DNA of 64,000 bases from Yuukianura sp. NJ FZ-2021. Its lineage: Eukaryota. Where the stretch lies: contig CM102283.1 of NCBI GenBank assembly GCA_046563655.1, forward strand, positions 9,052,001 through 9,116,000, written 5' to 3'. The notes under the pieces are model-generated. The model did not search any database and had not been told where the DNA came from. It worked only from the letters and a program-made list of their open reading frames with translations. Positions 1 to 64,000 of the stretch are shown in pieces. Numbering within the stretch: position 1 is the stretch's first letter; every line of letters starts with the position of its first letter. The translations under genes and the position numbers were made by a program.

Positions 1-3000
1 ATGTTTTTTTTGGAAATCCAAGTCTCTAATAAATTCGAACAATTATGTAATAAATTTCAATTGAAATTTTTATTTACCATCCGCTTTTTATAGTACAAAA
101 ACAAAAAAATTTACTTGTTTTGTTGAAGTTCTGAAGTTCAGCTCCATAATAAAAAAAAATTAGGCTCGCTGTAAATTTTCCTACACATTTTTAAAGTAAA
201 CTGAAAAAAAAATATCAAAATTCTAAGCTTTTTTTTAATTTTTTTTTTTTTGAATGGCGTTGATTCAATGACAAAAACTTTGGCAAAGTGAGTAGAACTG
301 AAGGTTTGTGCTAATGATTTTTGCCATCATCTCCCAATGCACAGCATCCACTTAAAAGTTAACTCACTTCAGCATTCAAAAAGTGGAAGAGAAGAGTCAT
401 TCAGCAGTTGCACTCCAACAGCATCGCAACAATCCACACTTTTCAGTACTTCAATATAAGACAATAAGACAAAAAAGTTGGAAATTTTGAAAAGGATTAG
501 CATTTTTTTGAAATTTTCCAGCCACATATCAGCAATGAATCAAACGCCTTAACCACTTTCAAGTTTCAAATTTTAGTTTTGAGTGAAAAGTGAAAAAATC
601 AAAAATTGTTGCAGTAGCAAAGATGCTCAAATTTGAAGGTTGAGCGACTCTCCGGAAATTGAAATTTTGATTTGGCAAGACTTCCATTTCTGCATTTTGA
701 ATTTTGAAATTAAGTTTTCGGCGCCATAGTTTAAACGCTCCCGGGAGAGGAAATCGTCTATAACACAAATTTTGCAAATTTCACACCTAAAGTTCTATTT
801 TTGTGCAGCACAAGAAAAAGTGACAGTGAACCTCACATTCTCCTGTTTGCTATTTTTTCAAAATCCAGTTGTTTGAACTCTCGCGGCTGTTTCGTGTGCG
901 GTTTTGAAAGTTTGAAGCATTCAAAGTTAAAAATAGTACAAGGTGTTACTCCACACACTTTCTAGTTTCAAATTTTACAAGTCTCCAACCAAAAAATTGT
1001 GCTAAAATACACACTCGACTGAAAAACGGAAAAAGTCAGTGGTTTAGTCACTCCCTCAAACAAAGTTGCTGGAAAAAGTTGCCGTTTTTGTTGCAACTGA
1101 ATCATCGCCTGCAACTTTGCAACAAACTTCGTAGTTGCTGCAATTATTTTGTCACTTTGATTACTTCGTTGTGGCTTCAGGGAGAAAAAAGCTACAAAGT
1201 TGCACTGTGGAAACTAAATATTTTTGTGACGTGCTCGGCAGCAGATTGCAAATTGCAAACCTTGAACATTTGACATTGGCATTTGCCTCTACGAACTTCA
1301 TCTTTGAAAAAAAAACAGCTTGTTTAGTTCAACTTTCAAAAAAAAATTTGATTCCAGTCAGCTCAGCATTTGAACTTTTCTACACACGATTCATCATTTC
1401 AAAAAAAAAGTAATTAAAAATGATAATTTCCAAAGATCTACTCGTGCTCGGAGATTATCTGCGACTTCCCAAGAGCAGTGAAGCAGCATCTTTGCGGTAA
1501 AACACAAAACTACTTCTATTTTTTCAAAAAATTTTGGCATCTTCAAATTTTCAAAAAATTTGTCAACAGTTCGTTTTCCTATTTCAAAATTTTGAAACAG
1601 CGGTTTCTGTTACGCAAGAAAAAGAGAAAAAGGTGAACGACCTTTTTAATTGGTTTGTTTTTCAAAGAATTTTTTTTGCAAAACGATGATCTCTCCCCCT
1701 TTCGCTTCATAAAAGTCTTTTTGAAAACAGTAAACGGAAAGCGTTTCGCAACTGCGAAAAGTACATCACAGAGTGAATGGAAATTTGCAATTTTTTGCAA
1801 TTTGTTTTTGCAAAGGGGACCCCTTATGTCAACCACATGAGAAACCTTTTGTGTGCGTAAAATTCTTCAAACGGCGTCTAGAATTACATCGTGGGACCCT
1901 TATTTTTGCAATTTTTTTTGCACGTTTTCATTTCGGTTCAAACAAAGCGTCCATGATGCTTTTTTGCAAATTGGAAAAAGGGACGCCAAAGGGAAGCGTT
2001 AGGACAGTTCAATTTTAGCGTCTTCTTGGAAGAGACGCATGTTTTGTTTTACAAAATTTTGAAGTTTAGATTTTTCTGGAATTTTGCTTACTAACAAACT
2101 TTTTTGATATTTGAACAAGTGAAGGTGAGATCATGAGCTTTGCTACGCCATTGGATTTAGACACTAATCAGTTATTTCGTAGACCTGTGCAGTGTACAGG
2201 CAAAAACGGATGTGAATTTTTGTCTGTTTGACTTTGCAGATTAAAGTTTGGTTGTTCAAATAATATTTTGTGACGAAAACTGAAAAAAAAAGAATGGCTA
2301 AGATAAATATACTGCTCTTCTTCAAACGGATACAAAGTCAAAGGTCACCTTGACTGGTTTCAGATCAAACAGAACTCTTTTTCAGTTGCATTACGTGAAA
2401 CGGTCAAAAAAAAATCAAGGAAAAATGAAGTTGCCCAAAATCAGTTTTGGCAAATGTGTTTCAAACAGGTATACTGCGGACGTAAATTTTGAAATTTTAG
2501 TTTTCTTCTTGCAAAAAAAAATGCTCCACTTTAAAATGTTCTCACGACAGAACAATGAATTTAAACGATCAATCTGTGTTTCTTTCTGATGCGATTTAGA
2601 AAATAAGATTTAAAAAGTATCAAGCGGATTGAAATCTTTTCAAGTTTGGTGCGTGGCGGCTATAATGATAGTGTGACCTTAATAAGTCAAAGGTCAAGGT
2701 CAAATAAAACTGCGCAATATGTGCAAAATGCACAAGGTTTATTTGTTTACGAATCAGGATAAATCCAGTTTAGGGGAAAATCATTAAAAAGATACAAAGA
2801 TTTTTCTTGTTTAGTCCAAAAAGTACCTCGTGCAACACGTTCATTTTTCACCGTGACCGTGAATTTTTTTCAAAAATAAAGTCGATGAAGATTTGTTGCT
2901 TCTTTTTTTTGCATATTTTTTCAGAAAGTTACCAACTTTCATTTTCCATTTGTGCAAAATTACCAAAGTTTTGTTTTTCGAAAATTCGCTACTTAAGCTG

Positions 3001-4031
3001 AGACCAACTTAGGCAGAACTTAGATTTTCTTTTAAAACAAAATCAGAGTTGTTTTAAATGGAGAAAAAGTTTAACAGCGTGACGGGTTGGTTAATTTTTT
3101 TCAATTTTGTGTGTGTACTGGAACTGATTTGTGTTTTGCAATTTTTTCCTTTTCATCATAATCAATTTAAACCACAAATTTTTGATTATCGAGCATTGAA
3201 CCCTCCTCGGCATTAATTCTTACCAATTTCCAAGGATTGCCTATGACTCCTCGGACTCGACTGGAATTAAGTAGTGATGCAGAGTCTATTGTTTTCATGT
3301 AAATTTTTTGATTTTTTGTTAATGCGCTTTTGCAATTATTAAAAAGTAAACCTTGTCAGGTAACTTATGAACTGCAACAGGTAGGCAAACCTACAACTTG
3401 GTTCCGGATTTGATTTTTTTGCTGACTTTGTCTTATCCAGAACTTGGATCTTTAATTATGCAAAGATGAAAAAACAATAGACGTGCAGTTTTAAGCTGTC
3501 GGCGCATGACTGTACTCAAGACGTGGTTCGTTTAAGCCAAAATGTTCATCTTTTGAGTTAGTGATTTGAAAGATGCCAAAAGTTGCCACACTTTAGTTAC
3601 TTCCACCACCACTTCGCATCCACTCTGATTGTGATAGAGATGCAAAATGTTGTTTTTTGTAGTGCTAACGGGTCATTCAACCATTGAGCCAAGTGGCCTA
3701 CATGAAGTGGCCAACATACTTTATATCTCTTACCATTTTTACACCCACCCACAAAAACACCAAAAAAAAACATAGGTTATGTTAACCTAACCAGATTCAA
3801 AATATTGTCAACTCGAAATGTAAACGTGAGAAACGAAGGACTTTGGATTTTAGTTTTGGTTTTGGCACAAAAAAAAACGTTTTCCGAAGCCCCTACCACA
3901 AGTTTTATCTTCACCTACTTTTTAACACGGCGAAAAATACTTTGTTTTACTAAAAAATTTGAGTCACTTTAAAAAAAAAGTGACTCACTAAAAGATTTAT
4001 ACACAAAGTGTGATCTCACGAGGCTCTCAAG

Positions 4032-4044
4032 AGGTCATTGACCT
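4032..4044. promoter_or_regulatory. Perfect IR1 ecdysone response element (AGGTCA-t-TGACCT)
   Basis: Exact palindromic nuclear-receptor IR1 upstream of the E23-like ABCG gene. Confidence 0.65.
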
Positions 4045-5060
4045 TTCAAAAATAGCGTCAAGTGTGATTTGACCTCTGAAAAACTGTATCTTCCTGCTGT
4101 AATTAGTCACTGATGACAGATAACATTAATACGATAGTTAAGTTACGTTTTTAGAACTAACTAAAAAGCGAAATGCCACTTTTTTGTACTAAAGTAGCGA
4201 AAAATTCAAAGTTTTTGGGCCTTTTTGGTAGTAAAGTGTTGCAAAATTCAAAACTTTTATGCAAATGGCGCCATTTCAATGACTTTTTTGTTCTGGCTTT
4301 TTGCGAACCATGATTCACTCTTTTTGCAAATGTGAAATTGATTCATTGGCCTCCCATTTAAAATATGAAACCAAGATGATCTTGTTCTTCTTTGGCCACA
4401 AGAGTTCATTCTCCTCAGATTGAAAGATGCATTTTCCAGAATGGGACAGTGGGAGAGATGCATTTTAGAATTCGGTGTCAGTGGAGTCCAATGACTCCAG
4501 ACGACTGATAAATTGGTTTTAAAAATTGAGACCATGGTAGTAAGGATTGAATTTGTGCCGAATCTGCGGTTTTTTAGTTTAAGTGACAGAAGAGCATCTT
4601 CGATTCATTGAACTCTTTGCAAAAAAAGAGCAAGTGAGGGGGATTCGCAAATAATTGTGCCATATCTTATCGAAACCACACACACCACAGTGCAAAATAA
4701 AAAACCTTTTAGGATTTTGGCAAAGTCTGGAATATTCGCAAACAGTGACGACGCTTCTCATAGGTCCAAAATTTGCAAATTTTAGACACAAACAAGTTTG
4801 GTGAACAATAAACAAAACTTTTGTTTCTGGTGATTCAATTTGCACAAAAAATTGCAAAAATTTTAAAAAGTCTAAACGTGCAAAAGTGGAAAGTTTCTAA
4901 GTTTCCTGAATTCATATTACTTTGGATTAACTTTTGACAAAACAAAAGGGAAACAAGGAAGTTTAAAGTTTCGAAAAAGTTCAAAATTTTGAAACTTTTG
5001 ACCAAAAAAGTGATTTGTTTTATGGAAAGGGTTACAATAGTTGAAAGTACATCAAGTCTC

Positions 5061-8000
5061 ATGTCATATTTCATGAACCAGTACACACGAGTAGAATTGA
5101 AGGCCGTGGATTTCTTCACGTCCCAATTGAACAAACCTTACAAGACGTAAGTTCTTTGAACTTTACTCATTTTTCGAAAAAAGCAATCAAAAAATTTAAG
5201 TTAGCGGCAAATTCGAGGTAAGATTAATTAGACAGAAGGTGTTGTTTTTTATACTTGGTTGAATCCGTGACACTTTACGAACAAAAGTTGAAAATGAAGG
5301 GAGTAACTATGTACTTTAAGTGTGCTTTGAAATCAGCACACGAGGTTAGTATTACGCACACAAGAGGTCAATGAACTCATTTAACCTCTACGCATATACA
5401 TAGACATTTTTGTGCCTTTCGCGCATGAGCAACTAGACACGTAGTCACTATACTGTCGAAAGTGCGTGACAAACCAAAAATTAGACACTGAGCATAAGCC
5501 ACTTGCATTGAAAGGGTAAAGAAATTTTTAGGCCTGATTTTTTTCAAAGCAAATCTAAGTTTTGGCCTCATTTTTTTGCAATTTGCAATTTGGTGCGTCA
5601 GTTGTAAGTTTTTAAGGCATCTGTTTAGTCTCAATTTAAGTATCCACAGTGAGGACAATGCTTGAGGTCAATGACCTCGTGTTGTGCAAGCGTAAGGGAA
5701 AGTGTTTTGGATAACTAATTTGTGCAAATTTTTGGCTGACGCCTTTACTTACTGCCAAAATGGGAAATCTATAAATTTCGTTCGTGCCAAATCATGTTTG
5801 TCCTTACTACTTACAAAAAAATACAAATTGCTGCTAATTTTATGAGATGAAACAACAACAAACATTGAAAAGAGCATAAAAACCTGCGCAGAACACAAGG
5901 CATTGTGTTTTTCATAAGCAATGAATAGAGTTGATACTCGAATTTGATCTTTAGCCAAATTCGTAACAAAGATTTGAAAATGAGGAATTGCAAAGTGTTT
6001 CACAATTTGTTTTGACGAAAATTTGCAAAAAGGAAAAGGAGTTACGTGACGCTTTTCAAGGCCGATTTGTTGATCAATTTTAATTTGGAATCAAAAACAT
6101 ATTTTAATGTGCATCAGCAGTACGTGCTAAAGAAAGATTTCAAATTTTGAACACTTCATCAACTTTTTATGTTTTTCGAAAAACTAGATTTTGTAACTGT
6201 AAGTTTTTTGCAGTGTGTGATCCTTGCATTTTTTGACGTAGAGTGACATGCCAGATCAAGATTTTGGTTTTTTCCATTTGTCAAAATTTTGGAAAACACG
6301 AACAATTTTTTGTTTTTGTAAAAAGTGGCCTTGCATGCAGCGCCCTAGAATTTCAAAAATTTATTCAAGGTCACGTGCTGCTCCATTTCTGCAACACTGA
6401 CATGCCATGTCACATCTTGTCACAAGGTGATTTGAGTCGTTGCCAAACTAAAAAATTTTAAAAAGCAAGGCTTAATTTTACAATTTCAAAATATTTAGAT
6501 ACGACGCTTAGCTTCTAATAACCTAACAACCTGACAAGAAGTGTCCAAAACTTGACCTAGCTTAAACTTATTTTTTTGAAAACCTTGATTTTCTAAAGTT
6601 TATGGGCTTTTAATTGTCAGTTCTGGAGTCGATTAAATCCAAAATTAGAAATGACATTCAAAATTTTATTTACGATGGAATAAAGTAGATTGACCTTGTG
6701 GAAGTGAGCCAATGTCGGCAAAATCATCATCTGAAACGAGTCACTATTAAAATGCAATTTGAGATCTTATGGCTTCACTTGCAAATAAATTTTTCGCAAA
6801 TTATTGCGAATCACGAATCAACAGACTGTGCACTGTGCATCAAAAATTGCAATTTTACGGCGGCGGTAAATTTTTAAAACTTGGAATTTTTTTTAATTCA
6901 AAGACCATAACCAGAGTCACTAAAAATTTGAAATCTTGGAATTTTTTGATATTGCAAAAAATTTAACTTTTTTTTTCTTTTTTGTAAAATTTTAGTTGCG
7001 ATTCTCGGAAGGATGACGGAAGTGACAATTCCTGTGAACTTACATTTACAAATCTCCGCACAAGTCCAGCACCCGGAAGTAACTTTATGCTTCAAGATGT
7101 TTCAGGGGAGGTCAAACCAGGAGAGATTTTGGCCGTTATGGGGTCAACAGGTAAAAATTTCAAAATTTTGAAAAACTTTTTACAAAATTTTTGGAATTTT
7201 GAAATTTAGGATGTGGAAAAACAAGCCTGTTGAACGCCTTGTCAGGCAGATTGCAAAGAGGGCGGCTGGAATCGGGCGAAATTCGGTTAAATGGAGAAAA
7301 GCTTTGCAAAAGGCTGCGAAGGACCAAAATCGGTTACGTGCTTCAGCATGACGTTTTCTTTGCAGATCTCACCCTTAGACAAACTCTTGTGGTAAAATCA
7401 AAAATTTTCAAAACACAGAAGGTTTTTTCAAAAAATTTCAAAATTTTGGTTTTGTGTAGTATACTGCTCTGTTGAGACTGCCGGATCACAAGTTCACAGA
7501 GCCAGAGAAGCTGGAGAAGGTGGATGAGATCATTGACCTTCTGGAACTTCGGAGATGTCAAGACACTAGTAAGTGGCGGCAAATTTGAAATTCTGAGTTT
7601 TCCGAGGTTTAGTCACCCCTTGCACGGATATCTGAAAATTAGTATGTAATTGTTAGTTTGAATTGGTTCTCGTTTAGTAATTGGTGACGTGATGAAGCGT
7701 GGGCTGAGTGGGGGAGAGAAGAAAAGGCTGAGCATCGCTTGTGAACTCATTACAAATCCTAGTGTTCTGCTAATTGACGTAAGACAATTTTCAAAATTTG
7801 AATTTCAAAAAACATTAGACTTTCAAAATTTTGCCAAAAAGGTGTTTATTGACCTTGGATAATAGACTTATTCCTCCTCCGGGCGGCGAAATTTTAAATT
7901 TGACCTTGAGATTTCAATCAAAAACTGAAAACTTGTTTCAAAAGTCGCTCAAAAGTGCAAGGTTAATGCCTAGACTCATTTTTCGACGTGGCAAACTCAA

Positions 8001-9748
8001 CTAACTATAGAAACATTTTCGTTCGAAATTTTGAAAAAAAATATTTTTTTTGGAAGGAACCAACCTCTGGACTGGATTCATGTACTGCTTCTCATCTCAT
8101 GTCAATGCTCAAAGATTATGCACAGAAGGAATCGAAGAGTGTGATACTGGCAGTACATCAACCATCTTCCAAAATATTCCATTTGTTCGATAGACTCCTA
8201 CTCCTCAGCGAAGGAAAAGTAAACCAAATTTACAAAAAGAAATAAAACTATTCACAGATTTCGAAATTTTGAACCATTTTTATTTGAATTTTCAGACGGC
8301 CTACTTCGGTGAAGCATCTCATGTGATTTCTCATTTTTCCACACTAGGATTAAATATTGCTCCGCACTACAATCCCGCTGATTTCGTTCGTAAGCTAAAC
8401 CAACCACATTTTAAAAATCTTTGTTTTGACTGAAATTTTTGTTTTGAAATTTTGAAAATAGTTGAGCAACTGAAGTCTTCTGCTACTCTCCTCACTGCCA
8501 GTTGGGACAAACATGTTTCAGCATTTGATTCAATTGAGATTAGCTCAGCGAAATCGGATCTGAGTCGCTTCAATTCCAATGAGCTCAGAACTTCAAGTTC
8601 AACCGACTCCTTAAGCGCTTCTTGGCCAACGTCGTTTTGGAGCCAAATTCGAGTTTTGGCGGCAAGAAATTTCAGGGAAGCTCGGCCACGCATGCTCTCC
8701 AAACTCAACTGGTTTCAAACTTTAGGATTAGCGATTATGGCGGGTTTCGTTTGGTTTCAAGTGAGAATCAACAAAAAACACTTTTCAAAAAAAAAAGTGA
8801 AAATGAAAAATAAAACTCAAGTTTTCGAAATTTTTGATTCAAAATTTTTAGACTCCGAGGAGAGAAGAATCGTTGATGGATTTGGACGGTTGGATGTTTT
8901 TTGCCTCAAATTATTGGATGCTGTTTGCCCTCTTTGGAGCTTTAGCATCTTGTAAGTACAAAAACTTGTAACTTTTTTTTTAAATTCCAAAATTTTTCAA
9001 AATTTTGAAACTTTGTTTTTGATTTATAGTTCCTGGAGAACGAGCTGTTGTAGAAAAAGAACGACTATCCGGAGCCTATCGTCTATCGTCGTACTACATT
9101 GCTAAAATGATAGGCGAAGCGCCATTGGTTATGGTTTTGCCCTCAGTTTACCTCATCGTCGCTTACCCGCTTTTGGGTGGCTCATTTTTATCGTTTTTTG
9201 GAGTTTTACTTATTCAAATTCTTTCATCTTTGGCGGCACAAAGTGCTGGACTATTTTTTGGAGCAGCCTTTGACCTCTCAGCTTCCATTACAGTCGCAGC
9301 TCTCTTCACTCTAGCGGCACAACTACTTGGAGGATACTTGGCCAACAATGTACTTTCAACTAAACTTCAATTTTTACAAAATTTTGAACTTTGATTTTGA
9401 AATTTTGAATTTTTTTATTTTTTGATCTTGTAGGTGCCAGCATACTTGAAAGCCTTTAGCCTAGTGTACCACGCGTCCAGAAACATGCAGATTTTTGAAT
9501 ACTCCTTTGGAGAACCCATACGATGTGCTGTGGAAGCATCTAAATTTTTAAGTTGTCATAGCAACCATACGATGCTGGAGGATACTGGTGACCCATTGAC
9601 TTTCACTGGCTACATTCCACGAAGTGAACTGCTGGCAATTGACCCCCTGGGGTCAGTACTTCCATTTTGGACACATTCGCTCTTCCTGGTAGCCTTCTTT
9701 TTCTTGTTCCGATTCCTGGGCTACTTTGCCTTGAGACGCTCCTTGTAA
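5061..9748 (+). CDS. E23: ABCG half-transporter, E23 (Early gene at 23)-like
   Basis: Exons 5061-5146 (candidate first), 6996-7150, 7210-7391, 7460-7568, 7678-7778, 8057-8218, 8296-8389, 8462-8760, 8852-8951, 9030-9349 and 9434-9748 splice in frame. Walker A GSTGCGKT, signature LSGGEKKR, Walker B LLIDEPTSGLD, HQP, NPADF, then a C-terminal membrane domain. The [19 protein letters not shown] segment is recalled as typical of E23; orthology is not tested. Confidence 0.85.
5365..5377. promoter_or_regulatory. IR1 EcRE (AGGTCA-a-TGAACT)
   Basis: Matches the RG(G/T)TCAnTGA(C/A)CY EcR/USP consensus. Confidence 0.55.
5665..5677. promoter_or_regulatory. Perfect IR1 EcRE (AGGTCA-a-TGACCT)
   Basis: Palindrome extends to GAGGTCAATGACCTC. 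Confidence 0.65.
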
Positions 9749-10694
9749 AATTTTTAAATTTTTCTAAAATTTTACGAAAATTTTTAAATTTTAACATTTT
9801 GAAGTGTTGTGATGTTTTTTAAACTTACGTTTCAAAAATACTACCCGCCACTTTCTTCCTTTGTACCACCGATTCTAAATTATTAACTTCCATAAAATTA
9901 GCAAGTTTTCATAATTCCTAAAGTAAAAAACAAAACGTTTTTGGCAGTGTGACAAACATAGGCGGTGAAGAAGCTAAACGTTTTTTTGTAGGTTTAAAAC
10001 GTTGTAATATTTTGAATTTTGGAATTTAGTTGTGTAAATTTTGAAAAATTTGTCAGTTACATGTTAAGTTAGTACAAGGTTAAAAAACTTCAGAAAAATT
10101 GAAATTAGAAGTGGAGTCTATGGTACCTGTACCTTTTGTATAAATTCTACTTTTCAAATTATATAAACTAAGTTTGAAATTTGTGTACTTTGTTGTAAAA
10201 GTGTTTTGAATAGGTCAAAAGGTCAACTATGGAATGTATTTTTCAAATTAGGTCAACAACGAATGTTCTAAGGCTCCTAACAAGACGATATTATTTCTCT
10301 AAGTTAAATATCAAATGCCTTTGTTAAATTCTGTTCTTTTGCATTTAAACTAATTATAATTAGCATGTACTAATATTAATTGCATTTATTAGCAACAAAA
10401 AATTAGGTTTTAGTTATTTAAAGTTTTCGTTTTCGTTTTAGAAAGTAGTAATGTTGAATAAAAACCATAAACTTTTTTCTTATGCTAAATCGCAAATCAG
10501 TTTAAATTTTTCTGTATGTTGCAATGAAAGTAATGCATCATCATCATCTCCAAGTGTAATTAGTTTCTTCGATTAACTAATTAATCGATTAACCGCCAAC
10601 TTGAAAACGGTATGGGCGTATGAGTATAATTGTTAGCGGCAGGACTCTACAATTCCAGTGTTGTTTCGAAGTTTTAGGTAGTTTGTCTCATAAC

Positions 10695-11357
10695 TTAATC
10701 CCCCCAGTCAATTTTGACGGTTGTGTCGATTAATGTGAATTTCGTGTCATCCGGGTCACATCTCTTCTTGGCCTCCAAAACCTCTTTGTATGGCGGATAT
10801 ATGTCAGCGTTTTTGTTCCTTGCAAAAGACCGGATTGCGATGTACTGTTGCCTGGACAGGGACAGATCTGATATGAGCTCCAAAGCTTCCTCTGCCGTAT
10901 ACTTTGAGCTGCCAGTTTTCTCGGAAGCAGTACTGCCAGTACTGCTTTCATCTGAGCCACTTGGGAGAATGTCCACCTGAAAAATAAGGAAACAATTGTC
11001 GTAATTTTTGGTATACTCAAAATCTTATTAGATTCTATTACAAGTTCGTACAAACCTAAGCCAAAAATATTAAAGAGTAGATAGCAGTACCTTAAATTCA
11101 TTGGATAGCCATCCCTCGTTTCTGGATTCGAATCTAGATTTATTCGAACGACAATCCCTCCATCGTTTACCAAAATTACCGTGTAGACTGGTGAGTCGGG
11201 ACAATGTGTTTGATAGTTTCCCTTCATCACATTCAGCTTCGTCAATTCCCAACTCCGACAAGATCCAAACCAATCCCTTTTTAGCATCCTCCTTGTTCTT
11301 CCCAGACGTAAATTGGGCACATATTTCACCGTTTGTGAACTTTCGTTCTGAAGCCAT
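10695..11357 (-). CDS. Two-exon 182-aa protein derived from a Transib/RAG1-like transposase N-terminal region, with no catalytic core
   Basis: Exons 11357-11091 and 10976-10695 are joined by a phase-0 GT-AG intron. FGKRW..RF..N..WL and EEALELI.DL.LSRQQY..IR...KNADIYPPY..V.EAKKRC resemble Transib transposase segments. Confidence 0.65.
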
Positions 11358-12230
11358 CGATTCCTTAAAAAAATATCAATCGTAAAATTGTAATATTTTC
11401 TTTGACCGTGTATCATGTTACTTACACTCCGATATGCAAAACGCTTCTGTTTCCGCTGAAGAAGGCCGAAAATCGTTGATTTTAGTATTTCGTAATAAGT
11501 AGTCCACTTCAGACGGTAGCTATGCCTTATATTCTTTTCGTGTGAAATATATTTGTAGAGTTCGGATTATGAAGGGTAGTAAGACATACCCTTATCCTAA
11601 TCACCCCTTGATTCTAGGTATGCCATTTGCGTGCTAAGCTAAACATGACCAAAAAAAAACACTATGCGCATCACTGAACTTCCAACTTCAATTTAGTATT
11701 CGGGTTGATGACGAAGAAAAACGACGCCAAGTTCCACATTGAAACCATTCGGTTTCTGAATTTGAAAATCCCTCGGAATTGGAAAGCGCGAAAACGAAAA
11801 CTCGCGAAAAACCTCCCTCCTCATTTTCTATGAATAGGCTCCGCCTTCTCTTCCCGTCTTTCGTCTTTCTTTCTTTTCAGAGTCAACCGGTAGTTGTTCG
11901 CTGTTCTTTTTTTGCGAATTCGGGTCAACCGTCGCTTCAAAGGTCAATCGGGTCAATTGGGGCTGTACTTGACAACTCGACGTCGACTTGCGGCTTAGAC
12001 AAGGTCATTCGGTAAGTTGCTTTCTGAATTCTGAGATACTACATTTTTCGATGGATCCGATAAACGATAAAGGAACAGAATGCGTATTGCAATGGACGAG
12101 TTTGTTGTCACAATTGAAGAACGATTTACCCCTGTTCTCTTCCTTTTTTCAGACTCGTAGAAGGAATATTTCTCATAAAGTCAGAATCTTCTTTTGGTTT
12201 GCTAGGAGTATAAATTGAACAGGTAGCAGA

Positions 12231-13854
12231 ATGACTGAGGAACTGGAACTGTCATCAGCTGAAGTAGAAGTTAAGCCGGAAGATACCAACGGAACATCAG
12301 TCTCGGTCTCTTCATCCGACGGTCCTGATAAGGCAACGACATCAACCGAATCAATGGAGGACGGTCTAGCGAAAGCGGCTTCAGCATTGTCCCAAGGCAA
12401 GCGAAGTCTCCTCATTAAGGACGTTCAACAGGCACTGTCCAGCTTGTCAGATGCTTGTAATCTGTACTCGCAACTTGTTGGATCCTTTGGAGCTCCAGAG
12501 GCACATTACTACTATGGAAAGGCTCTTCTAGGTTAGTTCTTAAGTATTTGACTTTACTAACAAGTTATGATGAGGATGATCGAATTCAAACATTGTTTAT
12601 AGAAAGTGCCCGATGTGAACTGTCAGTACTGCCAGCAGAAGCGGTTGAGAAGATCACAGAAACGAATGAAGGCGAGGACGACGACGAAGAAGAGGAAGAA
12701 GAAAGTGAAAAAGAAGAAGATGAAGAGGAGGAAGAAGATGACAAGAAAATGGAAGAGGATCTTAACGTTCCAAGTCCCACTCCCGCCGTAGCCAACGATG
12801 ACGCAACTCCCGGATCAAGCAGCGATACTCCACCGACAGTTTCAGAAGAGAAGCCAGCAGAAGGAATCGATGCATCCACTGATGCTGCCACAACTAAACT
12901 TGGGGAAGGTGGCGAAGAAGAACTGGAGCAATCCAGCTTGGAATTGGCTTGGGAAGTACTTGAAATTGCCAAAGTCTCTTACCAAAAAGAACTGGACGAC
13001 GTCAATGAAAAACTGAATGAAGTCCAGCAGAAGGAAGATGAGCCTTCAAAAGATGAGTCTGAAAAATTAGTCCAGAAAATCAAAGATTTGAAGCGGAAAC
13101 TAGCAGATACTCATCTTCTGCTGGGTGATGTTGCCACCGAGAGCGAATTTTATGAACAAGCCCAAGCAGAATTCCGTACATCTCTGACGATTCTGCGTGA
13201 TACGGAGAAGGAAGAGATCAGCCGTGAAATTGCTCAATGCTACTTTCAACTTGGTCTGGCGTATCACTTTGACAAGAAGTTTACCGAGTCAATCGAATGT
13301 TATGAAAAGGCCATCACTCTTATCAAAAACCGAATTGCTGAATTGCAGTCGCTGATTGACAAGAAACAAACCATGAAGGACTTGGGCAAAGAAACAAAGG
13401 ATCCGAATTACTCCGAAGCAGCAGAAATTACTGAACTGGAAGGAATCGTTAGAGATTTGGAAGATAAAGTGGCGGATACTATCGATGCTCAGAAGGATTC
13501 ACTCAGGACAAAGGAAGAAGAAAAAGTTGAACAAGAAATTATGGAACGAAACAGTCCCGTGAAGAATCCGAAACCATTGGCTGTCAACGACATTTCCCAT
13601 TTGGTAAAAAAGAAGAAGAAGTTGGATGAAGATGAGACTGAAAAGATGCAACCACCAGCTAAAAAGCAGTGTATGGATCCAGTAGTCGTCGATGCTTCCC
13701 ATGCTGAAGCTGATGCTGCTGCTGCTGTTTCTTCTACCAATGGAAATGGCAAGCATCATGATGAAAACGTAAGCATTCAAAACGACTTTTCATCGTTTCG
13801 AGCCCTTCTGAAGAAAGTCATGTTAATTTTTTTTGCTTTTGTTTTTTTTAGTGA
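12231..13854 (+). CDS. NASP: NASP/HGV2-like histone chaperone (SHNi-TPR, acidic)
   Basis: Exons 12231-12531, 12603-13768 and 13852-13854. Motifs YYYGKALL, acidic tract, LELAWEVLEIAK, LLLGDVATESEFYEQA, IAQCYFQLGLA and C-terminal DISHLVKKKKK. Confidence 0.9.
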
Positions 13855-14269
13855 ACCAACCTCTCTCAAAAGCGATTTCAAATCCAGCGTTCAGCAACCA
13901 ACAGTGTGTTGGTAACTTGGTTTTTGGGGGTTATTTTATACACCAAGTTTTTCCAGCTTATAATTTATCGTAATTTGTAAGTTTAGTCGAGCCACGGTCT
14001 GTTAATCTACTTAAACTTAATTAATTCCCAACTTACCCCGGCGAATTTTTCTCAACTTGTGACAACAAACTCTCCAGTGTTGTAATTGAATTCGATGTGA
14101 TTAATTCTGAGAGTAATTCGAATTTAAGGAATAAGTTAATTGGTCAAGTTACTCAATTTTTACAGTTGGAACTTTCATTTATAAGATTTTGCATAAATAA
14201 AATTCAGTTTCACATTCACCTGCTAAAGTCATTGCATATTGCTCAAACCGTACCGTAATTTTCCAGGAA

Positions 14270-15257
14270 ATGGCCGCAAATGGATCCAGTGACGGTGACA
14301 TTTTGGAAGAAGTGATTGATCATGTCCCGAACGTAGTAATTGCAGAAGAGGTAGATGCAAGGCCATTCTATTCTGATGCTGCCAAGTACTGGGCCAGTGT
14401 TGACCCCACTGTAGACGGAATGCTGGGTAACCTCGGCCACTTGTCTCAGCTGGATATCCAGAACTCTGAGAAATTCTTGAAAGAAATCTTTTCGGTAATT
14501 GAATGCAACTTAAACTATTCAGATAGATTGATTGAAAATTAATTTCAAATTGATTAATTGTGTAAATGTTTTTGTTTCACTAGCAATCCAATCCTCCAGG
14601 AAAATCATGGGCGCTGGACTGTGGTGCTGGAATTGGACGAATTACGAAAAACTTGTTGCAGCGATTTTTCCAGAAGATTGACCTCGTAGATCAGGATCCG
14701 CATTTCATTGAAGAAGCAACCAAGAACTTAGCTGACAGCGACAGAGTGGGACAATTCACTGCTTGTGGTAAAAGCTCAACTATTAAGTCTTCATCAATTG
14801 ATAAACTACGAAGTTAGTCAATTACTTCACCCTTGACTTATGACATTCAACAGGTCTCCAAAAGTACACTCCAGAACCAGGGAAGTATGATGTAATTTGG
14901 GTGCAATGGGTGCTGCAACATCTCACTGACGAAGATTTAGTTGAGTTCCTTCATCGATGCAAGTAAGACAAAGACCGTCAATCTATGCTGAACTAATCTA
15001 AAAGTTAATCGATTAAACTATGGTATAGAGCGGGCCTTAAACCTAACGGGGTAATAGTAATCAAGGAAAACACGACGAGAACGGAAAAAGTGGACAATGA
15101 CACGACGGACTCTTCAGTCACACGATCGTTCTCTATCTTTCTGAAAATATTTGCACAAGCTGGACTCAGAGTGACATCACGCCTCAAACAGACAAGATTC
15201 CCGAAAGATCTGTATCCCGTATGGTCATTCGCCTTGAAACCGAAAACGTCTGGATGA
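14270..15257 (+). CDS. NTMT1: Alpha N-terminal protein methyltransferase 1
   Basis: Exons 14270-14494, 14584-14767, 14854-14962 and 15029-15257. Motifs YW..V.PTVDGMLG, ALDCGAGIGRITK, YDVIWVQWV, KEN, DSSVTR and FP.DLYPV. Confidence 0.92.
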
Positions 15258-15347
15258 TTTGAATACTTGGACAATTGAATAAACAAATTGAGTTGATTTT
15301 TTCAGTTACTTGTTATTAGATAAAAACAAAGATGAAACTGAATTTAT

Positions 15348-16094
15348 TTAAGCCTTAACTGCGTAGACACGGTTGGGGAAGCATCGGAGTCTACGCAACT
15401 GCTTGGATGTTTTCAAGTTCTTTTCGTGCTTGGTCATCTCTCGCCTCTTGGCACGGGTCTTCTTGGGCCTCAAGTCCAGTGGTTGCAGTCGCTTGTTCTA
15501 AAACACAGATAATCATTGATCAATTAACGACTTCCATTAATTGTCTACTCTTTAAGCCTTCTTTACTCTTTTGTAATTCATGCCCTACCTTGTAAAACTT
15601 CTTCAAGTTTTCCTTCTGCTTCTGGTGCATGACAATGTGGACTCGGGCGATAGCTTTCCTGACAACTCGGCTAAAAAATATGCCAATTCCATTAAAAAAC
15701 ACGCAACTTTAAGGAATCTTTGTCAAATTGTGTAAATTCAAGTACATTTTGGAAAGTTTGGACGCAGCTCCGCCGGTGACTTTAGCTACTCGAAGGCTCT
15801 GGAGTTCGCCCTTCAAATCCTCCAGTTGCTTGACCAAGTCCTCCTTCTTCTTGGTCCTCAGCTCGGAGCATTTTACTTTCACCTGAAAACAAACATCAGT
15901 GAATGTAAAATTAGCAAATACTTTACATATTCTTAGTTTCGTTTTTATGTTAATCTTAATCTCCTTTCAACGTAACGTGTAGTACGAGGGGGGCATTAGA
16001 GGAACAGCAGTTCAGTAGTTACTTACAAATATGCTTGACCCGACATATTAGAAACGATACTTAACTTCTAGCTGATGAATTAATTACTTACCAT
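15348..16094 (-). CDS. RpL35: 60S ribosomal protein L35 (uL29)
   Basis: ATG-only first coding exon at 16094-16092, then [45 protein letters not shown] and [15 protein letters not shown]. Confidence 0.95.
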
Positions 16095-16147
16095 TGTGAT
16101 TAATTGATGTAAAACTATCGATCAATGCGGAGAACTTTTACCGACAC

Positions 16148-16157
16148 GGAAAGAAGA
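16148..16157 (-). promoter_or_regulatory. TCT/polypyrimidine initiator (5'TOP-like) of RpL35
   Basis: TCTTCTTTCC on the minus strand about 55 nt upstream of the ATG, typical of ribosomal protein genes. Confidence 0.6.
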
Positions 16158-16993
16158 CAACACGCTGTTCAGTAGGCAGATTTGTGTTGAAATTGAATTT
16201 TTCTATGCCGAAGTCATCTTCATTTACATCCACTAGAGGACGGCATGAGCGGTTCTTCGAAATTCCTAAGCTAATTAATTTACTCACAGTTTCGGATAGT
16301 TCAAACTCACATTATTTAGATAACTACCAATTGTATTAGTTTACTTATAAAAGCTATACAGAATTGTTAATTTAAATTGAAACATTTAAAATTCATCTAA
16401 TCTTATTGTTTTACATTTCACTTATGCGCTTCACCACGTTAAGCTATTTGGGAAACGTTTTTTTATTCGAGGCGGTAGTTTTGAAGTGTCAATTTTGTAC
16501 GGCTATAAAAATGCCAATGACAAATTGCCATTGGTGAAATACAAAACTACAAAACCAGAAATATTTCGCCATTGGTTTAACGCAAACAGCTGAGGCGAAA
16601 TTGCAATTCAAAAAATGGGGAATTTTGTTTTGCAATTGTAGTTATGCCAGACTTTCGGAATTCGATGTTTGTTTTTCTATTTTTTTTTCTATTTGCGGTA
16701 GCTTTTGGGTGCGTCAACTCTCATCAGTTGATTTGATGCTCAGTGAAGTCATAAAGATAATTAGGTGTCCGTTCCGTTTACTCATCAGTTAATTAATTGT
16801 AGGAGAATTCAAGTGAAAAGTTGTAAAAATCATCCCACAGGAACGTCTCTGGTGAACTCTTCAGTGATATTGCCGTTGGGTTAGTTTTTTTTTAGATTTT
16901 GAGCTTATTCGATATCGATAACCTCGACTTGTTTTTTAACATTAATCTCTTTTAGGTGATTGGAGTTTCGGTGTTTAACTATCCAGTCGCTAA

Positions 16994-17524
16994 ATGGCGA
17001 AGAACACTAGTAGTTCGGCATTCCGGAAGATCGACGTTGATGAATACAATGAAGACAATTACAAAGAGGAAGATCCCTCTGAAATCCAGTCACCAATTGC
17101 TGGTCCAGATGAAAACGAAATCACACAATTACTTACTCAAGGAAAGAATGTTGATGCATTGAAATCTTGTCTTCGTAGTGCACCATTGGGTTCAAAAAAT
17201 CAGAAAGTCAAGGTAAATCATAGTTCAATTCGTGTTTACCAACTAGGTAATTCAGGACCATAAGATTTAACTCTTGATCTTCAGGATAACGCACTGGAAG
17301 TTACGCTGCGTGTTCTCCTTTCTATCAAATCGTCTCAAATGGAAGAAGCCGTCCAGAAGTTAGATTCGGACGAAGTTGACACCCTAATGAAATATATTTA
17401 CCGTGGATTCGAGATACCCAACGAACGATCCAGTGCTCATCTACTGGCATGGCACGAAAGAGCCTTCGCTGTTGGAGGAACCGGTTCCATTACACGCGTC
17501 CTGACTGACCGGAAGCGGGTTTAA
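16994..17524 (+). CDS. ARPC5: Arp2/3 complex subunit 5
   Basis: Exons 16994-17212 and 17285-17524. MAKNTSSSAFRKIDVD, DTLMKYIYRGFE, LLAWHE and GSITRVLTDRKRV. Confidence 0.95.
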
Positions 17525-17919
17525 ATTGAATCAAATATCAACATTTTCTATTCCCACTTCCACTTGTAATTCATTTCCAAAGATTAATCGCACAAAACCT
17601 GTAAAGTTAATCACACGCTTTTATTCAGACATAATAAATTGTGATTGGTGACTCTTTTGACAAGTTCAGTAATTCCACCACATAACTCACTTTAACTTTA
17701 AAGTTACGCAACAAAATTATGCGAAATATTTAGCAGTTTACGTAAAACTCAAGCGTCACAAAATCTCGAAGTTGTGAAAACCACGTTGTGTTTGTGTGAT
17801 GTCGTGTTTGGTGATCTCTTTTTAACTTTCAACGAGAATTTGGAATATTTAGCACAAAAGTGAGCCTTGAAGATTATCGACGAGTCCACAGCAAAACTTA
17901 AACCTAATTCAAATACTTC

Positions 17920-18784
17920 TTAGGCCAAAAGCAGCCAAGCAATGAAGATGCAAGCAATCCAAAGAAATATTTTTGACAGAAACTCTTGTTCTTCCAATTG
18001 CTCAGCATTCATAAAATTCATTCCAGGAACTGGTCCTCCTGTCAACCAAAAAACGGTTTTAATCGTGTACTTACTGAAATTCAATTTTTGTTAATTTTCA
18101 GATTGAAAAGTTACCTGGTTGAGCCCAATTGAAAGCAGAAGCAAAGAAGCCGAACGGAAACGCTCCGATACCAAAGCTCATATGGAATCCCCCGTTTCCA
18201 TCGTTTCCGCCTCCACCCCAATTGAATCGATTCTGTTCCGATTGTTCCGTTCTGACAGGGGTTGGTCGCGGTGGGACTTTGGAGCGCGGATCAACTCCGG
18301 AACCGCCACGTCCATAAAGTGGAATGACTTTGTCCCGGGTTATGGCTGCTTTACAAACGGGACAAGATTGGCGATTTGGCCGAGTTTCTAACCACTGATG
18401 AAGGCATGGCCAGCAGAACAAATGTCCACAATAACTCACTACGGCATCTTTGGCTGCAAAGTACCAAAAAAAGTAAAAATTAACATCTAAACACCATATG
18501 ACCTTAAGTATCTCTATAATTTTCGTATTTCTATTTTGTTCCTTACCAACGTCAAGGCAGATATTGCATTCGAATGATTTGGCCTCTTCTTCCTTATCAC
18601 GGTCTGCATCTTTAGATCCACCAGCATCAGCATTCCTGGTAGCTGAAAATGAAGTTGATGACCCTGATGTTGAGGTTGAGGGTTCTGGTTCCGGGTTGGT
18701 ATTTGTACTGTCGCTGCTTCCTTCCATAGATGTTGATAGCGGAGGTTCCGTTGACTGTGGTTGTGGAATAGAATGGAGGTCCAT
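17920..18784 (-). CDS. RNF185: RING E3 ubiquitin ligase RNF5/RNF185-like
   Basis: Exons 18784-18547, 18453-18115 and 18038-17920. [52 protein letters not shown] and a hydrophobic C-terminus. Confidence 0.9.
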
Positions 18785-19591
18785 TGATAATTGACTGGAG
18801 ATTTGACGTCGTCAAGTTGACGTCTCGCTTGATGACCTGCTTCAAGGACTATCAGAACTTCCTGGATCCTGTCTCCACTTAGAACGAACGATGCTTGACG
18901 ATACCGCGTCTGTAAACAACAGTAAGTCGTTGTTATTAATTAGCTAAGTAAGTTTAAAACCAAAACTGCATTTAGGATGTAAAAATGAGTAGGTATTCGG
19001 TATCGGTGTTATTACAATCTCACAATCTAATCAACCTGACGTGTTATTATTGGCACAACGCGTCATGTGCCGTGTGATCTACTCTACCTATGCTATCCGT
19101 GGGTGGGGTGGTGTTATTTATCAATCAATTAGCTTGATTACTCAAGGCAAAATCTTTTTTTGTCGTTAATTTCATCCATTTTACTAACGTTGTTACTTAC
19201 GTGTGCCTTTTACCTTGACCTAGTTTTGTGATTTGCGAATTATAAGTGCCAATTTATAAAACTTCCGCTTTCTGCTGGCAGAGTACAAGCACCTTGTTAG
19301 CTGAATAATCAATGCAAATCAATTGTTGACTGACGTGTTTACTCCTTAAGTGCCTGCTGACGATTTACTGGAAGACGAAAGAAAAAGATAGTGCAGCAGA
19401 TTTAACAGGTGATTTCTTCCTTGGCTATGCTCTGCTATGCTTTTCATGTCTGCCTATGCTTAGTTATATGACGAGTGTCTATACCTACATATACTACGCA
19501 GTTTTTTTTGCGTCTACTTATCTTTAGTACTTTAGCGTACGCTGGATCGCTTGTTACTGGTAGTATTTGCTTTATCTTTATTAATTAATGA

Positions 19592-21127
19592 TTAATCCTT
19601 AACATTAAGTCCAGAGGTAAGGTGAAGCCTTTTTAAAAGAGCTGCAAAGTCATGTGATGTGTAGCAAAGGACTGCAAGGGACTTGGGCTTTTGTCCTTGA
19701 CCTTGCAGTTGAGAAAGTCTATCTTCAATAGTTTCCACTTTGTGGGCAAGTATCCTTGGATTCTCTAGAATCTGATCAGAAGTAAATCCTTTGCTGAGTA
19801 GAAACTGGATCATTTCGTTGAGTTTAGTAGCACTGGAAGTTCGGATTGATGGTACACGTAGTAGAATTTCAGAAGCTTTGTTTGTGGAGCACTTAAGGGC
19901 AGTTGCTAGGAAGCTTGTGATGTCACTGTGTCCCGAACGTAATTCAGCTTCTTCTCGAACCCTTTGTAAATAGCTGTAAAAAATCAAATTGTTTAGTTGG
20001 TTTGAAAAGATAAGGCAATTATCAGTTCACCTTAAAAACGCGAGTGGCGTACATCGCAGCATCCAAGGTTTGACGTTCGTGAGACCATTTTCCTTGCATA
20101 AAGCGAGCTTCGTTTCAATTTTCTGAAGAACATTGGTAAACACGAACGGATCACTGACTATATCTTCTGGCAGAATGCCGTTTTCTAAAAAAAAACTAAA
20201 TTAATTCATGTTTAGCAATATTTCGGTAAAAAGTGTTGTGATTATGTCATACCCAGCATACAAGCTATTTTTGCTTCTATTGAAGCTAGTGGGGATGTCG
20301 TCAACGACGGAGTTCGTCTCATCATTTCCGATACATCGTGAGATTCACAGTCCAGTCGACACGCTAAACGTTCTATACGATTAAGAAATGGTGGTACGCT
20401 TGTCGCCTCAGCTGAATCTCGTCTTCTCGAATCCAAATTCATTTCCTTCTTCCAAATTGATCCAATTCGTAGGATTCTTTGTGTAGGAAGGTGAAATAAG
20501 GACGACGCAGTTCGAAACTCATGTATTTTCAATACGGATTCCAATGTAGCAGCCTTCTCAATCATGGCTCCTGAAGAAACAGACAACGGTCATAGGTCAG
20601 ACTCATGTTCCGATGAAAATTTAGTACAGGATTCACCTGGTTCCATCAGTAACAACATTGGATTCTTCTGCAGATGCGTCTTAGGGATTCCGTTGTTTTC
20701 CAAGAACTTCGAAGTAGACTTAATTTGTTCGTATCTCACACTCTGAAACTGGTCATGTTTTAAAAGTATTTGCTCTGCCTTTCTGGTCGTGTCAAGGTCA
20801 AGTATTTGTTTTAAAAGGAATACAATGTCATCGACAGCTTGTTCTTTTCCTTCCACGTCCACCTCTGGTTGGTGGACTAACATTGGCAGTCGTTTTCTCT
20901 TGAAGTCTTGTACATCATGGGCAGTTGACACTGATGCAGCGCTCCGTGTAAAGTTCAACTGGAATTTAAATATTTTTTGCAATTACTTTTCATAATTTAA
21001 ATTACATTCAGTTTCAATAACTCAGCGGAGTTCTTACGATTTCGTAACTTCTACGTGTTTCACCCCAGTGATTTTTTATTCGTGTGCTGAGAACAATCAG
21101 TCTTGTAGCAAAGTATCTACTGGTCAT
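19592..21127 (-). CDS. mTERF-family mitochondrial transcription termination factor-like protein
   Basis: Multi-exon. Basic presequence MTSRYFATRLIV, then repeated mTERF-like motifs (LQKNPMLL, MRRTPSL, DIVSDPFVF, LLRVPSI, FLLSKGFTSDQILENPRIL). Confidence 0.75.
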
Positions 21128-21325
21128 ATTCGTCAATTAATTGTGTACAGGAATTCCAATTAATATAAAATAACAAATAAAATATAAAAAATCCATGCAA
21201 TTGAGTGATTGCTGAGCAAAGTAAACAGCTGATGAGAGTAAACAAACAGGAGTTTAAAAATTGAGCATTTGAATTTCGCGGGCTGTGTTAAACCACTTCG
21301 ACGTTACGTCGCGTCGATACGTCCT

Positions 21326-21333
21326 TATCGATA
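21326..21333. promoter_or_regulatory. DRE motif TATCGATA between the divergent mTERF-like and TPMT-like genes (another copy at 16913-16920)
   Basis: Exact DREF-type motif near housekeeping gene 5' ends. Confidence 0.4.
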
Positions 21334-21904
21334 TGAAACCCAAACCACTTGAGTTATTGTACCAAAATGTTACATCATCTCTAACTTAAAGGCAGATTTG
21401 ATAAGGTTGCTCAAAGGTCAAAGGCCAAAGACTCTTATGCCAGCCCAAAATTCGAAGTTTGTTATCATAATGTTTTGTGTTTTAGTGTAGCTTTTTGTGA
21501 TTATGCAGTCATTTCTAGCAGTTTCTTTCCAGTTCCACGTCACAGTTCTTAAAAATCAAATTATTTAGTAGTTTTCATAGTTTTAACGACTTCTCTTCTT
21601 CTAATTTTCTATAGCAAGTAATCAAACCTAAGTTCAACGACTATAAGAAAATCACGCCTGAATACACTATAAGTATTTACGATTGGTCATTCATAGAATA
21701 GCCAGATTTTGAGCAGCTATATTTTAAAAAACTATTTTTAAATCTACAGGTCAAAGTTACTATTTTGAGGAAAAGACAGCGCAAAAGGATTCCAGTCTCT
21801 CATTTTGGTAAGTTTCTTACATTTTTGAACCCGGAAATCAAAATCATCAACTGAGTCAAATTTTTCCACTGTTTTAGTACACTCAGAATCTTGTTCAAAG
21901 GATC

Positions 21905-22707
21905 ATGGCGCAGACTCCAAGTGTGGCCATGGTGGACGGAATGGATTACTGGGCTCAGCGCTGGAAAGAGCGCAAAACGGGATGGCACTTGTACAATGTC
22001 AACCCGACGCTGATTGAGTACTTGAATCGCTTAGCCGAACCAGGTCAATCTAAGAAGTTCTTCTTACCCCTCTGTGGCCAAACGTATGACATTGCCTATC
22101 TCCTTGGACTGGGACACTCCGTCTTTGGCGTTGAAGGGGTCAAAGAGGCCATTGCGCAACTCAACGAACGAGATAACCTTGGAATGGAGTTTAACCAACA
22201 AGATTCTGCGTTTAAGTCACCCGATGGAAGACTTGTGATTTACATTGGAGACATTTTGGAGTGTCCCGTTGAGAAGTGGGGTCCATTCGATGTCATCTTT
22301 GACCGAGCTTCACTCATAGCCATGAACTATGTCAATCGACAAGGCTACGTTGACGTTATCAAAAGAAGTGTCACAAAATCCCAAAATGAATGTAAGAAAA
22401 ACTCATTTTAGGCAGAATTTTTAACTAAACGTTCAAAAAGTAGTGCTAATCAAGTTGAAAAATTTAAATTTCAGACGCTGATTTCAAAATTCTACTGGAA
22501 GTGGTCAACTACGACAAATTGTTGCACGCTGGACCGCCGCGGGCTGTTGATGCTGATGACATGGCCAACTTGTTTGGTTCTTGGACAACTTCCGAAGTAC
22601 TCAATCAACAAGGGCCGACTGGAGTATTCCTGAGACTACAGTCATCGCTTCCTACTGGTAGTACTGTTGACGTTACACTTTACCTCTTAACTCCAAAACT
22701 ATTTTGA
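21905..22707 (+). CDS. Thiopurine S-methyltransferase-like protein, copy 1
   Basis: Exons 21905-22391 and 22475-22707. W.QRW..GWH..VNP.L, FLPLCG, GH.V.GVE, FD.IFDRASL.A and GPP. Confidence 0.85.
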
Positions 22708-22933
22708 TTACTTGTTATGCTAATCAATTAATTGAAAATACACTACAACTGAATTTTATTTACAATTTTCTTGTCGCAGAGTCTCAAGACTTATTATAAG
22801 AAAAAGGATAATCAACTTGCTCAGCAAGTTTGACAGCTTTCGAACATAAAGATGTCCACTCGTCAGAAAGTTGATATCCCATTCAATCCCGCCATTTATC
22901 AATCTGCGTAGGCTCGTAACTTACCTGACTTTA

Positions 22934-22978
22934 GACGTTAATGACCAAACTGGCTCATACATCTTGGTCATTAACGTC
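22934..22978. repeat. Perfect 15-bp inverted repeat with a 15-nt spacer
   Basis: GACGTTAATGACCAA at 22934-22948 and TTGGTCATTAACGTC at 22964-22978. Confidence 0.9.
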
Positions 22979-23085
22979 CAACTTCGAACTCATGTTGCTA
23001 AGCGTCTCTCAGTTGAAGGACAGTTAAGGTCAAACATAGGTTATAAATATAAGTGAAGTACACGCAGAATCTTGTTGAAAGGATC

Positions 23086-23894
23086 ATGGCTCAGACTCCA
23101 AGTGTGGCAGGGATTGACATGGTGGACGGAATGGACTACTGGGCTCAGCGTTGGAAAGAGGGCAAAGCGGGATGGCAGTTGGACAGTGTCAACCCGACGC
23201 TGATTGAGTACTTGAATCGCTTAGCCGAACCAGGTCAATCGAAAAAGTTCTTCTTACCTCTCTGTGGCCAGACCCATGACATTGCCTATCTCATTGGACT
23301 GGGACACTCTGTCTTTGGCGTTGAAGGGGTCAAAGAGGCCATTGCGCAACTCAACGAACGAGATAACCTTGGAATGGAGTTTAACCAACAAGATTCTGCG
23401 TTTAAGTCACCCGATGGAAGACTTGTGATTTACATTGGAGACATTCTGGAGTGTCCCGTTGAGAAGTGGGGTCCATTCGATGTCATCTTTGACCGAGGTT
23501 CACTCTCTGCCATGAACTATGTCAATCGACAAGGCTACATTGAAGTTATCAAAAGAAGTATCAGAAAATCTCAAAATGAATGTAAGAAAAACTCATTTTA
23601 GGCAGGATTTTTAACTAAAAGTACAAAAAGTGCAAATCAAGTTGAAAAATTTAATTTTCAGACGCTGATTTCAAAATTTTACTGGAAGTGATCAACTACG
23701 ACAAATCTTTGTACGCTGGACCGCCGCGGGCTGTTGACGCTAATGACATGGCCAACATGTATGGTTCTTGGACAACTTCCGAAGTACTTAATCAACATGG
23801 ACCGACTGGAGTATTGTTGAAGCTACTCTCATCGCTTCCTACCGGCAGTATAGTTGAAGTTACTATTTACCTCTTGACTCCAAAACTACTTTGA
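23086..23894 (+). CDS. Thiopurine S-methyltransferase-like protein, copy 2 (tandem duplicate)
   Basis: Exons 23086-23581 and 23662-23894. Same intron position as copy 1 and long identical blocks; TATA-like sequence at about 23042. Confidence 0.85.
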
Positions 23895-24028
23895 TTAATT
23901 GTTATGTTAATCAATTAATTGAAAACACAGTACAACGGAATTTAATTTACTAATTTTTGTAGTATTTGATTTGAAAAAATACAAAAATTCTATTTTCCAT
24001 TCTGTAACAGAATTGAAACTTGAAATTT

Positions 24029-24353
24029 TCATGCTCTTGGTGGAGCTGCGAAAGTTGTCATTTGCTTCCGAAGTAATTCTACAAAGGACATCAGCATGGA
24101 CGACATTGGAGGCTGCATACTGAGATTCAGCATTCCGGTTTTCGGCGGATTCGGCATCCGAAACTGCAGGATAAACGGACTGCGTCGGTATCGACGTCGG
24201 TTTACTTCAAATGACAAGAATATTTAGTTAAATTTTGATTTTTGAACAATTTTGGAAAAAAAATAGCTTGGTCTTACGTGATTTTGTTTTTCCGTGTTCC
24301 AGAAGAAAGCAAACACAAAGCAGCAAAACGATTAACGTTTTATTCAACTTCAT
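24029..24353 (-). CDS. Small secreted prepropeptide (83 aa), orphan
   Basis: Exons 24353-24278 and 24204-24029 splice in phase 1. Signal peptide MKLNKTLIVLLLCVCFLLEHG, then RRRYRR. Confidence 0.6.
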
Positions 24354-25309
24354 ATTTTTTGAACTCACAATTCAGGAAATGTCGACAGTCACAAAATTTG
24401 ATTTGGACTGAAAACCATTTTCAAACTAAATTTCGACTTTCAACTGCAAAAATGCTTTGTTATTGTTAATTTTGGCACTTTCTATTTCTATGAGTTTGCT
24501 TGTGACACGGATAGATTCGCAATGGCTCCAAATGCGGGAAGTTACGGTCTTCTTAAACTTCGACCAACTTCGCTTTTTGCAGTATACTTTGCATACAATT
24601 CTATTAATTTCATTTGCAATTTTCGTTTGATGACTGTGGTAGGTACATAAAAGTTGTTTACTGGTGCTATAAGCGGGAGGTTTTGAATTTCAAAATCGTT
24701 TCCCACCTTTTGCCGCCAACACTCAACTTTAACTTTCTTCTATCTAGAACATACTTGAAAAAAAAGTAGGACCACACCCAAATGTAGGCTAATTTTAACA
24801 TCTTCACAACACATTAAATCGACGGTCGTAAAAAATTTAGCCTGGTTCCCTGTCTATATGTTCCGCTTGTAAGTTTTTCTGAATCGCCGTAAATGTAAAA
24901 ATAAAAATCTTTGGCCTAATCAAGACTTTACGAACTCCGCTTAAATTCAATTTAAATTGCTGACCTCGATTTAGTTTTTGTGTTAAGTTTAGATTAATCA
25001 AAACTTATCAGATTTCTTGTACTATACTTATTTTTATAGCCCTGTAAAGTTCAAGTACAAGGGTTTTACGTCTAAATTAAAAGTTTATTCAAAATTTTTC
25101 CTGAAAAGGCAAAAATCTTTTCTTTGTCGAAAACTTATGCCAGTACACGCCTCTTTTGTGCTTCTGTTTTGAATTGCAGAAATAGAAAGTTTATTTTAAG
25201 ATAATCATAGAACAAAGAGGAAATGAGTTGTCAAATTTTTTTTGAAAAGAAATGAAAGTAAGTTTTAAGCATTTCAAAATTCAAAATCCTTCTGCGTAAT
25301 TTTCGTACT

Positions 25310-25798
25310 TCATTTAGGAGAACTTCCAGGAACACCGATGCCGTTTCCACTTGATGCCGATGACGATGAGGAGACAGTAAAAATAGCTCCGGGTTGATTC
25401 GAACCCTGACCTTGAGCAGCGCCATTTCCAGTGGCTGAAGCCGATGTGGCTGTCAACGGAAGTGAAAATTGTCCTGGATATGCAAATCCTGGTGACGCTG
25501 GACGAGCAAACCCGGCTGGAGCAGGACGAGCAAATCCGAATGATCCGTAGTTATTGTAATTAGGTGGGAAATAGATCGATGGACGCTGGAAGAAGGCCAC
25601 GGCGGGACGCTGGAACGGGAATCCCAGGTATCCTGCCAATGTTGGTGTGGATGAATTAGTATCAGTATTTAAGTAAATTGGAATGAAAGCCAGTTCTTGA
25701 TTAGGGTCGAACACACCTGAAGCGCTGCATGGTGAAAGCGGCAGCAGCGATAACAGCAGCAGCGATGAAAAACTTCCGAGCAGCGTCAAAGTGTCCAT
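25310..25798 (-). CDS. Secreted Pro/Ala/Gly/Phe-rich low-complexity protein (possibly cuticular)
   Basis: Single ORF with a hydrophobic N-terminus, FQRP and GFARP repeats and a Ser/Gly-rich tail. Confidence 0.65.
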   Translation of the reverse strand: MDTLTLLGSFSSLLLLSLLPLSPCSASGVFDPNQELAFIPIYLNTDTNSSTPTLAGYLGFPFQRPAVAFFQRPSIYFPPNYNNYGSFGFARPAPAGFARPASPGFAYPGQFSLPLTATSASATGNGAAQGQGSNQPGAIFTVSSSSSASSGNGIGVPGSSPK

Positions 25799-26197
25799 GG
25801 ATTTGATTTTTATCAAAAAATAAAAATACTGAAAGATTTCAAAAACACATGAGAATCAAAAACTTTGGCTTCAGTAGTATACCTTGCTTGTAAAAAATCA
25901 AAGCTATTATAAAAAAAAATCGAAAAATTTGCAACTATTATTTTCTAAAGCATTTCAGAATTTGGTGGCTTTTTATACAATTTAGGACTTGAACGACAAT
26001 GAAGCATTTGATTCTTTTCATATGCTTGTCGTGTCATTGTTCCAAATTGGTGTAAAATGTAATTACACACACGTGAAAATTTGTGTTTTAAGCTGAATTG
26101 ACATTTCGTTCAGCTTGTTTCTTTAATCATGGCGTAACTGACATTTGTAAAATTTAACTTTAAAATTTTGGATTTCTTGTTTTGAACAAATGAATTT

Positions 26198-27153
26198 TCA
26201 GGTTGAAGTGGCCATTTCCGTCGTTGGTGGACTTGGAGTCCCCTTTCCGACAAGTTTTTTGAAATAGTCAAAGGGAATTTGACTCAAGAGGACGTCATTG
26301 AGGAAGTCGTAGCCAGAGGAAATCGTATTTGACAATGTCGTGACTGATTCAGTGTTGACGTTAAGGTTAGACACTTCTGAACTAACAGTGGCAACTGATC
26401 CATGCTTCCGGGAGTTCTTCAGACCACGACGAAGATCAGTACTGCAACCGGCATCTTTTGTTGATTCATCTGCGAATCGAACTGAATTGTGTTTTGAAAG
26501 TTTGACATTTCCCGCACGACCGCGACTCACATGGGCTGATTGGACTTTGGTGGCGTCATTTTGACGTTCTGATGAATCAAAATTTACGGAAGTTTTCTTG
26601 AGGCAGCTTCTCGGAGGCAACGTTCTCGGCCTCTGTGCTTTTCTGACTAGCGGAGACACTTCCCGCCAAGAATTGTAAATCAAAGGACGACTGCGTGGTG
26701 GCAACGGTGGTGGTATTCGTTCTGGACCGGAAGACGGAAGTGCAGTTTGCACATAAGAATCACAAGGTTTTGGTTCAATTGTGTTTGAATTTAAATCTTG
26801 AACTGCTGCTTTCGGACTTTTTTCAATTTCGGTCAAAATCCTGTACAGTATTGAGGAAATCTCAATCAATTTCAAGCATTTTTGAAAGTTTTTTCAAGTT
26901 TTGGTTACATTTTGAACAAAATGGCTGCACCGCTTTGACACTTCCGGATTGGCTGTTCTATTGGAGGCGGACCAATTCCGAAAAGTTGATTCAAGTGACC
27001 AACAATTTGGTTCAGTGAATTTTCTACACCATTCGGATCCATCACTGATCTTCCGGATCCAACGCTCTGGACACTGTCAATTGGCTGATCATCTTTCAAC
27101 GCCAAACTGTCCAGGTCATGTCCTGTACCCACGCAACATTCCTTCTCTTCCAT
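26198..27153 (-). CDS. Uncharacterised two-exon protein with PPPLPPR motif
   Basis: ORFs 26905-27159 and 26198-26875 can be joined by a short GT-AG intron; coding-like composition. Confidence 0.5.
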
Positions 27154-27792
27154 CGTCACTCACCATTCACAATCCTAAGCAAAAGAATCTCAGAATTTTG
27201 AAATTTTGACGTTTTTTGTTTATGAACAATTTTCAGCAGCATCAAAACACAAAAGATGAAAGCAAATGTTTGAAATTAAAACACACAAAAACGCAGCAAT
27301 CAATTTTGTTTTCATGAGTGTAGTTGATATAGAAATTAGAAATTGTGACGAAAGCTATGATATTTTTTGGACTTGTGTCAAAGTTCCTCTGTCATTCTCA
27401 AAAAATTTAAGACGGCTTTAGTGTGATTGTGGGGGAGTTTTTGGAAATAAATTTTGAAAATGTCAACTTCTATTTTGGTAAGTTGCAAAAATAGAGTTGT
27501 TTCTCCACAATTTTATTTATTCATTCAACGACAGGGCTAAAAAGCTAAGAAATTGAAGTAGAGCCAAAGAATTTTGGGGTTAAATATAGTTTTAGGGAAA
27601 GAAGGTGATCGGATCTGAACACCATTTTGCACAAGAGGATGAGGTAAGGTGCTATTTATCAAGATCCTCAAAGATATTTTTCATTTTGGTAAATCGCCAG
27701 TTTAAACTACCCTCGGATTCGTTCAGTTCAGCATCGGAATCCGCCAAGTCACTTTGCAGCCACTTTGCAACCGAAGAAAAAGACGCTTCTAA

Positions 27793-28833
27793 AATGGTGT
27801 ATGAGTCAGATTTTTCGAGACGACAATTTCTAAATTCCTGTGCAGAATCCGGACTTTTCTACTCATCTCCGGTAATCTTCAAATTCAATTTTTGAAAACA
27901 AGTTTTTGAATTTTGTGTGAATGGTTCTAGGATTATAAACCTCAAGGGTATCTGTCCACTCTAAGGCCTCCAACTTCCAGCGCCTCAGCATCACCGCTTT
28001 CTCCAAGTCCTATTGGCAGCAGATCAGAACGAGTTCGTCAAAATTTTAAATTTTTGAGTTTGAATTTTGAATTTGTTTAAAAAACTAATTTTCTAAACAC
28101 AGACTGCTAAGCTCCTCGCCAGTTTGGCCCGAACTACGCAACCCCTTGGGGTACGATCCTCTCCGCAGCCTCAAATTCGTCAACCTCTTGACCTCCAGCA
28201 TCTCTACACTACTTCAGATGCTGAAAATCCTGTCTCCCCAAATGATACTTCCAATGGACTACATCAACGCAGATCAGTACCGAGGTTCACAGAGGAACCA
28301 AGAGGATGCTGTGCATGTTGCCATAGTTGCGGTGGAGGTCGGAGATCGGATAGATTCGTACCGCCTGAACGGTCACTAGACCCCTTGGGAAACTCAAGTC
28401 TCGTAAGTTATCTTTTCAAAAAAAAATTGAAACTGATTTTCAAAATGGCTATTTTTGTTAGAAATCTCAACATGGAATGGAATCGTATCTGAAAAGTCGA
28501 CGACCTTTGACCCAGGAGGAGGATGGTTTACAAACCCAGCCACGCTCGCCTTATACCGTACGGAATATTCCTGTCCGGTCTCTTGACGAACTGCGAGAAA
28601 CAGTTGCAATTCGTCGCGACTACTTTAGAGAACGGCAGAAACAGTTGAACGGAAGTCCAATTAATAGTGGAACATTGACTTTGGCATCATCTCGAGCAAC
28701 TTCAGCGTCGCCACAACCTGATGGATCCATCGTCACTTATCCGTCGGACGACGAAGTTGGTTTGGCAGAAGGAAGTACTGTGACATTGGCTTCTGGAAGT
28801 GTCGGTGGTAGTTATTATGCTGTTGACGAATAA
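27793..28833 (+). CDS. Uncharacterised multi-exon Ser/Pro-rich protein with a CCACC motif (start uncertain)
   Basis: GC-richer blocks separated by short GT-AG introns that can splice in frame, ending at TAA 28833. Confidence 0.45.
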
Positions 28834-29198
28834 ATTTACCGCTGAAAAACTGCAACATTGGCATAAATTTACTAATACTGGCGAAAACTTGTGAAATTCA
28901 ATTGCAATTGCCAATCATTCGCTTTGCTTTTCCATTTTATGGTCAATCGTTATGTAAATGCTTTTGAATTTTGAAAGAAACCATGGAACTTTGCATTGAT
29001 TGGAGTAAAAGTTAGAAAGTGTGACCTTTTCAATTAAATTCCAATGAATGTAGAAAGTAGTTTGAATTTCTATTTTGCATTGTTTAATTGTTTAACTCTT
29101 AGCATTCAGTTGGACCTTATAAAAAGCTTCAAAGAAACTCCGTTTCTTCATATTCGTTTCAAAAAATTATACTAAAAGTTTCTATCGACTAAATTGTC

Positions 29199-29622
29199 AT
29201 GAAAGTCTTCGGGATTTTCCTTTTGCTAGTCGGTAAGACTCAAATTTAAAATATTCCTGTAAATCTAGGAAAATTTTTCAATTCAAATCCAATTTTTGGT
29301 TCTAGTGGCCACTGTTGCCAATCATGACGGTCTGGAGGCCCTTCAGGAGGGTCTAAGCGGAGCCCTTCATGTGGCTGAAGATGAGATCCTGATCGATGAA
29401 CAGCCAGTCAAGCGTGAAATTCCTGAACAACAGGAAGGAGCTGTAAAATCTGACATAGAAGCGCTTCTGACAGGACAGGCCAAGGCTCCAGTTGTGAAGC
29501 GATCAGTTGAAGATATTAAGGATTTTGTGTCCTACGGTGACACTTTGACGGAAGCCAAGGAAAATGCGATGAAAATGGCCAAGGATATGTTTGGCGAAGA
29601 GTTCCATGTACGATTCCACTAA
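29199..29622 (+). CDS. Small secreted prepropeptide with two VKR sites
   Basis: TATAAAA at about 29118; signal-peptide exon MKVFGIFLLLV, phase-1 intron, then the ORF to 29622; AATAAA downstream. Confidence 0.7.
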
Positions 29623-29788
29623 TTTTTGTGAATAAGTTCTTCCAGAAAATAAAATTCCAAAAGTATTTTGTAAACTAATCAGCCAGATTCATCTTTCGAA
29701 ATAATTTATGAAATAAATTTTGTCAATGGATTTGATTTTTTGACATTTGAATTTTTGTTGAAACCACGTATATCCATATGTATTGGAC

Positions 29789-30075
29789 ATTTAATTAAAT
29801 GTCAAATACGTCAAAGTTCTACCACAACCTGTGTGAATTAAATTATGAAAAGTAAAAGTTATGAAAGTAAAATGTAGTCCAGTAGCGCTAGTAGAGGGAT
29901 TCATCGTTCCAGCGTCATTTTGGGAAAGAGTTAAAATTATATAAAAAAAAAATTATTATAATAATTTTATAATTGAAAAGTTTCTTGTAGTTATTCATAC
30001 AGCTTGTGCTGTGGCAGAACTTTAATTTAATTAAATGCCAAATACGTCAAAGTTCTGCTACAACATGTGTGAATT
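29789..30075. repeat. Roughly 30-50 bp promoter motif in two direct copies and one inverted copy
   Basis: TCAAAGTTCT-x-CAAC-x-TGTGTGAATT-like units at 29789-29839 and 30025-30075, an inverted copy at 29993-30023, and a related copy at 34938-34969. Confidence 0.7.
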
Positions 30076-30158
30076 TGGTATAAAAACGGTTGAAATTGTA
30101 ACTTAATTTGTACAGATTCATTTAAAGTTTTGGTCAAACTTTGTCATTCCAATTCACA

Positions 30159-30687
30159 ATGAAATTTAGTGTGGCATTATCTCTGGCCTTGTTGAGCTGC
30201 GTCAGCGTGGCACTGGCTCAGGGTAATTAAAAACTAACAATTAATTGAACGCACTTATTACTTTTATTTTTGAAAACCTGACATTATATTCTAATGTTCT
30301 TCAGAGTGGCGGAAAGCGGATTTGACAAATTACGAGTCGTATCCAGCCCCTGACAGCGAGGAATGTAGAGAGTACAATGGGTGCACATGGGCCGGGCAAT
30401 TTGCGTATGTCAGTGGCAAGAAACCCGAAAGTTGGGTCAAGGCCAACAACATCATTGCTATTCACTCTAAAGATGGACCGAAATACAAGTTGAAGACGTT
30501 TCGGTTACGTCAAAATGGCAAGACGATTGATGCCAAAGTGTACGACAACTGCAATGACGATGACTGCAATGGATGCTGTACCAAGAACGCCAAGAAAACT
30601 GGGTTTTTAATTGACATTGAAAAATACACCATGAAACGATTCGGATCAGGTGATGGAATTGTTGAATGGCAATGCCTGGATTGCTAA
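30159..30687 (+). CDS. Secreted cysteine-rich DPBB (RlpA/expansin-D1/barwin-like) protein, copy 1
   Basis: Signal-peptide exon, phase-1 intron, then WRKADLTNYESYP, IIAIH, GKTIDAKVYDNC..DC.GCC, FLIDIE and GIVEW; TATA and AATAAA present. Confidence 0.75.
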
Positions 30688-30866
30688 ATTGAACTAATCC
30701 ATGTTTAATACTTGGAATTAAATTGTAATTTGTAAAAGTATTAAATAAACGAACATTTAATTCGGCAGCAAACTACCATTATAAGCATGTGGTACTCTCT
30801 CTGGAACTTTACGGTAAAAACCCTTTGGAACTTTTTGTTCCCCACTCGGTCCGCACTCTGTTATAA

Positions 30867-31265
<399 letters not shown>

Positions 31266-31297
31266 ACATGACCATCTCATCAAAGCATTAAACCAAC

Positions 31298-31313
31298 GGC
31301 CCTTTTAAGGGCC
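31298..31313 (+). terminator. Histone 3' stem-loop GGCCCTTTTAAGGGCC with downstream AAAGAGC element (H4a)
   Basis: The same 16-mer follows all seven histone genes. Confidence 0.95.
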
Positions 31314-31880
31314 ACCACAATCTACAAAGAGCTAAATACGAAATTGTTCCGTTTTTGTGTTTTGAATTGAATTGAAAACAACTTGCTTAACTATGGAGTA
31401 TTCTAATTGTATGTGGCGTGACCTTTTCATTCACAAGGTCAACGAAGTGGTTGCTGCTGAGTCAGCAGTGCAGATTTCCTTTGAGCAACGTGAAGTTGAA
31501 TTTTATGGATGTATGACATTAATTCAAGCAATGATAGCATGTTAATAGTAGTTCCGATAATTTTTAAATGATATCGGCAATGATTTAATTAAAAATTTAA
31601 TTAATTTATAGTCAATCTTAATTGAGTTGGTGTGATACAGTGAATAAATTTTTGCAATTCAATTCATCATGTTTGTCCGTTGAACTTTTCCCGCGAGAAC
31701 TTCTCAGAATCTTTGTCCGTTGGAGTTCGTTTCCCGCCTTTTTGACTTTTGTTTGTCGAAAAAGAGGGGACGAGTTACTCCAAAAGAGTAAGATTCAGTC
31801 AAATCCTACTCCACCAAAACTCTATAAAAGCAGAAACTTCTCCCTTCCTCCCTTCATTCCGTTTCTGACGCCCGTTCTGA

Positions 31881-32333
<453 letters not shown>

Positions 32334-32363
32334 ATCTTCTCAACATCCAAATTATAAACCAAC

Positions 32364-32379
32364 GGCCCTTTTAAGGGCC
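32364..32379 (+). terminator. Histone 3' stem-loop (H3)
   Basis: GGCCCTTTTAAGGGCC followed by AAAGAGC. Confidence 0.95.
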
Positions 32380-32896
32380 ACCACATTTTACAAAGAGCTA
32401 AAAACAATTGATTTAGAAATATGTTGGGCCCTTGACCTTAATGTTCATGAACTACTGAATTTCTCTTACAGAATTTATTTTCTTCTGACTAAATCACTTC
32501 GTCTTCGATAAATTCGACATGACTTAAAATTTCAACAACCACACCCGCGAAAATTAAAATTTAGAAAAAATAAGCGTTGCGTTCATTTTAGACGAAAAAG
32601 TATTTAAAAAAAAACATTTTTCGAAAAAAAAGGGTTTCATGTCATAATCCATTTTAAGTTTTCGAAAAAACGAAAATAGAATTTCGAAAATAGAAATTCT
32701 GCCTCGGGGAGAAAAAAAAATTCCGACAAGGAGTAGAATTCAACTCCGTCAAGACTAAAACATTGTTAGCTTGCCGGTCCGCACTCCCCTTCAAATAGCA
32801 TCGTTCTCCCCAGTCTTCTCTTCATTCACAATCGAATTTTCGTTTTGATCATTCCAAACAAACTCGTCTCCCACTTTTACCAAACCTTCAGTTATC

Positions 32897-33685
32897 ATGG
32901 CAGAAGAAACAGCCACCGAAACCGCCCCTGCTGCTGCCCCACCAGCATCTCCAAAGAAGAAGGGTCGAGCAGCCGCTGCTCCGAAGCCCACCAAGGCCAA
33001 GGCTCCAGCAGCCGCCAAGCCACCACCGAAGCCAAAAGAACCAAAAGCCAAGGCTGAGAAGAAGGAAAAGGCTGCTCCAACCCACCCACCAACAGCATCC
33101 ATGGTCAAGGAAGCCATCAAGCGATTGGCGGAGCGAAATGGATCTTCACTGGCTGCCATCAAGAAGTCCATGGTGGAGACTCACAAGGTGGAGATTGACA
33201 AGATGGCTCCCTTCATCAAGAAGTACTTGAAGAAAGCAGTGGAGTCTGGTGAGTTGGTTCAGACCAAAGGTCACGGAGCTTCTGGGTCATTCAAACTTCC
33301 ATCCAAGGACAAAGCCAAGTCAGCCACCGGAGAGAAGAAGCCGAAAGCAGTGGCCAAAAAGCCAAAGGCCTCTCCAGTCAAGAAGGCAGCTTCTCCGAAG
33401 AAGTCTCCACCTAAGAAAGCGGTAGCCAAGAAACCTGCCCCACCAGCCAAGAAGGAAGCATCTCCACCAAAGTCTCCAGTGAAGGAAGCCCCAGCTGAGC
33501 CACCAAAGAAAGCTGCTGCTAAGAAGACCAAGGCCCCACCACCAGCACCAAAGTCTCCTGTCAAGAAATCTCCACCAGCCAAGAAGACAAAAGCTGCTGC
33601 CAAAATCAAACTCCCGCCGAAAGGAAAAGCAGCTGCTTCTCCGAAAACTTCACCTCCGAAAAAAGCTGCATCCAAAAAGAAGTAA
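32897..33685 (+). CDS. His1: Histone H1
   Basis: Globular domain THPP..MV.EAI..L.ERNGSSL.AIKK and LVQTKG.GASGSFKL; Lys/Ala/Pro tails with SPKK/SPVK motifs. Confidence 0.97.
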   Translation: MAEETATETAPAAAPPASPKKKGRAAAAPKPTKAKAPAAAKPPPKPKEPKAKAEKKEKAAPTHPPTASMVKEAIKRLAERNGSSLAAIKKSMVETHKVEIDKMAPFIKKYLKKAVESGELVQTKGHGASGSFKLPSKDKAKSATGEKKPKAVAKKPKASPVKKAASPKKSPPKKAVAKKPAPPAKKEASPPKSPVKEAPAEPPKKAAAKKTKAPPPAPKSPVKKSPPAKKTKAAAKIKLPPKGKAAASPKTSPPKKAASKKK

Positions 33686-33719
33686 AATCAACAACTCCAA
33701 TCCAATGAATTAAACCAAA

Positions 33720-33735
33720 GGCCCTTTTAAGGGCC
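33720..33735 (+). terminator. Histone 3' stem-loop (H1)
   Basis: GGCCCTTTTAAGGGCC followed by AAAGAGC. Confidence 0.95.
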
Positions 33736-34077
33736 ACCAAAATTTACAAAGAGCAAAAATTACATGAAATACTTTAGAAGTTTCTGATTTAACAAAATTT
33801 CGGGACATGAGAAGTGACACTTTAAAACTGCAATCACCACTAAAAGTCTTTTCTAACGATTGATTCAATTTCTTTTGTATCGTGTTTTTCTAGTATATGA
33901 GCCAATCCGACACGTTAATTGATATTTACTCTAAAATTAATTCAATCTTGATTGATTTAATATCTGATTTGCTAAAAAGATCAATATTAATTAATTTTGT
34001 ATAGAGTTGGTAACAAAAAGTAAAGAACCGTTAGTTTTTGCATTGGCGGGAATTTTGTAAGTTCTTTCTTTCGTTGA

Positions 34078-34581
<504 letters not shown>

Positions 34582-34616
34582 ACATGACCATCTCATCAAC
34601 AAAGCATTAAACCAAC

Positions 34617-34632
34617 GGCCCTTTTAAGGGCC
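34617..34632 (+). terminator. Histone 3' stem-loop (H4b)
   Basis: GGCCCTTTTAAGGGCC followed by AAAGAGC. Confidence 0.95.
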
Positions 34633-35048
34633 ACCACAATTTACAAAGAGCTAAATACGTTTATGTAAAAAGTTGAAAACAACTTCTGAGAAATTCCATA
34701 AGCATCCCTTTCTAAACCAATCAGGAAGATCCACATCGCATTGGTGAAAACTATTTTCAACGGGTTGATGTATTGACATTTGACTTTGTTCAAACACACG
34801 GATACCACAGGTTTCCGGGAAATGTAATAATTTACCAACATTTCGTGGTAATCGCTATTTATTTTTTACAATTGACAATAATTTATTATTTTATTAGGAC
34901 AAGGAAAGAATAGCCAATAAATTCAAAAGCTGAACATGTCAAAGTTCTATCACAAAACCTGTGTGAATTGTCTATAAAAACGGTTGAAATTGCAACTTTA
35001 TTGAGACATTCATTTCCAGTTTTTTGAAACTTTTTCATACAATTCATA

Positions 35049-35587
35049 ATGAAATTTAGCGTGGAAGTAGCATTATATTTGACCTTGCTGGGTTGCATCA
35101 GCGTTTCACTGGCTCAGAGTAATTAAAAGATACAATTAATTATTGTTTTATCACTCATTACTTTTTTTGAAAATCTAACGTTGCATTATATTTTTCAGAG
35201 TCGGGTTGGCGGAAAGCGGATTTGACAAATTTCGAGTCGTATCCAGCTCCTAATAGCGAAGAATGTAAAAAGTACAATGGGTGCAAATGGGCCGGGTATT
35301 TTGCGTATGTCAGTGGCAAGAAACCCGAAAGTTGGGTCAAGGCCAACAACATCATTGCTATTCATTCTAAAGATGGAGAGAAATACAAGTTGAAGAAATT
35401 TCAGTTACGTCAAAATGGCAAAACGATTGATGTCACCGTTTACGACAAATGTTCTGACAGTGACTGCAATGGATGCTGCACCAAGAATTCCAAGAAAACA
35501 GGATTTCTAATTGACATTGAAAAATACACTATGCAACGATTTGGATCAGGTTCTGGAGTTGTTGAATGGAGATGCATGAACTGCTAA
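35049..35587 (+). CDS. Secreted cysteine-rich DPBB-like protein, copy 2
   Basis: Paralog of 30159-30687 with the same intron, conserved cysteines and IDIE motif. Confidence 0.75.
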
Positions 35588-35879
35588 TTATACAAATCCA
35601 TGTTCTTGTATAATACAGACACAGTTTTAATTATTCATAATATTAGAAAACAACATTAAAATCAGAATACGGCACAGATATAATTTAATACAGTACCTTC
35701 GCAAATAATGTCCCGTCCCTCTAGTACTCTTCTGTGAACGCCACTAGACAATGAGCACCATCACAACTATTAGGAATTCTACGGTAAAAATAGTTTGGAG
35801 TTTTTTTTGTTGCGCTCTCGGTCCGCACTTCCTTACAAAAGGACTTCTCTATTGGTTAGGTTTCTCAATCCCATTTTGA

Positions 35880-36236
<357 letters not shown>

Positions 36237-36272
36237 ACTAACATGACCTTCTCATCAAAGCATTAAACCAAC

Positions 36273-36288
36273 GGCCCTTTTAAGGGCC
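36273..36288 (+). terminator. Histone 3' stem-loop (H4c)
   Basis: GGCCCTTTTAAGGGCC followed by AAAGAGC. Confidence 0.95.
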
Positions 36289-36788
36289 ACCACAATATAC
36301 AAAGAGCTAAAAAATCAATACTTGACACGAATTGAGGTTGCACACTGCAATTTTATAAAAATATAAATGAAATGTATGTTTTACAGTTGGTTTCTAACAG
36401 AAAACCATATGCTGAGGTCAAAGGGCATGCTCTAGGACACTTCGTTCAAGTTAGAATATAAAAAAAATTACAATCATCCGCCTCATTTTGTCTGTTTCTA
36501 CTACATAAACACAAACAATCGCTGATGCACTCTATTCCGCTAATAGAATAAGTTAAATTAGTAATTCTTAAATATAATTAAATTACATTAAGTTTCAATA
36601 AATTTAATAGTTTACGAATTATGAAATAAATTATGTGTCATGCATGTCTAGCCTGCATTCATAAAAAAATGAACAAAAAAAGCCGATGCTGCTCCCTTTC
36701 ACGTCCGCACCAGCTTCTACCCCACTCGAGGAGTTAGAAGTTACTCTTTCACAGTGAAATTCTACTCCACAGAGAGGGTATAAAATGA

Positions 36789-37247
<459 letters not shown>

Positions 37248-37278
37248 ACTCATCAACCATCAAAGAACTTAAACCAAC

Positions 37279-37294
37279 GGCCCTTTTAAGGGCC
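37279..37294 (+). terminator. Histone 3' stem-loop (H2A)
   Basis: GGCCCTTTTAAGGGCC followed by AAAGAGC. Confidence 0.95.
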
Positions 37295-37642
37295 ACCACA
37301 TTTTACAAAGAGCAAAACTTGATATGAAAATGCTTTGGCATTAGGGCCACTTGGCGTAGTTAATTCTGAAGTCGGAAACTTCGAATGGCCATGAACGCTT
37401 ATAACCCGGTTCCTCTTATTCAATAAAATTGGTGTACTACATCATAAAATAACACTTTCAATGTTTAGTTTTTGCAAAAATATCATTTGAGAAGACATAC
37501 ACTTTTAAGGAAGCGTCGCAACACCAGAAAAAAAAATTTGCATGAATACTCGTTTCATAAAAAGACGCCAATGCAATGTCATGTTGGCAGTTGAACAAAA
37601 AAGCGGTTTTTCTTTTTCCATTTCGCGCCATTTTGCAACTGA

Positions 37643-37873
37643 CAAAAGTGGAAAAGGGAGAGTTGGAGTTGGGATGGTCCCTCCATGCATTTTTGCCATT
37701 GCCACCTCATCTCTTTCTGCACCCTCCAACTCCAAAAGAGTAAAACTTTGTCGAATTCTACTCCTCTGCCAAAGTGGAAAGGGAGAGTTGGAGGGAGGTG
37801 GCAATGGTTTAAACACACAGAGGGACCATCCCAACTCCAAAAGAGTAAAACTTTGTCAAATCTTACTCCTCTG
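37643..37873. repeat. Tandem duplication in the H2B promoter with the internal segment inverted between the copies
   Basis: Units 37643-37768 and 37769-37873 share flanks while their cores are reverse complements. Confidence 0.85.
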
Positions 37874-37967
37874 GCTTTGATATAAAAGGGGAGACAAAAC
37901 CAGAATCCACTCATTCACTCGACAACAGTCTCTGAATTCTCTCCTCTCTCTCGACAACCAAAGCAAG

Positions 37968-38342
37968 ATGCCACCAAAGGTCAGCGGAAAAGCAGCGAAG
38001 AAGGCAGGGAAGGCGCAGAAGAACATCTCGAAGGGGGACAAGAAGAAAAAGAAGATGAAGAGGAAGGAGTCCTACGCCATCTACATCTACAAGGTCCTCA
38101 AGCAAGTTCATCCGGACACTGGCGTCTCCTCCAAGGCCATGTCAATCATGAACTCCTTCGTCAACGACATCTTCGAACGGATTGCTGCTGAGGCCTCTCG
38201 ACTGTCCCACTACAACAAGCGGACCACCATCACTTCCCGCGAGATTCAAACTGCTGTTCGTCTTTTGCTCCCCGGAGAATTGGCCAAACACGCAGTCTCT
38301 GAAGGAACCAAGGCTGTCACCAAGTACACTTCATCCAAATAA
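37968..38342 (+). CDS. His2B: Histone H2B
   Basis: MPPK start, [21 protein letters not shown] and AVTKYTSSK. Confidence 0.99.
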
Positions 38343-38370
38343 TTCCAACATCACAGCATCCTAAACCAAC

Positions 38371-38386
38371 GGCCCTTTTAAGGGCC
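38371..38386 (+). terminator. Histone 3' stem-loop (H2B)
   Basis: GGCCCTTTTAAGGGCC followed by AAAGAGC. Confidence 0.95.
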
Positions 38387-38478
38387 ACCACAATATACAA
38401 AGAGCAAAAATTTATTGGTGAAGATGATAACATAGAGTTCGAAATTTGTTTCGGAATTGTTCAGTTTGCGTTGAGATT

Positions 38479-40249
38479 TTAGTGCTGGGTTCGGTCGAAC
38501 ATTTGGATTGGGTTGGAATTGACGTACGAGTAAATGCAGTTCATCATGTCCTTTGTAGTTGCAGGACCTCCGAGATCTAAAAGTTCAAAAATTGAGACAG
38601 TTAAAGGCGTTAACTTTCTGAACTTTTAATTGAATGTGATCACCTTTAGTATGAACTTTTTCCACAGCAAGAGTGTGGTGAATGGCTCTTTGAATCAACT
38701 TGGAGTGTTCATTCAATCCCAGGTATCGAAGTAAGTCCACCCCGGCGTTTAGCATTGCAATGGGATTGGCCAAATTCTTCCCGGCAATTCCAGAACCAGA
38801 ATTACGAGATCTGTGGAAGAGCAAACGCAGCCTCTTCAAAATTAAACAGTGACACAACTACCAAACTAAACTGAATACTTGCTTACGCGGGTTCAAACAC
38901 AGCGTACTGAAATATAAAAAAAATATGATAAATTATTATAAAGCTCTGGAAATATTAGATTTTAAGAAATTCGTACCTTGTCTCCATAGTTGCACGCTGA
39001 CAGCAGACCCGGCCCTCCAACGAGCCCGCAGATAACATTGGACACAATACTGCCGTAGAGATTAGGCACCAGCATCACATCGAACTGTTGAGGGTTTGAA
39101 ACAAGTTGCATGCAGCAGTTGTCAATGATCATGTCGTCGTGCTGGATTTCTGGATATTCCTTTGCAACTTCCCGGCTCACATCCAGGAACAGGCCATCCG
39201 AAAATTTCCTGGACAATTGATTATTTGTGATGAAGATGAAGACACAGAATGGTATAAAATACTGGATATATGATGTGAAAACTGACATGATATTTGCCTT
39301 ATGAATTGTCGTAATCTTCTTCCTTCCAGTCCGTACGGCAAACTCAAATGCGTATCTTGCAATCCGTTCAGAATTGACGCGGGTAATGATCTTCAATGAA
39401 TCCACAACGCCAGGAATAACCTGGAAGAGAAACATCAACAATTTTTTGACATTAACCCGCCGTATTTGTATTTCAAGAACTGAAATAACCTCATGTTCCA
39501 AGTTAGAGTATTCCCCTTCAGTATTTTGACGAATGACAAAGATGTTGATGTCCTTGTGACGAGTTTTCACACCGGGAAAGGTGTAGCAGTGCAACACGCA
39601 AACGTAAAGGTCCAAAGCATTGCGGAAGTAAACGTTGCGCGAAATGATCTCTGTCTTGAGACTCTTCGTTTCGATGTTTGCTGTAATAAACAACTAAAGT
39701 TTCAATTATAAGTTACAAAAAGTAACTTCCTTTAACTTGCCTTTGATACCACAGCCATTTCTGCGAAAAGAGTCCATAGCTTCGTCGAGTTCGTCATTAT
39801 TTTCACGCGTAGTATCAACCTCAATTTTATTAAATACGCAAGGTACACCGCACACACTGGAATTCCGTAAACAAAACAACATCAGTAGCAAGTTCATTAA
39901 CTCAAGGAAAATTATGTTTCTGTTTCTTACACGAATGTTTCCTCCAAGATTTGGCAAAGTTCAGGCCCGATTCCATGCCCTGGAATCATCGCGGCTCCAT
40001 ACCACCCGCCATACTTCGTAGCCTTAGGGGTTGTAGGCTAAGCAAGTGAAAAGTAATTAATCCAAATTTAAAGCATGTCCATCATATTTATCTTGTAAAT
40101 TGTCTCACCTTTGCTGACGGATCAAAACGAACAGATCTTGAAGGAACTTTCCAATTACTCCCGAGAACAGTACTGACTTTCTCTAGTAACGGAGGACGGA
40201 TGAACTTTTTCGTCAGCTTCTGACATGTCGAAACCAAAATCGACGACAT
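38479..40249 (-). CDS. IDH3G: NAD-dependent isocitrate dehydrogenase regulatory subunit, gamma-like, mitochondrial (divergent)
   Basis: Multi-exon. Presequence [80 protein letters not shown] and DLGG. Confidence 0.85.
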
Positions 40250-40796
40250 TTATAATCGGTGATGTGGAGACACCAACGGGTTTCGATAGACAAACGATGA
40301 ACAACCTCCAAGCCTGAATCTTCTCAACAAATCTGGAGATTGCGAAGGATATGATTCTCCGCTGAACTTCTACTGAAGAACTTGAGAGACAAAGAAATCT
40401 GAAACAAAGGAAACCAAATTTTGAATTTCGCGGAATTTTCAAGGAAATAAAGAAAGTACTTTCATAACACCCCATAGAGTTGTCAAGGGAATTTCGGACT
40501 TTTCTTTTTAAAAAATTTCGCATTCAAAATTTTTGGTACCTGTAGTTTCTAACTTTTGCGTTATTAAAAAAAATAAGGCTTTCGCAAATTGGAAAATCAC
40601 GTTAGTGTTAATTAACTAATAGATCTAAATAAAAAATGAGCATGTCTTCGCCTTTCCCTATACAAACTATATGGATTTAGGAAAAGACAACCTTGACGCC
40701 TTGACGTCAAAATCATTACAGCTATCAGTATCATAACTGACAATTAATAAACTAAACGATCTCACCATCAAGTGCGATACTTCTCACTTTTCGAAA

Positions 40797-42200
40797 ATGA
40801 TTTGTAGCGTGAGGTACTATCATCATCTCCTGGTTGCTTTAGTTTTCTTAACCGTAGTGGCGAAGTGTTCACTCAATAATCCGCTAAATGGAAAAAATCT
40901 ACGAATTTCTGCCTATGAAATTCATCCGTTCTTAATAGTGAATCGAAACAACGGAGAAATTACAGGATCCAAGGTCAGTTTTCTAGAAATTGCATCTAAA
41001 AAGTTCAATTTTACGTTAACATGGAACATCTCAACGGATGGTTCCAAGGGTCCTGGGACAGTAAACAAGAATGGACTACCAACGGATTGCATGGCAGACG
41101 TTTACTATGATCGAGCAGACTTGACCTTGACCCAAGCCGCGACATTTCCCAAGTTAAAATTTATCGATCTCTCAACTAACTTTTATAAAAACTCTATTGT
41201 TTTTGCCACGGCACTTCCAACTGCATCGCTTAGTTGGGGATCGCTGTTTTCGTCGTATGGCATGACACTTTGGCTCCTCATCTTCCTGACGCTGTTGACA
41301 TTTTCCAGCGCCTACTTCGTTTTGCTTCAGCTTGATGTGACCTGTAATGAAACAAGACAGTATAGTTCAGTACATGCGAAATTTAGACTCAACTTAAACA
41401 AATATTTGTTCAGGGCAGTTTTCATACCTCTTTCGGCCACCTTGGATCAAAATACTGGCAGAATTCCTAAACCTCTCAACTTTTTAACAGTATTTCTCTT
41501 TATATTCGTAACCTTCATTGGCAACGGCTACAAATGCAACCTTGTTTCGTTTGTGTCTACACCAGAATCTAATCAAATTCCACTCACTTTTAAGCAACTG
41601 TATGAACGTGAAGACTACGAGGTCAAACTGTACTACATTGGTGGTGTAGCCTACCAACTATTTAATAACAGTAAAGACAAAGTGCTATCTCAAATTGGAA
41701 AACGACTGCAAAATAATTTAGTACGCAATGCAATTAACTGTACACTGCAAGCTTTAGCCGAACCAAAAACTGTTTGTATTGGTTGGGCTTCTCCGATAAC
41801 AATGGCAATCATAACCAACTTGACACTGCATAGTGCCCAACGACCGATGTATGTCTCAACTGATTCTGCCTATGACACGCTGGTATCCTTTGGACTACGT
41901 AAGGGCTCACCCTACATGCAGCAATTCAACGAACTAATTTCCAGAACTACAGATGCTGGACTCATAGCTAAATGGTTCGCAGATATGGAAAATATCAATA
42001 GACTTGAAGGGATTAAGTGGTTGAAGAGTGGCAGAACTCCGGAGCTTTACAAGGTCCTAAAGGACATCGAAGACAGGCAATGGGAACAATGCTCTTTTCA
42101 ATTACACAATTTGCTAATCATATTCATTGCTCATGGGTCACTGATGTCGCTTGCCAGTATTGTCTTCGGTATAGAATTTTTGGAAAATCGCAAAACTTGA
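40797..42200 (+). CDS. Divergent ionotropic receptor (variant iGluR), intronless
   Basis: 467 aa with signal peptide, S1-like region (DV...RADL, IDLS), TM1, Y..NLVSF, LRKGSPY..FN..I....AGLI.KW and a C-terminal TM helix. Confidence 0.8.
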   Translation: MICSVRYYHHLLVALVFLTVVAKCSLNNPLNGKNLRISAYEIHPFLIVNRNNGEITGSKVSFLEIASKKFNFTLTWNISTDGSKGPGTVNKNGLPTDCMADVYYDRADLTLTQAATFPKLKFIDLSTNFYKNSIVFATALPTASLSWGSLFSSYGMTLWLLIFLTLLTFSSAYFVLLQLDVTCNETRQYSSVHAKFRLNLNKYLFRAVFIPLSATLDQNTGRIPKPLNFLTVFLFIFVTFIGNGYKCNLVSFVSTPESNQIPLTFKQLYEREDYEVKLYYIGGVAYQLFNNSKDKVLSQIGKRLQNNLVRNAINCTLQALAEPKTVCIGWASPITMAIITNLTLHSAQRPMYVSTDSAYDTLVSFGLRKGSPYMQQFNELISRTTDAGLIAKWFADMENINRLEGIKWLKSGRTPELYKVLKDIEDRQWEQCSFQLHNLLIIFIAHGSLMSLASIVFGIEFLENRKT

Positions 42201-42275
42201 AGAGTCCAGCAATTACGTGTTTAGAAGCAGAGTCTGCGCCTTGAAATCGGCTTAAAAATTGGAGATTTAATGAAC

Positions 42276-43395
42276 TTACCAAAAATTTTGAGCTTTAGCT
42301 ATAACATCTCTACCAATGGAATAATTTTTACCACCTTCTAAATATTCTGGAGTAAATTCCCGATAGGCCATGCAAATCCGTCTGTCCATTATGTCATTTC
42401 GGTAAATACAGTGTTCCCAGTCGTATCTAGCTGGACCATAAAGGACGAGTAGCGATAGTCGTGGCATTGGAATTCGGACGATTGGAAACTCCCGATGTTC
42501 TTCGGAAGCTGAAACTGGAGGTGGATCACTTGATCTGTCGTAATGGTAATGAAGATTGTACTTTTCTCTTGGTCCAGTGTACTTTGTCATGGTCAGCACC
42601 GAGTCGGACAGAAGATTCACTGAAATGACACGTTCACCCCAAACCCAGCAGTCGTCAATATGTGGGTCAATGCAAGATCCGGTGTCAACGCGATATTCGA
42701 TAGCACACTGCTCGATGGTTTGGAAATCAGATAGTAGTTTATGATCACGTAGCTTCTCCTGAGCAAATTTACTAAATGCTGGAAATCCGTTGAAGCTGGA
42801 GCCGTTCATCTTTCGTTTCTTGAAGTTCGTTTTGGGTCCAAAGTTCTATAAAAACAAACGTTAATAACTTATCCTAATCATAATCAATTTGACACAAAGA
42901 TGAATTCACCTGCTTCCTTCTCCCGCTTTGAGAAAGATCCCAAGGAATAGAGTCACACCCTGAGACCAATTGTTCTTCTTCTTCCTCGCTTATAAAATTA
43001 GGCTGTTCCAAATCAACAAACAATGATTAAAAGCTTAACTACAAGGAAGTCCTTAAAGAAGTACTTATGCTCAGAAGAACTAACCACCAACAAAACGCCG
43101 GGGAAATCTATTGAAGGCCCAGCATGATCTGGATGCTTCGACGCCGCTGACCCTTTACCCTCAACTCTCCAAGCTTTGCCACAATGGTAGCAGTATTCGT
43201 AGACATCCTAGAAAAACATTCAGACAATTCATTTTCCTATCTGGCATCGACGAAGTTCATTAAAGTTTAGTTATATCTTGATCTTACGACATTCGACCCA
43301 ATATCATTCGTTAACGTTGGCTTCACTCCGTATTCAGCTTCACAAACCAGGCAAGTCCGGATTCCCTTGCACCCGCAAGGGCGTGGTTTATTCAT
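42276..43395 (-). CDS. ALKBH4: Alpha-ketoglutarate-dependent dioxygenase AlkB homolog 4
   Basis: MNKPRPCGCKGIRTCLVCE, FPG, SQSGRRKQNFGPK, IDPHIDDCWVWGER, ARY.WEH.I and RRI..AYRE. Confidence 0.92.
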
Positions 43396-43869
43396 CTGTT
43401 ACTCAATTGCTAACGTTTTCTCCCCGTTCAATTAATTAAGCTACAAATTTAATTTATCAGCAACAACTGTATAAACACATGTTGCAATGTTTACATTTAA
43501 TTTTTGGGTTTAACTAGCAGCTCCACACATACACCATTTCTCCTGGCTCTGATATGGGCAAATATGCGCTGCAAGAAATTAATTACGGAACAAATAGTAA
43601 AAACTCTAATTACTTTCCTAATTAAAACCTTAGTTTAGCTCAAATACTTCACGTTATCCACCATCCACGCTGGGATTTATTTTTTCAGTACCCATAACTT
43701 GTAGCAGTAGTAAATAGTGCCAGACATCCAGGCGTTTTAAATTATAAGAAGAATTCTGAGAGATCCAGGGAAAAAGTGAATAAGCCTAACAAACAATTGA
43801 TCAATTGTGTAAATTAAAACTTAAAAAATCTATATAAGACAACTAATTAATTGAGCAAATTGCTTGAAT

Positions 43870-46800
43870 TCAAATAGATTTTTCAGTTGTCCTCACGCAG
43901 CACACACCAGCAGCAATTGGGTCACTATAAACAGGAAATTAAAAATAAAATTAACGTTCAAGTTAAAAATTCTTGTTAAGTTTCCTTAAAAATCCTACCT
44001 GGAGTCAACTGGACAAAAGTATGATCTCGAGTAAAGGTCAAAGTTGTCCAAGAAAGCTTCCTGGACGCAGTCCTTGAGATGTACGCATGGTCCAGCCTCA
44101 CCATTGCCAGCTACCGTACAATTTCTTGGATTAGCAACTTGGACACTCTCGTCTTCGACCACGGCATACTCTTTGCCCCTGAACATAATTGGTGAACCGT
44201 TGAACCATTTGATATCTTTCAGGGTCAAATTAGCTGCCACCGGAGTGATGGTCGTCACTGCAATGTCACCGTCAGTTGTCGTAATCACATCCGACGGTGT
44301 GGCAGAACTCTCTTGGCTGGGCAGCGGTGGAGTTGCTGTTGGTCCTTGCGTAATTGGCTGGGCACTTGAACTAATTATTTCGCTTTCAAGCTGGTCGTAA
44401 TCGGCCTCTTCCTGTACCGGTTGTACCGGCATTGGCATTGGATGATAAGTGGCACTGGGAATCGGAAATGGACGATAAGTGGTGGTGGCTGTATTTGAGA
44501 AAAAGTAAAATTAACTTCCTTCAGCAACAATCTTAAAAATAACTAATTTCTTTTCTGGACAGCATCAGCATCTTCGGATCTTATACCTTTGTTCTTGGGC
44601 TTAGTAGCTTTTCTACGATGAATTTGAGACATACCGTATTGTATTCCGTGCAATCCGGGCATCCCTGGCCTGTACGCTGCAAATGAAGGTCGAGAAAGTG
44701 AGACGGGCATGATTCCTTGGGCGTTAGCGTAGTGACCACCTCCAGCAACTATGCGGTTAGCAGTGAAGCCTCCTCCAGCTGCAAATCCCACTTTATGAGA
44801 AGCTACCGAATTCATACTTATGCTTTGAGGAGCTGCAAGCCATAACAAAGTAGGCAAAATGTCAGCCATTACTGACATAACTTACTAAAGCGCGCCAAAG
44901 CAACGACAGTCTTTTTTGAAAACTTACAGGCCAAGCTGTCCGCTTGTGAATCTGGACTGGCGTCAGCAGCTACCGCATTGGTAACGTCGCTGCTGTTCGG
45001 CTTCACGACGACAAGCGAAGTCAACGAAGTCACGAATCCATACTTTACAAAAAAAAAATTCAAATGTCGAAAATATTCAAGAATTCTTATTCTTTTGAAA
45101 AAATTTAAAACTAACCTTCAGAGCCAATCGCAGAGCTTTCTGTTTTGGCGTTTCGATAACTGTGGCAGTTGCTGTCGTGTTCCGACCGGCATCCGGAACC
45201 ACTGTTGTCGTTTCGTTTACCGAAGTACCTGGTAATGCGGTTGTCGTCTGAACAGGATCCACCGGAACAACGGTTGTTGGTGACGGTAACGGTATGAAAA
45301 CGTCTCCATAGCCATCCTCTTGGTCAACTTCGTTTTCTTTTGAGTTTTGCGCCAAATCTTTCTCAATCAACTGTTGAATTGTGAGGTAAGCCCAAAGTCT
45401 TTCTAGAAAAACGTCTTCTTGTGTAGGTGGCGGTGTTGGTCTTGGTGGAAACGGTCTGATTACATGTACATCCCAAGGTATAATGCACGAAAAGATTTCT
45501 GGTTTGAGAAACAACATTTCTCCGTCTCTTCCGGATCCGCGGATTTCGACATCAAAGTAACTCTGGGTCGTTGGAGTTAATAGGGAGTCTGAATGTTCGG
45601 TATCAGATACCGGTTCGGGTTGTTCCGTCGGTATTTCAGTTATGGCTTGATTAGTAGTTGCCGGTTCTTCAAGAAGTACCGGTGTCAGAATTGGTTTCGG
45701 TACAAGTCTTCCGGCCACTGCGATTTCATTTCCACGGAATACCGTAGGGAATCTTGTAACAGTCACGTTTTCAACGGTATAAGCGGACTCGGGTGTGGTG
45801 TAATTGAATTTGACATTTGAGAGTAGCGGGGAAGCAATTTCTTTGTAGAATCCTTTGAGTTGGATAGCAGCATCAGCAGCTTCGTAAATTTTTCTGGCAA
45901 ATCCAGAATTTTGTAAAGCAATTTTCCGAATGAGGGGAAAATCGGTTCCAGATCCAAATCCAAGAGCAAAAATTGGAACAGAAATGTTCTTGTTGGCTTC
46001 TTGAATTAGAGTGACGATACTTGTTGGATTTGTAATGCCAACAGTAGCTTCTCCGTCAGTAAGGAACATTAAAAGTGATTCTACATTGGCTGGCAGTGTG
46101 TTTCCAATAGCAGGTACTCCAACGGTGGTAGTTTCTGGAATTGCGGTTGTTGCAGATTCATCGGTGACATTCTTGGGAGATGCTGCTCGGTTCTTCTTAA
46201 TCGCTGCGGTCAAGTTCAAGGCTTGGACAATCGAGTCATGAATGTTTGTTCCACCCTGAAAAAAAGAGTTGATTCATCTACAAAACTTTTGTCAACTAGA
46301 ACTTCCAAATTTCAACAACTTTTCCAAAAAAATTTTCCATAACTTACAGATGCAACAAGACTTTGGATAAATTTTTGAGCTTTTTCGATATTTTCTTTCG
46401 TTGCGGGATATGGTTGACGCCGTCGTGGATCTTCGACGGAAGTAACTACACGTTCACCGTGAAATGGCGGCGGTGACCAGGAACTGGCGGAAATTTTGTC
46501 ATCAGGAGACCAAAGCTGAAAAAAACCGAAGAGACGCTTTGTCACACTTTTAATGGAACTCCAAGAAATGAAAAAAAAACTTACGACAACGTCGCTGGAG
46601 AAAGTCAAAATATTGAAAAAGTCATCCGGGGTCAAATCCGCCAGAATTTGGTTCATGGCTTCCTTTAGTTGCTCAATTCTTCTGCCCCACATGGACCCAC
46701 TCGTGTCAAGGACAAACACAACATGCTTCCTAAGTGGCGGCAAATTTTCAGGGGCAAAGAAGTGCACAAAGTATCCATTCATGACCTGAAAAGTATTGTT

Positions 46801-49273
46801 TTAAATTTTAATTTTCCTGTTTCGAAGTTTCAAAATTTTTCAAAGTCTCACCAAGACTTCACCAGCGTCCAACTCCCGTTTAATGTCATACTGCACGATG
46901 AACTTGCCCGTGACGCCTTGTTTTGCCAATTGACTTTGATCTTTGTCTGAAGGTTTCCAGGTGATACTGGCCTTGTTTCCGCTTGGTCTCTCAATGACAG
47001 CATCTTGATTATCTGAAATTAAATATTTACAATTACATTTTACAACTTCATGTTAATTGAAAACGATAGTACCTCGCGTGTGAATTTTCACACCTCGGTC
47101 AAATTTTGTCATAAAAACTTACTTCCTTCTGAATCTGCTGGAGCGTCAACGTCATTTCGCAAGTTGGGGACACGAAGAAGTGTGAAATTCTGCGACTCTT
47201 CGATGTTTACTGTGATTTGAAAGTCCTTCACATTGGTAATCTGTGAACAATTCAAAAATTTTTATTTTTTTAAATGAATTTAAAAGTAATTAACTAATTA
47301 AAGTAACAAATCGAATAATTAGAAATGTAAAAGGACGTTTGCCGTATGTAAAAAAAAATCAGTACAAGTCGCATTACGTTAGAAATCTATGAGGAAAATT
47401 GGAGTATGAAACTAAAATCTATTTTTTTTTTGAAATTTTTGAAAAATGAAGTTACTTGTTCTGGAGTGATGCTGATAGACTGTTCATAGCGTCCAAGACG
47501 CCTGGACAGTAGTTCTTCATAAGTCAAATTGAAATTGACTTTTGATTGGGATTTGATGTTGACGTTGACGTCAAAGACATTGGCGTTTCTTGTACTACAA
47601 AAAATCATGTAAAAATTAAGTTAGCTAAGAAATTAACAACAAAAGTAAATTGTCATCCTGTTTTGTTAAAATTTCGAGATTGTAAAGAGGCTTTGCAGAA
47701 AGGCTGTTCACCTCTTCGCAAATTCGCGAATTAGCTGAAGCTGAAGTCACTTCAACTTGCCAATGGCTATGCGAAAAATTGCATTCAGCATTATCACTCC
47801 TGCTGCGTCTCCAAATTACTTTTTGCATAGTATTGCATAAAATAATTTGAAATTTTCAAATTACAGTAACTTTATAATTGGCAAATGCAAATGCAGCTGA
47901 ATTGACGTCAATTGATTCATAAAAACAAAAGTTTTCAATGGAATAGCTCTCAAAAAACAAGTTTTAGTTAAAAATTGGCAACTTCTGCAGTTTTTGTCAA
48001 AATTACTCACTTCAATTCTACGAGCCCTGCAGATTGACCCTGGCTTTGAGCTTCATTATAAACTCTCTTGGCTTCTTCTTTTTCTTTAACATAGGCTTCG
48101 TATGGTTTCCCATCAATTTCCCTAGAAAATTTAGAAATTGTTGGAAATCGAAAGCATTGTCAAAATTTTGGGGTTAAAATTTAGATTTTCTACATGATAA
48201 ATTTTGAGATGAAGGCTGTTTCGGGCAGAATGACTCTGAAAGTGACTTCTTGAGAGTCTGTTGGATTTGCATTGACGACTCTTGAGGTCACGTAGGTTCG
48301 AGCATAGCGGTAGGTAATGTCGGAATGAATTTTGAACGAATAGATGTCTGGCTTGAGGCTACTCTTTGACTTCTCAGCTACTTCAACTCCCTACAAAAAC
48401 AAAAACACAAAGGAGAAATTTAAAATGTGAATTCGTACACGTCCACTTCTGCAGAAATTGTCATTCGTCAATCAAATCCAACCGGTTTCCATCAATCAAC
48501 ATGTTTTGTGCTTTATAACATGCAAAGGTAATGAAAAGCCTTGGTGCTGGAAAGTTAATGACTGCTTAAGTAAGTGTCCAGTTGCATGTTGCATGATAGG
48601 GTACTTAAAAATTTCAAGGGAAAAGTAGCAATTTTCCAAGAAACAAATTTTTCAAAATTTTAAAAAATTTCAAGGCGAAAGCAATAAATTACAAGCATTT
48701 CCGCCTCTTAAGGGCGGAAACTAATAAGAAAATTTAAGTTTCTCACGCTAGACAACTTTAACAAGCTTCTTTAAGGACATTTCACTGACACGTTATTGTA
48801 TGTAATAAAAATATAATAAAAATTTTACTAATCAAAAATCTAAATTACTAATTGGCAAGCTCTGTTTTTCCACGTGTATTAAAGTCATCGGAAAGATCAT
48901 TCGTTTACATTGGAAAGATTTGAGCTAGTGTGCCGCAATTAAAATTTTCGAAAGCCATTATTCAAAAAAATTTCCAAAAAATTCAAAATTGTGTTCAAAT
49001 TTGAAAACATACCTCTATTTTTTCCGGAACTGGCAGTGGTCCGAGTTCGTCTGAAGCATCTTCCTTTGATGCGACTGCCGAGGGCGACGGTTTGGCGACA
49101 TTGTCAATGTCCTGTTCAGTAGACTCTCCGGATTCGGTTGACGGAACAGTTGATGTCGAAATGATCAAAGCTTGGTCCGGTTTGAAGGTAGTTAGCGGCG
49201 AACTTTGACATTTGTCCAGAATCAAAACTAGTACAATGGCCACCAAAAAGTGACCAATTTTTGAATCTTTCAT
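43870..49273 (-). CDS. Inter-alpha-trypsin inhibitor heavy chain-like protein (signal peptide, VIT, VWA, Thr/Pro-rich region, C-terminal clip domain)
   Basis: VIT (YRYART.V.SRV.NAN, LPETAFIS.F, YEELL.RRLG), GYFVHFFAP, VWA (VFVLDTSGSM, GGTNI, FLTDG, GFARKIYE), ERLWAYLTI and YGFVT.LTSLVV; downstream exons splice in frame to a six-cysteine module. Confidence 0.85.
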
Positions 49274-50310
49274 GATGACTTTTTTCAAAAAACTAAAAGA
49301 AAAGTTCTGGAAGCTTTTGACTTGCAGTGTTTTTGGACCCGGTTGAAAAGTGGAATTGAAGTGGAAAACAACTTGGGATGTTGCTTATATCCAAACACAA
49401 ATGAATCATTTCCAAATCTTCCCAAGCACTTCTCAGCTTCTGAGAGATGCTGACAAGATGCCAACATTGACGTAGGAAGGGGTGGGGGTAGTTTTTGCCT
49501 TAGGAAACCTATATTAGTAAAGTTCGTCACGAGTTAGTTTAGTTATACCAAAATACTGCTAAAAAGTGGTGGATATTAGGCAAGGCATGGAAAAAATGCC
49601 CTTGTTTACGTCTTCAAGAAAAGATTTCTGAGAAGTATAAATCAGTAGGGTAATTTGTTGTATTTTTGGCACCTTTCATATTCTAATTTTATAATTACAT
49701 GGATTTGGGGCAATGCATGACTCAATTTAACTTCTTTTTTAACTAAAGAAAATTTAAGGGAAACAATTAAGTTAATTTTATGAAAAGTTCATAATTTCCG
49801 TTCCGCATTTTAACTTCATTTATAAGTTTAACCAACACCAAAAAGAGAAATCGGTATTAAATATGCAGAAATGACAAAAACAGCAAAAATGCAGCAATTT
49901 CCTATGCATTTTTGGTTGGAAGAGCACATTAGTCAAACCAAATTCCATTATTAGGTCAGTTAAATTAATTACAAAGTTAGTAAATTAAGTTTTCATTGCT
50001 TGATGCTTGACCTTTGGGCATTTCCTTGCTCTAGAAGTACTATCTTCAGAGATACGGAAATTCCAAGGTCACTAGGCTAAAAGTTGACCTTGTTGTACTT
50101 AGCGGGTCAAGGAAAATCTTAAGTTTAGACTAATTTTCCTTCCAACGTCAAAATTTGGTTAAATTTGTTCGTCTGCTGATAAAAACTGAATGTCGTCATC
50201 AACTTGCTAACGTGACGCTGGTCAGACACAAGTTAAAATACGTCATGATTTTCAATAATTTATTACAAAATGTTTTCAAAAATAAATAAGTCTGGGTAAT
50301 TTTTTAAACT

Positions 50311-51185
50311 CTAATTCGGTACTGCCACTGTTTCAACAGCATCTAGATCAAGGACTTCTTCAGGAGTTGTCAGTTCATAGTCGTACTCAATTGGGGAATT
50401 AGTTGTCGTGTATTCATCAGACTCATCTAAAACAAAACCAAAACGTTTTTACTTCGTCAAAAAACAACATTTTAAAAAAGTGGATAGTTTCACCTCCAGC
50501 AGTTTTGTTAGGCTTTCCAGGCTTGTTCGGTGTCCCTGAAGGACGTTGCGGTTTCGGGGTGGGTCGTTGAGGTCGGTTAGGAGCCGGCTTCTCTGGTTTT
50601 CCTGCAGGCTTCTGCGGCTTACCAGCCGGTTTCTGTGGTTTCTCTGGCTTACCAGCAGGTTTCTGTGGTTTTTGTCCCGGTTTTTGTGGTTTAGATGGCG
50701 CAGGAGTAGCTGGCTTCTGTGGTTTGCCAGTTGATGGCTTCTGCGGCTTTGGAGGAGGTTGTGCTGGTTTTTGCGGTTTACCAGGCTGAGGTTTCCCGGC
50801 AGGCTTCTGTGGTTTGGCTGGCGCTGGCGATGGTTTGGATGGCTTCTTTTCATCTGTAATTCAAAATCAATCGATTACTTCCAGTTTTCATAGTTTTTAA
50901 GCCAATATTTTCGCAAAACTGACCTGGAACGTCGGAAACTACCAGCGGCGGCTGATTATCAACGAAGTCTGCTGGCTCTCCAACTTCAAGCGACGGTGGA
51001 TCCTGGACTGGTTCTACTTGATTCTGTTCTTGCTGTTCTAAAACTATGATAACTGGGCCTGCGTCGACAGGAACATCTACTTCAGAGACTTGAGCGACCG
51101 GAGCCTGAAGAGGCAGAGATGCACCATAGGAACTAGCGAGGATTCCGACTAAAATAGTCACTACAAGAGGTCGATACACCAACAT
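50311..51185 (-). CDS. Secreted protein with central KPQKP repeats and acidic termini
   Basis: Three exons with phase-1 introns. The spliced frame of exon 2 reads KPQKPAGKPQPGKPQKP, which is not the frame shown in the ORF track. Confidence 0.75.
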
Positions 51186-51917
51186 TTTGAAATTATTAGA
51201 AGATGCTGCCAGTACTCAACTCTCAAGCATCTGAAACGCCAAAGTGTCAAGGTCTCCGTTAACCCATTAGGTTTTATACCACCTCGATTCTTTGGCAAAA
51301 GGGGGTTGATTAGCGGAGTGACATAATTCCAATTTAAATCTTGTTTTGAGGTTCCTCTTTAAAACTATTGTCAATCATCAAAAACAAACTCAAAGTGAGA
51401 AGTTTTAGTGCAGGTCAAGCTTAGGTTCAAATTTTGGATTCTTCTTTGTCAAAGTGCCAATGCTCCAATTCTTGGGACATGTCAAACTGGTTTTAAATCG
51501 TCATTTGAACTCAGGATCCAAGTACCCCCGGGGGGTAAAATTCAAATCAAGTTTAGAAACAAACAAAAATGATAAGTTATAAAAGTTAATAGGCGCCAAT
51601 GAACTCAAATCATGTCGCAAATTGTAGTTCATTGACTTAATCCTAGTAATTATCACCTAAATCCTAATTTTTGCATTTATTTTAGCAATAAATGGTACAT
51701 GGTCCCTAAAATACATTAAGTTACACTGCATTTCTGGATCAAAACTCAAAGAAGTAACAAAAACAGAAATTTAAAGCAAGTCGAGGTCATGAATAGGGTG
51801 AGTTAAATAAAATAACTGTCTTGCATTTAGTTAATTAGTAAGTACGTTAATTAATTGGATACTCTTAGAAATTAAGATAGGTCAGGCTTACCGATGGAGA
51901 AAAATCAGTTTAGTAAT

Positions 51918-53818
<1,901 letters not shown>

Positions 53819-56399
53819 CCTGAAGTTTCACGCTGTAGCTGACTTCTGTGGGTCAACTAGCGGAATTTTGTTGAAAATGATGCTATTTTCTGTCTAAACC
53901 GACCAGATCCAAGTTTCCAGATTTAGAAAACGGACTTAAAAGCCTTGATTTTGATTAGTTCGGGTTCTGGTTCTTTGGAGAAAGTACGGCCGGACCGGCA
54001 GCTTCTGTTTCTGTTTCCTAAGTGCTTTCAAATTAGGAGCCTTGTATTCCGTATCGTGTCTTCTCACGTCAATCTGAAATTTTAATTAACCACACATACA
54101 TTAGTTATACACAACGCACAGAAAAGTAGTCAAGATGTCAAAGACAAAGTTTCTGGTTCAGTGACGACTGAACTTAAGCCGTGAGTTGGACTCTTAAAGA
54201 TACAAGTGTAACCTCAAACATATTTTATCAAAGGATAGTACTAATGTAAGCACTTTCCCTGTTTGTCTTGCTCGAGATAATTCTAGTTGGTGACTAATCG
54301 AATTAAGTTGTAGGCTCAAGTGTATCAATTCGCACATTAGCCGGTTATAGCTTTAGAATCCAAACTCCAGTACAAGACTGGGAGTAACAAAAAGTCCAAA
54401 TCTGGCTAAATACATATCGCTTTCCAATATAATTTGACGCTTGAGGTTCATCAAATTGGATTTGGGTGGGTCTTCGATTGTGATTTATATTTCACAGGCA
54501 GGGTCAATAATAGACGCTTCAATCAATCTTATTGTCTATCGACCCATACACCACATTACCTTCGTTTAAAAAAAACACTTCTCAAACAGTAAATACTTGC
54601 TTTCTATTGATCAATTGATCCTTCGCTTCAGAACCGCTTATACTTTACAAGTGAAAACTAATCTGACTACTGCTGCAGTAGGTGGGAGATCACTAAAGAA
54701 ACAGACGCGACAATTACAATATGGTAAGCATTTGCAACATTATCTTAATTGAACATGAAATTTTAGCATGCTGAGTTTCGACCTTTGGGCTTTAGGACAG
54801 AACTTCCAAACTTTGCAGAAATTTTACTACTTAGTAAAAAAAAATTAAATTTACTTGGGGTTGGATTTCAAACGCTGTGTTAATGAGTTTTTTGCACTGC
54901 TAAAATATTCACACAGAAGTAGCCTTGATAAAATGTGCTTATGTTAGCCAATGGCACAAATGATTCAAAAACTGGTAGGGAAAATGTTTTACTGGATTGA
55001 ACTCTGAGCGGAAAGTGCACTCAGCAAAATTCGTTAATAGAAATTTTTCGAGGGTAATGCCACAATTGAAGAAAATTTTCCATTGAGGCATAGAGTCCCT
55101 TCAAAATTCGGTCCCTCCCTATTCTGAACAAGATTTCTAAGGGTGCGCTTAAAGACTTCGGTTGTTTAAGGGCAACGGATGGATAGCGGTTGAATCGTAG
55201 AACCCTACACTATTTCCAACATTCTTTGTTTTCAAACAAAGCCCGAAGGACCAGAATCCAGATTGAGCATTCGAAAAAGAATAGGTTCGCTAAGATCCCG
55301 AATTCCTTTACAGAAAATCGTTTTAAGTTTCCTTTAGCACAAAAATTCATTCGGATGAATAGATTTAAAAATATTCCAACAACCCTCACCTTACTTACAA
55401 TGTCAGGCCTCCAAGGGTAGGACGGGATTTCAGTCTTGTAAGGATGCCGATGCCGTCGTCAAGAAAATTTAGGTGACTGTGCAAAAGTTAAATCGGATTA
55501 TCCTTACATATTGACGAACATACTGACAAAGTACTAATTAAGTAAAAACGTCAAGTAACCTTACCTGTTGAAGTTGAAGTTACACAGGGACGTATTGCTT
55601 CTGTCACTGGCGAAAGTAAGATAAACTTAAAGGTGTAAACCACTTATTAAACTTCACGCTTCAGACTATCAAACCCAACCGGCCGGCGAAATAATTAATT
55701 GAAAGCCGAAAAAAAAGAGACAGACAGCAGGCCACACACATACACACACGAACCAAGGAACCAACTCATCAACACTTTTTTTTTACACAGTAAACTTCCA
55801 AGAAGCAAATTTAAATAATACAAATTCCCGCTGCCTACAAAATTGTCGAATCGTAATTGGCAATTCCTAAATTTCGACCAAATCCGCAATTGCCAATGCT
55901 AAAGTATGGCCAAAAACGGCAGAAATTAGAATTGAATGGTGGTTCCGAAGGAATGAAATAGTTCTTCCGCGTACCTATGTACATCAAATTAAGTGGAAAT
56001 ACAGATATTTATCCATGTTATCCAGCCATTTATTCCGGATAAAAGTGAATGAAATATATTCCGCACTGGATATCACTGGACGAAACGTCAAAAAGAGGGT
56101 ATCCAACAGCAATGGCAATTGAGCAATTGGAATTGTATTTTGCCAACATTTTGACACTTCCATTTTGCCAATTCGTGGAACCACTTAATTAATTTTACGT
56201 ACTTATCAGGAAAACAACCGGTGTTTACTAGATTAGATATTAATGATTAGTCTTGAATTACGGTAGTTATTAGAAATTCTTATTTTTGCAGGTAATTGAC
56301 GACCTGTAGTTGATGTCAGTGACAGGACTACAGCAGAACAAATAAATTCACTAATCACAAAAAGATTCGGTAATCGAACGGCCGGCGGCGATTAACAAG

Positions 56400-59300
56400 A
56401 TGTTGGCACTGAGACTGAAGTTAGTTGAAGATAAGTCGGTTTTACTATTGAAGAAGAGATATTTTCGAACATGGTCGCCAAAATACGCCACCGCTCAACC
56501 CAAAGTGGCACCGAAACCAGCAGAAGTTGCGGCGAAGCAGGAAAAGGTCACACAAGTTGTTGGCATTCCATACAACCGGCTAATCGTTGGAGTTCCGAAA
56601 GAAATCTGGCCGAATGAAAAGAGGTTTGTAGTGGATCTTTACTAGGAATTAATGAATATGCTAAGAAAATGCTTACTTTTAATTCCTTTTCAGGGTTGCA
56701 TTGACACCAGACCGTGTTGGAGATTTAGTGAAGAAAGGTTTTCAAGTGAAGGTGGAATCTGACGCTGGAATCGGTGCAAAGTTTAGAAATTCTGACTATG
56801 AAGCTAAAGGAGCAACTATCACGAATACTAAGGACGTATTTCAATCGGGTAATCGAGAATCGAACTCACTGGAATTCAATTTATCAGTTCCGAAAACTAA
56901 CTATCATCGCTTTCATATCCTGCAGATATTGTGCTGAAAGTGAGACAACCATTGGAACAAGAGGTGGACAACTTTGTTCCTAATTCTACGCTCATCAGTT
57001 TTATTTACCCAGGACAAAATCAAGCTTTGTTGAAACAGCTAGCGGACAAAAAACTTTCCGTATTTGGTATGAAACAGCTATTCGCAATTTCAATTTCAGA
57101 TTTCTTGTGCCCTAACCCATTTTCGTTTTCTAGGAATGGACACTATACCAAGAGTTTCCCGTGCACAAGTTTTTGACGCTTTGAGTTCTATGGCTAACAT
57201 CTCGGGTTATCGTAGCGTCATTGAGGCTGCGAACTACTTTGGAAGATTTTTCGCAGGTAAGCATTACTGAAAAAATCATTTCTGCGTAAGACTACAACAG
57301 TTCTTGTCTTGCAGGTCAGATAACAGCAGCTGGAAAGGTATGTTTCTGAAGGACCTCGGTTCAAGGTCAAGAGGGAGATGGTTGGTCAATGGGCACAGCG
57401 CTGATTTAAAAATATTCAAACAATGTAATAATTTCTTTTTCGTTTTCCTTCGTAAGGTTCCACCGTGCAAGGTGTTGGTTATCGGTGGAGGCGTAGCAGG
57501 CCTTGCAGCGGCAGGTCAAGCCAGGTCAATGGGCGCCATCGTAAGAGCATTTGACACTCGAGCTGTCGTGAAAGAACAAGTGGAATCCATGGGCGCTGAG
57601 TTTCTGACGATCCATATGAAAGAAGAGGGAGAGGGTACTGGAGGTTATGGAAAAGTAAGTCAAACTAAATCCTTCCAAATATTAGCAAGTTTTTGATTTC
57701 TGCTTAAAATTGTAGGAAATGTCCGCAGAATTCATCAAGGCAGAACATGCCCTATTCGCAGCACAAGCAAAGGAAGTGGACATCATCATCTCGACAGCTT
57801 TGATCCCGGGTGCCAAAGCTCCAGTTCTTGTGCTCAAGGAACATATCGAATCCATGAAGCCTGGAAGTGTCGTTGTTGACCTTGCGGCTGAATGGGGAGG
57901 GAATATTGAAACAACTCGTCGGGGAGAAGTGTACACTTACAATGATGTTGTTCATATTGGACTCACCGACTTCCCTTCACGTCTTCCAACACAATCGTCT
58001 ACACTGTATGCCAACAACGTTTCTAAATTTTTGCTATCAATGGGAGAAAAGGACCACTTTCATGTCAATCTGGACGACGAAGTAGTTCGTGGCAGTATGA
58101 TTCTAAAAGACGGAAACTTGCTATGGCCACCACCACCGCCAAAAATCCATGCAGCTCCTGCCAAACCAACGAAACCAGCAAAAGTAGAGCCCAAACCAGT
58201 AGATCATTTTCAGGTAAAAACAAAATTCCAGGAACTAGAACGTTATTGGTATTGCCCAAGTATGCAAAACTTATCTTTGTTACAGGAAACACTAAAAAGC
58301 GCAATGTTGTACACTGGTGGATTTGGAGGCTTGATAACTCTTGGTTCAATTTCTCCCAACGCAGCGTTTTCCACAATGGCTACCACATTTTCACTTGGAG
58401 GCATTGTAGGATTCTATTCCGTGTGGTCTGTCACACCAGCGTTACATTCGGTGAGTTTTAACCTGCAACTTTTTATGGTAACTTATCGAGCCTCATACGT
58501 TTGTTTCCTCATTTTAGCCCCTCATGGCTGTAACAAATGCCATATGTAAGTTTAAGTTTAGTGAATTTTTTTTAGGTGGAGTCAAGGCATGAATTTGATT
58601 TTGTTTTTAAATTTCAGCCGGTGTAACAGCCGTGGGAGGCTTACTACTGATGGGGTAAAAAATTCAAACAATCGCGGTATACTGGGCAGCAGTGTTGATT
58701 TGTGTTTGAATTTGATTGTAGTGGAGGATATTACCCGACCAGTGCAATTGAGTCTCTCGCTGCCACAGCCACATTCATCTCCTTCATTAACATTTCCGGT
58801 GGATTTTTGGTGACGCAGCGGATGCTGGACATGTTCAAACGACCAACAGACCCTCCAGAACACATGTACTTGTACAGCATTCCTGCTGCTGCTTTCGTCG
58901 GAGGCTATCTGTATGCCCTGTCCCAAGGATATCCTGAAATCCACCAACTTGCATATCTCGGATCTTCTCTTTGTTGTGTCGGAGCTCTTGCTGGACTGTC
59001 GACTCAGAAAACTAGCAGAGTGGGGAATACACTGGGACAAATTGGAGTCGGGTCAGGGTTGGTCACTACTTTGGGATTGCTCAATCCATCCATGGAAGTT
59101 CTAGCTCAAATGGGTGGAACAGCATTAGCTGGAAGTCTCATTGGAACTCTCATAGCCAAGAAAATTCAAATCACTGTAAGTTCAATTTCAAGGTCACATG
59201 ATTCCCTCAACAACTAAAATTTCGTTTGTTTTGCCCAGGATCTTCCTCAATTGGTAGCTGGATTTCATAGCTTGGTTGGATTAGCTGCTGTACTAACATG

Positions 59301-60796
59301 TTTTGCAACATACATCCATGACTACCCTACCTTCGCTACTGCTGCTGACGCCAATGTTATCAAGACAGCACTGTTTTTAGGAACGTACATCGGTGGAGTC
59401 ACTTTCAGGTTAGCCAGAATCTTGACGTTGGAGAGAGTTGAGAGTTACAAATCTAAATACATATTTCTGTTACAGTGGATCTCTGATTGCTTATGGAAAG
59501 TTGCAAGGAATCCTCAAATCGAACCCTCTTCTGCTACCCGGCAGACATGCGCTGAACAGTGCCCTATTGGCTGGAAATGTTGGAGCAATGGCTTACTACT
59601 TCATGGATCCTTCGATGACTGCTGGATTATCAATGCTTGGGACGACTGGACTTCTATCAGCTGCCATGGGTGTCACTTTGACATCAGCCATTGGAGGTTC
59701 CGTTTTTACACAATTTTGACATGTTTCAAGTTTTTGAATCTTGGTTTTCCTGATTGGCTAGGAGCTGACATGCCTGTTGTTATAACTGTACTGAACTCTT
59801 ACTCTGGATGGGCCTTATGTGCTGAAGGATTTATGCTGAACAATTCCTTTATGACGATCGTCGGAGGACTAATCGGTGAGTGACAAAAGCTGTTAAAATA
59901 TAAAAAAAATACTAACGCTGATGATTCTTACAGGGAGCAGTGGAGCCATCCTGAGCTACATTATGTGCAAGGCTATGAACAGGTCTTTGCCGAACGTAAT
60001 TCTCGGAGGCTACGGCACTTCCTCGACACAAGGCGGAAAACCAATGGAAATCACTGGCACCCACACAGAGATAAACGTCGACGAAGCAGTGGAATCTATC
60101 AGACAAGCGAAGAAGATTATCATCACCCCTGGCTATGGTAAAACTTCATCTTCGGCGAATTTAAAATTCAATAATCTAATTGAATCTAAAAATGTCAGGA
60201 CTCTGCGTTGCCAAAGCACAGTACCCAATTGCCGAACTGGTCAAGATCCTCCAGTCACAAGGCAAAAACGTCCAGTTTGCTATCCATCCAGTAGCTGGAA
60301 GAATGCCTGGACAGTTGAACGTAAGTTCAGCACATCACAAAGCTCTTCGAGATTTTAAGTTTTTGTTATTGGTTAGGTTCTCCTTGCTGAAGCAGGAGTA
60401 CCTTATGAATGCGTAAAGGAAATGGACGAAGTTAACGATGAATTTGAGGACACTGACCTTGTTATGGTGATCGGAGCCAACGATACTGTCAACACTGCGG
60501 CAGAGGATGACCCCAATTCAATCATCGCAGGAATGCCAATTCTCCGTGTTCATAAGGCACATCATGTTATTGTCATGAAGAGAACACTTGGAGTTGGCTA
60601 TGCCGGTGAGTTGGTTACCTGAAAATACTGAAAACTGTTGCCAAGTAACAAATTAACATTGCAATTCTTTGTTTTAGCTGTGGATAATCCACTGTTCTTC
60701 AAACCAAATGCAAGTATGTTGTTGGGAGATGCCAAGGTCATGTGTGACAAGATCCTGAACAAGGTCAAATCCGATGCTGCCATTTCCGGGTCATAA
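56400..60796 (+). CDS. NNT: Mitochondrial NAD(P) transhydrogenase (fused dI-dII-dIII)
   Basis: Many exons. [89 protein letters not shown] and GYAAVDNPLF. Confidence 0.96.
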
Positions 60797-62059
60797 GACT
60801 CTGCAGTTTCTGCGATCCATTGACGAAACCTGTCTACTTTTGGAAATTTTATGTAAAAAAGAGTGTTAGGTAATGTGTGATTTTAATTTATTGTTCCAAT
60901 TATTCCAGCAATTAATTTTCGCTTTGACATTGATCTTGTACATTTCCAGAATGTAAAATTAAAAATTATTTCTAAACAGAATTCAAATTACTCCGTTTAG
61001 CTTTTTTTTTCAAAATTCTTATAAGATAAGTTTCCTTATACATAGTGCACTTTTCTTCAAAATTCTCATTTCCGTTTAAAATTACTAAAAATTGCATCTT
61101 ATAAGTTCACACAATGTCCAAAAATGTTAAAAAACCAAAAGTTCCGGGTGGAACAAATTAAAAGGGGGATCGTAGTATTTCGTTGAAAAGTTAAAAGTCA
61201 GAGTTTAAAAGCCTATAAATAAAGTAATTACCTAATTACTAATTACTTTAAATCTCATTCAGGGAAAGTAGTTCATAGAAGATCCATTCGCTATTAAGTG
61301 TAGGCAGTTACGTAATAATTCGCATAATGTAAATACCATTGTAGTATCAAAAAATAGAAAAAAGACACAAATTACGCTACCAAACAAAGGGGGAGTAAAT
61401 GACCAAATTAGTTTAAAAAAAAAAGAAAAAAAAAACTTGCATATCGTTGAGTAGCTCTCCCACTTTTTCTAAATTTTGTAAAATTAATTAATTAAGTTTA
61501 CGATTAATTAGTTCCACTCTAGCACATTCAATTTGGTTAGCACTAAATGTCTTGGTTGTCCAATTGCTAAAGGAAAAAAGAGAAGACAAAAGACTTTTCT
61601 AACTGAGAATTGATCTACAAAGTTGTTAAATTGTAAAACATGGGTATTTTCTAAATTCAGTTTTTAGTGTAAATTGTAATCCAGTTTTTGTCATTCCCAG
61701 TCACCCACATACAGACGATTCTGTGGACTAAAGGTGCTTGGATTTCGCATTGGAAGGGGTAAGCGTCCATAAATTGGAGCATAAATTGATTCACTCAATT
61801 CAGATTCTACAAAAACAAATCAAGGTTTCACAAAAAGCATGATTAATACTTTCAAAAAAGTTATTGGCAACTTTTTTTTACTGAAAAGTTAGGAGGTAAT
61901 TTCTAATCTAATTTGAGGAACAGCAGCGGTAGGTTTAAGAACAGTTTAAGCACGACCAGCAGCAGCGATTTTTGAAAAGTTTGAATTAAAGCGCCCCAAA
62001 AAACAAACATAAATGGCGTTGAGGTTAACCCAAGCAAAAAAAAAAAAAGCAAAATGCAT

Positions 62060-62127
62060 CACTTTCATACTAATGAAATCAGCGTCCGTCCGACACTCTC
62101 ATACTAATGAAATCAGCGTCCGTCCGA
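62060..62127. repeat. 34-bp tandem duplication with one mismatch
   Basis: CACT(T/C)TCATACTAATGAAATCAGCGTCCGTCCGA occurs twice. Confidence 0.9.
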
Positions 62128-62318
62128 ACAGTCCCCCGTAACTGTCACCCAGTCGTATATAAAAGTTATTTACACTGCACTTCATTAAGTAAAAACAATT
62201 ACAATTTACAAATGTTGTTTACGTAATTACAACATAATACAAATATGCTATTACTCCTAAAATTTTTACAAATTTACAAAAATCTAACCAGTTCAGACCC
62301 CTATTTCTCAACTTTCGA

Positions 62319-64000
62319 TCACATCATGGCACTTTCCTTCGCTGAAACTAAAATCAGTGCTGAACGTTCAAAAAACACTGCAAATCGCTGAAAATCGCTC
62401 CAGTTTATGAAACCCCTTAAAAATTTCTTTCCTTAAAAAAAGTCGTTTTAGAAGATGAAAGGCAAAGCGGCTCAAGACTGCCAGTAATTTTCCCACTCAC
62501 TTTCTTCAGTTTCTGCAAAAGTCATGCGTAGAAATAAAAGTGTTTAGTGCATGCATTTACGTTAAAAGTCAAAAAGTAGTGTAAAATTCTTACAACTAAT
62601 ATACAAAGACTATATAAAGTTTCAAACCAAAAAATCATTTCCTCAAGCATGGCAGTGGTGAGATGTGCAGCAAAAAGTCAAATAATTACAAACGCTGCTG
62701 CTGCTGCTCACTGTTCTGTTTTTTGTTGCGCATGCGTAAGGTTTCCAACGTTCGCTTATAATTTTAAATCTTACCGCTCTCGAAGGTTTGATTCCAAGAA
62801 TATTTATCACTTCCATTGATTTTTCTTATGGACAATGGATCTGCGTAAGGGTTCGAATGAATTGAAGCTGCAAAAAAAAACACAACAAATTTTTTCTAAA
62901 ACTGAAAAATCTAATGAAAAGCCAATTTCCTGATTAAATTGACCGGGCGTCAGAAATTTTAAACGAGACATGCAACATCCTTTGACTCTTTGAAAAAAAA
63001 ACGAATTTGAAAACGAATTTGAGGTGTTTGACACCTCATCTCGTTGGTAAAAATGAAACACCTTAGAAATTGATACGATTTGAACTACAAATTGGTTCAG
63101 ATCGCGTGTAAAGAATCGTTTCCGCAAAAATTTCAAATCGTAACAACTTTTTCCCAGTAATTGGCACTTTTGTGTGAAACGGGCCTTATGCATGGGTTAC
63201 ATGAGTAAAAGTATTGTAATTTACCCATTCCAGAATCGACGGACTTGGCATGCCACATCATGGGATGACCAGGTAATGGTCCACTTCCGGCCAAGAATCT
63301 GGGCGGAAGCTGAGCATGGAGTTGGATGTTGTTGTTGTTCTGAGTCAAAAGATGCCCCGTACCATTGGACAAGGTAGCGACGTGACCATTTCCGTTGACG
63401 CCTGGAGTTGCTACGACTACGAGTGCAGTTGGAGGTGTTGGCTGCATGTGGACTTGCTGCTTGGCTTGAAGAATTGCTGGAGACTGTTTAGGCTTGTTTC
63501 TAGACGGAAGAGCTTTCTGCACAAACGCTGGAATACGAGCACGCAGGCCGCAGTAGTAGGGGTCATCTAAACAAAAAGGAATCAAAAATCGCATAAAATC
63601 TACCCAAAACAGTTAGATTTTTTTGCAAACGTTTCAAAATTTCGCAAAGTTTTCAAAATGTTACCGTATTTTCTGTCTTTTCCTTGAGGCTTGTCTTTAG
63701 CACTTGTTCGGGACGAGTTTAAAAATGGTTTCAGCATTGGCTCTACTTCTTCTATCGTATCGTCATAGTCGGGCTGAAACAAAAACAAAGTTGTACTTTT
63801 GTGTAAAACCAAAATTTTTCAAAATTTTGAGCAAGTTGTTCTAACTTTTGGTATATTCAAATCTCTCGGTGGAAGTTTCGGTGGCTTGTCGCTTCCAGCT
63901 CTGGAAGTTTTGATTCCACCGACCATCGTGTACGGATCCTCGTCTTCCCTCGGCAGTGGAATCTTCGGGCGATGTCGAATGTCTTGTCCATTCGGTATGC
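62319..64000 (-). CDS. 3' part of an unidentified multi-exon gene that continues beyond the window
   Basis: Phase-1 exons at about 63774-63665, 63567-63225, 62868-62775 and 62341-62319 splice in frame; includes DDPYYCGLRARIP and WHAKSVDSG. Confidence 0.55.

Follow-up and report, generated by a model that had tools for sequence, protein, structure and literature searches.

[quoted passage not shown] As no catalytic residues are encoded, the protein would be unable to cleave DNA. We consider, with a probability of roughly 45%, that the locus encodes a maintained non-catalytic protein, either an inhibitor of Transib comparable to the P-element KP protein or a co-opted factor, because its domains score like intact ones, its exons are undisrupted, the internal deletion is in frame, and both the transposon ends and the catalytic core are gone.

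Gene model and neighbourhood

The window, i.e. the whole stretch of 64 kb that was analysed, contains a two-exon frame that runs from an ATG at 11357-11355 to a TAA at 10697-10695 (minus strand, as are all features of the gene given below). Coding exon 1 (11091..11357) comprises 89 codons and coding exon 2 (10976-10698) comprises 93, together 182 aa, and the two are separated by a phase-0 GT-AG intron of 114 nt (10977..11090; GTACTG...TTTTTCAG) that has no match to the family profile introduced below. The intron acceptor is strong, a CAG preceded by a long pyrimidine tract, and the frame is restored exactly. We confirmed the 182-aa two-exon frame and the intron proposed in the initial annotation, and the frame is indeed open: none of the 182 exon codons is an in-frame stop, 3 of the 38 intron codons are, and 11 stops occur in the ~130 codons past the terminator, so that disruptions are confined to the outside of the exons. 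By GC content the Transib-derived exons (0.42 and 0.48) stand apart from their intron (0.28) and flanks (0.28-0.36) and resemble the host exons found elsewhere in the window (0.40-0.53).

An alternative explanation is that the locus is a dead relic, in which a Transib copy inserted between an ABC-transporter gene and NASP (see below) and was then stripped by deletion of its nonamer-binding region, of the 3' two-thirds and of both ends, with the 546 coding bases being open only for lack of time and giving no protein of consequence. We regard this as quite possible, on the lower side of even odds. The general argument for it is that the majority of transposase fragments found in animal genomes are relics; against it, the DNA between the exons and past them has background composition and stop density, and the strong acceptor puts the frame back exactly.

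Two further features may belong to the transcript. A candidate 5'UTR intron of 62 nt (11364..11425; GTAAGT...TTTAAG) ends 6 nt before the ATG, and a candidate polyadenylation signal AATAAA is located at 10385..10390, 305 nt past the stop. Both had been called previously from the sequence and were found at these positions, and the AATAAA could be a chance match in such AT-rich DNA. A nearby NASP intron of ~70 nt is comparable in length to the candidate 5'UTR intron, indicating that short introns are normal at this locus. A bacterial-type promoter/terminator scan was set aside, as the locus is eukaryotic.

The plus-strand neighbour, with its ATG at 12231, matched the SHNi-TPR motif of NASP with 34.2 bits (cut-off 21), which establishes that the head-to-head arrangement with NASP is real and that the gene, being on the minus strand, faces away from NASP as originally described. 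The two start codons are separated by 873 nt, and the divergent intergenic region common to both genes (11426..12230) is the presumed promoter. Exons of an ABC-2-type transporter are found downstream on the plus strand. The gene accordingly occupies a 2.5-kb gap, in divergent orientation to NASP and convergent with the transporter gene.

Host genes are known to capture DNA-binding or dimerisation domains of transposases through splicing, and in one relative (P0099) the domain seen here is predicted to be fused to an unrelated tail. The exons could by this route be part of a larger host transcript, as a transposase-capture fusion or as an alternative first exon of a neighbour, in which case the 182-aa model would be incomplete. 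We find this hardly credible: the TAA lies within exon 2 with no usable splice donor before it, an in-frame stop is present 6 codons 5' of the ATG, the spliced 5' extension contains no in-frame ATG, and the 950 nt downstream of the gene are AT-rich, laden with stops and without a family match.

The two retained domains

Exon 2 encodes a Transib-derived, DDBD-like three-helix domain. In a phmmer search against all PDB chains it matched the HzTransib transposase of Helicoverpa zea (PDB 6pqn) with an E value of 6.1e-6, query residues 23-89 aligning with residues 5-72 of the chain, and an HMMER scan of 1.84 billion cluster representatives returned 455 relatives at E <= 1e-3, the best being 51% identical (E 1.7e-13); no self or orthologue match to exon 2 was found among these representatives. 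A family profile of 661 positions, built from 24 relatives of 485-753 aa, matched HzTransib with E 4e-190, amphioxus RAG1L with E 4e-14 and vertebrate RAG1 with E values from 5e-13 to 1e-7, and in profile comparison the GRP motif of the family aligned with the GRPR motif of RAG1. These results show that the LSRQQY... motif highlighted in the initial annotation reflects homology to Transib/RAG1 and not chance. Seven relatives of 681-753 aa were also compared to Pfam; four of them matched RAG1 (PF12940) weakly, one above the cut-off, and the other three gave no match.

The AlphaFold2 model of exon 2 reached a pLDDT of 96-98 across three helices. Residues 24-74 of exon 2 (10755..10907) superimposed on residues 460-511 of mouse RAG1 with an rmsd of 0.9 Å over 51 residues (Z 8.8, 20% identity), and on residues 21-74 of HzTransib with an rmsd of 1.5 Å over 53 residues (Z 9.3, 40% identity). 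Among the fold matches listed, ranks 1-22 were all Transib, RAG1 or RAG1L chains, and the first unrelated chain appeared at rank 23 with a Z score of 2.3. Residues 459-515 of mouse RAG1 are described as the DDBD in the available extract of PMC13056857, and the superposition on 460-511 therefore identifies the motif as the DDBD. It had been placed just before the RNase H core, which is correct as to the Transib/RAG1 segment but not as to its position, the DDBD being two domains upstream with the PreR domain in between. By sequence similarity as well as by the DDBD fold, the gene belongs to the Transib/RAG1 superfamily as a derived fragment.

A match of exon 2 to Pfam DUF1280 (PF06918; 16.5 bits, E 0.0065) was below the gathering cut-off of 25 bits, so that the gene is not a member by the Pfam criterion; the relative P0003 likewise matched DUF1280 weakly (E 0.0017). 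The ESM Atlas returned for exon 2 only unnamed clusters of arthropod and mollusc fragments, and one cluster near exon 2 carries DUF1280 on 11% of its members.

Exon 1 had been left unassigned in the initial annotation and is Transib-derived as well. It matched positions 4-84 of the profile of 24 full-length relatives with 17.2 bits and aligned with the first ~85 residues of long Transib transposases (Nozomi-type; P0038, P0042 and P0148) up to a nearly invariant W-L..F motif, the exon itself ending with the conserved W-L..E-F motif; P0042 is 33% identical to it over the N-terminal domain. The AlphaFold2 model of exon 1 is all helical with a pLDDT of 90.5. No solved fold was matched by this model (best Foldseek E 1.5; best Z 5.4 in the wide VIA structure search), and the ESM Atlas gave no usable match for exon 1. 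Winged-helix, TetR and SETMAR DNA-binding-domain hits with Z 4-5 were rejected as being within the noise of helical models. N-terminal helical domains are reported for some Transib lineages, HzTransib and Transib1 being without them, in the available part of a preprint (bioRxiv 10.64898/2026.08.26.747230).

Compared to the best characterised members of the superfamily, the gene is strongly reduced. HzTransib belongs to the same superfamily as the gene's relatives and has the equivalent of exon 2, but as a complete enzyme it also possesses PreR, the RNase H DDE core, the zinc domains and a C-terminal domain, all of which the gene lacks; HzTransib in turn lacks a helical domain of the exon 1 type, the profile match to its chain beginning at position 174. 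In RAG1 the DDBD is likewise a three-helix unit, and the order seen in the relatives, with the GRP/nonamer-binding region followed by the DDBD, is also the order in RAG1. The RAG1 DDBD is, however, embedded in a core of 600 residues (extract of PMC13056857), whereas here it occurs without nonamer-binding domain, core or C-terminal domain.

Lost regions, transposon ends and other copies

When 9400-12300 was searched in six frames, the family profile matched only at positions 4-84 (exon 1) and 162-240 (exon 2, 79.1 bits). Positions 85-161, where the GRP motif, a basic stretch and a helical region together form the counterpart of the nonamer-binding domain, were unmatched in every frame of this interval, and the occupancy of positions 95-150 was 0 in both exons. 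Positions 241-661, which span the remainder of PreR together with the DDE core, the zinc regions and the C-terminal domain, were not matched in any frame of 9400-12300 either, and tblastn with 152 proteins detected no DDE core match anywhere in the 64-kb window. These searches bear out the earlier observation that neither the GRP/nonamer-binding region nor any part of the DDE core is present. Among the 150 of 455 matches examined, 49 carry the N-terminal domain and none of these lacked the nonamer-binding zone, so the architecture is not a common variant; all 49 of these long relatives run through the GRP/nonamer-binding-like region and many continue into the core, whereas the gene skips both.

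The place of the GRP/nonamer-binding-like region is occupied by a Ser/Thr-rich linker (exon 2 residues 1-23; 10908..10976), which has a model pLDDT of 51-53 and is predicted to be disordered. The initial annotation had the GRP region replaced by this linker. The region is gone, but the relatives carry an S/T/P-rich linker directly before GRP, and the Ser-rich stretch is therefore most simply the same linker, retained. It looks like the family's own S/T-rich linker, probably left behind by an in-frame deletion of ~65 codons, and not like a replacement.

Several of these observations bear on whether the locus is a dead relic. By chance one deletion in three is in frame, which makes this feature compatible with a relic. 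At the 3' side, homology stops ~5 codons before the TAA, at profile position 240 and within a C-terminal tail (10695..10754) made up of residues 75-93, which open the PreR equivalent, and the TAA, as is expected of a deletion that fuses a coding region to unrelated DNA. Among the 150 relatives examined, 7 end at profile positions 240-243, the same place as the 3' homology limit of the gene, and 14 are open frames confined to the N-terminal part and ending short of the core; frames of this kind are thus common in sequence collections, again in line with a relic. The intron carries less weight for a maintained gene if it came with the transposon: the profile match starts at positions 90-99, just past the N-terminal domain, in 18 of the 150 relatives, which fits an ancestral intron at this place and suggests that the intron is probably transposon-inherited, and the GT donor, perhaps the acceptor too, may simply have been passed on in this way. 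On the other hand, a relic would have had to suffer three separate large losses (an internal one, the 3' part with its end, and the 5' end) without a stop or frameshift arising in 182 codons.

The 3' part of the intron was considered as decayed coding sequence, which is unsupported, since the profile is unmatched there, although some tblastn alignments cross it. Homology past the stop was rejected as well, the tblastn alignments being weak, with scattered identities, and crossing two further stops.

A repeat search of 8000-14000 found no terminal inverted repeats bracketing the gene and returned only AT-rich chance pairs, in agreement with the original statement that there is no convincing pair. 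It had also been suggested that CACWRTG termini be looked for. None in the required orientation was present within ~0.9 kb upstream or ~1.3 kb downstream of the gene, the relaxed form CACNNTG included. The sole CACWRTG in 9000-12600 is a CACTATG at 11660 on the plus strand that points away from the gene, and it was discarded as a Transib terminus on account of its wrong orientation and of the chance frequency of the heptamer, which occurs 23 times in the window. The CACWRTG inverted repeats with 5-bp target duplications of an autonomous element were thus not found, and with its termini absent the copy is not mobilisable.

This weighs on a further explanation, namely that a non-autonomous Transib element with an internal deletion exists in multiple copies and that the locus is one of them, in which case the short protein would be encoded by the element and not by a fixed host gene. 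Internal deletions arising from transposon repair yield such derivatives in one step, the preserved open frame would fit recent activity, and the P-element KP protein is encoded in just this way (available part of PMC7776569). We nevertheless judge it distinctly improbable, given that neither an oriented terminal heptamer nor an inverted-repeat pair makes the copy mobilisable and that the window holds no second copy: in tblastn with 152 proteins this locus alone was Transib-like, with 7 stray HSPs at E < 0.05 elsewhere in the window (best E 0.006). Close relatives were found neither by a word-index search for longer proteins with exon 1 and exon 2 nor by two metagenome-contig scans; the window's own histone H1 is absent from the 15-billion-protein collection, so the proteome of the species is probably not part of it and blank searches for relatives are uninformative.

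Preservation, proposed action and significance

Neither retained domain shows decay, as their scores match those of intact relatives. The DDBD block scored 84.9 bits, close to the median of the full-length relatives (85.2) and with 36 of 126 non-training relatives scoring higher, in a comparison that is biased in that these relatives were picked by similarity to the same sequence. Exon 1 scored 39.8 bits against a profile built without it, which exceeds every one of the scores (10.3-38.2) of the 20 non-training relatives with this domain. That both domains score like intact members argues against a dead relic. One of the marks of a domesticated gene, the status proposed for it in the initial annotation, is an intact frame with the transposon ends lost, and this was found at the locus; an open 546-nt frame with intact motifs is equally what a young fragment would show.

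The nonamer-binding-like region has been removed in frame, and everything from PreR onward is gone along with the terminal repeats. If the locus is a maintained gene, transcription would start from the region common with NASP, the transcript would be spliced at the GT-AG intron, and the protein would be kept by selection. In RAG1 and HzTransib, the DDBD provides a subunit interface as well as DNA contacts. The protein would most likely act via this domain, by pairing with or competing against full-length Transib transposase subunits, and the outcome would be a KP-like block of transposition. Alternatively, the two modules may have been co-opted for a host role as a dimerising adaptor or a DNA-binding factor. 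With the nonamer-binding region deleted, whose RAG1 counterpart binds the distal part of the transposon end, and no recognised DNA-binding fold in exon 1, competition for transposon ends is unsupported, and we infer that heterodimer poisoning would be the more plausible of the two. The fold of the DDBD in mouse RAG1 is made complete by the last helix of the C-terminal domain (extract of PMC13056857); as the latter domain is not encoded here, it is not assured that the DDBD would fold or dimerise on its own.

The closest precedents come from the P element. KP (207 aa) derives from an internally deleted element, dimerises and represses transposition, and a 66-kDa repressor is a truncated transposase produced by intron retention (both from the available part of PMC7776569). 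Like the product of the gene, both are short proteins that consist of non-catalytic N-terminal modules of a DDE-type transposase, and they are of similar size. The gene has no catalytic part and retains a homologue of the dimerisation domain of RAG1/Transib, which would have to serve as the multimerisation module if the protein were a KP-type repressor. The active cognate transposase that such a repressor would act on is not encoded in the 64-kb window, as judged by tblastn. Translation of the 66-kDa form runs on into an intron and stops there (PMC7776569, available part), and in a similar way the frame of the gene ends a few codons past the point at which the open frames of several relatives break off. 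KP differs in that it belongs to a different superfamily, keeps a proven THAP DNA-binding domain and is encoded by elements with terminal repeats; the gene has neither a known end-binding module nor repeats.

Truncated, non-catalytic proteins derived from transposases are already known as a kind, and it is the Transib version that would be new. Literature searches, at the level of listings, turned up no Transib-derived host gene besides RAG1 and no truncated Transib repressor of transposition. Kapitonov and Jurka 2005 discuss Transib relics and RAG1-like genes, and the part of that paper available (PMC1131882) contains no such gene.

A stronger form of the preferred reading is that the locus is a fixed single-copy host gene under purifying selection, and as such the first case, apart from the RAG1 lineage, of a Transib-derived gene that was co-opted. 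It would retain only the N-terminal domain and the DDBD, share its promoter region with NASP, and serve either as a heritable Transib inhibitor that acts through dead heterodimers or as a new dimeric chromatin/DNA-binding factor. We consider this version rather unlikely.

If the locus proves to be a relic, it is an ordinary transposon fragment of value for annotation only, and it should not carry a protein-coding host-gene label without transcript support. If the maintained protein is expressed and conserved, it would mean that a RAG-like transposase can be reduced to its non-catalytic modules and still be retained. It would then also offer a natural minimal construct for the role of the N-terminal helical domain in long Transib transposases, and one for asking if the DDBD by itself is able to poison a RAG-like transpososome.

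Open frame and heptamer at the Transib-like gene

A stretch of 278 codons without a stop (10730-11566, minus strand) runs in frame +1 relative to the Transib-like gene (minus strand, ATG 11357 to TAA 10695) and extends from its 5' region across exon 1 and the intron into exon 2, most of which it covers. Its length is unexpectedly large for such AT-rich DNA. The only Pfam match was Prok-E2_E (E 0.02), which at 15.1 bits lies below the cut-off of 25 and is at chance level, and the open frame itself may be due to chance. In the intergenic region on the side of NASP, the divergent neighbour, a CACTATG heptamer was found on the plus strand (11660-11666), preceded by an A-run and pointing away from the Transib-like gene; heptamers of this type (CACWRTG) occur 23 times in the 64 kb, which corresponds to their chance frequency.

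Other loci in the window

A histone cluster (30800-38400; three H4 copies, H3, H1, H2A and H2B) is interleaved with two paralogous Cys-rich open frames on the plus strand (30295-30687 and 35171-35587). Two nearly identical plus-strand open frames of about 180 codons (21878-22411 and 23053-23601) lie in tandem and represent a recent duplication.

Relatives of exon 2 and a possible origin of DUF1280

The Transib-family relatives of exon 2 (P0003-P0152) were compared with the 661-position family profile. The starts of their matches clustered at positions 90-99 (18 of 150) and the ends at positions 234-243 and at 251, and this clustering suggests that conserved intron positions flank the exon encoding the nonamer-binding region and the dimerisation and DNA-binding domain (DDBD) on both sides in this Transib lineage. 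One relative, P0099, is a predicted protein of 222 aa from another genome in which 131 unrelated residues with a metallophosphoesterase-like GHTHH motif come after the Transib DDBD segment; either a fusion of two genes or an artefact of gene prediction could account for this protein.

DUF1280 (PF06918) weakly matched both exon 2 (E 0.0065) and the relative P0003 (E 0.0017) in Pfam, and was annotated on 11% of the members of an Atlas cluster near exon 2. These weak but recurring matches suggest that DUF1280, a family of unknown function, may derive from the part of Transib transposases comprising the DDBD and the PreR region that follows it.
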